Below, one piece after another: positions 1 to 64,000 of a stretch of 64,000 nt of DNA. Each line of letters starts with the position of its first letter. Within the stretch, counting starts at the first letter, position 1. Position numbers and translations under genes: made by a program. The stretch is from a virus. The stretch lies in IMG/VR virus record IMGVR_UViG_3300043438_002264, positions 1 to 64,000 of that record, one strand, 5' to 3'. The notes beneath the pieces were generated by a model. The model was not told the DNA's origin and did no database searches. It saw only the letters and a program-made list of their open reading frames with translations.

Positions 1-2
1 CA

Positions 3-143
3 GAGGCAGACTTGCTTGTGTTTGATAGCGATGTCCTGACCTTGCAGCAATGGGAAACTCTTGGTGAGGTAAGCGACAACGATAGGTATGAGTATGTTCA
101 GGCTATCTTTGCTGGCAAAGACTTATCACTATGGGAGGGCTAA
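3..143 (+). CDS. hypothetical protein, 5'-truncated
   Basis: Open frame from the window edge to TAA 141-143, which overlaps the next ATG (TAATG). Confidence 0.6.
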   Translation, partial: EADLLVFDSDVLTLQQWETLGEVSDNDRYEYVQAIFAGKDLSLWEG

Positions 144-463
144 TGTTAGACCTGATAGAGATGGATTACAGGATTGATGAGTATACCAATGAGGCTAAAG
201 GTATTGCTTTCGATACCTGCCACAAAATCTACGTCCTAATGGATGAGGAGCAGGTTGCTCTTATGCGTGAGTATGGCTATGAAAAACTAATCACAAGTGA
301 TGAGATGAATGGTGATGAGCTAAGACGGCAAGTCATGGACTGGTATCACGAGTCTTGTGGACTTAGGTTTGTCAATGCCGTGTCAAGTGATAAAAGTTTT
401 GGGGATGATGGTTGGGTCACCATTATTGGTCAGGGCGAGGATTCTGAAGACGAAGATGAATAA
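143..463 (+). CDS. acidic hypothetical early protein
   Basis: ORF 131..463; start moved to ATG 143 because of TAATG coupling. Confidence 0.7.
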   Translation: MLDLIEMDYRIDEYTNEAKGIAFDTCHKIYVLMDEEQVALMREYGYEKLITSDEMNGDELRRQVMDWYHESCGLRFVNAVSSDKSFGDDGWVTIIGQGEDSEDEDE

Positions 464-504
464 TGTCGGTGGGTGCTGATAAAGTGGAAGAAAGAAAGGA
501 AACT

Positions 505-675
505 ATGAAAACTTGGCAAGTAGAATACAATGCCGCTTATTGGGTAGAAGCAGAGACAGAAGATGAGGCTATTGAATTAGCTATGGAGAAACACGCTGAC
601 CTACCAGACGGAGATTGGGAAGCTATGATTGACCCCTATGATAGCAACAACTTCAATACCCTTGGAGAAAAGTAA
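505..675 (+). CDS. small acidic hypothetical protein (VEAETEDEAIELA family)
   Basis: ORF 463..675; RBS AGAAAGGA precedes ATG 505. Confidence 0.7.
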   Translation: MKTWQVEYNAAYWVEAETEDEAIELAMEKHADLPDGDWEAMIDPYDSNNFNTLGEK

Positions 676-794
676 TGTCAGCGGGTAGCGTTATAATTAT
701 TGAGTGCCCAAGGCACGAAGGCAATTTCGATTGCACACCATTCTGCAACATATGTGAAGGAGAACAGGAGATAAAATGGGCACCAGGAATCTAA
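675..794 (+). CDS. 39-aa Cys-rich peptide (CPRHEGNFDCTPFCNIC)
   Basis: Translated by hand; TAATG-coupled to the upstream gene; 4 Cys and 1 His; below the ORF-track cutoff. Confidence 0.55.
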   Translation: MSAGSVIIIECPRHEGNFDCTPFCNICEGEQEIKWAPGI

Positions 795-1279
795 CAGTAG
801 TAAAGAATTCGCAGGGTACTACCAAAATTGCTCAATACGGACAATGGGACGGATACCCAAGCTATTCAGGTATTCAGGTCTTAGAGTTTTTGCGTGATGA
901 GTATAACCAACAGCTGTTGGAAGCTAAGCTTGATGTTGTAGAGTTTATTACAGACGAAGAGCTTGACACTATCTATGAGCCTTTCAAGACTATGGATTTT
1001 GAGAATAAGGAATTCCTAAACGCCTACCCTGGCCTACACAGAGATACAGGTGTTGACATTTTGAAAGTTGTTGCCAACGCCAAGGGTATTATCAAGACTG
1101 TAGACAATTCAGACTTTAGGAATGATGAACTATTTTGCGAGGGCGTCTATGAAGTAGACTTCCAATCTAAAAAGTTTATCTCTACTTATAACGAAATCAT
1201 CAAAGAGTTCTTTTTAGAAAACCTTCCGACTAATGAACACTACCTAACTGCAATGGGTGTGGAGCTGGAAACAGTATAA
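776..1279 (+). CDS. conserved phage hypothetical protein (MGTR...QWDGYP)
   Basis: RBS AGGAG; N-terminal motif typical of phage early proteins. Confidence 0.75.
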   Translation: MGTRNLTVVKNSQGTTKIAQYGQWDGYPSYSGIQVLEFLRDEYNQQLLEAKLDVVEFITDEELDTIYEPFKTMDFENKEFLNAYPGLHRDTGVDILKVVANAKGIIKTVDNSDFRNDELFCEGVYEVDFQSKKFISTYNEIIKEFFLENLPTNEHYLTAMGVELETV

Positions 1280-1283
1280 GCAT

Positions 1284-1348
1284 GTTGGCCTAACCTTACT
1301 TCCTTTCTGTTAGGTCAACCGTCCTGGACACGACGTACAAACTGTCCA
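1284..1348 (+). ncRNA. 3' UTR structured element: hairpin with anti-SD loop plus H-type pseudoknot
   Basis: Stem GTTGGCCTAAC/GTTAGGTCAAC; pseudoknot stems CGTC/GACG and TGGACA/TGTCCA. Confidence 0.55.
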
Positions 1349-1355
1349 CTCTTTT

Positions 1356-1430
1356 GGGCTAGCCCACTTGTGTCTAAATGTCAAGCCCTTTACGATCTGT
1401 TTACGATAACCTCGAATCTTTTCCCAAATT
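1356..1430. repeat. composite element copy 1 (GGCTAGCC...TTACGA-N16-CCCAAAT)
   Basis: Palindrome 1356-1365, TTACGA 1401, CCCAAAT 1423; same spacing at 2553 and 5338. Confidence 0.75.
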
Positions 1431-1434
1431 AGTC

Positions 1435-1463
1435 TTGACTTTGTCGGTGGGTGGGTGTAAGAT
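1435..1463 (+). promoter_or_regulatory. early sigma70-type promoter
   Basis: TTGACT-17-TAAGAT with TGTCGGTGGG in the spacer. Confidence 0.75.
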
Positions 1464-1497
1464 AGTCTTATCTAAACACTAAAGAAAGGCAATACAA

Positions 1498-2508
1498 ATG
1501 GCACATTTGTTAGAATCAGTAAACGGAGAAACAGCATTTGCTTCTTTTCGTGAGCCAGCTTGGCACGGATTGGGAACTGTATTCACTGAGGAAGTTTCAA
1601 CAGCTGAAATGCTAAAGAAAGCTAAACTAAACAACTGGGATGTTCGCTTGGAAGATGTAGAGATTCCTAACCAGTTTAGTTCCGACAAGAATTATTCTTT
1701 TGTCGTTAGAGATAACCCATTTACCTTGGGCAATAAGGATGTTCTTGGCATTGTCGGTGAGCGTTATGTTCCTCTTCAGAATGAGGAGCTATTTGATTTT
1801 GCTGACACACTATTAGACAATGGTGGCAGATGGGAAACTGCTGGTTCCATCAAGGGCGGTAGAGTTGTATTTGGCTCACTTGCTCTTGAGCGTGAAACTG
1901 TTATTGACCCTAACGGAGTTGGAGATAAAGTAAACACCTATCTTCTTGTAAACACATCTCACGACGGCTCTATTGCTATTCAGGCAAGCATTACACCTGT
2001 CCGAGTTGTATGTGCTAACACTCTAAACCTTGCTCTTGGTAATCGTGGGCGTAATGGTTCAGTAAAGCAGTCATTCAAGATTCGCCACACACAGACAGCA
2101 GAAGGTAAGATTCAGGTTGCTCGTGAGGCTCTTGGACTTGCTAACGCATACATTGATGAGTTTAGCCTAATGGCAAACAAGATGATTCAAGCTGAGGTTA
2201 GCAAAAAGAAGTTTGATGAAATTGTTTTGGCATTGTATCCACAGCCAAAAGAAGAAGCAAAGAACGCCAACAGTCGTTGGGCAAAAAAGATTGACCTTAT
2301 CAATGACATCTATGTTGGTGATTTCAACAACACAATTACTGGAACAGCTTGGGGTGTTGCTAATGCCCTAACTGAAAGATTAGACTGGTATAGAACAGGT
2401 CGCAAAGGCAAAACAGAATCACTTCTTGTTGGTGCCTCTGGTCTTGACCCAGTCATCAATGCTGAGAAGAATAGAATCTTCAAGGCAGTTCAGTTGGCAA
2501 CAGCCTAA
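1498..2508 (+). CDS. DUF932 / TIGR03299-type phage-plasmid protein
   Basis: Motifs PAWHGLG, YVPLQNEELF, WETAGSIKGGR, NTSHDGS, TPVRVVCANTL, RHT. Confidence 0.85.
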   Translation: MAHLLESVNGETAFASFREPAWHGLGTVFTEEVSTAEMLKKAKLNNWDVRLEDVEIPNQFSSDKNYSFVVRDNPFTLGNKDVLGIVGERYVPLQNEELFDFADTLLDNGGRWETAGSIKGGRVVFGSLALERETVIDPNGVGDKVNTYLLVNTSHDGSIAIQASITPVRVVCANTLNLALGNRGRNGSVKQSFKIRHTQTAEGKIQVAREALGLANAYIDEFSLMANKMIQAEVSKKKFDEIVLALYPQPKEEAKNANSRWAKKIDLINDIYVGDFNNTITGTAWGVANALTERLDWYRTGRKGKTESLLVGASGLDPVINAEKNRIFKAVQLATA

Positions 2509-2515
2509 CAGCAAA

Positions 2516-2542
2516 ACACCTGAGCAAGTGTAAAAACTGCTC
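2516..2542 (+). ncRNA. 3' UTR H-type pseudoknot copy 2
   Basis: ACAC/GTGT and GAGCA/TGCTC, 7 nt after the stop codon. Confidence 0.55.
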
Positions 2543-2552
2543 CCTCTTTTGG

Positions 2553-2625
2553 GGCTAGCCAACTTTACATAAAATAATTAACACCAAAAAATTCTTTACG
2601 AACAATCAAAAAAATCCCCCGAAAT
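2553..2625. repeat. composite element copy 2
   Basis: GGCTAGCC 2553, TTACGA 2596, CCCGAAAT 2618. Confidence 0.75.
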
Positions 2626-2627
2626 CG

Positions 2628-2656
2628 TTGACTTTGTCGGTGGGTATCAGTATAAT
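2628..2656 (+). promoter_or_regulatory. early promoter, leaderless transcript
   Basis: TTGACT-17-TATAAT; ATG 6 nt downstream. Confidence 0.8.
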
Positions 2657-2662
2657 ATACCT

Positions 2663-3049
2663 ATGAACGTAAAAACCCTAAACCACATTGAAACTGCAAA
2701 AGTCCTTGGTCTCAAGAAGGGCGTTATTGTTTATCCTCATGCTGTTGTCAATACCCGCAAAGGTTTGGCAACTGTATCCTTTGAAGGTGTTGGATGGTTT
2801 GAAGACGAGTGCATGTATCCAGTCCTTGTTGGAGACGAATACAACAGCTGGATGGCAAAGCTTACTAAGGAGCAACTGCTAAGCTTAGTAAGAGAAGAAC
2901 CAGGAATGACCCTGCATAAACTAATAGACCCAATCAACGATAGAACACGATCTAATCTGTGGATTTGGGAAAATCAAATCAAAGACTTTGACCAAAATGT
3001 CGTAGGGTCAGAGTATAATGAACTGAAAAGAGAGGAAGCCCATGCCTGA
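2663..3049 (+). CDS. hypothetical protein
   Basis: 128-aa ORF directly after a consensus promoter. Confidence 0.7.
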   Translation: MNVKTLNHIETAKVLGLKKGVIVYPHAVVNTRKGLATVSFEGVGWFEDECMYPVLVGDEYNSWMAKLTKEQLLSLVREEPGMTLHKLIDPINDRTRSNLWIWENQIKDFDQNVVGSEYNELKREEAHA

Positions 3050-3221
3050 ATTTAGAGTACAAAGAGAATACACCAACTGGGAAGAGATTACAGTTGAAGC
3101 AGATACACAAGAAGAGGCCTTAGACCTTGCTCAAGATGATGAGGACCTTTGGGAGTATGCAATTGATGCTACCACATACAACTACACAGGCGAGTATTGG
3201 GTAGGAGAAGACGATGAGTAA
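3042..3221 (+). CDS. small acidic hypothetical protein (VEADTQEEALDLA family)
   Basis: Hand-translated, 59 aa; RBS GAGG; resembles 505..675. Confidence 0.65.
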   Translation: MPEFRVQREYTNWEEITVEADTQEEALDLAQDDEDLWEYAIDATTYNYTGEYWVGEDDE

Positions 3222-3318
3222 GCACATTCATTACTATGCATACGGAGCCTGCACTCATTGTGGCAAGGTAGTAAACAAAGGATTAGGTGTTGACTTATAC
3301 AAAGGCAAGAGAGTATAA
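3214..3318 (+). CDS. 34-aa CxxC peptide
   Basis: Hand-translated MSKHIHYYAYGACTHCGK...; RBS AGGAG. Confidence 0.4.
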   Translation: MSKHIHYYAYGACTHCGKVVNKGLGVDLYKGKRV

Positions 3319-3337
3319 TGGAGAAAGGAGAAAATAA

Positions 3338-3481
3338 ATGACAATGGATGAACTAATGGAATACATTCTAAGAGAACTCCCTAATGCTGTATTTGGCGAG
3401 GAACACACTAACGGAGAAATCCTAATCGCAACTGGATTAGTAGAAGGCAAAAACGGAACCCTATCAGATTTGGATGACTAA
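3338..3481 (+). CDS. 47-aa hypothetical protein
   Basis: RBS GAAAGGAG; TAATG-coupled to the next gene; promoter TTGACT-18-TATAAT at 3290-3319. Confidence 0.65.
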   Translation: MTMDELMEYILRELPNAVFGEEHTNGEILIATGLVEGKNGTLSDLDD

Positions 3482-3876
3482 TGGAGCCAACAGAATACAA
3501 AGGCTGGGATGAGTGGGCTAAAAAGTTCAAGCCTATTCAGAATCACTTTTACCCAGACCAACCAGAAACCACAATGTTTGAAACTTATGGTGAAGAAGTA
3601 GAGTTTGTCAATAACTATGACCATAGGTATGTTTGGACTAATCTTACTGGAGACATGTCAGACCTTATTTGTGCTGGCTATCACTATGTAAATAGGATTG
3701 GTTATTACATTACTGAGGTACCGTGGGATAATGAGGATGACTATGCTTTACTATCAGTTGAGGTAGAGTGTGAATGCTACAACGAAGATGGCTATGAAAA
3801 TGGCGAGTATGGAAAAGCAGACTGTAAAGAATGCGAAGGTTATGGAATGATAACGAGGTATCTCGATGAGGACTAA
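3481..3876 (+). CDS. hypothetical protein with C-terminal Zn-finger-like CxC...CxxCxG
   Basis: ORF track; FETYGEE and GYHYVNRIGYYITEVPW motifs. Confidence 0.75.
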   Translation: MEPTEYKGWDEWAKKFKPIQNHFYPDQPETTMFETYGEEVEFVNNYDHRYVWTNLTGDMSDLICAGYHYVNRIGYYITEVPWDNEDDYALLSVEVECECYNEDGYENGEYGKADCKECEGYGMITRYLDED

Positions 3877-4201
3877 TAGTATTGATAAGACTAAGTTTAT
3901 CTATGACCTAAACATCTATCAGCTGGAGGAGCTGGACGCTGATGGTGAGTACAGGTATATGGGGCCATGGTATATCCATGTCTATGAATACACTGGTAAC
4001 ACGACGGAAGAGGTATCAGTTCCGATCGAGCTGACTCAAGATGAGTATAATAATATACTTAGAGATGACCCATACTATGATGAAAACGATGTCTGGTATG
4101 GCCTGGACGGATTCATGTTTGAAAAATGGAACAACCTGTCAGATAGACTCAAGTTTATCTTTGAGTCCCTACCTAAATACAAGGAAGAAGTTTTATTTTG
4201 A
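3866..4201 (+). CDS. hypothetical protein
   Basis: ORF track; overlaps the upstream stop. Confidence 0.7.
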   Translation: MRTNSIDKTKFIYDLNIYQLEELDADGEYRYMGPWYIHVYEYTGNTTEEVSVPIELTQDEYNNILRDDPYYDENDVWYGLDGFMFEKWNNLSDRLKFIFESLPKYKEEVLF

Positions 4202-4204
4202 TAC

Positions 4205-4233
4205 TTGACAAACTAATAGGATTCCTGTACAAT
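4205..4233 (+). promoter_or_regulatory. sigma70-type promoter
   Basis: TTGACA-17-TACAAT. Confidence 0.7.
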
Positions 4234-4281
4234 GGAATAGCAATACAAAACAATAACCAACAACCCAATAGGAGTAATAAA

Positions 4282-4440
4282 ATGGCAAAGAAGAACAAGG
4301 CAAAAACCTATCCTTATCTTGAGACTTGGGACACACGCTATGGTATGAGTCAGCGTGTGGTTCTACGCAAGGATGGTAAGTTCGTAGATAACATCTCACT
4401 TACCGCACTGAAGCAAGGGGTTAGGGTTTCCTCTCGCTAA
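4282..4440 (+). CDS. small basic hypothetical protein
   Basis: RBS AGGAG before ATG 4282 within ORF 4198..4440. Confidence 0.7.
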   Translation: MAKKNKAKTYPYLETWDTRYGMSQRVVLRKDGKFVDNISLTALKQGVRVSSR

Positions 4441-4451
4441 TCAGTAAATGA

Positions 4452-4490
4452 GAAAAGGGGGGCACAGGTTCAGGCTTGTGTCCCCTTTCC
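4452..4490 (+). terminator. stem-loop, probable terminator
   Basis: GAAAAGGGGGGCACAGG / CTTGTGTCCCCTTTCC. Confidence 0.55.
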
Positions 4491-4514
4491 CGTTCTGGTA
4501 TAATGAGAGGACCT

Positions 4515-4727
4515 ATGAGAAGAAGAATAAAAACAGAAGAAGAAAAAGCAGCATTGAAGTTAGCAACAATTGTTTCTGATGTGAGATTAGACTTAGATGA
4601 AGTTGGTATCTATCTTGGAAGATACGCACCAGCAGTTTCATACAACAGACTAATACTTGTAGCAGAATCAGCAGAGTTTGAGAAAGAGAGTATAGATGTC
4701 CGAAACACCCACGAACCACTTTTTTAG
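4515..4727 (+). CDS. hypothetical protein
   Basis: GAGG RBS and TATAAT before ATG 4515. Confidence 0.7.
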   Translation: MRRRIKTEEEKAALKLATIVSDVRLDLDEVGIYLGRYAPAVSYNRLILVAESAEFEKESIDVRNTHEPLF

Positions 4728-4977
4728 AAAGTGTGAGATTCTTGGAGAGCTTTGGCTCAACTATCGTAATGACGAACAGTTCCAAGACTTTATAGAATAC
4801 AACGACTTGGGCTTGCCACTTGCTTATGCGTTTGCTAATGAAATTGCCAAAGAGACAGAGCTGGCAGAAAGATATGTAAATGAAAGCTATGACCTACTCG
4901 CAGAATCTTTGGGGGTATCAGGAACAGAACCATTTGATAGTCTTGAAGATATGTTAGAACAGTCAGTAGGAGAATAA
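4696..4977 (+). CDS. acidic hypothetical protein
   Basis: ORF track; paralogue of the next gene (DLGLPLAY vs DIGFPLAS). Confidence 0.75.
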   Translation: MSETPTNHFFRKCEILGELWLNYRNDEQFQDFIEYNDLGLPLAYAFANEIAKETELAERYVNESYDLLAESLGVSGTEPFDSLEDMLEQSVGE

Positions 4978-5303
4978 TGCCAGAGACACTACATTCAGAT
5001 AAGAGAGCTATCCTTGCTCAAATGTGGGAAGAGGACAGAGAGAATCTGGCTCTTCAGAAATTGTTTGAGTATGGAGATATTGGATTTCCACTCGCAAGCT
5101 CTATAGAGAATGATATTGTTGCCAGCACCTTAGTAGCAGAAAAATACATTGAGGATTTGTGGAATGTAATGCTTCAGTATTTTGGTGTTGAGGATACAGG
5201 AGAGTATGACCACTGGACGGACATCGCAGATGCGGCTGGTTGGGAGTGGGTAGAAAACTCAGAAGTTCCAGCGTATCTTGAAAAGTTAGAAAAAGAAAAC
5301 TAA
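4977..5303 (+). CDS. acidic hypothetical protein, tandem paralogue
   Basis: TAATG coupling; AGGAG RBS. Confidence 0.75.
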   Translation: MPETLHSDKRAILAQMWEEDRENLALQKLFEYGDIGFPLASSIENDIVASTLVAEKYIEDLWNVMLQYFGVEDTGEYDHWTDIADAAGWEWVENSEVPAYLEKLEKEN

Positions 5304-5337
5304 TAGACTTGCCCTCACTTAAGGTGGGGGTAAAGTC

Positions 5338-5830
5338 GGCTAGCCCTATCAAATTGAGATATCCAAATAGCCAAATACCATTACGAACGCTATCATATTT
5401 TTCCCAAATTGTCAAATACTATTTTCCCAAATAGGATTACGATCCTAATATGTTTTTCCCCAAAATGGGATTACGATCCATAGGATCTTTTTCCCAAATA
5501 GGGGTATAATTGGTATATGAGCCCAAGAAGATATTTCACACACTTCACAAATATGTATGTTCCCATAGATGATAATGTTAACTATGGTACTAACCTATGG
5601 TTTACCTTTACTGCTATTACAGGTATATCTAAGCTCTTCACATATACCCCCGATTTTTTGCAGGGGCAGGAGCAGCAGCCGCAGGCTGCAGATTCCCAGG
5701 GTATTGAAGACACCTTGGATAACAAATCCCTCTAGTATAATATACATTACGAACCCTTTGGATTTTTCCCCAAATATGGGATATGTTTCTTAAAATAACA
5801 TTACGATTATCAAATATTTTATCCCAAATT
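5338..5830. repeat. composite element copy 3 plus array of TTACGA-N16-CCCAAA units
   Basis: GGCTAGCC 5338; TTACGA at 5381, 5437, 5471, 5747, 5801, each with CCCAAA 22 nt later. Confidence 0.8.
5517..5735 (+). CDS. hypothetical protein, leaderless
   Basis: TATAAT 6 nt upstream of ATG. Confidence 0.5.
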   Translation: MSPRRYFTHFTNMYVPIDDNVNYGTNLWFTFTAITGISKLFTYTPDFLQGQEQQPQAADSQGIEDTLDNKSL

Positions 5831-5876
5831 GGGGATATTATTGTATGTTTTATATGCGGATATTTGGCATACAAGG

Positions 5877-5918
5877 ATACAGTATTTGGTATTTGATATA
5901 CAGTATTTGGTACTTGAC
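5877..5918 (+). repeat. 21-bp tandem repeat x2
   Basis: ATACAGTATTTGGTATTTGAT / ATACAGTATTTGGTACTTGAC. Confidence 0.8.
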
Positions 5919-6023
5919 AAATGAGGGAAAGTGTGATAGGCAATTTGGGCCTTACGAACCCTCAATCAGAAATGCCCCATTACCCATATCTCTCCACAAC
6001 CATCCACAAATAGCCAAATAGAT

Positions 6024-6064
6024 TTATCCACAGTAAGATGTATATGTGGATAACTTGTGAATAA
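6024..6064. promoter_or_regulatory. DnaA-box cluster (possible origin)
   Basis: TTATCCACA 6024-6032, TGTGGATAA 6045-6053, TGTGAATAA 6056-6064. Confidence 0.65.
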
Positions 6065-6364
6065 CTTATCAAATATGTGTATAAGTTTTTAAAATTTGGG
6101 GGTATTTAGATCTTCGGATGGGCGGCTATCGTTTATTCAAATATGCCAATATGAGAGCACAAACGCCAAATAGGATTGTCAGGCATATGATGATTTGGTC
6201 ATTTGTCATGTATCCAGTATAGCAAGATTTCTGGATTATTTCTTCAATGTTATTAATGAGCATATGAGGGTTATTGCTATCATCCAAACCATCACGTTAT
6301 CCAACATAGGTTATTCCTTATACTAGGGATTACGAAGGCTCGTTTTAATACCCCCGAAATTATC

Positions 6365-6440
6365 TGGTGCCCTCAGTTGGACTCGAACCAACACTGAATA
6401 GATTTTAAGTCTACTTCCTCTGCCATTGGGATATGAGGGC
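6365..6440 (-). tRNA. tRNA-Leu(TAA), short variable loop, encoded CCA
   Basis: Cloverleaf GCCCTCA...TGAGGGC-A-CCA; anticodon loop CTTAAAA; T loop TTCGAGT. Confidence 0.92.
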
Positions 6441-6446
6441 TAATGA

Positions 6447-6647
6447 CTATTTTCTACCCCAACTGACTTTAAGCCAAAACCTTTCATGGATGTAATACAA
6501 TACAAAGTTAATAAGATTTGATATCAAGGATAGGGATGCTGCAAACTCCCAGCTGTTGGTCATTACGAACCCAACTCCAAATGTCACGAATATTGCTATT
6601 AGTCTCCAGGTTATGGACTTAGCTAGTGAACGTCTTTTACTGACCAT
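6447..6647 (-). CDS. DUF2061-like small membrane protein
   Basis: RSLAKSITWR...YYIHERFW pattern. Confidence 0.8.
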   Translation of the reverse strand: MVSKRRSLAKSITWRLIAIFVTFGVGFVMTNSWEFAASLSLISNLINFVLYYIHERFWLKVSWGRK

Positions 6648-6852
6648 CTATTTCCCAGTCTTTGGCATATCCATAACATACCCCACCTGTGGTCATATCC
6701 CAAATAGCGATCTCTCCTAGCTGGAGATATTTGACCTGAGTTGGGGATGTGATATGGAACATCCATTTGCCTTCTGGAATAGCAAATTCAGTATCTGAGT
6801 CACTCATTCGATTGATATGTGTGTCTCTCTTGGCTGTTGCAAATTGGCTCAT
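6637..6852 (-). CDS. hypothetical protein, leaderless
   Basis: ATG 6 nt after TATAAT. Confidence 0.65.
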   Translation of the reverse strand: MSQFATAKRDTHINRMSDSDTEFAIPEGKWMFHITSPTQVKYLQLGEIAIWDMTTGGVCYGYAKDWEIDGQ

Positions 6853-6858
6853 ATATAA

Positions 6859-6916
6859 ATTATACAGGGGACACTAGAGAATGTCAAGCACTTGTGCTTG
6901 CATTAATCTCTATTTA
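6859..6916 (-). promoter_or_regulatory. promoter cassette copy A with palindrome overlapping -35
   Basis: TTGACA-17-TATAAT; CAAGCAC-TT-GTGCTTG; 58-bp near-duplicate at 8121-8178. Confidence 0.75.
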
Positions 6917-6927
6917 CCGCCGAACTT

Positions 6928-7686
6928 TTAGTTATTAGTTTCAATAATACGGGTGTATGTAATATCGCTATTGCCGTTGCCTTTAGCCCAGTTTTTTATC
7001 GAACGAACTTCAGTCCTGTCTCCTGGCTTACCCCCAGCGTGGATCATTTCGTCAGGGCCTATATAGATTCCGATGTGATAGGCACTACCATAACTTTGAT
7101 AGTTAAAAGACACAAGGTCCCCAATCTTAGGAACAGTGACAATGGCTCCAGATAGTCTTTGCTTTGTTGCACTGTGCTCTAGATCAACACCCAGGTGAGC
7201 ATATGTCCACATAACCATTCCTGAGCAGTCCCAAGCTGATGGCGTGGATCCGCTAAAGACCCAAGGTGTTTTTCCAATTTGCTTTTTAACCAAGACTAAA
7301 GTTTCATTCAACTTCTTGGTATCGCTGGCAACTTTTTCCAGTCTGGCAATCTCTGCCTCTAGCTCATCTTGTTTTTTCTCAGCGTCGGACTTGAGCTTAT
7401 CCTTTGCTGCCTTCTCCTGAGCCATCCAATCAACGGAACCAACAAGTGGTGCGTCTGAAGCCAGGACTGGCCCAACTGCCAACTCTAGAGCCTTCACTGG
7501 CCCTGAGAAGATAACTTCTGTTGTTACTGGAGAATCAATTACTGGTGTTGGCTTTGTTACTTGTGTTACTGGTTGTTCTATGTTTGATGACTCAGTTGAC
7601 TCTATCATAGCTCCAAAAGCTACTCCAGTGCCACTTGTCAGTAGCAGTGCAATCATACCAATTGCTATGAACCTTTTTTCTTTCAT
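6928..7686 (-). CDS. secreted NlpC/P60 peptidoglycan endopeptidase
   Basis: Signal peptide, coiled coil, TPWVFSG, DCSG, HIGIY, MIHA. Confidence 0.9.
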   Translation of the reverse strand: MKEKRFIAIGMIALLLTSGTGVAFGAMIESTESSNIEQPVTQVTKPTPVIDSPVTTEVIFSGPVKALELAVGPVLASDAPLVGSVDWMAQEKAAKDKLKSDAEKKQDELEAEIARLEKVASDTKKLNETLVLVKKQIGKTPWVFSGSTPSAWDCSGMVMWTYAHLGVDLEHSATKQRLSGAIVTVPKIGDLVSFNYQSYGSAYHIGIYIGPDEMIHAGGKPGDRTEVRSIKNWAKGNGNSDITYTRIIETNN

Positions 7687-7833
7687 TTAGCGACCTACCT
7701 TTCCTTGTTAGTTAGTACTCGGTCGTTGAGCGTTAGTGGGTGGTTTACCCTATTAAGTTATAAACCCTTGAGACAGACACATCCATCTCAAAGGGGTACT
7801 ACTATTTTACCATAAATTAAGACAAAATACACA

Positions 7834-8088
7834 TTACTTAGTTTTATTTTTAGTTTTTAGCTTTAGGTTAGTGACCTTTTTTAGCCAAGGTTTCTCTGAA
7901 TATCTGGCCCATTCATAGATAAAGATGCAGGCTGCAATAAGCAGTCCAAGGGAGGCTGACTGCACAATGTAGTAAGGGGTTGGATCAATTAGATAAGTTT
8001 CCCAAGGGAAGCTATAAGCCACCACTGGGAATGCAATGATGTTTCCAAACACTACGGCAACTACAATACTCTTGTAAACGTTTTTCAT
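7834..8088 (-). CDS. small membrane protein
   Basis: Two hydrophobic segments; RBS AAGGAG. Confidence 0.7.
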   Translation of the reverse strand: MKNVYKSIVVAVVFGNIIAFPVVAYSFPWETYLIDPTPYYIVQSASLGLLIAACIFIYEWARYSEKPWLKKVTNLKLKTKNKTK

Positions 8089-8120
8089 TTGTTCTCCTTG
8101 TTAGTTAAATCTTATGTATC

Positions 8121-8178
8121 ATTATACAGGTGGTGCTAGAGGATGTCAAGTACTTGTACTTGTATTAATCTCTATTTA
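8121..8178 (-). promoter_or_regulatory. promoter cassette copy B
   Basis: TTGACA-17-TATAAT; CAAGTAC-TT-GTACTTG. Confidence 0.75.
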
Positions 8179-9081
8179 TCAAAATCCCAGAAATGCGTAC
8201 CTTATCGCCCTATCCAGTAGCTTGCTGTGATAGTAAATAGGATCAACTCTGTTAAGCCCTCCATGGATATTCCACTTAGCTCTGTTAAAACAGTTTGGAC
8301 TATCTATCGGCCATGCGTTTAGCCCAACGTAAACGAAACGGTTTGCAGTTTCAGTAAAAATCCCAGCACCACTATCTCCATCACATCCTGCACCAGTTTT
8401 CTTACTGGTTTTTGTCCAACCCCATTTTTCATAGGGGTCAGTAAATGCAGGCCAATAATGTTTGTCAAGACGATTGTCCATTACAAGGTTGTAATGCTTC
8501 TCATCTACAAAGGGAAACGTGAGTGTTCTGGGCCACTTGTACCCCTCCATTTTCATGTTCCTTTCTTCTTCCGACGATAATCCGTAGCCCCCAATGGTCA
8601 CAAACGCCTTCTCTTTGACTAAGTTCTTGAATTCGGCTTCGGTAGCTGCTGTGGCCCAGGAAACTTTTGCAACTGGCTCTTTGGTCACTACAATCATAAA
8701 ATCCTTATTGTTATAAGCTGCAAGGTTTCTAACCGTGCTGTATTTTTTGTAGCTGAATACCTTTTTAGCTTGCACGAGGTCAGTTCGATCGGTGCTAAGA
8801 AGCTGTCCTGGATAGCCTATAAAGACTTGGGTGTCTGGCCACTTTTCATCACCTCTAAATGGCCTGAATTGACAATGCCCTGCAGAAATGACAATTCTGG
8901 GAGCGAAAAGAAATCCTGAGCATGCTGAGTAAAAGTCTTCTGAGGAGCCTTTATCGTCCAAAAGTACAATTGAAACAATCCTTGGATGATTTCTTGCCTC
9001 TTCTCCGCCCTCAATTGCAAAAGATTGAATTGGCTGAAGCACCAGGATTGAAGAGACAATAGCTATTAATAGTTTTTTCAA
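8179..9081 (-). CDS. secreted trypsin-like (S1) serine protease
   Basis: Signal peptide then IEGG; CSG...SAGHC; D; CDGDSGAG; start placed at TTG 9081. Confidence 0.88.
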   Translation of the reverse strand: MKKLLIAIVSSILVLQPIQSFAIEGGEEARNHPRIVSIVLLDDKGSSEDFYSACSGFLFAPRIVISAGHCQFRPFRGDEKWPDTQVFIGYPGQLLSTDRTDLVQAKKVFSYKKYSTVRNLAAYNNKDFMIVVTKEPVAKVSWATAATEAEFKNLVKEKAFVTIGGYGLSSEEERNMKMEGYKWPRTLTFPFVDEKHYNLVMDNRLDKHYWPAFTDPYEKWGWTKTSKKTGAGCDGDSGAGIFTETANRFVYVGLNAWPIDSPNCFNRAKWNIHGGLNRVDPIYYHSKLLDRAIRYAFLGF

Positions 9082-9629
9082 TTTCCACCTACCCATTTTG
9101 AGAACAATAGTTTTTGATATATTTCTTTTGCATCTTCTAAAAATGGGGCTGTTTTTGTATACTCTAGGGCTTCTGGATATGAGCTAACATCTTTAGAGCT
9201 TACTAGATACCCTTCTTTTGCATCATCTTTAGAAAGGTTAAGGTCATACTCAACACTTGATCGTTTTAAAGAAAAATGATCTAAGAATTTTTCTATTGTA
9301 TTTTTAGGATCATTAGTCAGGTCTTCGTAAGAAACAACATAAGTTGCATTTTCTAAAAGCCAGGCATAGGTTTCTTCATATTTTTTTAGCATTCGTGGGA
9401 TTATCCCATAACCGTTTTCTTTTTTATAAAAATCTACCATAGCCATAGCAGATGCGACAGACTCTACTGGATTTCTTATTATTGTTATAGTTTGCTTTTT
9501 ATCTAAAAAATGTGTTATTTCGTGAGAAGCTAAAATGGAATATCCTTGTTGGCGAAGAAGCATTCTAAAAAGATTTTGTCCAGACCTGGGATATGTTATT
9601 AACTTCATATCTTCAATTTCTTTTTTCAT
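9078..9629 (-). CDS. sulfotransferase-like P-loop protein
   Basis: TYPRSG, IIRNP..S..S, VSYEDL motifs. Confidence 0.7.
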   Translation of the reverse strand: MKKEIEDMKLITYPRSGQNLFRMLLRQQGYSILASHEITHFLDKKQTITIIRNPVESVASAMAMVDFYKKENGYGIIPRMLKKYEETYAWLLENATYVVSYEDLTNDPKNTIEKFLDHFSLKRSSVEYDLNLSKDDAKEGYLVSSKDVSSYPEALEYTKTAPFLEDAKEIYQKLLFSKWVGGN

Positions 9630-9889
9630 TTAAATCCTTCAAAATTTGCTTCATCATCATAGTTTTCTTTATAAGAAGAAGTTATTTCTTCTTTTATGTG
9701 ATTAAGGAGTGGGGCAAGAGATCGATCTGTTTCTAAGGCACAATGTATTTGCATGTTTAGCAAACTTTTAATTCGCTCATGCTCTAGCCTAACCCCCATG
9801 CTTATCCCTTGTTCCAGAAACTCTTGTTTTGCTTCTTCATGGCCTATTCTATAGCCTGTTAAAAAATCTTTGGATGGTTCTTCAGTCAA
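9626..9889 (-). CDS. hypothetical protein
   Basis: ORF track. Confidence 0.6.
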   Translation of the reverse strand: MTEEPSKDFLTGYRIGHEEAKQEFLEQGISMGVRLEHERIKSLLNMQIHCALETDRSLAPLLNHIKEEITSSYKENYDDEANFEGFK

Positions 9890-9972
9890 TCAAGACCTCT
9901 TGTAAAATCTCTGCGAGCTCTGCATCAGCAATATCTGCGTCTGTTAACCCCTCTGCGTGTAAGCCTGCCATC

Positions 9973-10224
9973 TTAGCCATTTATAATTTTCCTTATCTTA
10001 ATAAACATAGTGTCTTGGTATAGGGGTGTTCTTGTTGCATGAGATTGATCTTCTAGCTTCTGGATACCCTGCAAAATTCTCTCACGCTCATCTAAAGTTC
10101 CAGCCTGGTATCCAAGATTGTAGTCATCATAGTCATCTAAGAAGCTGTCATCGTTAAACATATCATCTTCTACAACTTCTTCGATAAGCTTTTGGAGAGC
10201 TTGGTCCCTATCTATTTGTGCCAT
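9973..10224 (-). CDS. hypothetical protein, leaderless
   Basis: TTGACA-17-TATAAT at 10231-10259; ATG 6 nt downstream. Confidence 0.7.
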   Translation of the reverse strand: MAQIDRDQALQKLIEEVVEDDMFNDDSFLDDYDDYNLGYQAGTLDERERILQGIQKLEDQSHATRTPLYQDTMFIKIRKIING

Positions 10225-10262
10225 ACAACCATTATAGCCTTTAATCTAGACATTGTCAAGGA

Positions 10263-10421
10263 CTACTCTTCTGCTAGGTAGTTCATAAATACCCTTAGAA
10301 TCTGAGCGGTATATTTTTGATACTCAACATCCATAACAGTATTATCACTATCAATCTTATATAGCTTAATGTCTTTTATTAGTTCAAACAGTATAACGTC
10401 AATTTCTTTTTCTAGGTCCAT
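10263..10421 (-). CDS. 52-aa hypothetical protein
   Basis: Hand-translated MDLEKEIDVILFELIK...; TATACT 6 nt upstream. Confidence 0.55.
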   Translation of the reverse strand: MDLEKEIDVILFELIKDIKLYKIDSDNTVMDVEYQKYTAQILRVFMNYLAEE

Positions 10422-10601
10422 GCCTAAAGTATAGCAGATTCATAAAGGATTGGTAAAATTGAGCGTGGTTTATAAATGCAACTGTGGTGACATACACGAC
10501 ATAGGAATAGAACTATACTTTGAGATTATTAAATATAAAGAGTATTGTTATTGTCCTATAATTAGCTTGACATACCCCTCAGACTCTGATACCATAATAT
10601 C

Positions 10602-11015
10602 ATGACTATTACTAATTTTCAAGCAGAGTCTAAGCACTCTGGAGATCTTTTTGAATCACAGGTTCTTGAAGACCTTGGTAGATTTGGACAACAAGACATT
10701 AGGAAAAATGTTGTTGTTAAAGATGTTGGCTGTGAAGTTGACTTTGCTTATGACTTTCGTGGCACTCAGGTTTATGTTGAGGCAAAGGGTGGCCTACAAG
10801 GCGAAGGCAAAAGGCCAGGGGCTAAAAGAACTGATAATGTTAAAAAAGCTATCGCCAACGCTGCACTAATAAAATCTAGGTATCCAGAAACTCAATATAT
10901 AGTTTACTTTTCGGATTTGCCTAAGTATGGATCATCTTCTCATAAGATGTTAAAGACTGCTGTAAGAGCTGGGTTTATTGATAGTGTCAGATATTTAATT
11001 GATATTGTGCGATAA
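10602..11015 (+). CDS. PD-(D/E)XK restriction-endonuclease-like nuclease
   Basis: GDLFE...EVDF...VEAKGG; own TTGACA promoter near 10568. Confidence 0.7.
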   Translation: MTITNFQAESKHSGDLFESQVLEDLGRFGQQDIRKNVVVKDVGCEVDFAYDFRGTQVYVEAKGGLQGEGKRPGAKRTDNVKKAIANAALIKSRYPETQYIVYFSDLPKYGSSSHKMLKTAVRAGFIDSVRYLIDIVR

Positions 11016-11951
11016 ATCTTCAACATTAAAAATATTATGATTTTTTAACTGTTGAGCAAATTTTTTAGACTTTTTTAATTTATTAAAAGAATTTTTTTGT
11101 CCGACTAATTCCCAAAAAGAATCTTCCGATCTTCTTTGATTTTTTGCAGAGTAAGCTTGTGATTTATTAAAAACCATTGCAGAAAACATGTCAATCCTAT
11201 CCTTGTTTGATGGAGCAGTTTCTTTTCTCATATAAGATTTAGACTCTATGTCATTATTCCAAACAATATTAAAATAGGAAAATGGACTTTGATAAAGATA
11301 CAAGGATTCTGGAACGTAAACATCCCACCCAGAAATGTGGGCTTTCCAGGAAAGGTAGGGCTCTTCAAGTAAAAAGTCTGAATGACTATCCAGGCCAACA
11401 TCGGTTAAAAAATTTGAATAAGTAAATAAGCTTGAGCAGTCTATGTGATAGTGTTGAAAGATCTCTTCTTCTTTTTTATAATATTTAGGAATTAAATTTA
11501 AAATAGGATAATCTTCAAAGCCATCTTCTATTTTATAGATATATGAATAAAATAATTTTCCGCTAGAATGAAGGTTGTTGCCAGAGATTATTACCTTATC
11601 GTGGTTTGATTTTTTTTCTGCTGCAGCTAAATTACGAATAGCAATTTCATCCCAATTTGGATAAAAAAGTGTATGAGAGTCAATCATTAAAAAATACTTT
11701 TCATCAGCAATAAGCTTAGAAATTTCATATCTTACTTTGACCACGCCTGGCCTAGTATCTGGATGATAAGATAAAGTTCTTATTTGATTTTCTATAAAAC
11801 TTAAATTTGGAATTTCATCATCGTAATATTGTAGTCCAATTCCAAAAACTAGATTTTCTGGATGAGCAGCATGAAGCAAGGCAGACTTAATTGTAATTAT
11901 TAAGCTTGGATCACGAAAAGAAGCTATGTTTATGAATATTTTTTCATTCAT
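10995..11951 (-). CDS. GT60/Gnt1-like GlcNAc transferase
   Basis: IFINIASFRDP, AAHPENLVFG, EKYFLMIDSHT, WD, EE..LS..A...GWDVY. Confidence 0.75.
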   Translation of the reverse strand: MNEKIFINIASFRDPSLIITIKSALLHAAHPENLVFGIGLQYYDDEIPNLSFIENQIRTLSYHPDTRPGVVKVRYEISKLIADEKYFLMIDSHTLFYPNWDEIAIRNLAAAEKKSNHDKVIISGNNLHSSGKLFYSYIYKIEDGFEDYPILNLIPKYYKKEEEIFQHYHIDCSSLFTYSNFLTDVGLDSHSDFLLEEPYLSWKAHISGWDVYVPESLYLYQSPFSYFNIVWNNDIESKSYMRKETAPSNKDRIDMFSAMVFNKSQAYSAKNQRRSEDSFWELVGQKNSFNKLKKSKKFAQQLKNHNIFNVEDLSHNIN

Positions 11952-11955
11952 TTTG

Positions 11956-13104
11956 CTAAATTATTCTGGTGGCAGATGTGTAATCTTTTCCAAAATCAGC
12001 AAATAGGGCCTTGTCCGCTTCACGCTGAGCAATACGTCTTGACCAAGAGTATCCTGCATCTCCACCCCACGCTAGCCACATGATATATCCGTTAGATGGG
12101 TTAGCCTGGTTTCCCCAGTCTTTGCCCTTCTTGTCTACCTCATGACGGGAGAAGTAAGAGTACATACGCTTTACAGTGCTTAGCGAGAGTGTCTCTCCAT
12201 TAGCCAGTTGTCTAGCTCTAGTCCATCCAACTGCAGTTCCAGCTCCTGTTGCCTTACCGTCTTCTTTGAACTTGATAGCACGACGAGCAGCACTCCTAGC
12301 CCCAGCAGGAGGGCTGTAGCCTTCAGCTTTGTCCATGTATTCATCATAATCATCATCCTCATAATCTTCCATACTAATGTTTGGCATGTTAATTCTTTCA
12401 ACATCTGACATCAATGCACCGATTGAGTATGGTGTGTAGTAATAGACTCCATCGTCTTCTTCTAAAATTCTAATAGCTACCGCTGGATTTTCTGGAGTAG
12501 ACTCAACAGAGTAAGGATTTTCTGGCTCCCCATATCTGCCACCTTCACGCATAACGTGTTCTACTTGACCAACAATCACACCCTCTGTAGTCCTTGCACT
12601 TACAAAGTCTCCTTCAGTAATGCGAGCCTCTGCTTTAGAAACTGGAATACAGTTTGGAACCATGCGTCCATTTTCTCCTGGCTTCATTCCTCTTTGAGTA
12701 TATCCGTCCCAGCAAGGGGCAACTTTCTCGTCAGACTTTGTACCCATGGAGCTTCCACCATTAGTAGTTGAGATTGCTCCAGATGGGTCTCCGCCTACAC
12801 CGCCAGTGCTTGTCTTTAGCTTTTTCTTAGGATCTTTAAGGGCAGATGGTTTCTTAGAGGCTGGCTCTGGTTGTCCAATCGCAGACCCCATGCCATCTTT
12901 ATCTGTTGCTGCTTTCATAGCAGTTCCTGGCCATTCTTCTGGGTTTTTAATTCCTACGCCTTTTTCATCAGCTTCAATAGCAGCAATCTGTGCTGCAGCT
13001 TCTTGAGCGGTATCATGGCATCCCATGACTTCACCGTCTTCGTCTTTAACGGCAGGGTAGCCTGAGCAACCGTACGATCCTTTTTCTCCAACATGATATG
13101 GCAT
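11956..13104 (-). CDS. multidomain phage protein, probably head-associated
   Basis: N-terminal GCSGYPAVK module; CWDGY...VPNCIP module; C-terminal GTAVGWTRARQLA...TVKRMYSYFSRH...WLAWGGDAG. Confidence 0.65.
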   Translation of the reverse strand: MPYHVGEKGSYGCSGYPAVKDEDGEVMGCHDTAQEAAAQIAAIEADEKGVGIKNPEEWPGTAMKAATDKDGMGSAIGQPEPASKKPSALKDPKKKLKTSTGGVGGDPSGAISTTNGGSSMGTKSDEKVAPCWDGYTQRGMKPGENGRMVPNCIPVSKAEARITEGDFVSARTTEGVIVGQVEHVMREGGRYGEPENPYSVESTPENPAVAIRILEEDDGVYYYTPYSIGALMSDVERINMPNISMEDYEDDDYDEYMDKAEGYSPPAGARSAARRAIKFKEDGKATGAGTAVGWTRARQLANGETLSLSTVKRMYSYFSRHEVDKKGKDWGNQANPSNGYIMWLAWGGDAGYSWSRRIAQREADKALFADFGKDYTSATRII

Positions 13105-13105
13105 A

Positions 13106-13285
13106 CTAGCTGTCTTCTTCTAAATCTTCTAAGCTACCCTGCTCTTCAATAGCAACAAACCAGGCTTGATATGCCGTCGCTGCTGGCAGTGAGTCATAGC
13201 AGCCTACCACAGAGCTATCGGCATCGTTAATAACAGGGTAGCCTGAGCAACCGTATGACCCTTTTTCTCCAACACTGTATGGCAT
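13106..13285 (-). CDS. 59-aa paralogue of the N-terminal module of 11956..13104
   Basis: Hand-translated MPYSVGEKGSYGCSGYPVI...; leaderless after TATAAT. Confidence 0.75.
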   Translation of the reverse strand: MPYSVGEKGSYGCSGYPVINDADSSVVGCYDSLPAATAYQAWFVAIEEQGSLEDLEEDS

Positions 13286-13337
13286 AAGTAAATTATATCA
13301 TATAGTTCATGCTATAATTATTTAGAAAGAAGGTTTT

Positions 13338-14054
13338 ATGCATCATACAAAGCTAGAGGACCAAAAAAACGGTATTACAACAAGCCAAAAAGGAAATCAA
13401 TTTAAGTTTACATCCCCCATTCCTGGCGTCCACATTTATGATAATGTTTGGCCTGAGTCAATGGACTTTATCAATAAGATTGACTCTGATAATTTTTGGG
13501 AAACAGAGGCATCTCCTCAAGATGATGTAAAGTGGATAAGAGAAGACTACTTAGATCAAGAGCATGGCAAAAAAAGCAAAACATGTTGGATACAGCACCA
13601 CCCAGAAATATCTAATGCTTTTGAAGAGGTGGTAGATTCATACCTAGCACATTGGAACCTTGAACCTCATAGCATTGAGTCTATGAGAATTACAAAATTT
13701 GAAGGCCCTGGTGAATTTTTTGGAATGCACTCAGATGATTCTTTCGCTACCCCCAGAACAACCTCTATGGTATATTACCCAATAGACAGCTATGAAGGTG
13801 GGGAGCTAGACTTTATTCATTTTGGAGTTAAAATTAAACCCAAAGCAAATCAGCTTTTCTTATTTCCTTCTGCATATAATTTAGAGCATAAAGTTCATCC
13901 AGTTATAAGTGGAACTAGAATTACTTTTGTGTCATTTTTTAACCAAATGACTTTTCAAGAAAGAGGTGCTAGACAAAACCTTTTAAATCCAAATGAGTAT
14001 TACCAGCCTAGCGTTCCTTATGTATTTCAAAAAAGTTTTCTTGGGTATAATTAA
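13338..14054 (+). CDS. 2OG-Fe(II) oxygenase, prolyl-4-hydroxylase-like
   Basis: HSD...YEGGEL.F...FPS...H.V.PV.SG.R. Confidence 0.88.
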   Translation: MHHTKLEDQKNGITTSQKGNQFKFTSPIPGVHIYDNVWPESMDFINKIDSDNFWETEASPQDDVKWIREDYLDQEHGKKSKTCWIQHHPEISNAFEEVVDSYLAHWNLEPHSIESMRITKFEGPGEFFGMHSDDSFATPRTTSMVYYPIDSYEGGELDFIHFGVKIKPKANQLFLFPSAYNLEHKVHPVISGTRITFVSFFNQMTFQERGARQNLLNPNEYYQPSVPYVFQKSFLGYN

Positions 14055-14056
14055 GT

Positions 14057-14129
14057 AGGCCTTTTATCAACATGCCCAGGTTGTCTCCTAAGGTAGCGGC
14101 CTTTCGGAAACCTTAAGCTACCTACAGGA
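14057..14129 (-). ncRNA. hsp20 3' UTR structured element: long hairpin plus pseudoknot copy 3
   Basis: AGGTAGC/GCTACCT stem, then CAAC-CTGGGCAT-GTTG-ATAAAA-GGCCT. Confidence 0.55.
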
Positions 14130-14140
14130 TAACATCGTTT

Positions 14141-14530
14141 TTAACGAATGCGAATTGATTTTGGCTTTTTCTCTTCTGGAATATTTCTTACCAAATGAAT
14201 ATACAGAATACCGTCCTCAAATTCAGCTGAATCTACTTCATAGTATTCTGGTAGCGAGAATGAGCGAGTAAACCTGCGAGCAGCAATACCTTTATGTAGG
14301 TATTTCTTATCGTCAGCGTCTGGCTTTTCTGCTTTTATTGATAGGACATTTTTTTCAGCAGTAATGCTGATTTCATCCTTTTTGAATCCAGCTACCGCAA
14401 ACTCCATTACAATCTTGTCGTCGTTAATCCTGACAACGTTGTATGGTGGGTAGGTGTTTGTTGCTGGTGTTGTGCTAAAGAACTTGTCAATATCTAGACC
14501 AAGTCCTCCGAATGGTGTTGTAATAACCAT
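14141..14530 (-). CDS. hsp20: small heat shock protein Hsp20/IbpA
   Basis: YPPYNV, AVAGF, YLHKGIA.R.F.RSF.L, F.DGIL.I. Confidence 0.95.
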   Translation of the reverse strand: MVITTPFGGLGLDIDKFFSTTPATNTYPPYNVVRINDDKIVMEFAVAGFKKDEISITAEKNVLSIKAEKPDADDKKYLHKGIAARRFTRSFSLPEYYEVDSAEFEDGILYIHLVRNIPEEKKPKSIRIR

Positions 14531-14539
14531 TTATATCAT

Positions 14540-14557
14540 CTCCTTATGTTAAGCGAG
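14540..14557 (-). promoter_or_regulatory. ROSE-like RNA thermometer hairpin
   Basis: CUC-G-CUUA ACA UAAG-GAG pairs the SD with a bulged G. Confidence 0.55.
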
Positions 14558-14638
14558 TTAATACCCCCCAATTGGGCAGGTAAATATATTATAGCATAAG
14601 TTGAACAAAACTCTTTTTAGTGGTATAATGGATGCATT

Positions 14639-15229
14639 ATGAGTAATCCAAGGTCATTTAGAGATAGACAGAAAATGCTTGCTGAAAGAGCAAATTATAC
14701 AAGTGGTATAGAAGCTACTGTTAGACGTGTAGAAGATACTAAGCGTCAGAGGTATGAGCTTCAAGAATCAAAACGTGCCCCAAAAATTCAGGTTGATCAA
14801 AAGCTTATACTTTGGTCCTGGCTTATTGGTATTGGAATCGCATTCCTTGCTTCTGCAATAGTTTCTTTTAATGGAATTACAGCAGTTGCTCAGTTCGTAG
14901 GACTGTCTCAGGCATGGATGGCTGGGCTATTCTTCTTCTTTATCGAGCTTATGTACCTACTGTTCTTAGTTGCTTATCTTGTTCTTGCATCTAGAATGAA
15001 TGAGTCTGGACAACCAGAAAAAACTTTTGGAGCTATTGTTGGAATGATTATGTTTGGTGGTATTGCTGTTCTTGCTAACGCTTTCCATACCTTTGATTTT
15101 TGGGAATGGAATTACCTTGAGCCACGCATGTGGGCAGGAACTGTTCTAAGCGTTGCTGCTCCAATTGCAATTATTGCTGCCTCTAAAATGGCATCTAGAG
15201 TTGTATTTGCTAAGGCAATTAAGCTATGA
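14639..15229 (+). CDS. 4-TM membrane protein
   Basis: Four hydrophobic helices; first gene of a + strand glycan operon. Confidence 0.75.
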   Translation: MSNPRSFRDRQKMLAERANYTSGIEATVRRVEDTKRQRYELQESKRAPKIQVDQKLILWSWLIGIGIAFLASAIVSFNGITAVAQFVGLSQAWMAGLFFFFIELMYLLFLVAYLVLASRMNESGQPEKTFGAIVGMIMFGGIAVLANAFHTFDFWEWNYLEPRMWAGTVLSVAAPIAIIAASKMASRVVFAKAIKL

Positions 15230-15897
15230 GTAATTTTAAATTAGCAATTACAGTTCCTACACGTGGAAGACCTCACAATCTTGAAAGATTAGCAAAAGCT
15301 GTAAAAGAAACTTGCAAGCTAGAGTATGAGCTTTTTGCAAGAATTGATGAGGATGACTTATCGGTATATCCAGAATTAGATAATGTAACTTATGTTGTTG
15401 GCCCAAGAATTTTCTTCACTGCCTCACTAAACGAATTGGCTAAGATAGCATCTGAACAAGACTTTACACACGTTGCAATTCTTGGAGATGACGTTCTTCC
15501 AGAAACAATTGGCTGGGATGAGATTATGGTAAAGTCTTTGCCTGAGCTTGGTGTGGCCTATGGTAGCGATGGTTTAGAACATTTGCATCCTCCAGATCTT
15601 CCCACTCATGTTGTTGTTCCAATGGAAATGTATCGTAGACTTGGTTGGCTAGGAATGCCGACAAGCCGTCATCTTTTTCTAGACAATGCTTGGAGAGAAC
15701 TTGGAAGACTTACAGAATTTATTTACCATCCAGACGTAAAGCTCAGTCACTTACATAGATGGAACAAGGCGGCTCCTGATGACAAAACATATCGAGAAGC
15801 AAACGATAAGCAAAAACGTGAAGATGACAGGATAGCCTTTGAAACTTGGCGTGACGGAGATGGTCTTCAAATTGCAAAACAGGCACTTCAAAAATGA
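15226..15897 (+). CDS. GT-A (GT2-like) glycosyltransferase
   Basis: VPTRGRP, LGDD, H.FLDN, HLH. Confidence 0.8.
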   Translation: MSNFKLAITVPTRGRPHNLERLAKAVKETCKLEYELFARIDEDDLSVYPELDNVTYVVGPRIFFTASLNELAKIASEQDFTHVAILGDDVLPETIGWDEIMVKSLPELGVAYGSDGLEHLHPPDLPTHVVVPMEMYRRLGWLGMPTSRHLFLDNAWRELGRLTEFIYHPDVKLSHLHRWNKAAPDDKTYREANDKQKREDDRIAFETWRDGDGLQIAKQALQK

Positions 15898-16478
15898 CTT
15901 TTGCAGTTATCCCAACTCGCACTGAAAGAAAAACTCTTTGGCCGTTGATCGATGTTCTTCTTGAGGCTGGTATCACACCAGTCATTGTCCGAACATGGGA
16001 GAATGCAAAGCCAGTGCCAGGAGCAATAGAGCTTGATGGCTGGGATAAAATGTCAATTACATATTGGTGGAATCTTGGTATTGATTATGTTACAAAGACA
16101 ATGCCAAATGCACCCGTTCTGGTGCTAAACGACGACCTTGGAATGTCGGTTGAAATGATCAACGAACTTCTAGATGAGCTAGAGGATAACGATCTTATTT
16201 GGTCTAAAAATTACGGCCCATATGTTCACAGTCCGTTTTCTGGGGCTTGCTTTGGTCTTCGTGCTGGAACTATACGTCTGGATGAGCAGTTTGTTTGGTG
16301 GCATGGTGATGATGACCTATATCACCGTGCAAAGCAAGCTGGACTACGACTCAGGGCCACGGAAGTTGAGCCTATTCACGTTCGTACAACTGACTACGAA
16401 AACTGGGGAACAACAATGTTTGCTGATGACATTCCACGTGATGGTGCCCTGTTTGCTAGTCGCTGGGGGGAACAGTGA
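15894..16478 (+). CDS. GT2-like glycosyltransferase
   Basis: AVIPT, WNLG, VLNDD, SGACF, LDE.F.WWHGDDD. Confidence 0.75.
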   Translation: MTFAVIPTRTERKTLWPLIDVLLEAGITPVIVRTWENAKPVPGAIELDGWDKMSITYWWNLGIDYVTKTMPNAPVLVLNDDLGMSVEMINELLDELEDNDLIWSKNYGPYVHSPFSGACFGLRAGTIRLDEQFVWWHGDDDLYHRAKQAGLRLRATEVEPIHVRTTDYENWGTTMFADDIPRDGALFASRWGEQ

Positions 16479-16912
16479 AGCTGCTTTACCCAGGCGGTTT
16501 TGACCTACTTCATGCTGGTCACATAAACGCTCTTACTTTGGCTCGCAAAATGGCTGGCCCAGATGGCCACCTTATAGTGGCGGTTAACACTGATAAGTTT
16601 ATGTCAGAGTACAAGCGTGTCCCTGCAAGAACACAGCAAGAGCGTGTAGATGATGTTATTGCCACTGGATTAGCAGATGAGGTTATCCTTTGGCATGGAC
16701 CAGAAAAACAAGATGAGCAAATACTTTATCATAGTCCAGATGTTTACGTCGCTAGCTTTGACTGGGTTGACCGTGATCTAGCTCGGCAGCTTAGAATTCC
16801 TAGTCTTTCATGGATGGATGACCAAGGAATTAGCTTGCTATATATCCACAGAACGCCAGGCATTAGCACAACACTCTTAATTAACAAACAGTCAGAGCAG
16901 GATAAAGCATAA
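16475..16912 (+). CDS. TagD/RfaE-like cytidylyltransferase
   Basis: GGFDLLHAGH, VAVNTD, RTPGISTT. Confidence 0.88.
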   Translation: MKLLYPGGFDLLHAGHINALTLARKMAGPDGHLIVAVNTDKFMSEYKRVPARTQQERVDDVIATGLADEVILWHGPEKQDEQILYHSPDVYVASFDWVDRDLARQLRIPSLSWMDDQGISLLYIHRTPGISTTLLINKQSEQDKA

Positions 16913-17569
16913 ATGGATAGTGACATTTGGCTCCAGCCCACTATTGAAGCACATCAAAAATATTTTGGTGGAGATGCTCTTAGAATCATTGATGCAGGGT
17001 CTCGTGATGGCGATGATGCCCAGTTCATTTTATCAAAGTTAGGGGATCAGCCTAACTGTACTGTTATTTGTATAGAGGCAAGAAAAGCTGCAGCTAATAA
17101 AATTAAAAAGAAATATCCAAACTTTATAGTTTTCCCAATAGCTGTTTCTAACTTTATTGGAAAGTCTAAATTTGTTAAAATGAAAGATCCAGATTTTTTG
17201 GGATCATCTTCTCTTGAGTTAGCAAGATCAAAAGCGTATCAAACAGAAAGCACAATTATTAATGTCGACGTTACTAGGTTAGATGCTATAATTGAACCAG
17301 GAATAACTGATGTTTTAAAAATAGATGTTGAGGGACACTCTGTTCCAGCTATTATGGGAATGGGTGAATTAATGAAAGACGTATTAGTTGCTCACATTGA
17401 AACTGAAACTCCAGAAAGGGCTGCTTGGGGAGAGCCGTCAAACAACTTAGAGGTTATGACTATAATGCAAGACCTTGGATTTTCTTTGGTAGATGTTAGT
17501 TATCAATGGGGTTGGAGTATTCAGGATCAGGTTTGGGTAAATACAAAACACGAAAGGTATAGAAATTAA
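16913..17569 (+). CDS. FkbM-family methyltransferase
   Basis: IDAGSRDG, AVSN, TRLD, LKIDVEG. Confidence 0.85.
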   Translation: MDSDIWLQPTIEAHQKYFGGDALRIIDAGSRDGDDAQFILSKLGDQPNCTVICIEARKAAANKIKKKYPNFIVFPIAVSNFIGKSKFVKMKDPDFLGSSSLELARSKAYQTESTIINVDVTRLDAIIEPGITDVLKIDVEGHSVPAIMGMGELMKDVLVAHIETETPERAAWGEPSNNLEVMTIMQDLGFSLVDVSYQWGWSIQDQVWVNTKHERYRN

Positions 17570-17571
17570 AA

Positions 17572-18621
17572 ATGACAACAGTTGCATTATCACATGGCTA
17601 TCCACCGCTTTGGAATATGGGCGGAGAAGTATCTCTTCATAGATCAATGACGGCTGTTAAAGGCGAAAGGGTCGTCTTAACAAATACTCAAGCTGAATAT
17701 TACATTGATGGAATACGTGTTACCCAAATAAATACGCCAGATGTTCTTAATATAAAAGCAGACCCTAGCCCAATTGCAAGGCAACTTAAAGATCTTAATG
17801 CAAGAGTAGTTATTGCTCAAAATGAATTATCACTACCATCTGTTTTAGCTGCACAAGAAGCTGGTGCAGTATCAATCGTAAACGTTCATACCCCACCTAA
17901 ATATGGAAAAGGAATCCGAGCTGGAGTTGTTTATGCCGACTATGCTGTCTATAATACAGAAACTTCTGCAAGGCAGTGGGGAGAGCCTGGAGCAGTTGTT
18001 TTGCATCCACCAATTAGTGATTTGCCATCCAATACTAGTACTGGCGGAGATGCCTACACCTGCCTATCATCCCTAAGAAATAAGGGGGTTCAGGTAATGC
18101 TTTCTTTAGCAGAAATGTACCCAGATAAAAGATTTATTATTGTTAGGTCTCCTGCCGAGCCAACTCATGGCATACCAGATTTAGAAGAACAAGCTGCTAG
18201 GCTGCCAAACGTTGAGCTACATCCAAGAGTAGATCCAAAAGATGTATACAAATATTTAGAGCAAACAAGAGTCCTGCTAGTGCCGTCTATGTATGAAACC
18301 TATGGGATGTCAGCTATTGAGGCTGCAGGATATGGAATTCCAAGCATACACGTAGATACTCCCCACGTAAGAGAAGGTATTGGAGATGCTGCAGTATTGA
18401 TTAGCCCACTTAGCATAACCGAAGCTGCAAATGGAATTAATCTTATAGAAAATAATTATGAATCTTACAGTGAAAAAGCAAGGGCTAGAGCAGAATGGAT
18501 ACAAGATCGACAGGTTGCAGAGCTAGATAAATTCTCTGAGTTTATTAAAAATATTCGCAAACCACAAAACCGAGCTGCAAGACAAACAGCTGTTGCAAGA
18601 GCTTCTAGAATAAACCGCTAA
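17572..18621 (+). CDS. GT-B (GT4-like) glycosyltransferase
   Basis: HGYPP..NMGGE, NKG, LLVPS.YETYGMSAIEA...GIP. Confidence 0.88.
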   Translation: MTTVALSHGYPPLWNMGGEVSLHRSMTAVKGERVVLTNTQAEYYIDGIRVTQINTPDVLNIKADPSPIARQLKDLNARVVIAQNELSLPSVLAAQEAGAVSIVNVHTPPKYGKGIRAGVVYADYAVYNTETSARQWGEPGAVVLHPPISDLPSNTSTGGDAYTCLSSLRNKGVQVMLSLAEMYPDKRFIIVRSPAEPTHGIPDLEEQAARLPNVELHPRVDPKDVYKYLEQTRVLLVPSMYETYGMSAIEAAGYGIPSIHVDTPHVREGIGDAAVLISPLSITEAANGINLIENNYESYSEKARARAEWIQDRQVAELDKFSEFIKNIRKPQNRAARQTAVARASRINR

Positions 18622-19313
18622 GCTTCATAAACTACTTTATCTGGAAAACTAACCTTTAAGACTTTATCTCTTATCATTTCAAAAGAGTCGCTATTGCTAG
18701 ATAAGTAATCATATTTTAAATTATTTATGTTGTAAGATTTTTTAGCAAGTGCTCCAGAAGAGTATACTTTTACATCTTCCATCTCTATGCCACCAACGTC
18801 AAAAGTATTTCCATATCTAGATCTCCACAAATCTGGAAGCTCTATTGTGGTCAAGAGCTTTTGTTTTTCCATAACCATTGGGACGTGTAGCTCATAATCT
18901 AAAACATCTTTTTTAAATCTGCGAGACAAGCTTAATAAAGTTCTTTTTAGCATTAACACATATCTGGTGTTTCCAGTTAAGTCTTCGTATTTTTTTATTT
19001 TGTTAGATAACAGGCCACCGTGCATGTATGGTACATCGCTAACTCTATTTATAATATAAAAATCATCATTCATTAAAATAAATGATTCTGATATTTCTTG
19101 GGAGTTACAAATAGCTCTGAGGTTATTCCGAGCATTTGTATATTTAGATTTATTTTGAATAACCTCTAAATGATTTCCTACATACCAGCCTGGTTTTCCA
19201 CCAACTACCCAAAGATTATCAAATTTTAAATTTTTAACGGCAGACCTAATGGAATATCTAAGCTCTTCATTGTCTCCAGATCTACATATATAAACTAGGT
19301 CCACAGAAATCAC
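18618..19313 (-). CDS. Stealth-like / GT-A sugar-phosphate transferase
   Basis: DLVY, ELRYSIRS, FILMNDDFY, H.P motifs. Confidence 0.65.
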   Translation of the reverse strand: MISVDLVYICRSGDNEELRYSIRSAVKNLKFDNLWVVGGKPGWYVGNHLEVIQNKSKYTNARNNLRAICNSQEISESFILMNDDFYIINRVSDVPYMHGGLLSNKIKKYEDLTGNTRYVLMLKRTLLSLSRRFKKDVLDYELHVPMVMEKQKLLTTIELPDLWRSRYGNTFDVGGIEMEDVKVYSSGALAKKSYNINNLKYDYLSSNSDSFEMIRDKVLKVSFPDKVVYEA

Positions 19314-19900
19314 TCATCAAAAAAGGATACAGATATTGCTGCACGAACATTCATAGACTCAACACTATGGTCAATTCCCTTAGGAATATACAAAAGATCT
19401 CCAGGATTAACTAAGTAAGACTCAGTTCTATCTTTATAAAAAGCCCTCCACGTTGTTTGTCCCTCACACTGAATGTAGAATCCATCAACTGGATCAGAGT
19501 GAATTGTTGGCTGAAATAGGCTATAGTCAAATCCTGGGGGTAGCTTGTTGGGGTTTGCCTCTATAAAATCCCTGTAGAAGGCTTGTGCAGCGTCTGGGAC
19601 GTCATTGTTATGAGAGTTCATAAAGTGTATAATTGACAAAACTGCTATCTTGTTGCCAGGATGCAGATTTTCTAGTGTTGAGACAATTGAGTCAAACTTG
19701 TCGGTATAGCCTTCTGAATTATCTATAGTCAGTGTGCTTGGGGCTGAAAGATCTGCTGCTTGTCGGCCTAAGGCTATTTTAAAAATATTATAAAATGTTT
19801 CCCAGTTAGGGGTGTCTTGAAAAACATTGCTTAAAAAAACAATCTTTCCTTCTTCTTTAGATTGCTTTACTATCTCTTTAAGGCTTTCTAGGTCGATCAT
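19310..19900 (-). CDS. JmjC/cupin-like oxygenase
   Basis: HSD...IQCEG.T.W...PGDLLYIPKG..H.V; start placed at ATG 19900. Confidence 0.75.
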   Translation of the reverse strand: MIDLESLKEIVKQSKEEGKIVFLSNVFQDTPNWETFYNIFKIALGRQAADLSAPSTLTIDNSEGYTDKFDSIVSTLENLHPGNKIAVLSIIHFMNSHNNDVPDAAQAFYRDFIEANPNKLPPGFDYSLFQPTIHSDPVDGFYIQCEGQTTWRAFYKDRTESYLVNPGDLLYIPKGIDHSVESMNVRAAISVSFFDE

Positions 19901-20343
19901 TGGGCAGCTTTCTCTGGATAGTCCGTGCAAATTCCAAACATGTTGTTATTTAGCTTTGGATGTTCTGTTAAATCTACTATAACAGAATATTCTGTTGTTT
20001 CTTTTCCTGGGTATGTCCAAATATAGCCAAGACTGGTCAGGGTGAAGTCATCATTTTGGTGCCAGAAAAAATTACTGTCAGGCAACATCCGCTTTAAAAG
20101 ATCCATAGCCTCTAAGTTTTTGCAATGTATCCAAAGATATTCATGGTTGTCTCTTAAAAAGCCAATGGGGATTTCATGCTCTGGATAGTCATGCCCTAAG
20201 AAAAGCCTATTGTCTTCTGCCCAAAAGTCTATCTCTACGTCAAATCCTTTTTGAATAGCTAGTAAAATTTGAGAAGGAGTATTTTCACTTTCCTTGTCTG
20301 GACCATAAAGATTTCCACGATGAGATATAACTTTTATATTCAT
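19897..20343 (-). CDS. glycerophosphodiester phosphodiesterase-like protein
   Basis: ISHRGN, ENTP, VEID, LGHD, HCKN, GICTD. Confidence 0.8.
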   Translation of the reverse strand: MNIKVISHRGNLYGPDKESENTPSQILLAIQKGFDVEIDFWAEDNRLFLGHDYPEHEIPIGFLRDNHEYLWIHCKNLEAMDLLKRMLPDSNFFWHQNDDFTLTSLGYIWTYPGKETTEYSVIVDLTEHPKLNNNMFGICTDYPEKAAQ

Positions 20344-20666
20344 CGCTTTACATCAATCTTGTCATTAGTTATGTTGGGTGCCTTTATACAGATTATCTCA
20401 CAGTCCTCAAGAAATTCTGGATCAGCGATGTCATATGGTTCAAGAATAAAGATATCTCCAGGACCAAACTCTTGCCCCTGTATCTTCATTCTCCCAGAAA
20501 CAACAAGATTAATTTCATCTAGGTGTTGGTGGTAATGCCAACCATACTTTTCTCCCTTTGTATGAATTTTATAGGAAGCTTCAAAAGAGCTTGTTCTGTA
20601 GGCAGCCTTTTCAAAATTACCGATGTACCATCCGCCAATAGAGTCTTGAACTTTTTTAGTTATCAT
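20340..20666 (-). CDS. cupin domain protein
   Basis: GGWYIGNF, HYH...EIN, PGDIF. Confidence 0.8.
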   Translation of the reverse strand: MITKKVQDSIGGWYIGNFEKAAYRTSSFEASYKIHTKGEKYGWHYHQHLDEINLVVSGRMKIQGQEFGPGDIFILEPYDIADPEFLEDCEIICIKAPNITNDKIDVKR

Positions 20667-21388
20667 TTTTTAGTCTTCTTTCTGTAATTCTCTAGGTCTG
20701 CTGGGGTGCCCAGGCAGATATATTGATCATTTTTAATCTTATATATAGAAATTTTTTTATTATTTTTAATTAAGTAGTTATAGGTTAAAGACACGTAAGA
20801 CTCTTTTCCACTATGCTTACATTCAGATACTAACTTTTCTGCAGATTCTACAAAATCTTTTCCATGTTTCCAGTAATGTAGACCCACCAATGCATTCTTG
20901 CTAATAGGATTTTTTTCAGCAAGATGAGTAACAAAATTGTTTTTAATAACAGCATAGCTATGTTTATGGCTAGAGGAATTGTGGACCAGTATGCTACCGT
21001 CTATTCCGTCTGCCCTCGATTTTTCTAAGAAGCTTTTAGGATCCCAGGCAAGGTGCTGATCACAATTGGTTAGTATAAGCTCTTCGTCATTATTTATGTA
21101 GTCTTTTGCCAGTAGTGCTGAATAGGAGGTTCCATATTGAGGCCTGTCTGTGCAAATCTCTATATGATTTGGAGCTAGTTTAGAAAGTATTTCACTAAGT
21201 TTTTTATTAGATAGTGGGTCAGAGTACTTTTTTGTTATAAAAATAAACCTTCCATCAATTCCCAGGGTACTGATTGCATGCTCGATTAAAGTTTTTCCAT
21301 CAATCTCAATTAAAGGCTTTGGAGTATTTATCCCAACATCTTTAAATCTAGAGCCCTCTCCTGCCATAGGAATTACAATATTTATCAT
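20663..21388 (-). CDS. sugar-phosphate nucleotidyltransferase
   Basis: IPMAGEGSRF...PKPLI, NCDQ, EK.PIS, LGTP. Confidence 0.88.
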   Translation of the reverse strand: MINIVIPMAGEGSRFKDVGINTPKPLIEIDGKTLIEHAISTLGIDGRFIFITKKYSDPLSNKKLSEILSKLAPNHIEICTDRPQYGTSYSALLAKDYINNDEELILTNCDQHLAWDPKSFLEKSRADGIDGSILVHNSSSHKHSYAVIKNNFVTHLAEKNPISKNALVGLHYWKHGKDFVESAEKLVSECKHSGKESYVSLTYNYLIKNNKKISIYKIKNDQYICLGTPADLENYRKKTKK

Positions 21389-21395
21389 TAGTTAA

Positions 21396-22508
21396 TTATA
21401 CCAGAAACTCTGGATAGTCTTTTTTTACTGAATAAAATATTTCTTTTGGTCTATAAATCTTGTTACTTTTTGGCATTCTTTTAGGGGATTCAACACAATA
21501 AATTCCAAAGGACCTAGATATTTCTAGGTGAGGAAAGTGGTAAGAATCTGTATTGTTTAAGATTAAAACTTTTACGTTTGGATTTGCAAAACATAAATTT
21601 GCCAGCCCTGCACCAGGAAGGGCGACTATATGACTTGCGGAATTGTACAGTTCCGCTTGCTCATAAGTCGTGCCTAAAGACACTCCTGGATCAATTATTT
21701 CATATCCAGCGTCTTCAAACATTTTTTCAAGTTTTGTTTCATCTGATACGCTCATCGTTCTGTCTGCATGCTCGGCATATTTTTTAGGATGGATATGTCC
21801 AAACAAGATTTTTTCTTGTTCGCTTAACGGATAACCATTAAAAACTTTATGAACAATTTCTGATAAGGCTCTAAGTCTTTTATCGTCTAAAGCCCTGCTT
21901 ATAAAAAGTTTTCGATTTCCTTTTATATTTTGATTTGTTAAAAATCTTTTTTTCAATAAGCTTGCATACCCAATAGACCATTCAGCATGGTCTGCATTTG
22001 CTTCAAAAGGATAATGAGAGTTAATTATTGGGCCAGCTATGTAATTAAAGTCATTATAAATAAACAAAAGATTTTCTATTAAAATTTCCCCGTGAGATGT
22101 TAAATCTATTATATCTTCATCATTAATTTCATAAGCCTCAAGCACTCCCCTGTCCTTAAGCACTAAAAGGAAAAAATCAAAATCTTCCTTGTTGCATAAT
22201 TGAAAAATTTTAATTTTTGCTTTTGGCAAATATTTTTTTATTATTTCTGTCTGACCTAAAATATCACGGATAAAATGATAGTATCCCCACAAGCCATCTT
22301 TAATTGTAAGGGCAATCGTTGGACCAGAAATCTTTATTTTGTCATCATGTAATGAATTTGTCAAAGTTATGTTTTTTATACTAAAAAGACTTATTCCTGG
22401 GGCTAGGATCTTTTTTGTTCCATCTTCCAAAGTGCCAGTTAGGGTGTTGTTTCCCATTTCAACATAAAAGGGATTTGTATAAGGGCTTTCTTCATAGTTT
22501 TTTTTCAT
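21396..22508 (-). CDS. GT61/DUF563-like glycosyltransferase
   Basis: YYHF..D, KLFISR, EQAELY..ASHIV...GAGLAN. Confidence 0.75.
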   Translation of the reverse strand: MKKNYEESPYTNPFYVEMGNNTLTGTLEDGTKKILAPGISLFSIKNITLTNSLHDDKIKISGPTIALTIKDGLWGYYHFIRDILGQTEIIKKYLPKAKIKIFQLCNKEDFDFFLLVLKDRGVLEAYEINDEDIIDLTSHGEILIENLLFIYNDFNYIAGPIINSHYPFEANADHAEWSIGYASLLKKRFLTNQNIKGNRKLFISRALDDKRLRALSEIVHKVFNGYPLSEQEKILFGHIHPKKYAEHADRTMSVSDETKLEKMFEDAGYEIIDPGVSLGTTYEQAELYNSASHIVALPGAGLANLCFANPNVKVLILNNTDSYHFPHLEISRSFGIYCVESPKRMPKSNKIYRPKEIFYSVKKDYPEFLV

Positions 22509-22525
22509 TTTTTATCAATCCTGAT

Positions 22526-22571
22526 TAAACAAGGCAGGCTAAGACGTAATAATCCTAGCCTGCCCGTTTAA
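22526..22571 (-). terminator. stem-loop after holin-like gene
   Basis: GGCAGGCTA / TAGCCTGCC inverted repeat. Confidence 0.55.
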
Positions 22572-22577
22572 GTCAAA

Positions 22578-22868
22578 CTACTTCTTTTTGTTTGGAGGCC
22601 TTTTGGTTGCCACTGCTTTCTTTGCAGCTGGTGCCTTAATAGGCTTAGCGGCCTTTGCTGCCTTCTCTACGGCTTCTGCAGAGGGCATTACGCCGAAAGC
22701 TGCATCGTTTGGATTAACGGCTCTTAGGGCTACTGGAATCAATGCAGCCAGCAAAGAGTAGGCCAGATCTGCTGGATCAGTTACCCCAGCAAGATAAAGT
22801 GCTGTTGCTGCACCAAGAACGCTTCTTCCATAGGAAGCTAGCATGTTTTGTAGTTGTTTCTTATTCAT
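22578..22868 (-). CDS. holin-like membrane protein with Lys/Ala-rich tail
   Basis: SYGRS, two TM segments, LRAVNPND.AFG; RBS AAGGAG. Confidence 0.6.
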   Translation of the reverse strand: MNKKQLQNMLASYGRSVLGAATALYLAGVTDPADLAYSLLAALIPVALRAVNPNDAAFGVMPSAEAVEKAAKAAKPIKAPAAKKAVATKRPPNKKK

Positions 22869-22962
22869 TTTTCTCCTTAGTATAAATAATCATTTATTTT
22901 TTTTATTTCTTTATATTTCTTATAATTTCTAAGAATATAAAAGAAAGCTTTAATTTTTTTTA

Positions 22963-23868
22963 TCATTTTAGATCCTCATTCTTAAAATCAAAAAACATTT
23001 TTGCGATATCTTGATGCCAAGCAGCTCCAGGATGATCCCCGTCTGCACCTATTTCCCAATGCGGAATGCCATCTTTATTTTCTGGTATTAAGTGTAAGAA
23101 AGTTTTGTTGTTAGCATACAATTCAGATTCTGGTGCAACGTACTGCTTGTAAAATTTAAAACCAGATGCGGAGTAAACGTCATCGTTTGCAATAGTCCCA
23201 TAACTTGTCCAGATAAGGTCTATGTTTTTAGCTTCACAAAAATTTTCAAAAATTCCCATTAGTGTAGTTGCAAAAAGCAAAGAGTCTTCTTCGCAATATG
23301 AATCATAAAACCTTTTTATTGAAGCATTCTTTTTATGAACTAGTTCTTTATACTGATGCTTGTTCATAACTACACTTTTAAAGTTATCATAGGCTTCATC
23401 ATAAATTAGCTTTCTAGAGTATGGAGGTAGTAAAAGATAGATTTGATCTGGTGCCCCATATTTTCTTATAAAAGCCATTAAATTTTTAATTATTAAATAT
23501 ATAGAAGCCCCCATTATTCCAAGGTTATACATTTTTACTGGCTTGGAAGAAGTAAGACCAATACTTTTAGAAAAAAGCTCTACCCAAGAATTTTCCTGAA
23601 AGACTCCCTGACCATATGTATAAGAGCATCCAGAAATTAAGACGTTTAGGTTACTCTCTTTTAATGTCTCAAAGTTTTCCGACCTAAACCCGTCTTTGTT
23701 GAGTTTATAGGTTACCTGTGGACCTTTATTTACCTCAACAGGGCAAACATAAGTCTCATACCCATTCTCATCTGAATACAATAACTCATTGTCTATTTTA
23801 AATTCTGTACTGCGATTAGAAATCTCTAAGTTTTCTAAATGAAACAGGTTAGCTTTCTTTTTGTCCAT
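22963..23868 (-). CDS. SGNH/GDSL hydrolase-like protein
   Basis: GCSYTYG, NLGIMGAS, DGDHPG. Confidence 0.7.
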   Translation of the reverse strand: MDKKKANLFHLENLEISNRSTEFKIDNELLYSDENGYETYVCPVEVNKGPQVTYKLNKDGFRSENFETLKESNLNVLISGCSYTYGQGVFQENSWVELFSKSIGLTSSKPVKMYNLGIMGASIYLIIKNLMAFIRKYGAPDQIYLLLPPYSRKLIYDEAYDNFKSVVMNKHQYKELVHKKNASIKRFYDSYCEEDSLLFATTLMGIFENFCEAKNIDLIWTSYGTIANDDVYSASGFKFYKQYVAPESELYANNKTFLHLIPENKDGIPHWEIGADGDHPGAAWHQDIAKMFFDFKNEDLK

Positions 23869-23871
23869 AAT

Positions 23872-24306
23872 CTATTTTAGCATATCCTCAGAAGAATCTT
23901 CTGGCATTACCTTTACAAGATCATCGTAGGCATCAGATATCTTATCAATAATAATAGTGTGTGGAGATTGGCCAGCAACGGTGCCATAAGTTTTTGCATA
24001 AAGTATTTGTGGCTCTATCTTGTTTTTAAATTCAAGAAGGGCTGCCTGAACCTGCTCTATGTAGTCAAAAGCCCAATCTCTTGATTGAGATATAAACTTT
24101 AAGAATCCATCACTTTTTTCTATTGAATCAGAATCTTTTTTGTCTAATTCTTCTTTTAGCTTTTTAGAAATTATCGATTTGTCCAATGCTATTTGAATAA
24201 TGTCAGCAGAAAGCCTTCTGTTCTTAGATCGAATAGCTAAATTATTAATCAACAAAACAACAATTATTAATAGCAACACCCCATAGGCAACAGCCTCTAG
24301 TATCAT
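23872..24306 (-). CDS. membrane-anchored hypothetical protein
   Basis: N-terminal TM; FLKFISQSRDWAFDYIE. Confidence 0.75.
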   Translation of the reverse strand: MILEAVAYGVLLLIIVVLLINNLAIRSKNRRLSADIIQIALDKSIISKKLKEELDKKDSDSIEKSDGFLKFISQSRDWAFDYIEQVQAALLEFKNKIEPQILYAKTYGTVAGQSPHTIIIDKISDAYDDLVKVMPEDSSEDMLK

Positions 24307-24575
24307 TCTGAACCACCTTCTCTAACCAACAAAACTATTGCTCCATTATCTTCTAGGGCTTTTTTTACTCGTATCATATATTCTACTGCTTGACGCTTTC
24401 CATCATGTGCTAAAGACATAAAGGCTTTTTCACTTGCCTTTACAGTAATAAAATTATTATGATCAATTATCTGTACCGCAAAACCTTTTGGAGCAAAGTG
24501 TGCCAAAGATCTGAAGGCATTTTTCATAGAGTCTGTATACATTATTTCTTTATCCTTGCTGACATGTTTCCCCAT
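24303..24575 (-). CDS. hypothetical protein
   Basis: ORF track; true start may be ATG 24542. Confidence 0.7.
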   Translation of the reverse strand: MGKHVSKDKEIMYTDSMKNAFRSLAHFAPKGFAVQIIDHNNFITVKASEKAFMSLAHDGKRQAVEYMIRVKKALEDNGAIVLLVREGGSE

Positions 24576-25078
24576 CTGCTTATTCTAATCATAGCAGTTT
24601 CTTCTAAGTGGGTATCAATTATTGAATGTTCCCATTTTGATGCAGGGACTAGCTTAGCTAATTCTATAGCCTCTTCTTCGGTTTCTGCAAATACAGAAAT
24701 CTTGTACAGATCTCTGACTAAGCATTCAACTTCAAAACTTTTTGAGCCATTCCCAATTTTTGCCTTCTCTTTTGAGTAATAAAAATTTATTGTTTTTAGA
24801 TGCTCTAGCTTATCAACTTTGTTTAGACTAATTAAACAATCTCCAACAGCAACATCAAACTGCTCTTCACCAAATACAAATCTTTGATTTCGATCAAATG
24901 GGTAAACATATAGGATTTCTAAACCTAAAGAGTTTTCTTTAAAAACATCAATATGACTAAAGCTGCTTTCCACCACGCCAAAGACTGCGTGAGAGTATGC
25001 TTGAAAATTAAAGTCTATTGCTTGCTGAAAAGGCAAATTCCTTAACAAAAAAACATTTTTATCTTTATCTATCCACAT
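24542..25078 (-). CDS. hypothetical protein
   Basis: ORF track; C-terminal AETEEEAIELA motif. Confidence 0.65.
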   Translation of the reverse strand: MWIDKDKNVFLLRNLPFQQAIDFNFQAYSHAVFGVVESSFSHIDVFKENSLGLEILYVYPFDRNQRFVFGEEQFDVAVGDCLISLNKVDKLEHLKTINFYYSKEKAKIGNGSKSFEVECLVRDLYKISVFAETEEEAIELAKLVPASKWEHSIIDTHLEETAMIRISRWGNMSARIKK

Positions 25079-25079
25079 G

Positions 25080-25364
25080 TTATTGATCCATCGTTAAGTT
25101 TTTCCAAGTTTCTCCCCATTGTTCTTTGGTTCGATGCCTCGAAAATTCTCTAGAAATTTTTCCGTTTTCTAAAAATATTCCTCCCCAGACTCCCCATTCT
25201 TTCTGAGAAACTCCAACAGCAAAGCAGTCTTTTGAAACTGGGCAAGCTGAGCAAAGCTTGTCAATCGCTGGCCTTAAAGATAAGTTTTCTTCATATTTAT
25301 CAAAAAATAAATTTGTGTCATAGCCGTTGCAAGAGCCAGAGTCTTTCCACTGGTGCTTAGGCAT
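25080..25364 (-). CDS. whiB: WhiB-family Fe-S transcription factor
   Basis: W...SC...D.NLFF...C..CPV...C...GVWGG; start at ATG 25364. Confidence 0.92.
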   Translation of the reverse strand: MPKHQWKDSGSCNGYDTNLFFDKYEENLSLRPAIDKLCSACPVSKDCFAVGVSQKEWGVWGGIFLENGKISREFSRHRTKEQWGETWKNLTMDQ

Positions 25365-25572
25365 TGCCACCAGACTTACCAGGAATTTCCCAGCCTTGGG
25401 AAGTAGGCTCAAACCTTTGCTCTATATACCAAACACCTTTTATGCGAACCCCCTGCTTTGAAGTTTTTGCTTTATCTGAAGGGTATCGTTTTACAACGGT
25501 CCAGCCATCCCAAGAAAGTTCTTTATTGGAAGAAACAAACTTTTCCATTTCTTCAATTGTTTTTATGATCAT
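25357..25572 (-). CDS. hypothetical protein
   Basis: ORF track; LSWDGWTVV. Confidence 0.75.
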   Translation of the reverse strand: MIIKTIEEMEKFVSSNKELSWDGWTVVKRYPSDKAKTSKQGVRIKGVWYIEQRFEPTSQGWEIPGKSGGNA

Positions 25573-25596
25573 TTTAGATTGCTCTCTATTTTTACT

Positions 25597-25947
25597 TTAA
25601 AACCTATAAACGCCTACATGAGCATCTTTGCTTTCTGCATACGATACTAATGACGATACTGGTTCTTTTGGTTTACTGAAAAAAGCAAAATATCCTAGAC
25701 TATGAACATTTTGTTTAATCCAGCTTGGAGGGATTTTAATCATTTTAATGCGAATTCCTCTTGCCTTTAAGCTTCTTTCTGAAACGTTTGAAAATTCCAA
25801 GGCCATAGAGTTTATCTGTGCTGGCCCCGCAGAATAAATATAAAATTCTTTATCATCATCTTTCATTTCAGAAAGGGCAGTCCCCATAGCTCTTAAAAAA
25901 ACGGGGTAGTCGTTAAAAGTTTTAGTGCCCTGAATAGCCACTATCAT
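25597..25947 (-). CDS. hypothetical protein (possible SLOG/DUF2493-like)
   Basis: MIVAIQGTKTFNDY resembles the GSR.F.DY motif. Confidence 0.55.
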   Translation of the reverse strand: MIVAIQGTKTFNDYPVFLRAMGTALSEMKDDDKEFYIYSAGPAQINSMALEFSNVSERSLKARGIRIKMIKIPPSWIKQNVHSLGYFAFFSKPKEPVSSLVSYAESKDAHVGVYRF

Positions 25948-26341
25948 CTTTACGCCCTTCCGTTAAAGCTTCAACTATATGAATTACCTTTTCTAATTGT
26001 ACCCTATCCATACCTATTGTGTCAACTACCCTGGCCGTATCTTCTGCGACCACGCCCTCTTCCATGTCTGCAACAAAAAGAGCATTATTTTTAATCCAGT
26101 AGGCTTCGTTCTCTAAAAAAACTACACGAGTATACATGCTTTTTTCATAGTTTTTAGATTGTGTGTTGGGTTGTTTTTCTAAAAATAATCTATCTGGAAT
26201 GAAGTCTTTTGTTATTTCATAAATATGGCTTTGGCTATACCTTATAAACATTTTAGAATTTTTAGATAAATCTTTAATTATGGCATTACGTAGTACTAGA
26301 ATAGCTAAAATAGCTGCAAAAGATCCTAATAAAAACTCCAT
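25922..26341 (-). CDS. membrane-anchored hypothetical protein
   Basis: N-terminal TM; RBS AGGAG. Confidence 0.75.
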   Translation of the reverse strand: MEFLLGSFAAILAILVLRNAIIKDLSKNSKMFIRYSQSHIYEITKDFIPDRLFLEKQPNTQSKNYEKSMYTRVVFLENEAYWIKNNALFVADMEEGVVAEDTARVVDTIGMDRVQLEKVIHIVEALTEGRKDDSGYSGH

Positions 26342-26381
26342 AATTACTCCTAATTAATATCTTATTATATCTTATAAAATA

Positions 26382-26615
26382 TTAAACAGCCTCTTTTACT
26401 CTATTTTCAATAAGCTTTTCTCGCTCATCAACGATTTGATATGCAAATTTCATCATTTTGTCATATCCAACTGCATTGTCCATAATCTTATTATAGTGAT
26501 GAGCACAAAACATTAAGCTTCCTATAACCCCTATTGCATGAACATATGCTTGGGCATTACAGTCTTGAGAATCGCACCTAGCGTTTGCGTCTAAAGTATA
26601 TTCTGTTTCTTTCAT
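26382..26615 (-). CDS. small Cys/His protein (RCD..C.AQAY...FCAHH)
   Basis: Motif seen in actinobacterial small proteins. Confidence 0.7.
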   Translation of the reverse strand: MKETEYTLDANARCDSQDCNAQAYVHAIGVIGSLMFCAHHYNKIMDNAVGYDKMMKFAYQIVDEREKLIENRVKEAV

Positions 26616-27136
26616 ACCTGTTTTACCCCTTCTGCTTGCTGAATTACTGTTTCTTCCATTAAAAATCTTTCATCCAATACCGTGGCCTCATCTGAAACCT
26701 TTAATCCATTTGAAAGATGCCTATAAAACATTTTCCTATAATGAAAATTACAAAGATATCTTAATGGTACAGATTGATCAGGGTAAGTTAGCTGTACAAA
26801 AGCTCTAGACTCACACCAGCAAAATGCGTCAAAAGTCATCTTACTATAATTTATTTTTTCAAAAGTTTCTTTAATTCTGTCTCTTTCATCTATCACAACT
26901 TCGCAGGTTTCTCTCCACTGCTGAGGACTTCTCCCCTCTGTAATAGTTTTTTCATAATAATAATGAAAGTCACACAAAAATCTTTTTCCTCTTGGGCCTT
27001 CCAGATAAACATACGCTGGGGCTACACAAGAGCTGTTTGCCCTTCCTTCAAAAGACATGCCATACTTTTTTTCTGGCAGAACCATCATTGGATCAAAAGC
27101 TTCACAGAGCTGATCCTTAGGAATGCCTAGGGTCAT
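26612..27136 (-). CDS. Cys/His protein with duplicated C...A(Y/F)V...LC.FHY module
   Basis: Internal repeat, related to 26382..26615. Confidence 0.7.
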   Translation of the reverse strand: MTLGIPKDQLCEAFDPMMVLPEKKYGMSFEGRANSSCVAPAYVYLEGPRGKRFLCDFHYYYEKTITEGRSPQQWRETCEVVIDERDRIKETFEKINYSKMTFDAFCWCESRAFVQLTYPDQSVPLRYLCNFHYRKMFYRHLSNGLKVSDEATVLDERFLMEETVIQQAEGVKQV

Positions 27137-27139
27137 TTT

Positions 27140-27322
27140 CTATCCCTTATTATCGGTTGAATAAAAGCCACCACCATTAAAGGCAACTCCTACAGGATAG
27201 TATACACGAGAGAGTGGCAGATTGCAAGTCTGACATTCATACCCTGGGTCTTTATCCAAAATGCTTCTTACAAAAGTTTCTTTTGTTTTGCATTCTGCAC
27301 ACTCATACTCGTATACAGGCAT
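27140..27322 (-). CDS. FmdB-family zinc-ribbon protein
   Basis: MPVYEYEC..C...C..C...F.GGGFYSTD. Confidence 0.9.
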   Translation of the reverse strand: MPVYEYECAECKTKETFVRSILDKDPGYECQTCNLPLSRVYYPVGVAFNGGGFYSTDNKG

Positions 27323-27323
27323 A

Positions 27324-27959
27324 TTACTTTTTAAAACCAGGAACTGGGTTAACCAGTTTCCCTGTTGGCTTCTTTTTTGCTTTTAGACCAGTTACGTCAA
27401 AGCTTGGTGGAGTTGTGTCAATTATGCCATCATCTGGGGTTGCATCTGGAGCAGAGTCCTTTAGTTTTTCATAAGTCATTACAGCTTCAACAAACTCAAT
27501 TGGGCTAACAAATCCCTTACCATTTAGATCCCAGCGGTGCACCTTACCCTCCACAATTTCAAAATGTAGGTGACGACCAGCTGATGCTCCAGTATTTCCC
27601 ATAATTCCGAGAATAGTTCCAGCCTCAACCTTTTGACCAGTCTTGACCTTCAGAGAACCCTCTTCCATGTGACCATAGCGAGCAACGTACCAAACACCAT
27701 TAACCTTACAGCGTAGGTCTACGTAGTATCCTACGCCCCCTAGAGAGCCATCAGCGTTCTTTAGCTTTGATGGGCCAGCGTAAACGACTGTGCCGTCATG
27801 CCAGGCCTCACAATAGATCTTTGGGTTACTGCCCCAAAGGTCCGTGCCATTATGATGCTTCTTAATTTTTTCAATAGGATGCACCCTCCATCCAAAAGGA
27901 CTTGTAATTTTCCAAGCCTTACCTTTTTTCCCGTCAATCGGGTATTGTGTCTTTGCCAT
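27324..27959 (-). CDS. M23 peptidase, probable endolysin
   Basis: ITSPFGWR.HP, HNGTD, YGHM, MGNTGAS.GRHLHFE. Confidence 0.9.
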   Translation of the reverse strand: MAKTQYPIDGKKGKAWKITSPFGWRVHPIEKIKKHHNGTDLWGSNPKIYCEAWHDGTVVYAGPSKLKNADGSLGGVGYYVDLRCKVNGVWYVARYGHMEEGSLKVKTGQKVEAGTILGIMGNTGASAGRHLHFEIVEGKVHRWDLNGKGFVSPIEFVEAVMTYEKLKDSAPDATPDDGIIDTTPPSFDVTGLKAKKKPTGKLVNPVPGFKK

Positions 27960-27973
27960 ATATAAAGACCTCC

Positions 27974-28927
27974 TTACTTACTATTATACCAGAGCTTTGT
28001 ATGCTCAAACTCTTCTGCAGCCTCAGTCTTTTCGTAAAACTCATTAACAGGTTTATCTAAATTACTGATATCCATGTATTTATTTTTTCCGTTTATCATT
28101 AGATTGACAACCTCTAAGAAAACTTCTTTACTATCATAAACCCATTTTCTTACTGGACTACCACCAATCTGCTTCCACCAACGAGAGTCTTCTTGATTAT
28201 GGTATTTTTCATCGTTATCGGCAAATATTCTAGTATTTTTGAGGGTGGGAGCAACTACGTCATATCCGTTGCAAAAAGTTACCAGTGATAGCTCTGCCTC
28301 TTCAAAAGGAAACTTGTGATAGTCTGGGAACTCCATATCTTTTAAGTAAGACCTATGACAAAAATAAAAATTCCCAGACATGTAATAATTTAAAAAATAT
28401 GATTCGTTAACCATTCTTGAATAAATAATTGATAAGTCTGGGTCTTCTCTCAGCTCTCCATAAATCTCTAGCCCCTGTGAATCAAACTGATAGTGATGCG
28501 TTTTGTGAAGTCTAATCTTTGTATAACGATCTACGTCGGCTTCATGCCAGAGTTGAGAAGAAATTACCGTTTTTTGTTTTATCTTCATAAGATCTTTTAA
28601 GTCTGAGATAAGCTTTGTGTCCCAGCCAGACTCAAACCTTGTGTGCGAGTCTATTTGCAAAAAATAATTTTCGTCATCAATTAATTTTCTTAACTCAGAT
28701 CTAATTTCAATAATTCCTGGAGCACTTGGTAAATCTATGTCTGGGCTGTAAGAAATAGTCTTAACTTTATTTTTAATAAAAGATAAATCTGGTGCTTGGT
28801 CATACTGCAAAGATATCCCAAAGGAAATGTTTTCTGGAAGAGTCGCAGCATTTAAAGCATTTCTTATTGTTTTCTGTAAGTTAGGCTCTTCTAAAGCTGC
28901 AATAGAAATAAATATGTTGTCATTCAT
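27974..28927 (-). CDS. GT60/Gnt1-like GlcNAc transferase
   Basis: IFISIAA, ENYFLQIDSHTRF..GWD, SGNFYF, FEE.ELS...F.NGYDV. Confidence 0.75.
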   Translation of the reverse strand: MNDNIFISIAALEEPNLQKTIRNALNAATLPENISFGISLQYDQAPDLSFIKNKVKTISYSPDIDLPSAPGIIEIRSELRKLIDDENYFLQIDSHTRFESGWDTKLISDLKDLMKIKQKTVISSQLWHEADVDRYTKIRLHKTHHYQFDSQGLEIYGELREDPDLSIIYSRMVNESYFLNYYMSGNFYFCHRSYLKDMEFPDYHKFPFEEAELSLVTFCNGYDVVAPTLKNTRIFADNDEKYHNQEDSRWWKQIGGSPVRKWVYDSKEVFLEVVNLMINGKNKYMDISNLDKPVNEFYEKTEAAEEFEHTKLWYNSK

Positions 28928-29577
28928 TACTCTTCTCCATTAGAATGAATCATGTGTTTCATATTGTGATACCAGTGCGGCATGGAGTATCTGAATCCTG
29001 AAGTAATTGGATGAACCTCATGAATGTATAAAAAGTTTGATGGGAAAAATATAATGCTGCCAGCCTCTGGCTTTATCTTTACCCCAGAATTAACAAACTC
29101 AATTTCTCCACCTTCATAGTTATCATTAAGGTACATAACAGTAGACAAAGCTCTACTGCTTAGCCCCTGATCTTGGTGTGCTGGCAAATGTCCAGTCTTT
29201 CCATATCTTAAAAGATTTATGCTTTCTTCACGATTTTTAATATTTTTTTCAGCAAATGGATAGATTTTTGTTGTATAGTGTTTAAATCCTTCGTCTAAAG
29301 CCCTATACATTGTTGTTGTAATTTCAAACATTTCTTTATAGTAATAATCCTTAGGGCTAATTTGCTCTGGAGGAGGAAAAAACTTTTGATCGTTAAAGTG
29401 TAAATTTCCATAGGTCCATGGGCTCCAGGGCTGCACGTCTGTTTGGTGGCCAGCATGCCTGCCCGCTGTGTATCTTTCATCTATATCATTTACAACATCT
29501 ATAATTCTTTGTGGATTTGGAATTATATTTTTATAATAAACTAATCCCAAACCAAGAACATCATAGGTAAAAGACAT
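28927..29577 (-). CDS. 2OG-Fe(II) oxygenase, prolyl-4-hydroxylase-like
   Basis: HQD, YLNDNYEGGEI, FPSNF.Y.HEV.PI.SG.RY. Confidence 0.9.
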   Translation of the reverse strand: MSFTYDVLGLGLVYYKNIIPNPQRIIDVVNDIDERYTAGRHAGHQTDVQPWSPWTYGNLHFNDQKFFPPPEQISPKDYYYKEMFEITTTMYRALDEGFKHYTTKIYPFAEKNIKNREESINLLRYGKTGHLPAHQDQGLSSRALSTVMYLNDNYEGGEIEFVNSGVKIKPEAGSIIFFPSNFLYIHEVHPITSGFRYSMPHWYHNMKHMIHSNGEE

Positions 29578-30188
29578 TAGATTTCCCTATCTAATAAAGC
29601 ATACGGATGATTAATAGCAGCCCAGTGTTCGGTTTCTAAGGCTGTGTGAAAGTCTGGGTCTGCATGCTCTGGAAGGCTTGTGTGCATGTAAAGAGCGGTA
29701 TGTCTAAATCCATTTTCTACTTTAGTTATTCCGTGTATATATTCTGATCCAGCACTTGGGAAAAATACTGCAGAATACTTTTTTGGCTTGTATTCAAAAT
29801 TTTGATTTGGAAAGTATATCAAACCACCTTCATATTCCGATGGGTCATTTAAATAAATTATTGTGCTCCACTCAATAAATGGTTCTGGGTCTTGAGCATC
29901 TATATGAAGCCCCCCCACAGATCCTGGAACCCAGTGTGAGCCGAAGGCCTTAAAAACATAAATTGGATTTACAAAGCCATTCTGGTTTTTGTGTGTTTGA
30001 TTAGACTTGTGACCATACTTTATTAATAAATCCATTACCCTTTTGTTATATGGAAAAGCTGTACCACCAAATCTTTTTTTGTAATACTCTGGATAAGGGT
30101 TTGTTTCTGATGGGTTTTTTTGCTCTTGAATTAGAGTTTCCGCATCTTCTGGGGTAATAAAATTATCAATAATGTGTATTCTGTGCAT
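29577..30188 (-). CDS. 2OG-Fe(II) oxygenase, prolyl-4-hydroxylase-like
   Basis: HID, YLND..EYEGG, FPS...HG...V..G.R. Confidence 0.88.
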   Translation of the reverse strand: MHRIHIIDNFITPEDAETLIQEQKNPSETNPYPEYYKKRFGGTAFPYNKRVMDLLIKYGHKSNQTHKNQNGFVNPIYVFKAFGSHWVPGSVGGLHIDAQDPEPFIEWSTIIYLNDPSEYEGGLIYFPNQNFEYKPKKYSAVFFPSAGSEYIHGITKVENGFRHTALYMHTSLPEHADPDFHTALETEHWAAINHPYALLDREI

Positions 30189-30212
30189 GTTCTTCTCCTT
30201 GTTAATATTATA

Positions 30213-31031
30213 TCAGGAAATCTGTTTGATTTCCATTAAGAACTTTCTTGCATCCAAATTCTGGTAGCTTAGCAAGCCTGGGTTATATAAAACGTCATCT
30301 GGGTTATATGGAAGCTTATTGAGAGAGCTACTTTCTATACCGTGAAATTTTAAAAACTCAGAAGAGTTTTTTGTTAGACACTCTATTACTTCATTATACC
30401 CATGCTCTATGGAAAATGTAGTATACTCTGTTTCAATAGTTCTAAGCAACAAGTCTTCGTATAAGTTGGACGGTCCTGAAAAAATATCAATTTCTTTATT
30501 AAACAAATTTAAAGAAAGCATCTCTTCTTCTCCGTGATATTTAACATTTTTAGGATACATATTTTTTAAATTTTCAGTTTTTCCAAAAATAAAATTTCTA
30601 TCTATAAAATTTGACAAAGTAAAGTCTAAAGATTTTAATCTTTCTTGTTTTAAAAAAAACAAATCTTTTAGTTTTAAGCTTAATCTTCCTTTGCCAGAAA
30701 TGACAGCATTTTTATCATTTAAGAAATTAATTAAAGTTTCATCCCAATTTTCTGAAACAAGGGTATCGTCAGAACAAAATAAAAAATACTCAGAAGTATT
30801 TTTATTAACCATTTTGCTTTTTCGCTCTGCAGGTCCAATAATTTCGTCCCAAGCATCGTGATGATATTCAAGATTGTTTTTATATTCGGGACCTCTAAAA
30901 ATCTGAGATCTGTCAATTGTATTTTGATCAAACACTACGACAAAAATTTCATTTTTAGTATTTTTAATTAATTGATCAACAACCTTTTTTAAGTTTTTAT
31001 TTTGATATGAAACAATTAAAGATTGAATCAT
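30213..31031 (-). CDS. divergent GT-A glycosyltransferase (GT60-like)
   Basis: EYFL..SDD..V..NWD, NFIFG, GEEEMLSL..F...DIF. Confidence 0.6.
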   Translation of the reverse strand: MIQSLIVSYQNKNLKKVVDQLIKNTKNEIFVVVFDQNTIDRSQIFRGPEYKNNLEYHHDAWDEIIGPAERKSKMVNKNTSEYFLFCSDDTLVSENWDETLINFLNDKNAVISGKGRLSLKLKDLFFLKQERLKSLDFTLSNFIDRNFIFGKTENLKNMYPKNVKYHGEEEMLSLNLFNKEIDIFSGPSNLYEDLLLRTIETEYTTFSIEHGYNEVIECLTKNSSEFLKFHGIESSSLNKLPYNPDDVLYNPGLLSYQNLDARKFLMEIKQIS

Positions 31032-31777
31032 TTTTTTGTGCCTTTCCTAAAAATACCAAAAACTTTTTTACGCCAAGCACTTTTTTTATAGTATCCATAA
31101 AGCATTGATCTTCTGTTTTCTGCCATTAATTCGTGTCGATCTAAATTCTCTGGCGAGTCTACAACTTCTAGCTCCCAATCATCACGCTTAAATGGAATAA
31201 TCTGCATAATTGGAGTTCCTTTTGGAATTGTTCCGTGAAAATTTCTTTTTAAAAAGAATGCAATAAAAACTGGTAGCCCCCAAATGTCTGACTCTACAAT
31301 TCCAGACTGAACATAAAAGGGTAGGTCATATCTATTCATGGGGTGCGTAATTAAAACAGAGTATCCTGGTGGCGTTTCGTAATACCAGTTCATTCTCCAT
31401 CCGTAATGAATGGGATGGCAGTTATCTGGAACAACTATATCTATTATTGGTCTTTTATCAACAATCATGACATCCCCTCCCCAAGAAAGGGACGGTCTTC
31501 CGTCTTTGTCCAAACTAACGTGTAGATCATCTTCAAGAAGATAAAAATATCCAGCAGTCGTTGCATCAAAAAATGGCATACACATTTTTGTTGATACCTG
31601 AGCTCCGTCAGACCCCAAATTGTTTTGTGGGTCTAAAGTTATGTCGTTGTTTGACCTATCAAATTTTGCAAGATTTCTATACCATTTTGGAATATGTTTG
31701 ACTGCTGGTTCTGGACTTAAAAGAAAATCGCCATACTCATGAAAGGAGGGGGTAAATTTTATTTTTAAAGGGTTCAC
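31028..31777 (-). CDS. conserved phage protein, possible dUTPase-like fold
   Basis: P.WY, K.CMPFFDA...GY, TPPGYS.L, GTPIMQIIPFKR. Confidence 0.65.
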   Translation of the reverse strand: MNPLKIKFTPSFHEYGDFLLSPEPAVKHIPKWYRNLAKFDRSNNDITLDPQNNLGSDGAQVSTKMCMPFFDATTAGYFYLLEDDLHVSLDKDGRPSLSWGGDVMIVDKRPIIDIVVPDNCHPIHYGWRMNWYYETPPGYSVLITHPMNRYDLPFYVQSGIVESDIWGLPVFIAFFLKRNFHGTIPKGTPIMQIIPFKRDDWELEVVDSPENLDRHELMAENRRSMLYGYYKKSAWRKKVFGIFRKGTKK

Positions 31778-32493
31778 CGATATTCCTTTTTTGATCTAAA
31801 GAAATTTTTATATCCATTAGAAAATACTGATCTTAATTTTAAACCTTGCGTACTAAAAATATTTTCAGCTTTCTCAACTGACTCTAAAGTTTTTCCCCAA
31901 GACTCTCTTTTAAAAGGAATAACCTGAATTAAAGGAGTTCCTTTTTTAATAATTCCTTTAAAATCTTTTTCTACTAAAAATGATAAATGTCCATTTGATA
32001 CAAAAGAATCTGTATCTACAATTGCTTGTAAAGCTGTTAGTGGACTTGAGTCTGAATAGGCTGGCTGAAGAAAAATTGAGCTGTAGCCCTTAGGGGTTCC
32101 TACTGACCAAAACGGAAAAATTCTAAACAAATCTTTATGGTACATGTCTTTGTTTATTGGAAGATGCTCATACTGCTCTCTAGCATGAACAGCAAACATG
32201 TCAGCCTGTAGTTTTAAGATGCCTGCAGGAATAGACCACTCTAGCTTTTCTGGATTTGTTGCGTCTACATAAATGTCACAAGGGGCTGGAATCATATATC
32301 CAGCAGTGATCAAGTCAAATATTGGCATACATTTTTTTATTGTTGTCCCAATCATTCCAAATGATATGCCACCGTTATTAATAAGAGATGGGGCTTTTTT
32401 ATACCACTCTGGCAAAAATTTTGAGGAAGCTTCTGGGCTTATATCAAGTGCAACGGTTTCTTCGCTGTATGGGTAAAACTTAATTTTTTTCAT
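31774..32493 (-). CDS. paralogue of 31028..31777
   Basis: PEWY, KKCMPIFD...GY, TPKGYS, GTPLIQVIPFKR. Confidence 0.65.
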   Translation of the reverse strand: MKKIKFYPYSEETVALDISPEASSKFLPEWYKKAPSLINNGGISFGMIGTTIKKCMPIFDLITAGYMIPAPCDIYVDATNPEKLEWSIPAGILKLQADMFAVHAREQYEHLPINKDMYHKDLFRIFPFWSVGTPKGYSSIFLQPAYSDSSPLTALQAIVDTDSFVSNGHLSFLVEKDFKGIIKKGTPLIQVIPFKRESWGKTLESVEKAENIFSTQGLKLRSVFSNGYKNFFRSKKEYR

Positions 32494-33121
32494 AAAAATC
32501 CTTTATTCTTTCTATCATTATAGCACTTGAATCAAACACCATGTCAAACATTGGGGAGCCTTTCTTTATTTTGCCAAAACCATAATCGATCATGTGCTTT
32601 CCTTTTCTTTTAAACTTAAAAGGAACAAGGTGAGGCCTGACGTACTGAGTATCTACTGAAATAGGTCTATAGTTAAAGAAAGACTCATATGTCAGAAATG
32701 GTGAGTCTTTGATTGTTTCAAATTTTACACTAACATTATCGTCAATAAACCAAGGAACATAGAAAACAAAAGCTGGATCAAAAAGATTATCTTCTTTTGG
32801 ATACTCCTTTTTTGTTTGATAATACTGCCTCATATGAGGTCGATCAACATTTCTAAAATTTCCGTTTTTTTCTAACAAAAAGATATCTGCATGAGTTTTT
32901 TGTCTTAGTCTTACCTGAGTCCCCTCTATAGAAATTAGCTCAGGCCTAGGATATAAGAATTCTACATAACGGTTAATCGGTTTTATTATAGAATGGTCAT
33001 ACTTGTCTCTACTAATTGACTGATACCTTATCCACTTATCTGGTATCCTAGATTCGTGGCTTATTTTTATAAAGTCTGGGTCATACGTATCATACCAAAG
33101 ATTAAAATTAAATGATTCCAC
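32480..33121 (-). CDS. hypothetical protein
   Basis: ORF track; IKKGSPMF weakly resembles the neighbours. Confidence 0.65.
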   Translation of the reverse strand: MESFNFNLWYDTYDPDFIKISHESRIPDKWIRYQSISRDKYDHSIIKPINRYVEFLYPRPELISIEGTQVRLRQKTHADIFLLEKNGNFRNVDRPHMRQYYQTKKEYPKEDNLFDPAFVFYVPWFIDDNVSVKFETIKDSPFLTYESFFNYRPISVDTQYVRPHLVPFKFKRKGKHMIDYGFGKIKKGSPMFDMVFDSSAIMIERIKDFYEKN

Positions 33122-33145
33122 AATACCTTTTCTTGTTTAGTTCCG

Positions 33146-33217
33146 AGCCTTTTGTCAGGATTGAACTGACGACCTACGCATTACAAGTGCGTTGCTCTAC
33201 CACTGAGCTAAAAAGGC
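33146..33217 (-). tRNA. tRNA-Thr(TGT)
   Basis: GCCTTTT...AAAAGGC-T; anticodon loop CTTGTAA. Confidence 0.93.
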
Positions 33218-33257
33218 AGCTAGACAAGTATAACATTCTTGTGATATAATTGCAAGT

Positions 33258-33983
33258 ATGCGGCCTGGGACTCTTATTGTTTGTGCTAACCATATTGGTA
33301 ATATTTTAGATGTCCCCCCAAGAACTATAGAAAAAATAAGACAAACTAAACATATTTTTTGTGATCATTTAGAGACTTTTAATCAAGACATTGCCATCCC
33401 TTATAAAATAGATATGGATGACAAAATTGTCTTTGAGGTTGGGATAGATGAAAATGGAGAAGAAAACAACACCGTAAGAGCAGCATTGTCTGTCCTACAA
33501 AAAGGAAAAGATATTGTATTCATTTCTGATAACGGTCTCCCAGGATTTGCTGATAGAGGAACAAGAATAATTGATATAGTCTATGAAAATAACATCCCTG
33601 TAGAAATTATTCCTGGTCCAAGCATAGTGTCAGCATCTGTTGCTGTGGCGGGAATACCGTCTTCGTCTTCTGATGTTTTGTTTATTTCATTTTTTGAATC
33701 TACTGAAAAAGAAAAACTTAACAAGCTAGAATTAATAAAAGATTTTGATGCTAGCATTGTCTTTTTAGATTTTCCAGAAAACATGCAATGGCTAATTTAT
33801 AATATAGAAAAAATTATTGGGGAAAAGCGATTGGCAGCCTTGTGTATAAACGTTGGCATTGAGCCCCAAAGAATAATTAGAAAAGAAATCTTTCTCTTTA
33901 AAGAAGATTTTCCAGACTTAACAGACAGCTATGTAACTTTAGTCTTAGAAGGCTCAGTTTCCAGAAGAATTGAAGACTTGTAG
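33258..33983 (+). CDS. rsmI: RsmI-like (16S rRNA C1402 2'-O) tetrapyrrole-methylase-family methyltransferase
   Basis: GTL.V....IGN..D...R, ISDNG.P...D.G, IPGPS....V..AG. Confidence 0.75.
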   Translation: MRPGTLIVCANHIGNILDVPPRTIEKIRQTKHIFCDHLETFNQDIAIPYKIDMDDKIVFEVGIDENGEENNTVRAALSVLQKGKDIVFISDNGLPGFADRGTRIIDIVYENNIPVEIIPGPSIVSASVAVAGIPSSSSDVLFISFFESTEKEKLNKLELIKDFDASIVFLDFPENMQWLIYNIEKIIGEKRLAALCINVGIEPQRIIRKEIFLFKEDFPDLTDSYVTLVLEGSVSRRIEDL

Positions 33984-34054
33984 GGAGTACGGGACTTGAA
34001 CCCGTGACCGACGGATTATGAGTCCGCTGCTCTAACCAGCTGAGCTAACTCCCT
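33981..34054 (-). tRNA. tRNA with CAT anticodon (Ile2 or elongator Met)
   Basis: AGGGAGT...ACTCCCT-A; GCGGA-CTCATAA-TCCGT. Confidence 0.9.
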
Positions 34055-34060
34055 TTAATG

Positions 34061-34134
34061 CGACTCTGACCAGACTTGAACTGGCGACCCCTACCGTGAC
34101 AGGGTAGTGCTCTAACCAACTGAGCTACAGAGCC
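34061..34134 (-). tRNA. tRNA-Asp(GTC)
   Basis: GGCTCTG...CAGAGTC-G; anticodon loop CTGTCAC. Confidence 0.93.
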
Positions 34135-34216
34135 AAGAATAAAAGTATAGCAGGAAAGTATTTTTTTTGCAAATTATGGATCTATGCTCCTAGCTGCCTT
34201 ATGGTACAATTTCTAT

Positions 34217-35104
34217 GTGAATAAAATTTTTATAAGCATTCCGTCTCTTAGAGATCCAACCCTAGAAGCAACAATGAAAATTGCACTAAAGAATGCGGAC
34301 AATCCTAAAAATGTTATTTTTGGCGTTGGAGCACAATATTATGATGATGAAATGCCAGAGTTTAATTTTATAAATAAAGATCAGCTAAAGCTTTTAAAAA
34401 TTAATCCAGATCATAGGCCTGGGGTTGTAAAACTAAGATATGAAATATCAAAGTTAATTACAGACGAATCATATTTTATGAGCATTGATTCTCATATGTT
34501 ATTTTCTCCGCACTGGGACACTAAATGTTTAGCTTGGATAAAAGAATTACAAGAAAAAATTGGAAACCAGAAAGTATGCGTTACTAATGGAAGAATTATT
34601 GCTGACAATACGCAAAGTGATCATCAGGTAATTTGTAGAATTTCTAGCAAAAATACCATTGATGACGGGGGGCTTCTTAAAGCAAAAAGCTTTAAGGATG
34701 GTTGGCTAGAAGCGGTAAACATTTGCTGCAATTTCTTTTTTGCCCCAATAGAAATTATAAAAGATGTAGGCTGGGATCCATACTCTCAATTTACTTGGGA
34801 AGAACAGTATATGTTTTTTAGAGTTTTTATGTCTGGATTTGAGTGTTTTATTCCAACAGAGGATGCTGTAGTAAAGCAGTCTCCAGATTTTTACTACCAT
34901 TATGTTTGGCCAGATATGTCAAAACACTATTTTACAAGATTAGAAAATCAAGACCCAACAAACCAGAAACTTGAGCTACAACGTGCTATGACAACAAACG
35001 AAAAAAGCAACAAGTTTTCAATTGAAAATTCTACAAAACATGTTAGAGAATTTTGGGATAGACTGGGTCAAGGAGAGCTGTTTGATAAGTATCAGACAGG
35101 CTAA
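34217..35104 (+). CDS. GT60/Gnt1-like GlcNAc transferase
   Basis: IFISIPSLRDP, RPGVVKLRYEISKLI.DE.YFMSIDSH, WEE; close paralogue of 10995..11951; leaderless GTG start. Confidence 0.75.
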   Translation: MNKIFISIPSLRDPTLEATMKIALKNADNPKNVIFGVGAQYYDDEMPEFNFINKDQLKLLKINPDHRPGVVKLRYEISKLITDESYFMSIDSHMLFSPHWDTKCLAWIKELQEKIGNQKVCVTNGRIIADNTQSDHQVICRISSKNTIDDGGLLKAKSFKDGWLEAVNICCNFFFAPIEIIKDVGWDPYSQFTWEEQYMFFRVFMSGFECFIPTEDAVVKQSPDFYYHYVWPDMSKHYFTRLENQDPTNQKLELQRAMTTNEKSNKFSIENSTKHVREFWDRLGQGELFDKYQTG

Positions 35105-35301
35105 TCTGCAAGTCTTTCATATGCCCAGCCTAAAAGGTCAGCAGCATCCTGGTCTTTTTCATATTCTCTTTCATAAATAAGATTACGAAGTTTAGAAAAT
35201 ATTTTAATTCGCTCAGAGAGTTTAATCATCTCAACAAGCATAGGATCTATTTCGGCGGTAGCCTTCGAGATATCAAAATCAATCTCATTGGGATTGTCCA
35301 T
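35101..35301 (-). CDS. hypothetical protein, leaderless
   Basis: TATAAT 5 nt upstream of ATG. Confidence 0.65.
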   Translation of the reverse strand: MDNPNEIDFDISKATAEIDPMLVEMIKLSERIKIFSKLRNLIYEREYEKDQDAADLLGWAYERLAD

Positions 35302-35316
35302 GATTAATTATAACAG

Positions 35317-36450
35317 CTATTCGCAAATATAACTAAATGACATATAAAATTTATCAGCAGTGACTAAATTAATGGGAGAATTATGATCAAATATTTGATC
35401 TTGAGATGAGCCAGAAATATACCAAAGTGTCATCGTAGAGCTGGTGGGCAACAGGTGACCCTTTAAACTATAGTGATCTGTAGTAGAACCAGTGTTGTGT
35501 ATAGACCCGCCATATACGTCTGCGTGGTATTTAGATGGATGCGGCAGCGTTAATGAGTATTGACCAGATCCAAAGTTTGTCACATTTGTAAAATTAACAT
35601 CAAGATATACTTGAACAAGGTTGCCTATTTTTATATAGGTTCCAGTGGCTGGTGTTCCAGTAAATGCTAACCCAGTTCCGCTCCAAACTGGAGAATAGCT
35701 GGTGATAGCAGAAACTGTATTATTAATATCTCCAATAGTTGCAATCTGATTTTCAGGGTCAGTTTCATCATTAAGAAATTCTCCAGTAGCACCATTCAAA
35801 ATTACCTGGTCTGATGAAGATGAAAGTTTTAGTGAGCTTTCTGGAGCAGTTATCCAATATGTATAGAGGGTGCTCATTCCTGGACCAGAAAGAATTCCAT
35901 CCGACCCAAAACGCCAGATGTTTGTAGCTGTCTCTGAAGTGGTTCTAATATCTACATAATCCCCAGTATCCGAGACAAGAAGATTGGTGTCTTCTCCACC
36001 AATAATCAAGTCTGCGTTAGAAGCATCCTGTGTTCCGCCTGCACGAATGTGGATATGGTTAGGTGCAGTAGGATCAATAATTATGTACTGGTCTGAGGTA
36101 AGATCTCCGTCTGGAACTAGCTCAATAGTTCCTAGGTTAGCACCATCCCCTGATGCTGTGCCAGCACCAATAATTTTTACGCCATCAAAGGTAATGTCTC
36201 CAGTGTTTGCAGCATCGCCTTCGGCTGCAATTAGAGTCCAGAAAGTTCCTTCTGCTGGAGTATCTCCAACATTTCCACCATTAGAATTTAAACGATACCA
36301 AGTTTGTCCATTGTAAGTTGCAACATCTCCTACTGCATATGCTGCACCGCCACTATAGGCACCTCTAAAGTTCCAAAGAGCATCTGCCCCTGCTGGACCC
36401 TCTGGGCCTGGTGTACCTTCTCCACCTGCACCGCCACTAAACCTAGCCAC
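35317..36450 (-). CDS. tail fibre / virion decoration protein with short collagen-like and CBM5/12-like segments
   Basis: GEGTPGPEGPAG; YAVGDVATYNGQTW; C-terminal G.Y.KIG.LV...LP fibre-tip pattern. Confidence 0.7.
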   Translation of the reverse strand: MARFSGGAGGEGTPGPEGPAGADALWNFRGAYSGGAAYAVGDVATYNGQTWYRLNSNGGNVGDTPAEGTFWTLIAAEGDAANTGDITFDGVKIIGAGTASGDGANLGTIELVPDGDLTSDQYIIIDPTAPNHIHIRAGGTQDASNADLIIGGEDTNLLVSDTGDYVDIRTTSETATNIWRFGSDGILSGPGMSTLYTYWITAPESSLKLSSSSDQVILNGATGEFLNDETDPENQIATIGDINNTVSAITSYSPVWSGTGLAFTGTPATGTYIKIGNLVQVYLDVNFTNVTNFGSGQYSLTLPHPSKYHADVYGGSIHNTGSTTDHYSLKGHLLPTSSTMTLWYISGSSQDQIFDHNSPINLVTADKFYMSFSYICE

Positions 36451-36731
36451 TAGTGGCCTGACTCTAAGTTAGTCTTAATAACTGCAACCTGAGATCCATT
36501 TGTACCAGTGATTGCGTAGAGAGCATCCTTTCCTGGAAGCTCAAAAGAAATAGCTGATCCAGGATTTAGGCGGTATCCATAAGAGGAAGCTGTTACACCT
36601 TCTCCACCAATATAAACATAGGCAGAAGCGTGAATATTCTGAATGGTAACGTCCATTCCAGAGTGAACTCCATTAGGAGTTAAAAGGGTAGCAGCAGAAC
36701 TGCTAAGGGTAGTTAGAGCATGAGATGTCAT
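36450..36731 (-). CDS. small beta-rich virion protein
   Basis: IQN....VYIGG..VT...GY.L.PG; coupled to the fibre gene. Confidence 0.65.
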   Translation of the reverse strand: MTSHALTTLSSSAATLLTPNGVHSGMDVTIQNIHASAYVYIGGEGVTASSYGYRLNPGSAISFELPGKDALYAITGTNGSQVAVIKTNLESGH

Positions 36732-36751
36732 GCACTAATTATATCATTCTT

Positions 36752-37342
36752 TTATGAACAGCTAGAACCAACTTTAACCTTTTTTAACCACATTTGGGTT
36801 CCTTCATAAATTTTTGTAAGATCAAACCAGTGAATATTAATAAACGAATCTATCGCATATTTAGGACAACACATGATTGATTGGTGACCCGAAGCAAAAA
36901 TGTAATCATCAAAAATTAGCAATCCATTATCAGCCAAACAGTCAAAAGCATTAACTGCATCACGCAAAACAGACCCACCAGAATGATCTCCATCTATGTA
37001 GATAATGTCATACATGTTTTTATTTTGTTTAAAAAACTGATCGCTAGTCATTTTAATAGAAGAAACTTTGTTGGAGTAACTGGATAGTTTATCCTTATAT
37101 TCATCATAAGCAGTTTCCCAAGTAAACCCCTCTAATCCCGAATAGCCAGTCCAGCTATCTACGTCTGTTAAAGTTGATTTTGAATTAGTTAAAATATTTT
37201 CCAATAACCAAACTGAGGCATCTCCAGTAAAAGCACCAATCTGCAAAAAATTTATTTTTTTACCTGCATAGTCAGATAAGTTTTCTTCAAATATTTTTTT
37301 AGCACCAGTTTCTACAAACCAGTTAGGGTGGATGCTTTTCAT
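36752..37342 (-). CDS. class I SAM methyltransferase (Methyltransf_24-like)
   Basis: LQIGAFTG, DVDSW, DIIYIDGDH, GLLIFDDY. Confidence 0.85.
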   Translation of the reverse strand: MKSIHPNWFVETGAKKIFEENLSDYAGKKINFLQIGAFTGDASVWLLENILTNSKSTLTDVDSWTGYSGLEGFTWETAYDEYKDKLSSYSNKVSSIKMTSDQFFKQNKNMYDIIYIDGDHSGGSVLRDAVNAFDCLADNGLLIFDDYIFASGHQSIMCCPKYAIDSFINIHWFDLTKIYEGTQMWLKKVKVGSSCS

Positions 37343-37386
37343 TTTATTTCTTTCTGTGTAAAATAATTAAGAAAATAATTATATCA

Positions 37387-38820
37387 TTAATAGATTATCT
37401 TAGTGTTATATTGTTCTTCCCAAAGTTTAATATCTTGGTAATCATTTAGTAGTGGTTGACCTTTTATATTAAGACTGGTGTTTAGCAATACTGGTACCCC
37501 AGTTTTTTCATAAAACTTTTTTAGCACAGCGTAGAGGCCAGGATGCTGCTTAGCATTTACTGTCTGTACTCGTGAGGTACCATCTACGTGGACCACAGAG
37601 GGGATAAGGTCTGGCTTTAAGCATCTAGGCGTATATTGCATATAAGGGCTTGTATAGTCCATATCGAACCATTCAGAGGCATGTTCTTCCATGACCACTG
37701 GGGCGAATGGACGGAACAATTCTCTTTGCTTAATTAGATTAACTTTATCCTTAATGTCTGGATCTCTAGGGTCTGCAAGGATGCTTCTATTGCCAAGTGC
37801 TCTTGGACCGTACTCTGCCCTGCCAGCAGCCACTGCACAAATTTTATTTTTAGTTAACTCTTTAAAAATTCTATCTACTGGATACTCATTTCCTAAATCA
37901 TAGCCAAGGTATGCACCTTGCCAATTCAAATGCTTCCCATACAAAGCAGCAGCAGCACCAAGAGATGAGCCTGCGTCTCCTGGATTTGGCATAATCCAAA
38001 TATTATCAAAAAGATTCCAGAGTAAAGTATTTGCTTTGCTATTTAAAGCACAGCCGCCCATAAAGACTAAGTTGTATTTTTTAGTTTTGTTAATTGCCAT
38101 CTTCATAAATTCAATTAGACGATCTTCATATACTTTCTGAACGGCTGCAGCAATATCAAATCTCTCTTCTTCGTAAACTTTACATGGCCAATCAAAGATG
38201 CCTTTATGAAAGTTATACCTTTGATCTTTAATGCTAGAAAAATATTTATTTACAAGGTCATAGTATTTATCTGGATTTCCATAGCCTGCCATGCCCATAA
38301 GGATGTACTCTTCTTGGTTTGGCTTCAGTCCTATGAGCTGAGTAAAGGCAGAGTAGAATAGTCCAAAGCTAAACGGATAGTTGTCTTTGTGTATTGGAAT
38401 AATGTCATCGTCTTCTCCTATCCAGATACTAGAAGTATTAAACTCTCCAATGGCATCTATTACTACAATTACTGCATCTTTAAATGGACTTGTGTAATAC
38501 CCCGCAGCTGCGTGAGAATAGTGATGAGAAAAGTTTTTACGTTTTAGATCTGCAAGCTGAGTGTTTTCAAAAAAAGGCTGCCCCCCACCAAAGCCACCAA
38601 ACATCTTTAGTCTAAGGTCTTTAAGCCAAGGCTTTTCATAATAGGCAAGGACATCTGGAGATCCATACCTAAGAGCATCTTCTAAAATATCTGGATTATT
38701 AAACCAATCATTTTTAATTTTGCTGTATCTTTCAGCATGTCCAGCAAAAAGAATGTTGCCGTCTTCTACTAATGACACTGATGCGTCATGAGTTGTTTCG
38801 TTAATCCCAATTATTTTCAT
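37387..38820 (-). CDS. NodU/CmcH-family O-carbamoyltransferase
   Basis: HDAS, HHYSHAA, DAIGE, GGCALN, PGDAG, EYGPRALGNRS, FRPFAP, HVDGTSRVQTV, LLNTSLN. Confidence 0.95.
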   Translation of the reverse strand: MKIIGINETTHDASVSLVEDGNILFAGHAERYSKIKNDWFNNPDILEDALRYGSPDVLAYYEKPWLKDLRLKMFGGFGGGQPFFENTQLADLKRKNFSHHYSHAAAGYYTSPFKDAVIVVIDAIGEFNTSSIWIGEDDDIIPIHKDNYPFSFGLFYSAFTQLIGLKPNQEEYILMGMAGYGNPDKYYDLVNKYFSSIKDQRYNFHKGIFDWPCKVYEEERFDIAAAVQKVYEDRLIEFMKMAINKTKKYNLVFMGGCALNSKANTLLWNLFDNIWIMPNPGDAGSSLGAAAALYGKHLNWQGAYLGYDLGNEYPVDRIFKELTKNKICAVAAGRAEYGPRALGNRSILADPRDPDIKDKVNLIKQRELFRPFAPVVMEEHASEWFDMDYTSPYMQYTPRCLKPDLIPSVVHVDGTSRVQTVNAKQHPGLYAVLKKFYEKTGVPVLLNTSLNIKGQPLLNDYQDIKLWEEQYNTKIIY

Positions 38821-38824
38821 TTTG

Positions 38825-38896
38825 CTCCCCCTCCTGGGTTCGAACCAGGGACCTTAGAGTTAACAGCTCTCTGCTCTGCCGCTGAGCTAAGGAGGA
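38825..38896 (-). tRNA. tRNA-Asn(GTT)
   Basis: TCCTCCT...AGGGGGA-G; anticodon loop CTGTTAA. Confidence 0.93.
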
Positions 38897-38901
38897 TAAT
38901 C

Positions 38902-39150
38902 TTACAACTTAAAGTTAGAGTTGGTTGCTCTCCATACAGATGGGGAGTGGTTTTCTTCTACTGCAAGCTTTGTTTCCTCGTCTTCGTAGAGTCTTAAGAT
39001 ATGAATGCATGGATCACCACCATCATCAAATTCTTGTTCCTCTTGAATCGTTAATGGCAGCCCATCGTGAGGATAGCAAATTGCTGGGCCACAAAAATTA
39101 AGGTCTAAACCTTCTTGCAACCATTCATCAAAACTTTTTTTATTTGTCAT
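38902..39150 (-). CDS. conserved phage hypothetical protein
   Basis: FDEWL..G...CGP..C..HDG.P...DPCIH..R. Confidence 0.75.
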   Translation of the reverse strand: MTNKKSFDEWLQEGLDLNFCGPAICYPHDGLPLTIQEEQEFDDGGDPCIHILRLYEDEETKLAVEENHSPSVWRATNSNFKL

Positions 39151-39748
39151 TTATACTCCCCATGGCTTTGTTTGGTAGTTGATCCCTAGTGTCTTTTAAA
39201 TCTGGAGTGTAGGTTTCTAGATCATAATCAGGTCTCCATTCTGATGGATGGACATCTGAATAAAATCCAACAACGGTAGAACGATTTCCAGAAGTTACTG
39301 GATAAACTTCATGGACCAGGTTCTTGCATGGAAAAATAATTAGATCTCTTGCTTTTGGCTTATACTGAATCTCTTGTTCTGGAAACTCAATTTCTCCGCC
39401 CTCATAGTCTCCAGTTAAGTAAAGTATAGAGCTATAGTTAACATAGCCAGCATTCTGAGTATCAGTGTGTGGCCCAGAGCCTTGTCCCAAATCCCAAATA
39501 CCAATTTGACTATCCTGACAAAAAAATTCTTTTGTTAGTCCAAATTCTTTAGAAATTTTTTCTGTTATATTTTTAACCTGTTTAGAAACAAAGGCAAGGG
39601 CGTCTACGTGAAAAAGGGGAACTACCTTTACTGTCTTATTATCTTCCCAGGGCACAGTCTCAAATGTTGAAAGTATTCGAAGGCCTTCTTCTTGATCTTC
39701 TTCACTAATAAAATTATGTATGATTTTTATGTCTTCTTTTTTTATCAT
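39140..39748 (-). CDS. 2OG-Fe(II) oxygenase, prolyl-4-hydroxylase-like
   Basis: HTD, YL..DYEGGEI.F, FP....HEV.PV.SG.R. Confidence 0.88.
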   Translation of the reverse strand: MIKKEDIKIIHNFISEEDQEEGLRILSTFETVPWEDNKTVKVVPLFHVDALAFVSKQVKNITEKISKEFGLTKEFFCQDSQIGIWDLGQGSGPHTDTQNAGYVNYSSILYLTGDYEGGEIEFPEQEIQYKPKARDLIIFPCKNLVHEVYPVTSGNRSTVVGFYSDVHPSEWRPDYDLETYTPDLKDTRDQLPNKAMGSINDK

Positions 39749-39763
39749 ATTTTAATTATACTC

Positions 39764-40291
39764 CTACGTAGAAAGAATGTCAATTGTTCCAGAGCAGGTT
39801 GGAGAGAATTTTATAGCTGCCTTAACTGCTCCCTCTACAATTTTTTCAGGGTTGTCAAAAGACGCAACCCCATACAAATAACCTAAAGCAAAATGAAAGC
39901 CAGAGCCTATAGAAAGGTATCCCAAAGAATAATCATTTAAAGACATGTCGGAAGAGCTGTGCTCATAAAGCCTGTCTTTAATTCCAATAACCATCTCTAG
40001 CTCTGAATCTTTTGCTGTATCTATCCACCACTCTTCATAAAATTCTCTTAAGTATTTTAAGAATGTGGTGTGCATAAAAATATCTAGATCTTCATCATCA
40101 TGTGGTTTTGGTGGATTAAAGGTGTAGGCTAATCTCTGCCCCTCCATAGTTCCAGCAAAGCCAATTACATACGGACCAAAGCGATGGACTTTTGGTTTTG
40201 TCAAATGCATTATGCTATCTTCAGTAGAAGCTCCACGCTCCCCAGCAATATAAACCTTGTTATTAGCCTTCAGGCCAACTATGCATGTCAT
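39764..40291 (-). CDS. Ntn-hydrolase, HslV/proteasome-beta-like
   Basis: N-terminal TCIVG, K, IGFAG, SIGSG..FALG. Confidence 0.75.
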   Translation of the reverse strand: MTCIVGLKANNKVYIAGERGASTEDSIMHLTKPKVHRFGPYVIGFAGTMEGQRLAYTFNPPKPHDDEDLDIFMHTTFLKYLREFYEEWWIDTAKDSELEMVIGIKDRLYEHSSSDMSLNDYSLGYLSIGSGFHFALGYLYGVASFDNPEKIVEGAVKAAIKFSPTCSGTIDILST

Positions 40292-40367
40292 GACAAAACC
40301 CCTCGTAGATGATTTACTGTATCAGTATACACCATCCAGAGGGGGTCTGTCAACTAGGGTTTAAAGC

Positions 40368-40643
40368 CTATTTTTTGCCTGATTTCTTATCAACTGTAGC
40401 AAAAGCATCGTTGATTTCAGCCATGGTTAGCTTACCATCATCTAGGTAGGCACGTGCTAGCTTCTCAACTACTGCTGCCACTCCTAAGATTCCAGCCATC
40501 ATTACAGCAGAGATTAGGTCTACGCCTACAACTGCTCCTGCACCCAGGACGGTAAGTCCAGATGCTGCAAATACTGCTACAATCCTAAAGATGATGTTCT
40601 TAACTGTGGCCCAGCCACCAGTTACTCCATATTCTTCTTCCAT
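40368..40643 (-). CDS. 2-TM membrane protein
   Basis: Hydrophobic helices; DDGKLT..EIN.AF. Confidence 0.75.
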   Translation of the reverse strand: MEEEYGVTGGWATVKNIIFRIVAVFAASGLTVLGAGAVVGVDLISAVMMAGILGVAAVVEKLARAYLDDGKLTMAEINDAFATVDKKSGKK

Positions 40644-40661
40644 TTTTGGGTTTCCTATCTA

Positions 40662-40847
40662 CTAATTATCTTCTTTTTCATAACGAAAAATCGGAAATGT
40701 TACAATCCATACTAATAGGGTAATTAGTATGAGGTTTCCTGTTAGCTCTTTGGCAGAACCTTCCAGGACAAGCCAAGCCACGACCATGCCAAGCAATGTC
40801 CATGCCTGATCTATGACGTCCTTAACTAATGCTGTTAAAAATTTCAT
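40662..40847 (-). CDS. 2-TM membrane protein
   Basis: DQAWTLLGM..AW.VLEGSA. Confidence 0.75.
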   Translation of the reverse strand: MKFLTALVKDVIDQAWTLLGMVVAWLVLEGSAKELTGNLILITLLVWIVTFPIFRYEKEDN

Positions 40848-40848
40848 C

Positions 40849-42312
40849 TTATGCTCCGTTCCTTATGTTTACTGTTGTTGCTATACCACTTATAGAAATT
40901 GCTGATAGTGCAGCTTGCACTGCAACAATTGCTGTAACTACTACCTTTTCTGAATCTTCTCTAACTTGTGGGCTCATGTCTGCCCCCGCATTTCCAAGAA
41001 AGTTAACGAGTTCTGTTGCTCCACCAAGTACGTCACCAAGTAGCGGGATGGCTGCTAGGGATTCGTCTAGAACAATATCATCCTGCTGGGCTGCTACAAG
41101 TAGGGCTTCAAGAGCCTGATCATACTCCTCAGAGCCTGGCTCTGCTGTTTCAAATATTTCTAGGGCAGCCTCAACAAGAGCTTCTGCCTGAGCTTCTGTA
41201 AGATCTGTAGCTACAATTTCTTCTAAGTCTATTTGCATTAGCAGTTCTTCAGAAATTTCTTCTGGAAGTTCCTCAGCAGTAACAATTGGATCTATTGGTC
41301 CAGGCTCTTCTGTTTGCTCTGGCTCTGGTAGCGGTTCAGGCTCATTCTCTGTTGGCTCTTCAGTAGGTTCCTCGCTAGGCGTAGGTTCAGGTGCTGACTC
41401 TTCCTCAGGTGAAATGGGGGTGGGTTCTGGGCTAGGCTCAACTTGCGGTTCCCTTTCTGGTTCTGGTATAATTGGGTCTATAGGTATTACAGGAGGATTA
41501 GGTGAAGGTTCTGGAGAAGGTTTTACAGGTTCTGGGGTTGGCTCTACTGGTGGCTCTGGTTCCTCTGGCTGTGGTGGTGTCGTTGGTTCTGGCGATGGCT
41601 CCTCTGACGGTTCTGGTTCTGGGGTTGCTGGTGTGGAGGGCTGTGGCTCTGGTTCAACGGGCGGCTCAGGGGATGGCTCAGGGGTAGGCTCAGGGGTAGG
41701 CTCAGGGGTAGGCTCTATTACTGGGTTCTCAACTGGAGGCTCAGTAATTGTTTGAATTTCTAGAGGCTGTACTGGACCGCCCTGTGTGTAACGAACTCCA
41801 TACCTAGCACCTGCAGGGGCAGCATTACTTACTTGGTAAGTAGGAGTCCAGGTGTAATTAACTGGGTTTACTTCTGCAATCATTCTTATATAGACAGGAG
41901 CTCCAGAAGACTGACCCCAAGGTAGGACTTTCCAGTCAACACAAATGGACGTTGATGTTGATCCATATCTTACGTATAAATCATTTTGAGCTGCCCAGGG
42001 ATGAGTCCCAGTTGCAAAAGCATGGTAGTCCCAGGAAGCTATAGAGATTGATGGAGTTTGAGGGTAATCCCAAAAGGTGTAGTCCCCCTGACCAAAAGTC
42101 ATTGTTCCTTTTGGACTTACATAAATGTTACCATCATAAACAATGCCACCAAACTCAAGAGGCGTGTTTAAGTTCATCAAGAATGCCTGATCGCCACCGT
42201 TGACTTGGTGGGTATCACAAACTGCGTTATTAGCCTGAGCAGCGTCGGCGGCGAGAAAAAGGGGGCCAAACGATATAGCAAAAGCTAAGAAAATTCTAAA
42301 TTGGGTTTTAAT
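40849..42312 (-). CDS. exported Pro/Glu-rich (PEPT-repeat) protein with C-terminal membrane anchor; probable ATT start
   Basis: ORF extends in frame 44 codons above TTG 42180 to give signal peptide (M)KTQFRIFLAFAISFGPLFLAADAAQA; AAGGAG 6 nt before ATT. Confidence 0.75.
   Translation of the reverse strand: MKTQFRIFLAFAISFGPLFLAADAAQANNAVCDTHQVNGGDQAFLMNLNTPLEFGGIVYDGNIYVSPKGTMTFGQGDYTFWDYPQTPSISIASWDYHAFATGTHPWAAQNDLYVRYGSTSTSICVDWKVLPWGQSSGAPVYIRMIAEVNPVNYTWTPTYQVSNAAPAGARYGVRYTQGGPVQPLEIQTITEPPVENPVIEPTPEPTPEPTPEPSPEPPVEPEPQPSTPATPEPEPSEEPSPEPTTPPQPEEPEPPVEPTPEPVKPSPEPSPNPPVIPIDPIIPEPEREPQVEPSPEPTPISPEEESAPEPTPSEEPTEEPTENEPEPLPEPEQTEEPGPIDPIVTAEELPEEISEELLMQIDLEEIVATDLTEAQAEALVEAALEIFETAEPGSEEYDQALEALLVAAQQDDIVLDESLAAIPLLGDVLGGATELVNFLGNAGADMSPQVREDSEKVVVTAIVAVQAALSAISISGIATTVNIRNGA
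41663..41715 (-). repeat. 12-bp tandem repeat x4 encoding PEPT/PEPS
   Basis: GGCTCAGGGG(TA/AT) units. Confidence 0.85.
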
Positions 42313-42372
42313 TTTCTTCTCCTTGTTAGCGTTATACTAACAAGATAATTATAACATTTTATTTAATTGAAA

Positions 42373-45423
<3,051 letters not shown>

Positions 45424-45431
<8 letters not shown>

Positions 45432-45825
45432 ATAGCAGACCTAGCCTTTCTTTTACTTTATTAACATCATCGTCTGTGCCGAATATTTCTACTCTAGCAA
45501 TAACTGGTACCCCAGTTTTTTGTGCGATTAGCTCTGCGGCTTTGCAGTAGTTATCGCCAAAATTTGTGTTGCCAAATCCTACTACCCCACGTAATAGATT
45601 TCTGTTTTCTTCTATGTTAAGAAAACTTTTTACCTGCTTAGGTATTGCGGATCTTTCAGAACCTCCGCCATAAGTTGGAACCATCAGAACGTATTCTTCT
45701 TTTACAAAAACTGGTGAAGCAGGGTCCCAGCTTATTGGAATACGGATGGATACATTGTCCATTTTTTCTACAAATCGTTTTGTATTTCCAGAATAGTTAG
45801 AAAAGTAGACGATTTGTATAGACAT
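45424..45825 (-). CDS. nrdI: flavodoxin NrdI
   Basis: S..SGNT.RFV, PTYGGG, GNTNFG..YC. Confidence 0.95.
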
Positions 45826-45859
45826 CTATTCTAACTCCTTTTTAAAATTTTAGGATAAT

Positions 45860-45889
45860 AAAAGGGAGGGATTTTCGCCCCTCCCCTTT
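45860..45889 (-). terminator. intrinsic terminator
   Basis: AAGGGAGGG / CCCTCCCCTT inverted repeat with T-run on the minus strand. Confidence 0.65.
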
Positions 45890-45905
45890 ACTATTTTATA
45901 AAATA

Positions 45906-46787
45906 TTACTTTAGAGCAACTCGCTTGCTCTTCTTTACCAGCTTGTTGTACTTCTTAGCTAGCTTATTGTAGTCAGCCTTTAGAGCTGCGTTGTTTGCGT
46001 TCAAGATAGCTACCTGAGCAGCTAGGTCTGCAGCTGCAATAGAGAAAGAAACTTCCTTTACTGCCTTTGGCAAACCAGTCACATCTGTAGCGGAAATGTT
46101 TGCAAGACCTGCAACAGTGCCAGCAGTAGCAGGAGTGGTAATTACACCCTTGTACAGCTTGTCAGTTGAGTTCCAGGTTAGTGCTGTCTTAACAGTTCCA
46201 CGAAGAAGTGTTGTTGTAATTGATGCATTCTCAACTGCGTTACCAAATACGTCAGTAGCGGTTGCAGTAAAGTCTACATCTGAACCAAGACCAGCAACAG
46301 TTGGGACTGAAGCTGACAGGTTGTATGCAGGACCTGCAAGGCCCTTTAGGTAGTAAGTGGAAGATGATCCACCAGCTGTAACAACTACTGAACCAGCAGT
46401 AGTCTTAGTTGTAAATGCATAGAATGTAGCAGTAGTTCCTGAGCCAGTATTGATCTCAACGCTAGCAGTTCCTGCAGAAGCTGAAACCTCAGCACCAACT
46501 GCATCCAAAGCTGTTACTAGCTTTGCATCCGCTGCAGTTGCACGAACAGTTGTACCAGTTGGTACTGTAACAACAAACTTAACAGTGTCAGCAAGGTCAA
46601 CCTTGTTGTCTGATGGAACTGTTGGTGTTGCTGGAGTTGTTGATACCTTAGATGTAGTTGCTACGTCAGTCGATCCAACTGTAACAGCAGCTACGACAGA
46701 AGCGTTAGCTGGTCCTGCAATAATCGCTGATGCTACCAGAGCAAAAGCAGAAATAGCAGCTAGGCTAACTTTCTTAAATGAATTCAT
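45906..46787 (-). CDS. secreted Ala/Thr-rich Ig-like surface protein
   Basis: Signal peptide MNSFKKV...ANA; ATDVFGNAV; C-terminal coiled coil. Confidence 0.75.
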   Translation of the reverse strand: MNSFKKVSLAAISAFALVASAIIAGPANASVVAAVTVGSTDVATTSKVSTTPATPTVPSDNKVDLADTVKFVVTVPTGTTVRATAADAKLVTALDAVGAEVSASAGTASVEINTGSGTTATFYAFTTKTTAGSVVVTAGGSSSTYYLKGLAGPAYNLSASVPTVAGLGSDVDFTATATDVFGNAVENASITTTLLRGTVKTALTWNSTDKLYKGVITTPATAGTVAGLANISATDVTGLPKAVKEVSFSIAAADLAAQVAILNANNAALKADYNKLAKKYNKLVKKSKRVALK

Positions 46788-46817
46788 TTATTTCTCCTTA
46801 TATTTTTTATTTTTGAT

Positions 46818-48599
46818 TTATATTAAATCAAATCTTTCTAGATATTCCTGCACATCGCTGGGCATAGGCTTATATTGTATCACATTATCGGGCAGGTTGT
46901 CAACTTGCTTTGGCCTATCTTTAAAAGTGTGAATTTCAACTTCAAGGTTTTGATCTTTTGGCGTGTGGCTAATGGCCCCAAAAATTGCACCACATACGGC
47001 ATCCGCTAAGTCTTTTGAAAGTTTTCTTGGGTGGTCAACCCTATTATTTTTCATAATCTTTAATTCAGTTAACTCTTCAAACAATAATTCAATTGCTGGC
47101 ATAGCTAATCGTTCTTCATACATTAGCATAGCCATATCCTCATAGTGTTTCTTAGCAACAGAGACTGTCTCAGTTCTCATTCCTACAGATTTTAATTCAT
47201 TCTGAATGTCAAAGGATTGCCAACGGTCAAATGATACCATTCCGATATCAAATCCAATTCTTCTTAGGTTTTGAATCCATTGTTTTACCTCAGAAAGGTT
47301 TACTGGACCCTCTATCTTTGGCTCCCAATAAACAACAGCATCTACTATTACCATTGGAACTACTTGCTCATAGTCTTTCATGACTTGAACTGATACCCAT
47401 TTTTCTACGTGAGCAATTGCAACGGCACACTTGTCGTGTTTCTGTGCAAGGTCAGCATGTACAAAATATTTCTTGTTGGGATCTGGTTTAAACGTATCAT
47501 CAAATCTTTTGGAAGAGTCTATCGGGTTTCTAATTGTCATGCATGCTCGAACTTTTTCTCTTTGTTTAAAGAATGCATCAGTAGCAAAAGTTGGAACACA
47601 TGCAAATCTTTGCATAGCATCCCCCATGTCAGTATAAAAAGCTAATTTAAAATCATCAATCTGTCTTGTTGGGTTTACTACCCAGGTAGGACGTTTTAAC
47701 GCAAAGACGCCTGGATACTTGTATGAAGTGATGGTATCTTCTTCCCATTCAATTTCTAAAGAGTTGCCCTCAGCATCATCTGGTAAATCTGGATTCATAA
47801 TGAACTTGTGTGTTTTACGAACACTGTCTTTCTCAGCAATAACGGCATCATATTTTTGAGAGATAAAGTCTCCTGGAAAGCGTGGGAAGGATAGCAAAGC
47901 CACCTTGCCAAGATCTGGAAAACGGGAGTCTACTGAAGCACGAAACGCTTTATAAATGTTATCCGCAGTTTTGCCTTGATCATTCCCAGTTCCAATTTCA
48001 GTAGCAAATCCAGAGATCTCATCAAGTACTGCCAGAATAAGGTTAAGACCTTCGTGTGATTCTCTTTCCGAGTGTCCTGAGTATACTGTGATAGATTTAT
48101 CAAATTCAATAGACTCAGCTTTGGCGTTAAACTTTCCAGAGAACCAAGGCGACCTTTCAATCTTTGACTTAAAGCCTTTAAAGAATACATTTTTCGCTTG
48201 TTGTGCGTTAATCGCAACGTTGATGATATCAATGGCATCACCACCAGGTTTTCCAAAATACCGTGCAGGATCTTTAAGGCATAAAAGTTTATATACAATA
48301 TAAGAACACGCAACCGTAGAAGTAAAGTCTTTTCCTGAGCCCTTACCCAGCTGTAGAATGACTTCGTTTTTTGTATATTTTTTATAATATCTTCTTCCAC
48401 TTTCTTCTCCCATCAAATTAATTAAATCTTCTAGCCTATATATCTGACTCATAGCCTCAACAATGTCATACTGAACATCTGAGAGCGGTGGCTGGCCAAG
48501 AAAATCTTCACCCTCTACAAACGTTTTTGCATCTACAGGAAGTTCTTCAAAATTGCTGTCTTGCAAAACCTCTAAGAATTCATCAAACATCATTGACAA
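46818..48599 (-). CDS. terL: terminase large subunit
   Basis: Walker A GKGSGKD, Walker B AVLDE, nuclease HADLA...D, FDRWQS, DH...SKDLADA. Confidence 0.9.
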   Translation of the reverse strand: MSMMFDEFLEVLQDSNFEELPVDAKTFVEGEDFLGQPPLSDVQYDIVEAMSQIYRLEDLINLMGEESGRRYYKKYTKNEVILQLGKGSGKDFTSTVACSYIVYKLLCLKDPARYFGKPGGDAIDIINVAINAQQAKNVFFKGFKSKIERSPWFSGKFNAKAESIEFDKSITVYSGHSERESHEGLNLILAVLDEISGFATEIGTGNDQGKTADNIYKAFRASVDSRFPDLGKVALLSFPRFPGDFISQKYDAVIAEKDSVRKTHKFIMNPDLPDDAEGNSLEIEWEEDTITSYKYPGVFALKRPTWVVNPTRQIDDFKLAFYTDMGDAMQRFACVPTFATDAFFKQREKVRACMTIRNPIDSSKRFDDTFKPDPNKKYFVHADLAQKHDKCAVAIAHVEKWVSVQVMKDYEQVVPMVIVDAVVYWEPKIEGPVNLSEVKQWIQNLRRIGFDIGMVSFDRWQSFDIQNELKSVGMRTETVSVAKKHYEDMAMLMYEERLAMPAIELLFEELTELKIMKNNRVDHPRKLSKDLADAVCGAIFGAISHTPKDQNLEVEIHTFKDRPKQVDNLPDNVIQYKPMPSDVQEYLERFDLI

Positions 48600-49116
48600 T
48601 TGTTAGAACCTCTCGCTCTTTAGACACTGCTGAAAGACGCTTCATAATTTCATTACGAATTTCTGGATATTCTGAAGCTATATCTTTTAAAATTCCAACT
48701 AAAATTTCTTGCTTACGCTCAATCTCCAGCATTTCTTCTGCAAGCTCTTTATTCTCTAGCAAGCCTGCCTTTTGTAGCATATCAATTCTTCTTGCTTCTA
48801 TATCCAGGACAAGCTTAATTGCTGAAGTTTTAGCACTAAGGTTTGCCGTTGTAGTTGCATCGTCAATAACCTCATAGGCTTTGCTGATTAACTTGTTATA
48901 GTGGGTGTCTGCTCCAACTAGAGCTTCTTTAGCTCTTGCTCTAATTGCGGCATTGTCTGAAGCCATCTGTCGCCACTCACTAATGTAAGCAACAACCTTC
49001 TGCCTAGGGATATCTAGATCTTTTGATATCTGAGTAGGCTCAGCACCTTTTAGATATTCCTCAACTACCCTGTTTACCTTATCTAAGTGCTCAATTAAGT
49101 TTTCTTCAGTTGACAT
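48583..49116 (-). CDS. HTH protein, probable terminase small subunit
   Basis: N-terminal HTH-like segment, helical; directly upstream of terL. Confidence 0.6.
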   Translation of the reverse strand: MSTEENLIEHLDKVNRVVEEYLKGAEPTQISKDLDIPRQKVVAYISEWRQMASDNAAIRARAKEALVGADTHYNKLISKAYEVIDDATTTANLSAKTSAIKLVLDIEARRIDMLQKAGLLENKELAEEMLEIERKQEILVGILKDIASEYPEIRNEIMKRLSAVSKEREVLTIVNDV

Positions 49117-49387
49117 TATTTTTACCCCTTTTTATTGGCATTAGTTTAATTCTATCAGCTTTAAAGGATCTCCATGCAGAAACAATATTTTTATCTAACT
49201 CAAAACAGTCTATCCAAGTAGAGCCAGTTTCTTTGTTTGTAACTACGCTAAGAAACTTAAACTTGGCTCCGTGCTCTCCATTAATTTTAATGACTTCTCC
49301 AGGGACAAGGGTTCTGCTTCCAACCTGCAGCTCATAGGATCTTTCAAACTTAGTTTCTCTTATTGCAGAGGATTTCCTGTTAATCAT
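49106..49387 (-). CDS. hypothetical protein
   Basis: ORF track. Confidence 0.7.
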   Translation of the reverse strand: MINRKSSAIRETKFERSYELQVGSRTLVPGEVIKINGEHGAKFKFLSVVTNKETGSTWIDCFELDKNIVSAWRSFKADRIKLMPIKRGKNNVN

Positions 49388-49539
49388 CTTTTAGATTTCC
49401 TTAGCTTAAACTTTGCCAAGTAAACATAGATAGTCTCGACTGTTGCTCCACACTCTTTAGCAATTTCTTCTGGAGTTTTTTTATCAACCCAATATCTTTT
49501 TTTAAGCCAGGCTTCACTTGTATATAACTTATTTGGCAT
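49384..49539 (-). CDS. 51-aa HTH protein
   Basis: Hand-translated LYTSEAWLKKRY....TPEEIAKECG.TVETIY..L.KF. Confidence 0.75.
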   Translation of the reverse strand: MPNKLYTSEAWLKKRYWVDKKTPEEIAKECGATVETIYVYLAKFKLRKSKR

Positions 49540-50115
49540 TTAAAAGCCTACCTTAATTAAATTATTAATTGCGTAGTGGCCTATAGCAACTGCATCAGCA
49601 ACATCATTATCAGAAATATCTCTGTCATAGTAGGAATTTACAAAGCGAATTGTTTTTTGCTTTCTTACTTCTCTTTCAATACTTTTTAGTGTTGATGCAG
49701 CCTTGTTTGGATTTTGCTTAGCTATTTCAAGTTTTTCTACATTGTCTAATTTTTTATTTCCAATATAATTTTGCCAAGTAATTGGGCTAACAGATCCAAA
49801 CCTTTTTACCCCAGCAATCCTTGCTGCCCCAAGAAGGCCTCCCTGCACTAAGGCTAAGTCTGCAGCTGTCTTTGGGCTATTCATAAAAACTGTGTGTTCT
49901 ATTACAATAGCATCAATGTTAAATTTTTCAAGAAAGGCCAATGATTTTCTAGCAGCGTCTCCAACCTTTACGTACGTGTCTGTGCCAGCAAATTTAATTT
50001 TTCCAAAAGCTTTTAATTCTTTGTCAGAAAAAATAGCAAATGCAAGACTGTTTGTACTTGCATCTATTGCACAAATATTTGTAGGGTGATTGCTAAGTAA
50101 ACTAATCTTTACCAT
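49540..50115 (-). CDS. ruvC: RuvC-like Holliday junction resolvase
   Basis: AIDAST, IVIE, W, DNDVADAVAIG. Confidence 0.8.
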   Translation of the reverse strand: MVKISLLSNHPTNICAIDASTNSLAFAIFSDKELKAFGKIKFAGTDTYVKVGDAARKSLAFLEKFNIDAIVIEHTVFMNSPKTAADLALVQGGLLGAARIAGVKRFGSVSPITWQNYIGNKKLDNVEKLEIAKQNPNKAASTLKSIEREVRKQKTIRFVNSYYDRDISDNDVADAVAIGHYAINNLIKVGF

Positions 50116-50386
50116 TAGACAACCTTTTTATATCTTTTAAAGCAATTGATATATCAACTGGATTAATTAAACATTTACTACAGATTTGATCATCATTATA
50201 TATTGATAATTGCTGTTCGCAGGTTTTGCATTTTCTAACTTTTCCAGTCCTACGACTAATTCTTGAAAGCTGATACCTTTCTGCAATCTTTTCTTTGGTT
50301 GCAGCATCCCTACACCCTGGCGAGCAATATATTTGATAAGAAACAGATGTTTCAAAAGCTTCATCACACCATTGACAGTGTTTCAT
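50102..50386 (-). CDS. zinc-finger protein
   Basis: C..C...YCS..C...C..C...C..C; start placed at ATG 50386. Confidence 0.7.
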   Translation of the reverse strand: MKHCQWCDEAFETSVSYQIYCSPGCRDAATKEKIAERYQLSRISRRTGKVRKCKTCEQQLSIYNDDQICSKCLINPVDISIALKDIKRLSNGKD

Positions 50387-51170
50387 CCAACGACTCCAAA
50401 GATTTAATTTTAATCTCTCCAGAGCCTGCAAGATCACAAGTTGCCCGAATAGGACAAGTCTTACAAATTTTTGAGTTAGACCTATAGTTTTTCTCTGGCA
50501 GGGTTTTGTTTTCCCAAGCCTTTCTAACTGTTCTCATCCACTCAAAAGCGTTCTCTACCCACTTAAAAGAATACTCATTTAATTCTACAGGAAAAATCAG
50601 AAGTTCGTGATTGTTCTTGTTTTCATAAATAAGGATTGCCTTGCTTTTGTTTAGTACCTTCATGTAAATTAATAGCTGGATTAAGTGACCAGCTTTTGGC
50701 TTACCCGCAAGTTTACGATACTCAAAGCCTTCATTTGGCATTGTTTTAATTTCACCAAGAAGGTCTTCGTTTTCCCACTCTAGGATTACATCTCCATATC
50801 CAAAAATTGGAGGATCTGGATATGTAATTTTGAATTCAGAATTCTTTAGAATCCCTGCATCTTCCATGGCTTGCTGGATTCTTTCGTGAGACTTGGTTCC
50901 AGCTGTCATGTTTGCTCCGCCATAAGCGTCTGCATTATCCTCAAACATTGCACCCTCAAAGGCCAGGTACCAATATCTGGGACACTCTCCATGAGAATAG
51001 GCAATAGTGCTTGGGGCAAATGTCTTTTTAGTCTGGAATTTGTCTACACGTTTAACAGTATACCCAGACTTAATCTTTTCAATTAATGCTTCTTTGTCCA
51101 CAAATGATGGACGAGACATAATTTTTTCTTCTGTTTTTAACATTACTTGTTGCAATAAACTTTTTGTCAT
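50364..51170 (-). CDS. Cas4-like / PD-(D/E)XK exonuclease with Fe-S cysteines
   Basis: CPR, GT..H, G.GD...GEIKT, QL.IY, C..CP....C. Confidence 0.85.
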   Translation of the reverse strand: MTKSLLQQVMLKTEEKIMSRPSFVDKEALIEKIKSGYTVKRVDKFQTKKTFAPSTIAYSHGECPRYWYLAFEGAMFEDNADAYGGANMTAGTKSHERIQQAMEDAGILKNSEFKITYPDPPIFGYGDVILEWENEDLLGEIKTMPNEGFEYRKLAGKPKAGHLIQLLIYMKVLNKSKAILIYENKNNHELLIFPVELNEYSFKWVENAFEWMRTVRKAWENKTLPEKNYRSNSKICKTCPIRATCDLAGSGEIKIKSLESLDETLSMV

Positions 51171-51205
51171 TTTGAAAACTCTTTTCTATATCCTTATAGT
51201 ATACA

Positions 51206-51511
51206 CTATCTGGCAATATATTTCAAGGCGGACACTAGGTTGTTGATAGATTCTGCTGCAGTGTAATAAAGATTTTTCTTGCCCCTGTCGCTTTTATCAA
51301 CATTTGCCATCCAGGTGGCTCTGAAAGCCATTTTAGCTGCAATTGCTTGCAGTCTGACAATTTCTACAGTAACCACATTAAGTGGTATATCTGGCTTTAA
51401 TATTACTTTTGCTATAAAAGTTAAAGCGGTGTTTAATTCCTCATCATTCATATAATCAGCAATTTCTGCTAGACCATTGATTGAGTCAATCGTTGTTTGC
51501 TGCTGCTCCAT
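51206..51511 (-). CDS. hypothetical protein
   Basis: ORF track; helical. Confidence 0.75.
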   Translation of the reverse strand: MEQQQTTIDSINGLAEIADYMNDEELNTALTFIAKVILKPDIPLNVVTVEIVRLQAIAAKMAFRATWMANVDKSDRGKKNLYYTAAESINNLVSALKYIAR

Positions 51512-52304
51512 TTTTGATCTTTCCGTGAGTGTTTGCGTCTATTCCTATTTGTAAGCCTAAATCATTGTACAAGTCCCATGCTGAGGTAAACTCTGTCCTT
51601 GTTGTTAAGTCTTTCATATGTTCCTGAATTCTGTCTGAATGGAATCTTGGGTCTAGGGGGTCTTCTCCGTTTGTGAATCTCCAGTCATCAAGTGGAGAAT
51701 AATCAAACGTAAGTATTTCACAAAAATCTCCTTCTTGCCACTCTCTTTTTGGTCTCCAGTGAACTTGATTAACTGCACTAAAAACTAAAGCGTCTCCCGC
51801 TTTTAAGGCATAGGGAACATTGTCAACATAAACGTCCCACTCAATATTTGTATCCAGGCAATAGTTAAAAGTAACAAGAGTATTTGCAGCGTCTATGTGT
51901 GGTGGTAGCGATGGAAAATACTTACCTTCTCCATACTTCATGTTGTAGTCTAGGTAACTGTAGTGACCAAGCTTAATTGGTTCTTTATAGACTGGCAAAA
52001 CATAGGAGTCCATAATGTCTTCTGCTTCTTGGGTACACTGAAACTCAATGACCATTCTTGACATGTGAGTCATAATTCTTGGATCAAACCGATCCATGCT
52101 CATATACTCTTCTTTGTCAACCTCTGCTGGTATAGAGGCTAGTGGACGATTTTCTTTTGCTTCTTCAATTATCTGCCTTAGGCCTTCTACTTGTTTTTTA
52201 TTAAAAGGCTGCTCTACATAAAATGGAACTGATAAATTAAATTTATCAAACCCAGATAAATAATCGTGCATTCCTTCTACTTTTGACATTTTAATCTTCC
52301 TCAT
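51486..52304 (-). CDS. 2OG-Fe(II) oxygenase-like protein
   Basis: LPPHID...W......L..GDALVF....HWR. Confidence 0.75.
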   Translation of the reverse strand: MRKIKMSKVEGMHDYLSGFDKFNLSVPFYVEQPFNKKQVEGLRQIIEEAKENRPLASIPAEVDKEEYMSMDRFDPRIMTHMSRMVIEFQCTQEAEDIMDSYVLPVYKEPIKLGHYSYLDYNMKYGEGKYFPSLPPHIDAANTLVTFNYCLDTNIEWDVYVDNVPYALKAGDALVFSAVNQVHWRPKREWQEGDFCEILTFDYSPLDDWRFTNGEDPLDPRFHSDRIQEHMKDLTTRTEFTSAWDLYNDLGLQIGIDANTHGKIKNGAAANND

Positions 52305-52878
52305 ATTTCTGGGAATAGTGTTTTGCTTTTTCTTGCATCTCTTTGGCTAAGTCTGTATCATAAGGCTGAGAATTCTTTTTTCTTAAATGAAAGAATATCA
52401 TATCAATGTAATCACTGTCAGCAAAAACCTTTTTCTCTCTCCAGTGAATCTGATGGGTTCCACTAAATGTTAAGGCAGAATTATTTGTTAGTGTAAATTT
52501 TTTATCCTCCACAACAAGTGGCCAGGTGGCGTTTCCACCAATCTGATAGTCAAAAGTAAACCTTGGTTCTGCAAATGCTGCGTCCCAATGAGGTGTTAAA
52601 TTTGGGAAAAGACTTTGTCCAGATTCTGGATCAGTAACGTTTCTATATCTAGCAAACTGATATTCTGCTATTTCTAAATCAGATTCACCAGAAATCTTTT
52701 CTGAATAATCAATTATTTTTTTTGCTACGCCATCTGGCAATTCAAAATCAGAAACGGTTTGAGCAAATAACTTCATGATATATTTTGATCTAGGATTGTT
52801 TATTGTAGAGTAAAGGATAGACATCTCGTCTTCAGTTAAAACATCTTCTACAATTACGTTTTCTTCGTTATGCTTCAT
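52291..52878 (-). CDS. 2OG-Fe(II) oxygenase-like protein, paralogue
   Basis: L.PHWD...WPL.V...F.GT.Q.HWRE...MIFFH; leaderless ATG 52878. Confidence 0.75.
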   Translation of the reverse strand: MKHNEENVIVEDVLTEDEMSILYSTINNPRSKYIMKLFAQTVSDFELPDGVAKKIIDYSEKISGESDLEIAEYQFARYRNVTDPESGQSLFPNLTPHWDAAFAEPRFTFDYQIGGNATWPLVVEDKKFTLTNNSALTFSGTHQIHWREKKVFADSDYIDMIFFHLRKKNSQPYDTDLAKEMQEKAKHYSQKYEED

Positions 52879-52885
52879 ATATCTA

Positions 52886-53170
52886 TTATACACCATCTAT
52901 CAATTGCTCAAGAATTGACATTTCAATAACAGCCAGCCTTGTTTTGATTCCAGATTCCCCTAAGACTACGACGATGGCTGGGTCATTACCATTTCTTATG
53001 GCATCTGTAGTTGCTTTGGCCCATACGTCTTTATTCAAAGTAAAAGATTTACTTACCTCTTTAAAGTCTATGGTAAAATTTTCCCAAGAGGCGTCCCCCT
53101 TGTGGTTCCCTCTTCCAGAATTTTTATGCTGCTTGGCCCCTAGGCGTTTGCTTTCACTTTTTTCTGTCAT
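52886..53170 (-). CDS. Hjc-like PD-(D/E)XK resolvase/nuclease
   Basis: E...LG....NSG....KGD......IDFKE. Confidence 0.7.
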   Translation of the reverse strand: MTEKSESKRLGAKQHKNSGRGNHKGDASWENFTIDFKEVSKSFTLNKDVWAKATTDAIRNGNDPAIVVVLGESGIKTRLAVIEMSILEQLIDGV

Positions 53171-53333
53171 AGTCTTTTTTACTTTTCTTTACATGTAGTT
53201 TTGCTGAGCTTAAATGTTTTTCTATACACATCCAAGTTACTTCTTTTTCTTCTGCATACCATCTTAAAGACGTAACTTCTGCTTTACAAGTATGACAAAC
53301 AAACTTGCCATTAATGACAGAGTATTTAGCCAC
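53154..53333 (-). CDS. 59-aa zinc-ribbon protein
   Basis: Hand-translated GKFVCHTC...TWMC..KH.S; GTG start. Confidence 0.6.
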   Translation of the reverse strand: MAKYSVINGKFVCHTCKAEVTSLRWYAEEKEVTWMCIEKHLSSAKLHVKKSKKDYDRKK

Positions 53334-54333
53334 GTAGCTTTTCCTTAATAGCTTCCTGAAGCTCTAGGTCTTCTCTAACACGATTTACGAAGCCATCTCT
53401 ACCCTGGACCTTTGACCCATCTGGTAGCACGTACCAGGCTCCTGTGCGTTCTACAATGCCCGCTAGCTCTGCTGTGTCAACCAAATCACCAATAGAGTCA
53501 ATGCCCAAGCGATCACCACGGAAATAGAAATCATACTCCCCAGATGCAAAAGCAGGGCTAGTCTTAGAGAACTGAATTTCCCAACGAATTTTTCTTCCAA
53601 TTTTTTCTTCAATTAATTTATCTCCTACCTTGATCTTGCCTTTGATTGCCTGATTGTCTGACTCAGATGAAAAAAGTTTAATAACAGTCGAGGAATAAAA
53701 CTTAGTAGATTGACCACCAGATGGCTGCTGACTAGTATACATAGCACTAATATTATTTCTAGACTGCGAAATAAGTAAGAGCATTGTTGGCTTAACTTTG
53801 TTATTAGCATAATTTAACATCTTCCATGCATTGCTAAAGTCTCTTGACTCAGCACCAATTTGTTTTGTATTTTCAAGTTCTTTAAGCTCATCTGTTCCCT
53901 TTTCAAAATAAATTGCTGGAAGCAATGAAGTTATAGAGTCTATAACAATTATATCAACTCCTACATTCATTAAGCTTGTTCCAACATCTACCATCTCATT
54001 AATAGTTCTTGCCTGAGAAACAATTAGGTTATCTGTATCTACTCCCATGGCTTTAGCCCATTCCTCAGAATAAGACATTTCTGCATCAATCCAAGCACAC
54101 AGCTTTCCTTCTGCCTGTGCCTGGCCAATCATCTGAAGGCACAGGGAAGACTTAGCACTAGACTTGCTTCCCCAAATAAGAACCTGCCTTCCCATAGGAA
54201 GCCCACCCAGCAGAGCACGGTTCATTCCAAAACTTGGGGTTTCTTGACGCTCAATTTTAAACCCTACGCCAGTTGATAGTCGCTTTCTAATTCTAGGATC
54301 TAAAGACGCTAGAGCTTCTTCCATTGTAGTCAT
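53326..54333 (-). CDS. recA: RecA/UvsX-like recombinase
   Basis: GGLP.GR, IWGSKSSAKS, WIDAE, IVIDS, ISQ.R, SGG, GAWY. Confidence 0.92.
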   Translation of the reverse strand: MTTMEEALASLDPRIRKRLSTGVGFKIERQETPSFGMNRALLGGLPMGRQVLIWGSKSSAKSSLCLQMIGQAQAEGKLCAWIDAEMSYSEEWAKAMGVDTDNLIVSQARTINEMVDVGTSLMNVGVDIIVIDSITSLLPAIYFEKGTDELKELENTKQIGAESRDFSNAWKMLNYANNKVKPTMLLLISQSRNNISAMYTSQQPSGGQSTKFYSSTVIKLFSSESDNQAIKGKIKVGDKLIEEKIGRKIRWEIQFSKTSPAFASGEYDFYFRGDRLGIDSIGDLVDTAELAGIVERTGAWYVLPDGSKVQGRDGFVNRVREDLELQEAIKEKLRG

Positions 54334-54554
54334 TAAGCTGCCAATCCAGAAATCTTATCTGGATTAAAACCAGACCAGGCATCGTTGTCTGCAATTACTA
54401 CTGGAGCAGATTTAAATCCTTTAGAAATTATCATGTCAAACGCTTCTGTGTCAACTGTAATATCGACAGTAGAGTATTCAATTTTTAACTTATCCATCAT
54501 TCTTTTTGTTGCTTCGCACTGTACGCACGAAGGCTTTGTATATACTGTAACCAT
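54333..54554 (-). CDS. nrdH: glutaredoxin-like NrdH
   Basis: VYTKPSCVQC, APVV, WSGF.PDKI. Confidence 0.95.
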   Translation of the reverse strand: MVTVYTKPSCVQCEATKRMMDKLKIEYSTVDITVDTEAFDMIISKGFKSAPVVIADNDAWSGFNPDKISGLAA

Positions 54555-57500
54555 TACTCTACATCCTCCATAATAACTGTTCCATCCTTTGTTTTTCCAA
54601 AGCTAAATTTGTATGCCGTTCCTTCTTGAATCTTCATATAAGCCTTAGGAAAGGCTGTGGGAAATACCGTCACAGAATGCAAGTCTCGTGAAGTATCTGC
54701 TAAAGTTAGTGATGCCATTTTCTTTCCAGCTTTAGTAATTCTAGGCTTAAATGATACCACAAACATCTCTTCATCCTTATAAGGCAGTTGCTTGTATCCT
54801 AAAAATTTAACCAGTCCACTGTCAGATTGTTTAATTTCATCCACAGGGATAGCAGTAACAATCCGATTGTTATCGCATAAAAGGAGGTAACTCCTACCAG
54901 GCTCAATAGTTGTTTGCTCTTCATCAAATATTCCTACGCTTCCAGTTTTGTCTAGCATTTCTACACGAGACCAGCCCTTGCCACGCTTGATTGATTTTAT
55001 CATTCCCATCAAAACAAACGCACCCTTTTCTTCAAAGTCTTCTACAGGATTAATAAATGCGTAGTAGTGGGATGGAACTGTGATATTAAACTCTGGAAGA
55101 TTTAGGAACTCATAAAGATTTTCTTTAATGTCTTGTTCGTTCCTTGGCTGATCTTCAAACGTTGCTGCACCAATTACTCTCAAGGCTTGCAATGATCTAC
55201 TGTTAACTCCACTACCCTTGGTAAAAGTAAACTCTTCTAAGTGCTTATAATTTTTAAATGGTCTTGCAGCAATATACTTTGACGCAATGTTATCAGAGAT
55301 ATATTTAATAGCTGTAAGTCCAAATCTGATTCCCTTACCCTCAATTTTAAAATCTGCATCAGAATCATTTACGTGAGGAAGCTTAACAGCAATCCCCATA
55401 CGCTTAGCCTCAATCAAATACTCTGTTCTGGCATCCTTGTCTTTTTCATTCTTAAGCAAAGAGTACATAAACTCTAGAGGGTGGTAATACTTTAGCCATG
55501 CAGTCCAGTACGACAAGGTAGAGTATGCCACAGCATGTGACTTATTAAATGAGTAGCCTGCGTGAGCCTCAAAGTCAGACCACAGTTCTCTGGCAGCGTT
55601 TGGGACCAAGAACCTAGAGGCTCCTTCTACGAACTTATCTCTAAACTGGTCAAACTCTTTGGCGTCTTTTTTCTTACCGATAATCTTACGAACCTTGTCA
55701 GCTTCTGCCATTGTCATACCACCAAGCTCTGTACAAGCCTGCATAACCTGCTCTTGATACAAAATACATCCGTAAGTATCTACAGTAAACGCCTTCATTA
55801 CTTGGTGGTGATAAGAAATATTTTGCTTTCCATGCTTACGGGCAATATAGTCTTTACCAATAGTATTCATGGCACCTGGACGAACTAAAGCATTAGAAGC
55901 GGCTAGCTCGTTAAAGTTTTTAACACCCATCTTAATAAGAAGGTTTGTATATGGGGTTGCTTCACACTGGAACACTCCCTTTGTATACCCTGAAGAAAGC
56001 ATGTCGTAGACTTTACTATCTTCCATATTTATTGATAGTGGATCAATCTTTTTACCAGATCTCTCTTCAATAATTTTCAAGGTATCCTGAAGAACACTAA
56101 GAGTCTTTAGACCAAGCATATCAATCTTGATTAGTCCAATCCGTTCAGCTTCTGCCATGTCTACAGCAACTACGGGAATTCTTTCTTTTGTTCCAGGGGC
56201 AGTCCGTGTTTCCATTGGGGCATATCTAAAGATTGGCTCTTTTGCTGTTACAACTCCTGCAGCATGAATTCCAGTGCCACGAATACGGCCTCTAAGCTGC
56301 TCTCCATATTTTTCAATCTCTGGATACTTCTGTCGGAACTCTGCAGTAGATTTTGATGTACAATACTCATCCCAAGTATCGACAAGCTTCATAACCTTAT
56401 TTACATCTGGTAGAGGAATATTTAGTACACGTGCAATATCACGAACTACACCCTTGTCTTTAAACGAAAGGAATGTGGCAATAGAGGCTACGTGACGATA
56501 CTGTCTAACAAGATAGTCTCTGACTTCTTCACGACGGTTGTCCTGAATATCTGTATCAATATCTGGAAAGTCATTACGTTCTGGATTAATAAAACGGAAG
56601 AAAAGAAGTCCGTGTTTAATTGGGTCAATGTCTGTAATACCCAGGGTGTAGCATAGCAGCGAACCAGCAGAAGACCCACGTCCTGGGCCAACCATGATGT
56701 CCTCTTTTTTGGCCCAAGCAATCATGCTTCTAACAACCAAAAAGTAAGGTCCAAAGTTTTTATCTTTAATAACCTTTAGTTCTTCATCAAGTCTGTCTAA
56801 GTATACTGGGTCATTATCCAATCCTCTAGATTTTAAACCTTCTAGTGCAAGACTCTTTAGCTCTCCATCTGGATCTTGGTACTGTACTGGCAAAAGATTT
56901 AGGTTGTCTTTAATTCCGTAGTCTTTAATTTTCTCAGCAACCTCTAAAGTATTTGAGTACATATCTGGTCTATTAATACCCTGGGCTTCCATAGCAGCCT
57001 TAATTTCTTCATAAGACAAAAGGTGAATATCAAACTTATTAAAGCTCATCTGCCTGTCTGCTCCATACAAATAGTCAAGCCTGTCCATTAAGTTTTCATG
57101 CTTCTTAGACTTTTCATAAGTAGCATCTTTTTGTACTTTATTGGAGTAGGTATTAAGAATTAACTTTAGCTCTTGAATTTCTTTTTGACCAGTGTGTGAG
57201 TGATGACAGTCTGGAGTTGCAACCATCTTTACACCAAACTCGTCAGCTAATTCAACCAGTACGTGGTTAATTTCTGCAGCAGTATGTGGCATCATCTCGA
57301 TATAATAATCATCGCCAAAAACATCTTTGAACCATTTGATGTGCTTCTTGGCGACAGCTAGCTCTCCAGCCTCAATAGCTTTTGCTAGAACTCCAGATGG
57401 GCATGCAGAAGAAACAATAATTCCTTCTTTGTATTTTTTTAGAACTTCGTAATCAATTCTAGGCTTCTTAAAGAATCCTTCTGTCCAAGCAATTTCATTT

Positions 57501-57826
57501 AGCTTGTTAAGATTTTCTAATCCTTTTTTGTTCTTGGCAAGAAGGATAATATGATTGTAAACTAAATCCAGTGGACCAGTTCTTTCGTCTTTGTCACGGT
57601 GGTCAAAACGATCCTCAGTGATATATCCTTCTATGCCAAGTATTGGCTTAATGCCCTTCTCTTTTGCAGCACGATACATTTCTCTGTGACCAGATAACGA
57701 ACCGTGATCCGTGATTGCCAAGGCAGGCATCCCTAACTCTAGGGCACGATCTACATACTCTTGTGGTGTGGCTATGCCATCAAAAAGAGAGTAGTGTGTG
57801 TGAACGTGTAAGCCAACGTAACCCAT
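54554..57826 (-). CDS. dnaE: DNA polymerase III alpha subunit
   Basis: PHP HVHTHYS..DG, TDHG; GRGSSAGS; FPDIDTD; HAAGVV; KIDMLGL; YSFNKSH. Confidence 0.97.
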   Translation of the reverse strand: MGYVGLHVHTHYSLFDGIATPQEYVDRALELGMPALAITDHGSLSGHREMYRAAKEKGIKPILGIEGYITEDRFDHRDKDERTGPLDLVYNHIILLAKNKKGLENLNKLNEIAWTEGFFKKPRIDYEVLKKYKEGIIVSSACPSGVLAKAIEAGELAVAKKHIKWFKDVFGDDYYIEMMPHTAAEINHVLVELADEFGVKMVATPDCHHSHTGQKEIQELKLILNTYSNKVQKDATYEKSKKHENLMDRLDYLYGADRQMSFNKFDIHLLSYEEIKAAMEAQGINRPDMYSNTLEVAEKIKDYGIKDNLNLLPVQYQDPDGELKSLALEGLKSRGLDNDPVYLDRLDEELKVIKDKNFGPYFLVVRSMIAWAKKEDIMVGPGRGSSAGSLLCYTLGITDIDPIKHGLLFFRFINPERNDFPDIDTDIQDNRREEVRDYLVRQYRHVASIATFLSFKDKGVVRDIARVLNIPLPDVNKVMKLVDTWDEYCTSKSTAEFRQKYPEIEKYGEQLRGRIRGTGIHAAGVVTAKEPIFRYAPMETRTAPGTKERIPVVAVDMAEAERIGLIKIDMLGLKTLSVLQDTLKIIEERSGKKIDPLSINMEDSKVYDMLSSGYTKGVFQCEATPYTNLLIKMGVKNFNELAASNALVRPGAMNTIGKDYIARKHGKQNISYHHQVMKAFTVDTYGCILYQEQVMQACTELGGMTMAEADKVRKIIGKKKDAKEFDQFRDKFVEGASRFLVPNAARELWSDFEAHAGYSFNKSHAVAYSTLSYWTAWLKYYHPLEFMYSLLKNEKDKDARTEYLIEAKRMGIAVKLPHVNDSDADFKIEGKGIRFGLTAIKYISDNIASKYIAARPFKNYKHLEEFTFTKGSGVNSRSLQALRVIGAATFEDQPRNEQDIKENLYEFLNLPEFNITVPSHYYAFINPVEDFEEKGAFVLMGMIKSIKRGKGWSRVEMLDKTGSVGIFDEEQTTIEPGRSYLLLCDNNRIVTAIPVDEIKQSDSGLVKFLGYKQLPYKDEEMFVVSFKPRITKAGKKMASLTLADTSRDLHSVTVFPTAFPKAYMKIQEGTAYKFSFGKTKDGTVIMEDVE

Positions 57827-57839
57827 ATATTATTACCTA

Positions 57840-58496
57840 CTACCAATCAATGTTGGTAGATGAGGTAAGAGATGGTGTGTCAAAGCCCAGATAAAAGGCT
57901 TCCTGCTCTGCGTAAGGAATGTTACGCAATGCTAGCTCTAGTGGATATGGTTCTACTCCACTCCAGTTGTATGGCTCTGTGTCTGGACCAGATGGAATTA
58001 GAGTATAGGTGGTTTCAGTTCCCTGACCACTACGTTTTAGCTTCCAGCTTAGGTTTGAGATGCTTCCAGTCTCTAAAGCAAATTCACGAATTGTGTTAAA
58101 TGCAGACTGCTTGCTAATTCCCATTGACCAGATTGCGACATACGGATCTTCAATTCCATCGTCAATCAGAACGTTGCAGTAAAATCTTAGACGAGCCTTC
58201 CAGCCTGCCTTAGGATCCTTACGGTGCATTTCTTCTGCCCAGTCACGTCCTTCTGAGTCCATGGTGTCTACAGCCTTACGCTTGTAGTCCTTTGGATTTG
58301 TGTGCTCTTTTACGACAATCGCTAGGCCACGCTTTGCGTCGTAGTTCGATGAATCCTCATCCAACTCTTCAACAAAACGAATCTTTACAGACTGTCCGTC
58401 TGCCAGCTTTAGCCAGCGGACCTTGCTTCCTGTTCCTTCGTACTTTGGTTTGTCAAGCAGGGCGTTGATATCTTTTAGTCCCTTTGTTACGCTCAT
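57840..58496 (-). CDS. single-stranded DNA-binding protein (gp32-like)
   Basis: KL.DGQS..IRF, KR.G.G.ET.Y; acidic-aromatic C terminus; position in replication module. Confidence 0.7.
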   Translation of the reverse strand: MSVTKGLKDINALLDKPKYEGTGSKVRWLKLADGQSVKIRFVEELDEDSSNYDAKRGLAIVVKEHTNPKDYKRKAVDTMDSEGRDWAEEMHRKDPKAGWKARLRFYCNVLIDDGIEDPYVAIWSMGISKQSAFNTIREFALETGSISNLSWKLKRSGQGTETTYTLIPSGPDTEPYNWSGVEPYPLELALRNIPYAEQEAFYLGFDTPSLTSSTNIDW

Positions 58497-58522
58497 TATT
58501 TCTCCTATGTTTGTTTGTTATG

Positions 58523-59467
58523 TTATTTTAGCATATTGGCAATAGCATTGTCAAATGTGAAATCTAAAGATTTAATATCCTCATCTGACATATCACCAAT
58601 ATCCTTATATTTATTATTTAGTTGTATAACGGATACACGAGATCCAAGCTTTTCTAAAAGCCTTTTTTTCATGTTTCCGCCTGCTTCATCATTATCTGCA
58701 ATAACAATTACGTTATTGAAATATTTTTGAAGAAGTTCTATTTGCATTGCCGAAACATTTGCACCTAAGGTAGCAACTGCTGGAAATCCTATTTGGTCTA
58801 ATCTAATTGCGTCAAAAGATGATTCTACTACATAAACTTTGTCTGCAGTCTTAACACGATTTAGATTAAAAAGAGTTTTGCTTTTTGGTAATCCTGGGGT
58901 ATTTTTAAAGTCTTTACCCTCAACAGATCTTCCAACAAAGCCAAGCAGCATGCCGTCTGGAGAGTGTACTGGTATAGTGACCATATCTTGATTTTCAGAA
59001 AATCCTAGGCCAAATTTTAAAATAGACTCTTGGGTAATCCTTCTGCCATAGAAGTAGCTAGTTGCTCTTGGAGAGTCTACAGCTTGCTGGTGAAGTCTTT
59101 TAACTTGCAGCTCGTCATAAAGAACATAGTCTTGCTTTGTGTGAAGCTGCCTAACCATCTCCTGCTCAAGGTTGCTTTCTTGTTCTTTGCTTTTAATAAA
59201 ACGTACTGACTCAAAGTATGTTCTATTGGAAGTAAACATTACAAACTCAACAAGGTCAGATGTTTTTTGACAAGAAAAGCAATAAAAAATTCCTGTGCTT
59301 TTATTTATTTCTCCAGCTGGGCTGCGGTAGTTATTGTGAAAAGGACAGAAGATTATGAAGTCAGCGTCTAGTTCAGAATAAACATCTACACCTGATCCTG
59401 CAAGAACTCTTTGGACTTGCTCTTTTGTGTATAGATTACCTTTGTTCCGTCTAGTCCTATTATCCAC
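58523..59467 (-). CDS. dnaG: DNA primase (CHC2 zinc finger plus TOPRIM)
   Basis: CPFH...CFSC, VVESSFD, DNDEAG, KDIGD. Confidence 0.92.
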   Translation of the reverse strand: MDNRTRRNKGNLYTKEQVQRVLAGSGVDVYSELDADFIIFCPFHNNYRSPAGEINKSTGIFYCFSCQKTSDLVEFVMFTSNRTYFESVRFIKSKEQESNLEQEMVRQLHTKQDYVLYDELQVKRLHQQAVDSPRATSYFYGRRITQESILKFGLGFSENQDMVTIPVHSPDGMLLGFVGRSVEGKDFKNTPGLPKSKTLFNLNRVKTADKVYVVESSFDAIRLDQIGFPAVATLGANVSAMQIELLQKYFNNVIVIADNDEAGGNMKKRLLEKLGSRVSVIQLNNKYKDIGDMSDEDIKSLDFTFDNAIANMLK

Positions 59468-59712
59468 TCTGTCTTTTTCTTTCCTATGTATATTCCGTAT
59501 ATTGATAACTTAAATTCAAATATTTCTGCTTTTTCATTATACACTATTGTGAAGTCTGGGTCAATGTCAAATCTTGGAACATACCCCGAAATTCTCATTT
59601 CAGAAACTAATAGCCTTATGTATTCAGTTTTTAGTCTTAAAATTGCTGAATCATCATAGATGTTTCCATCAAGGATAAATCTTTTAATGGGTTTATGGTG
59701 AAATGTTTCCAT
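59386..59712 (-). CDS. hypothetical protein
   Basis: Leaderless; GYVPRFDIDPDFT. Confidence 0.75.
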   Translation of the reverse strand: METFHHKPIKRFILDGNIYDDSAILRLKTEYIRLLVSEMRISGYVPRFDIDPDFTIVYNEKAEIFEFKLSIYGIYIGKKKTEWIIGLDGTKVIYTQKSKSKEFLQDQV

Positions 59713-59724
59713 ACACCATTATAA

Positions 59725-60945
59725 CTACTTATCTTCATAATCCTTGTACTTGTACCAGCCTTTATCAAAGTCTGCCTGAACTAAGAAATCCCCCATAAAT
59801 CCGTTACGGTTCTTTCTAAATACGCATTCTAGGATATCACTGTTAGCAGCCCTACCCATTGCAAGCACCCAGTCAGCATCATAAGCTATCTGACGTGACC
59901 AAGCTGTTTGCCCCAAAGTAGGAACGGTATCTAGTTTTGTTACATCGTCTGGTGTAGCTGAAGAGATTGCCATAATAGGAACCTCTTCTCCAATTGCCAT
60001 AAGCTTTAGCTCACGAGATAAATTTTTCATTCTAACAGTTTCGTTGTCAGACTTTTGGTTTGGGCTCATGAGCTGTAGGTAGTCTACAATAACAAAGTCT
60101 GGCTTATACTGATCAATTTTTCCACGAAGAACGGATGGGGTAATTTCTCCGCCAGTATCATTAGAAATAATGTGAAACTCTGGCTTGCCCTCTACGTTAG
60201 CCTTGTGCCAACGCTTTAGGTCATCAATATCAATTTCGCCATTACTAATCTTTCTGTGGGACCAAAGACCTTCACCCATGATTGTAAAGACACGATTACG
60301 AACTTCTGTTTCAGACATCTCAAGGCTAATAACCATTGGAGACTTACCCTGTTTCCAAGCTTGAACTGCAAAGTATAAAGACAGCCAAGACTTACCAATA
60401 CCAGGATAGGCAAGAAATACTCCAAGCTGTCCTGGCATAATTCCAGATGGAAGATAGTTGTCAAAACCTGGCAATCCAGTTTTAATACCCAACATTCCTA
60501 AATCTTTTTGACGCTGAACATTCTCAAAATACGCAACTGCTGAATCAATATCTGTAACATCAATGTCTCTAATTACTGCAGTGTTCTTTTTAAGCTCTGA
60601 AGTTTTTGTAATTATGTTTTCTAATGCTTCTGAACCTTTGCCACCCTGGACATCAGAGGCCGTCGTCATTAAGATTTCTTTTAAGCTGTCGTTTAGATAC
60701 TGCCCCTGTAATTCTTCTAAGTGATGTTTTGTTGCACCTACATTATCTACAACAGAAAAATCTCTAAACTTTTCTACGACTAGGCTTGTAGGAGGAACTG
60801 TTCCATTAGCCTCAGCATATTTACGAATAAACTGCCAGACGTCGTTGTGTGTTCGCAAGATATTTTCTACGTTTGCTTGCAACAATACGTGAACCTGTTT
60901 GTCTTGCAACACTGCAGATATTAGTCTGGCCTCTGTGTTATTCAC
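59725..60945 (-). CDS. dnaB: DnaB-like replicative helicase
   Basis: AYPGIGKS, SLEM, IVDYLQLM, SRELK, IAYDAD, KNRNG. Confidence 0.95.
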   Translation of the reverse strand: MNNTEARLISAVLQDKQVHVLLQANVENILRTHNDVWQFIRKYAEANGTVPPTSLVVEKFRDFSVVDNVGATKHHLEELQGQYLNDSLKEILMTTASDVQGGKGSEALENIITKTSELKKNTAVIRDIDVTDIDSAVAYFENVQRQKDLGMLGIKTGLPGFDNYLPSGIMPGQLGVFLAYPGIGKSWLSLYFAVQAWKQGKSPMVISLEMSETEVRNRVFTIMGEGLWSHRKISNGEIDIDDLKRWHKANVEGKPEFHIISNDTGGEITPSVLRGKIDQYKPDFVIVDYLQLMSPNQKSDNETVRMKNLSRELKLMAIGEEVPIMAISSATPDDVTKLDTVPTLGQTAWSRQIAYDADWVLAMGRAANSDILECVFRKNRNGFMGDFLVQADFDKGWYKYKDYEDK

Positions 60946-61246
60946 TTAACCACTCTTTTGCTTTCTTTCGTCTTTCAGTTCGTTCTCTTAAATCTTGAAT
61001 AAGCTGTTCCCTAGAATTAATAATGTTGTCTGCGTAATTTGCAAAATACTTCCAGCTTGGATTTGGGCTAACATCAAAATAGTATTGTAGCATATCATAG
61101 CAAATGTCTAGGCCAAACGATTCAATGAGGGCATCAGCCGCCCACTGCTCTACATTTAAATTAACTATTGGCTTTTCTTGATACTTTATCTTATGAAGTT
61201 TACTGTATCTGCTTAGCAAAGCCATTCGGTCTTTGCGGTCTGCCAT
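60938..61246 (-). CDS. hypothetical protein (possible helicase loader/initiator partner)
   Basis: Immediately upstream of dnaB; function inferred only from position. Confidence 0.6.
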   Translation of the reverse strand: MADRKDRMALLSRYSKLHKIKYQEKPIVNLNVEQWAADALIESFGLDICYDMLQYYFDVSPNPSWKYFANYADNIINSREQLIQDLRERTERRKKAKEWLSE

Positions 61247-61455
61247 TATCTACTTTCGATTTCGGCAGAAGCCTCTTTAACCTTTTCTGCTAGCTTGTTT
61301 TCAACAAACTCATAAACTCGCTCGAAAGCCTCGTTTGTAGTTTCGGCTTCACGCTTATTGTCAGAAACCTCTAGATCGATTCTTAGTGACTGAAAGTTGC
61401 CAAGATTCAATGTGTATCCTAGTGCTACCTTGACTTTAGTGTTTTCGTTTTCCAT
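61246..61455 (-). CDS. conserved hypothetical protein (LGYTLNLGNFQSLRID)
   Basis: ORF track. Confidence 0.75.
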   Translation of the reverse strand: MENENTKVKVALGYTLNLGNFQSLRIDLEVSDNKREAETTNEAFERVYEFVENKLAEKVKEASAEIESR

Positions 61456-61470
61456 ACCCGTATCTTTCTA

Positions 61471-62013
61471 TTAAATAGATTCAGACCAAACTGGAATGAA
61501 TCGCCCATCTTCTGTTTTAGTATAAGTAAGTATACCATCTCCCATACGCCTTGTCAACTCTTGACGTGTTGGCGTAATATCGTTGGTTATCAGCTTATCC
61601 AATCTTGGTCTACCCATGTGGTAGGTAGCAAGTATATCACGAATTTCTCTTACCTGTGATTCTGAATAATATGATCTAACTTGCCATGCAGTTTCTCCAC
61701 CTTTTTGAGATCCTGTAGGAAGGGGAATTACCCCTCTTTTCATTAGACTAGGCATATACTTTTTATGACGATTAACCAAAGAGGCTGTTTCACCAACTGT
61801 ATAAGCTCTCTCTCTGTTCTTTTTAAAGTCTGAGATTAGGCAGCTTTCTATTTGATCTTTAATAATATTATAAACAGACATGATTCCGTTTGACTTATTC
61901 AAGTGATGAACTCTTACAAGGTGCCCGTTTAAAAACCAAACTTTTTTGTTTCCTGGAATTGCTGGGGCAGAATTATATTCTGACATATCCATTGGACCAT
62001 GTTTTTTGCCCAT
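61471..62013 (-). CDS. DNA-binding protein with MerR/Xis-like wHTH
   Basis: YTVGETA.LV.R......L...G.IP...RSYYSE. Confidence 0.6.
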   Translation of the reverse strand: MGKKHGPMDMSEYNSAPAIPGNKKVWFLNGHLVRVHHLNKSNGIMSVYNIIKDQIESCLISDFKKNRERAYTVGETASLVNRHKKYMPSLMKRGVIPLPTGSQKGGETAWQVRSYYSESQVREIRDILATYHMGRPRLDKLITNDITPTRQELTRRMGDGILTYTKTEDGRFIPVWSESI

Positions 62014-62017
62014 TATA

Positions 62018-62461
62018 TTAGTCTGGAATACCTATTGCAATGATGTGAACTTTAAGGGCCAAAGACCCTCCTGTATTAAAGCGAACAATGCCGTTAACAG
62101 ATGAGTTGGTAACGCTTTGAATAATAACTGACACGTTTTGGCCAGAAGAAGTTCCTTCAATTAAAACTGGAGTAATCGTTACAATTGGCGGGTACCTGTA
62201 TTCTCCCTTAAAAGAGTAAGAAAAAGACTGTGTGGTTTCGGCTGTCACATTTGTAAGGGTGGGATAGATTACTTTTTCTCCAGCGACTACCTTGGTGTCT
62301 GTAAGCAAGGTGCTTTCATTTCCACTTGTAGTATCAATAGATGCGTACTTATATCTTGCTGAAGATATTTGTGACGAAAGGTCATTAATTGCTTCTACAA
62401 TTTGATAAACATATGATACGTCTAGAGGCTGTCCTCTATCTGGAGTTGGTATTTTGGCCAT
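62018..62461 (-). CDS. virion/tail-associated protein
   Basis: F...Y..PP.VT.T...V..IAIG fibre-tip pattern. Confidence 0.6.
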   Translation of the reverse strand: MAKIPTPDRGQPLDVSYVYQIVEAINDLSSQISSARYKYASIDTTSGNESTLLTDTKVVAGEKVIYPTLTNVTAETTQSFSYSFKGEYRYPPIVTITPVLIEGTSSGQNVSVIIQSVTNSSVNGIVRFNTGGSLALKVHIIAIGIPD

Positions 62462-62503
62462 AGCTAATTATAACACAAACCTGGCAAAATAGCTATCTAC
62501 TTG

Positions 62504-62953
62504 CTATCTTGATGTTGCCTCTAGGCTGCAGATTGTCAAGACGTTGTTTACAACCTTTTCAATCCCAGCAAGTTGAATTTTTACACGGATATCCGTGTGA
62601 ACCTCTTGCTTTAAAAATGAGTATGTGTGTATTGGAGAAGACCCGTGATAGAAATATTCTTGCCAAGCAATTGTACTAGTTCCTGGATTATAGATACCAA
62701 AACTTACAAAAATATCATATAATGATTTAAGGTTTGTGTCTCCCCAGATCGCCGTCACACCAGAGGCACTATTTATTTGTAAGTCTCCAGAAACTTGCTC
62801 TATAAACGGTGTGGCATCTAATTTATAAACTGGGGACCAGTGAGAGGTTCTGTTTTTGTCTTCTGAAATAATTCTATATCTTAGCAAGTATTCACCATCA
62901 GGAGATAATGGTGGAAAATCTTTTTTTTCAATAGTTACTTTTTTAACTGACAA
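62504..62953 (-). CDS. virion structural protein
   Basis: Y..RYRIISED.NR.SHWSP; in structural module. Confidence 0.6.
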   Translation of the reverse strand: MSVKKVTIEKKDFPPLSPDGEYLLRYRIISEDKNRTSHWSPVYKLDATPFIEQVSGDLQINSASGVTAIWGDTNLKSLYDIFVSFGIYNPGTSTIAWQEYFYHGSSPIHTYSFLKQEVHTDIRVKIQLAGIEKVVNNVLTICSLEATSR

Positions 62954-64000
62954 CGTCTATCCCCAAGTCAACATCTAAAGCAAAACGAAATTCTACTAGG
63001 TTTGCAGTATTAGGAATTTTAACAATTGGCAAAGCATCTTGAGATTTTACTACAGAATATCCCGTTAATCCGTAAAGAGGATTGACAGATGTAGTGTTTT
63101 CTAGCCTCAAAGCATCTAAGGCAACGTAGTAATCGTCTGTTGGATTTCCTACAGAGTCTAATACTGATGCCCAAATTTTAACAACAGTCACAGAGTTCCA
63201 AGTAAAGGTTGAACTTTTAACTAAATCTTTTAGTGGTTTTGTGACTACGACATATCTATTATTCTCAAAGTCTTGTTGACCAGACCCAGTTCCGTTTTGA
63301 ATATCTACCTGAAGCTGAGCATAGTTTGTTGCAGAGTCGCTATCTGATGAAGCAAACTCCACCAAAACCTTTACTCTGCTTGGCTCTACACTATCATATG
63401 CATTTTTGTTAACTACAGAAAAAGCAAACCTTAACTCATCAGAAGCAGAATTTCTATTAAAATCAATACTTGCTCCAGTTAAATGTATATGATTTGAACC
63501 CACTGCTGGAACCATTCTTGAACCACTTAGAGACAAAGTTGATTCTCCGCCAGCCATTAAAATAATATTGTTTAAATACCTACAAGATTCATACCTTGTT
63601 ATCCTAGACTCATTAAGCAGTGTTCTGTTGTCTGCATTAGTTTGAAAAACTGGTGATGTCTGAATAATATCGTCTGGGTCTGCTTCTGTTCCTAGCGGCT
63701 GAGTAATTGTTGGAATTGTGACGGCAGCTGTATCAGTATGATATTCCCAATTTTCGGTTCTAGTAAAAGAGTAAATTGGTTTGCTGTCATAGGCTCCTGC
63801 AGTTGGATTTGATCCTGAAGAGTAAACTCCAATCTCAGTAATTTCATATCTTTCAATAGTTGGAAGCTCTGCAGTTAAAACAATTTTTGATATTCCATTT
63901 TCATTGACATACCCTCTTGAAGTAATGGGCACACGAAACATTTCAAAGTCTAGCTGCTTTTTATCTAATATATCTTGAATATCATTACCCGTAAAGGCAT
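62943..64000 (-). CDS. baseplate/tail structural protein, 5'-truncated
   Basis: LDFEMFRVPI...AELP..ERY.ITEIG...VEFRF; frame continues past the window edge. Confidence 0.65.
   Translation of the reverse strand, partial: AFTGNDIQDILDKKQLDFEMFRVPITSRGYVNENGISKIVLTAELPTIERYEITEIGVYSSGSNPTAGAYDSKPIYSFTRTENWEYHTDTAAVTIPTITQPLGTEADPDDIIQTSPVFQTNADNRTLLNESRITRYESCRYLNNIILMAGGESTLSLSGSRMVPAVGSNHIHLTGASIDFNRNSASDELRFAFSVVNKNAYDSVEPSRVKVLVEFASSDSDSATNYAQLQVDIQNGTGSGQQDFENNRYVVVTKPLKDLVKSSTFTWNSVTVVKIWASVLDSVGNPTDDYYVALDALRLENTTSVNPLYGLTGYSVVKSQDALPIVKIPNTANLVEFRFALDVDLGIDVVS

What the first reader, a model, noticed from the sequence alone, without database searches (positions are those of the whole stretch)
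1356..6360. Fixed-geometry composite DNA element (GGCTAGCC - TTACGA - N16 - CCCRAA) at gene-cassette junctions and arrayed in the strand-switch region
Seen: TTACGA is followed exactly 22 nt later (about two helical turns) by CCC(A/G)AA at 1401/1423, 2596/2618, 5381/5403, 5437/5459, 5471/5493, 5747/5769 and 5801/5823, and 23 nt later at 6330/6353. The spacer sequences differ. At three loci the palindrome GGCTAGCC lies 43-44 nt upstream of TTACGA (1357, 2553, 5338). Each of these three copies follows the end of a transcription unit, and two end just before the -35 of an early promoter. Inference: conserved spacing with free spacers points to a multi-protein nucleoprotein site. Options: a core-plus-accessory recombination site that shuffles early gene cassettes, iterons of an origin or packaging site, or an antisense promoter (TTTGGG-N17-CGTAA on the minus strand) for an alternative sigma factor. 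I know no named element with this layout.
Basis: partly seen in the sequence, partly recalled or inferred. Interest (0 to 1): 0.85.

Follow-up and report, generated by a model that had tools for sequence, protein, structure and literature searches.

The report
Phased promoter-control boxes in an actinophage
The repeated TTACGA...CCCRAA sites are real, conserved protein-binding-type control boxes set at whole helical turns upstream of this lake phage's early promoters and clustered beside its genome-end region, but the protein that reads them is still unknown.

Summary
TTACGA-N16-CCCRAA occurs 7 times in the window against 0.01 expected, always on the early-gene strand.

The element is conserved. 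It appears in 34 of 47 related metagenomic phages. It also forms an array within about 680 bp of the mapped physical left end of 5 of 5 cultured Streptomyces BE-cluster phages.

The "free" spacer is not free. The two boxes are rungs of an 11-bp ladder (TTAMGA / TTAMGA / CCCRAA). The ladder stands at 33-36, 44-48, 54-60, 66-70 and 78-81 nt from the -10 of PafBC-type promoters (period 11.2-11.4).

Best reading (0.55): helically phased upstream sites for an unidentified transcription factor. The array beside a DnaA-box pair may have a further genome-end role.

Other points:
- GGCTAGCC is specific to this genome.
- A dedicated recombination site and an antisense or alternative-sigma promoter are not supported.
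- An origin, packaging or injection role for the array is not excluded.
- This scan found the same class before on other DNA (e1-6041736).
- No expression or binding data exist.

The parts
1357..1364 (.). GGCTAGCC palindrome, the outermost box of module 1, 101 nt before the -10. It is specific to this genome.
   Evidence: absent from 42 of 47 related loci
1390..1395 (+). Extra TTACGA box, the rung 68 nt before the -10
1401..1428 (+). TTACGA (rung 57) - CTCGAA (rung 47) - CCCAAA (rung 35): the element upstream of the DUF932 gene promoter
   Evidence: (21.6 bits); orthologous copies in relatives
1435..1463 (+). Early promoter: TTGACT, then TGTCGG-N10-TAAGAT (PafBC / RecA-NDp type)
   Evidence: motif tGTCgg(N10)tA(N3)T from PMC8635444 (passages)
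2553..2560 (.). GGCTAGCC of module 2, 98 nt before the -10
2596..2623 (+). TTACGA (rung 55) ... CCCGAA (rung 33) element
   Evidence: (28.7 bits)
2628..2656 (+). Early promoter: TTGACT, then TGTCGG-N10-TATAAT
5338..5345 (.). GGCTAGCC at the head of the array, after the last early gene (4977-5303)
5381..5408 (+). Array copy 1
   Evidence: 26.9 bits
5437..5464 (+). Array copy 2
   Evidence: 27.0 bits
5471..5498 (+). Array copy 3. Its TTACGA lies 34 nt before TATAAT 5505-5510.
   Evidence: (24.7 bits)
5505..5735 (+). TATAAT-N6-ATG, then a conserved 72-codon gene (5517-5735) with a leaderless-type layout
   Evidence: (86%, 71%, 42% and 36% identity in L017, L016, L015, L030)
5747..5774 (+). Array copy 4
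   Evidence: 31.6 bits
5801..5828 (+). Array copy 5
   Evidence: 16.4 bits
6024..6053 (.). Inverted pair of perfect DnaA boxes, TTATCCACA (6024) and TGTGGATAA (6045)
   Evidence: the same pair lies beside the Jay2Jay terminal repeat
6330..6358 (+). Last array copy (N17), preceded by the -10-like cttatactaggga. Its context is conserved in at least 12 relatives.
   Evidence: 26.2 bits
6563..6590 (+). Possible weak extra copy inside a - strand ORF
   Evidence: 17.3 bits; the best shuffle scored 16.5

Best explanation
The element is a cis-regulatory protein-binding module of the phage's early promoters. It is not two boxes with a free spacer. It is a ladder of hexamer boxes about 11 bp apart on one face of the DNA: distal TTA(C/A)GA boxes, often two or three, and a proximal CCCRAA-type box.

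The ladder stands at whole helical turns upstream of the -10 element of promoters read by the host RNA polymerase. Most of these promoters are of the PafBC / RecA-NDp type, and some are leaderless-type promoters without a PafBC box.

An unidentified sequence-specific protein, or an oligomer of one, is inferred to bind the ladder and touch the polymerase or PafBC from that face, switching early promoters on or off.

The cluster of copies after the last early gene includes at least one such promoter, for a conserved 72-codon gene. By synteny with cultured relatives, the cluster lies at the edge of the long terminal repeat beside a DnaA-box pair, so it may have a second, genome-end role.

Shown: sequence, strand lock, conservation and phasing.
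For: 1. Non-random and strand-locked.
- 7 matches against 0.01 expected.
- Over 48 genomes, TTACGA occurs 368 times on the + strand and 103 times on the - strand. The second box starts at offset 21-22 in 141 cases on + and 2 on -.

2. Confined to the early block and array.
- 13 + strand matrix hits, all within genome 112-122.6 kb; the matrix was trained on relatives only.

3. Conserved while the surrounding sequence diverges.
- 34 of 47 related loci (53-91% protein identity) have at least one copy.
- The orthologous DUF932 promoter keeps the boxes.

4. Ladder.
- TTA[AC]GA occurs 623 times on + and 165 on -.
- Pair distances peak at 12 nt (38 pairs; 73 pairs at 9-13 nt), against 0 on the - strand.

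5. Phasing to promoters.
- 187 boxes upstream of 385 distinct TGTC-N12-TAnnnT contexts fall at 33-36, 44-48, 54-60, 66-70, 78-81 and 90 nt from the -10.
- The intervals between these clusters are nearly empty. The period is 11.2-11.4 and the vector strength 0.61.
- The same rungs (33-37, 45, 57, 68, 82-84) appear before leaderless-type -10/ATG pairs.

6. In this genome, 7 of 14 TGTC-N12-TAnnnT matches in the early block carry the full ladder at rungs 22-23, 32-35, 43-47, 54-57 and 68.

7. The same geometry occurs in cultured soil phages: 26 distinct copies in 5 Streptomyces phages, with A at +16 in 25 of 26 and C at +21/+22.

8. An earlier agent of this scan reached the same reading on another genome (e1-6041736). 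That is a lead, not independent proof.
Against: - No reader protein was found.
  - The phage has no match to Sigma70_r2, Trans_reg_C, HTH_17, ParB_N or Lsr2.
  - The ten early proteins scanned gave only DUF7178 and DUF932.
- No RNA run holds the phage, so there are no transcription starts.
- Three intergenic PafBC-type promoters lack the ladder (genome 115227, window 464 and 676), as do two strong sigma-70-like promoters (3290, 4205).
- In Jay2Jay the copies are only in the end array, not at early promoters.
- The related loci are kin, so the counts are not independent events.
- A tri-box scan of prokaryote genomes gave only scattered single hits.
Confidence: 0.55

Rival explanations
1. The primary role is at the genome end. 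The array is the recognition region for terminase (a pac/cosB-like site), a T5-like injection-stop or boundary element, or an iteron origin working with host DnaA. The promoter-side copies would be secondary.
For: - In 5 of 5 cultured BE-cluster phages examined, 5-6 TTACGA copies lie within about 680 bp of the physical left end, on the early strand, against 0-1 on the other strand.
- Those ends were mapped by read starts (PMC5764925, passages).
- The Jay2Jay repeat is 11,438 bp and exact.
- A perfect inverted DnaA-box pair lies 70-90 bp outside it and at window 6024/6045.
- 18 of 30 arrays in relatives have a perfect DnaA box within 600 bp.
- The T5 terminal repeat has an untranslated repeat region with paired DnaA boxes at its inner edge (preprint 10.1101/866236, passages).
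Against: - It does not explain the 11-bp phasing to -10 elements or the copies spread over 9 kb of early promoters.
- Array spacing is irregular (34, 56, 276, 54, 151 and 378 nt).
- No initiator gene was identified.
- The T5 DnaA model is itself untested.
- The physical ends of this lake phage are unknown.
Confidence: 0.2
2. There is no reader. The copies are remnants of duplicated promoter modules, kept only by common descent and by recombination between modules.
For: - Modules 1 and 2 share an identical 18-nt promoter core.
- Cassettes are reshuffled among relatives, with breakpoints in the modules.
- Contigs from other lake samples diverge across whole intergenic modules (joints 1336-1474 and 2544-2617).
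Against: - The boxes persist while the spacers diverge, in relatives down to 63% protein identity and in soil phages.
- Strict strand bias and 11-bp phasing, with nearly empty intervals between the rungs, are not expected from drift.
Confidence: 0.1
3. Each element is itself a + strand promoter for an alternative or phage-modified sigma, with TTACGA as -35 and CCRAAT as -10 at a 17-nt spacing.
For: - The spacing of 16-17 nt fits a -35/-10 pair.
- TTACGA resembles TTGACA.
- The copies lie in tandem with early promoters.
Against: - The second box varies (CCCAAA, GTGGAA, CTGGAA, CCAGAA; CCGGGA in soil phages) and lacks the A at -11.
- TTAMGA repeats every 11-12 nt.
- No consistent gene or start follows at a fixed distance.
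- No sigma region 2 was found, and only a sub-threshold region 4 match.
Confidence: 0.07
4. The elements are dedicated site-specific recombination sites, with GGCTAGCC as core and TTACGA/CCCRAA as accessory arms, that shuffle early gene cassettes.
For: - All 8 GGCTAGCC sites head a ladder between cassettes.
- The DUF932 cassette sits on the other side of two small-gene cassettes in L013-L018.
Against: - GGCTAGCC is absent from 42 of 47 related loci, including those with the rearrangement.
- Breakpoints fall at gene borders or at the promoter core (for example homology starting at 1432), not at the palindrome.
- No Phage_integrase or Resolvase match was found.
- No deletion or circle joint at the palindrome appeared in four runs (contigs only).
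Confidence: 0.04
5. The elements are - strand (antisense) promoters, TTTGGG-N17-CGTAAT.
For: One array copy has a good - strand TTGACA-N17-TAGCGT that overlaps it (window 5391-5419).
Against: - The would-be -35 (the reverse complement of box 2) changes between lineages.
- CGTAAT lacks the A at -11.
- Every transcript would run antisense to early genes.
- The overlapping TTGACA promoter is specific to that one positional copy.
Confidence: 0.03

Closest known systems
Tandem direct-repeat operators of OmpR/PhoB-family and SARP activators (PHO boxes, GlnR boxes, afs boxes)
   Same: - Hexamer or heptamer direct repeats with an 11-bp period on one helical face.
- The repeats extend upstream from, or replace, the -35.
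- The number of units varies per promoter.
The properties of these families are recalled, apart from the search listing and abstract of the AfsR paper PMC10936776.
   Different: - The box sequences (TTAMGA, CCCRAA) match no consensus that I know.
- The promoter-proximal unit differs from the distal ones.
- No winged-helix regulator is encoded by the phage.
Helically phased class I/II activator sites (CRP) and phage phi29 p4 sites
   Same: The sites work from positions one helical turn apart relative to the promoter. The nearest TTACGA is centred near -43.5. This comparison was also named by the earlier agent e1-6041736. The properties of CRP and p4 sites are recalled.
   Different: The sites are asymmetric and multi-box rather than palindromic, and there is no known protein.
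PafBC-dependent (RecA-NDp) promoters read by sigma adaptation
   Same: - The adjacent promoters fit tGTCgg(N10)tA(N3)T (PMC8635444 passages).
- In rung-35 promoters without a PafBC box, CCCRAA lies at about -24 to -19, close to the place of the -26 element.
   Different: The TTACGA ladder is not part of the published PafBC motif. The passages I read name no further consensus in PafBC promoters, only that no -35-like one was found. In the soil phages the ladder occurs without PafBC boxes.
Untranslated repeat region / injection stop signal of the phage T5 terminal repeat
   Same: - A long terminal repeat carries the early genes.
- A conserved repeat-rich stretch with paired DnaA boxes lies at the repeat's inner edge.
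   Different: - The phage family is unrelated (DnaE-type polymerase).
- There is one DnaA pair, not eight.
- The repeats are different.
- Two-step injection has not been shown here.
Stoperators of mycobacteriophage L5 (cluster A)
   Same: Asymmetric sites in an actinophage, many copies, intergenic, all in one orientation relative to transcription. The properties of stoperators are recalled.
   Different: - Stoperators are single 13-bp sites spread over the whole genome of a temperate phage and are read by its repressor.
- Here the sites are multi-box ladders, only in the early block, phased upstream of promoters.
- No repressor or integrase was found.

Membership tests
Phased direct-repeat operator (OmpR/PhoB / SARP type) | Direct repeats of one short unit with a period of about 11 bp | tested here: met
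   TTA[AC]GA pair distances peak at 12 nt (38 pairs; 73 at 9-13 nt) on the + strand and 0 on the - strand.
Phased direct-repeat operator (OmpR/PhoB / SARP type) | Fixed helical register to the -10, with the proximal unit next to or in the -35 slot | tested here: met
   Rungs at 33-36, 44-48, 54-60, 66-70 and 78-81 nt, period 11.2-11.4. CCCAAA sits in the -35 slot at genome 113136 and 113785.
Phased direct-repeat operator (OmpR/PhoB / SARP type) | All units alike in sequence | tested here: inconclusive
   The distal units are TTAMGA. The proximal unit is CCCRAA, GTGGAA or CCAGAA.
Phased direct-repeat operator (OmpR/PhoB / SARP type) | A cognate winged-helix regulator | tested here: inconclusive
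   The phage has no Trans_reg_C match. The host is unknown and was not searched.
Sigma-factor promoter (-35/-10) | Two hexamers 16-18 nt apart | tested here: met
   N16, or 17 if CCRAAT is read as the -10.
Sigma-factor promoter (-35/-10) | A conserved -10-type element, with starts or genes at a fixed distance | tested here: not met
   Box 2 varies by lineage and by copy. No conserved signal follows +31. The distance to real -10 elements changes in 11-bp steps.
Sigma-factor promoter (-35/-10) | A matching sigma factor | tested here: inconclusive
   The phage has no Sigma70_r2 match, and a region-4 match of 13.8 bits below the cut-off. Host sigmas were not examined.
Iteron-type replication origin | Tandem same-sense repeats beside DnaA boxes | tested here: met
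   The array at 5381-6358 includes a DnaA pair at 6024/6045. 18 of 30 arrays in relatives have a DnaA box within 600 bp.
Iteron-type replication origin | Regular iteron spacing and an adjacent initiator gene | tested here: not met
   Spacings are 34-378 nt. No initiator was recognised among the neighbouring proteins.
Site-specific recombination / cassette site | A recombinase encoded by the element | tested here: not met
   No Phage_integrase or Resolvase match in the genome.
Site-specific recombination / cassette site | A conserved core sequence at cassette breakpoints | tested here: not met
   GGCTAGCC is present in only 5 of 47 loci, one copy each. Breakpoints fall at gene borders or promoter cores.
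T5-type terminal-repeat stop region | A repeat-rich untranslated stretch with DnaA boxes at the inner edge of a long terminal repeat that carries early genes | tested here: met
   Met in the cultured relative Jay2Jay. In this phage it rests on synteny only.
T5-type terminal-repeat stop region | Two-step DNA transfer that depends on early proteins | not testable with these tools
   Needs infection experiments.
L5-type stoperator | An asymmetric site in one orientation relative to transcription | tested here: met
   0 of 73 strict matches in relatives lie on the - strand.
L5-type stoperator | Sites spread over the whole genome and read by the phage repressor | tested here: not met
   All strong sites lie in the 10-kb early block plus array. 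No repressor was identified.

The most novel reading that the evidence does not exclude
A still unknown DNA-binding factor, shared by lake actinophages and soil Streptomyces BE-cluster phages or by their hosts, reads a TTACGA-based helical code that organises the whole long terminal repeat. On this reading it docks on RNA polymerase as a second 'sigma adaptor' beside PafBC at early promoters. As an array next to a DnaA-box pair, it also marks the physical edge of the terminal repeat, where early transcription, DNA entry or packaging must stop. That would link promoter control and genome-end function through one cis code.
Probability: 0.15. Interest if true: 0.8.

Novelty: new variant of a known kind. 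Interest (0 to 1): 0.55.

Why it matters
Early gene control in large lytic actinophages is almost unstudied. These phages appear to borrow the host DNA-damage activator PafBC for their early promoters. The TTACGA ladder is a second, equally conserved layer on the same promoters, and its reader is unknown.

The same element sits at the mapped genome end of cultured Streptomyces phages such as Jay2Jay, Evy, Karimac and Yaboi.

If the array proves to be a boundary element of the terminal repeat, it would give a handle on how long-terminal-repeat siphoviruses outside the T5 group enter cells or package their DNA.

Tried and rejected
- **RNA evidence:** no RNA holder was listed for window 1-8500. 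The four DNA runs laid were contigs only. They showed strain divergence and rearrangement joints but no start, end or excision signal.
- **Known RNA families:** Rfam found only the tRNA.
- **Near-identical phage records:** none.
- **Reader protein:**
  - Domain searches of the phage gave nothing for Sigma70_r2, Trans_reg_C, HTH_17, ParB_N and Lsr2. Sigma70_r4_2 scored 13.8 bits, below the cut-off. A WhiB-like gene exists at 25176-25349, but nothing links it to the sites.
  - DUF932 is the only protein shared between this early block and the Jay2Jay repeat, so I treated it as a candidate reader. It has no solved relative by sequence. The model had mean pLDDT 76. Foldseek gave no match at E of 0.001 or better, and the best VIA-align Z was 6.2, in the range the tool calls common. 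No case for DNA binding could be made.
- **Host regulon:** The 80 rows shown were single hits scattered over unrelated phyla, as chance predicts. This tells nothing about a host regulon.
- **parS:** perfect copies occur only in L009 and L047, so it is not a general feature.
- **Resemblances considered from memory and dropped**, because the flanks or second halves do not fit: LexA/Cheo box, GlnR boxes, the ComX cin-box, sigma-54, ECF promoters, and SigK (CCGAAT).
- **Literature:**
  - A search for TTACGA + promoter + phage returned 20 papers, none relevant by title or abstract.
  - A search for DUF932 returned 13 papers with no functional study by title or abstract.
  - The cluster BE1 announcement has no occurrence of 'motif', 'promoter' or 'noncoding'.
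  - Supplementary files were not opened.
- **Correction:** my note said 22 of 47 loci. The correct count is 20 of 47 for the strict pattern.

Full report
**What the DNA is.** The window is the first 64 kb of a 124,540-bp single-contig virus record with 38.5% G+C. IMG/VR classes it as having direct terminal repeats. Window 1-8517 is repeated exactly at genome 116024-124540.

- Its DnaE-type polymerase is 55% identical to those of Streptomyces phages, and the phage carries a WhiB-like gene. The host is therefore an actinobacterium.
- DNA runs that hold the sequence are lake-water metagenomes.
- Genes at 1-5303, continuing from genome 112435, lie on the + strand and form one block of small genes. 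From 6365 onward the genes lie on the - strand.
- Both ends of the contig's repeat cut open reading frames (3..143 and 8179..9096). I infer that the 8.5-kb repeat may be an assembly overlap and not the physical repeat.

**The observation.** All coordinates in the finding are right.

- TTACGA-N16-CCCRAA occurs 7 times in the window against 0.01 expected. The 6330 copy has N17.
- In the whole genome there are 10 unique copies at N15-18, all on the + strand.
- A weight matrix built only from 93 sites of related phages finds 13 + strand sites at 12 bits or more, all between genome 112 kb and window 6.6 kb. It finds 2 weak - strand sites, at about the shuffle level.
- GGCTAGCC has 8 unique copies, all in the same block, and each heads one of these modules.

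**Conservation.** The DUF932 protein (1498-2508) brought in 47 related IMG/VR loci with 32-91% identity.

- The strict pattern occurs in 20 of 47 loci: 73 matches, none on the - strand.
- With a relaxed second box, 34 of 47 loci have a copy. 30 of 47 have an array of at least 3 TTACGA within 600 bp.
- TTACGA is invariant. The second box differs by lineage and by copy: CCCAAA/CCCGAA here, GTGGAA/CTGGAA in L020 and L029, CCAGAA in L041.
- Its position is sharp. The second box starts at offset 21-22 in 141 of 368 + strand TTACGA, against 2 of 103 on the - strand.
- GGCTAGCC is not conserved (5 of 47 loci, one copy each). Other lineages carry other G+C-rich palindromes at that place, for example GGGGCGCCCC in L041 and GGGGTACCCC in L009.

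**The spacer is not free: a ladder.** The information profile shows W at +6, a TTAAGA-like or A/T run at +12 to +19, and C at +21 to +23.

- In the orthologous DUF932 promoters the middle box is often an explicit TTAAGA. In some relatives TTAAGA replaces TTACGA altogether.
- TTA[AC]GA is strongly strand-biased (623 against 165). Neighbouring copies lie 12 nt apart (38 pairs; 73 at 9-13 nt; none on the - strand).

**Phasing to promoters.** The early promoters fit the PafBC (RecA-NDp) motif tGTCgg(N10)tA(N3)T. An earlier agent of this scan made this point (e1-6151996), and I checked it against passages of PMC8635444.

- Over 385 distinct TGTC-N12-TAnnnT contexts in 48 genomes, the 187 upstream TTA[AC]GA boxes start at 33-36, 44-48, 54-60, 66-70, 78-81 or 90 nt before the -10, with almost nothing in between. 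The period is 11.2-11.4 and the vector strength 0.61.
- The same rungs appear before -10/ATG pairs of leaderless type that lack a PafBC box.
- In this genome the ladder reads as follows:
  - Module 1: TTACGA at 68 and 57, CTCGAA at 47, CCCAAA at 35, TTGACT at 23.
  - Module 2: TTACGA at 55, CCCGAA at 33, TTGACT at 23.
  - Upstream modules: 57/46/35/22, 45/33/23, 45/23, 54/43/32 and 46/33.
- Seven of 14 PafBC-type matches in the block have the ladder. Four of the rest lie inside genes, and three real-looking promoters lack it. So do two strong sigma-70-like promoters at 3290 and 4205.

Positions one helical turn apart are the mark of a protein that must face the polymerase. They are not expected for an independent tandem promoter or for a recombination site.

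**The array.** After the last early gene come GGCTAGCC (5338) and five copies (5381-5828). A TTACGA alone follows at 5952, then an inverted pair of perfect DnaA boxes (6024, 6045), and then a last copy at 6330.

- Copy 5471 lies 34 nt before TATAAT 5505. Six bases after that hexamer comes the ATG of a 72-codon gene, which is conserved in L017, L016, L015 and L030. At least part of the array is therefore promoter furniture.
- The last copy is preceded by a -10-like hexamer 5 nt upstream, in a context conserved in at least 12 relatives. I cannot say what it drives.
- The order 'DnaA boxes, early block, array with DnaA pair, opposite-strand genes' recurs in most relatives.

**Cultured relatives.** The DUF932 gene also lies inside the roughly 11-kb terminal repeats of Streptomyces BE-cluster phages. 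Their ends were mapped by read starts (PMC5764925, passages).

- In 5 of 5 examined (Jay2Jay, Evy, Yaboi, Karimac, LilMartin), the first 680 bp or so from the physical left end hold 5-6 TTACGA on the early strand and 0-1 on the other.
- The geometry is the same: 26 distinct copies, A at +16 in 25, a T-rich +18 to +20, and C at +21/+22.
- Two phages of the sister subfamily (BillNye, Annadreamy) have no such array.
- In Jay2Jay the repeat is 11,438 bp and exact, and the early promoters lack TTACGA.
- A perfect inverted DnaA pair lies 70-90 bp outside the repeat, next to the array.

The array is therefore the part of the system shared by both groups, and it marks the edge of the terminal repeat. 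This layout recalls the untranslated repeat region with paired DnaA boxes at the inner edge of the T5 terminal repeat. A preprint proposes that region as the injection stop (10.1101/866236, passages). That is an analogy of layout only.

**Recombination.** Relatives do carry the cassettes in a different order. The DUF932 cassette precedes the homologues of window 509-1266 in L013-L018. The homology blocks end at gene borders or at the shared promoter core, the rearranged relatives lack GGCTAGCC, and no recombinase domain is present. Ordinary recombination between repeated promoter modules explains this better than a dedicated site.

**Who reads it.** Unknown. Domain searches of the phage, ten early proteins, and a model of DUF932 gave no DNA-binding candidate. 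A scan of prokaryote genomes for the tri-box gave chance-like scatter. No RNA data exist for the phage.

**Verdict.**
- The best reading (0.55) is a helically phased, multi-box upstream control site of the early promoters with an unidentified reader.
- A genome-end role for the array is the main rival (0.2).
- The recombination, antisense-promoter and alternative-sigma readings are disfavoured.
- The same class was already reported by this scan on another genome (e1-6041736).
- New here: the three-box ladder, the link to the mapped ends of cultured Streptomyces phages, the conserved DnaA pair, and the finding that GGCTAGCC is private to this genome.

Noticed in passing
window 5517-5735 (+): A conserved 72-codon gene (MSPRRYF...) lies inside the supposed non-coding strand-switch region. 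It has a TATAAT-N6-ATG leaderless-type layout and homologues in L017, L016, L015 and L030.
   Followed up: partly
window 6024-6053; genome 112206, 112227, 112317: Perfect DnaA boxes (TTATCCACA) flank the early block on both sides. The inverted pair with a spacer of 12 nt here and 13 nt in Jay2Jay is also found in the soil phage, just outside its terminal repeat.
   Followed up: partly
window 25176-25349 (-): A WhiB-like gene (45 bits, above the Pfam cut-off). It supports an actinobacterial host.
   Followed up: no
window 1 and 8517 (contig repeat boundaries): Both ends of the 8517-bp contig repeat fall inside open reading frames. By synteny with Jay2Jay, the true terminal repeat may instead run from the DnaA boxes near genome 112.2 kb to the array.
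   Followed up: partly
genome 112306, 113079, 113730 (+); window 1357 and genome 114830 (-): A consensus TTGAC(A/T) lies 17-18 nt from the TAGCC of GGCTAGCC at 5 of 8 sites, on either strand. TAGCCN is a poor -10, so the meaning is unclear.
   Followed up: no
L041, L009 and other loci, 15-45 nt upstream of TTACGA: Each lineage has its own G+C-rich palindrome where this genome has GGCTAGCC (GGGGCGCCCC, GGGGTACCCC). They resemble type II restriction-site-like hexamers flanked by G and C runs.
   Followed up: no
L009:5285 and L047:2883: Perfect 14-nt parS-like palindromes (GTTTCACGTGAAAC) occur in two related loci, one of them inside the element array. None is present in this genome.
   Followed up: yes
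window 509-2661 against L013-L018: The DUF932 cassette, together with its downstream promoter module, sits on the other side of two small-gene cassettes in six relatives. Promoter modules travel with the upstream gene.
   Followed up: partly
window 5475-5487: The spacer of array copy 5471 forms a GATCC-ATA-GGATC hairpin followed by a T run, which the scan flagged as terminator-like. The hairpin is kept in L014, L016 and L017 with loop changes.
   Followed up: no
window 1498-2508 (+): The DUF932 protein is the only protein shared between this early block and the Jay2Jay terminal repeat. Its model (mean pLDDT 76) has no clear structural relative.
   Followed up: yes
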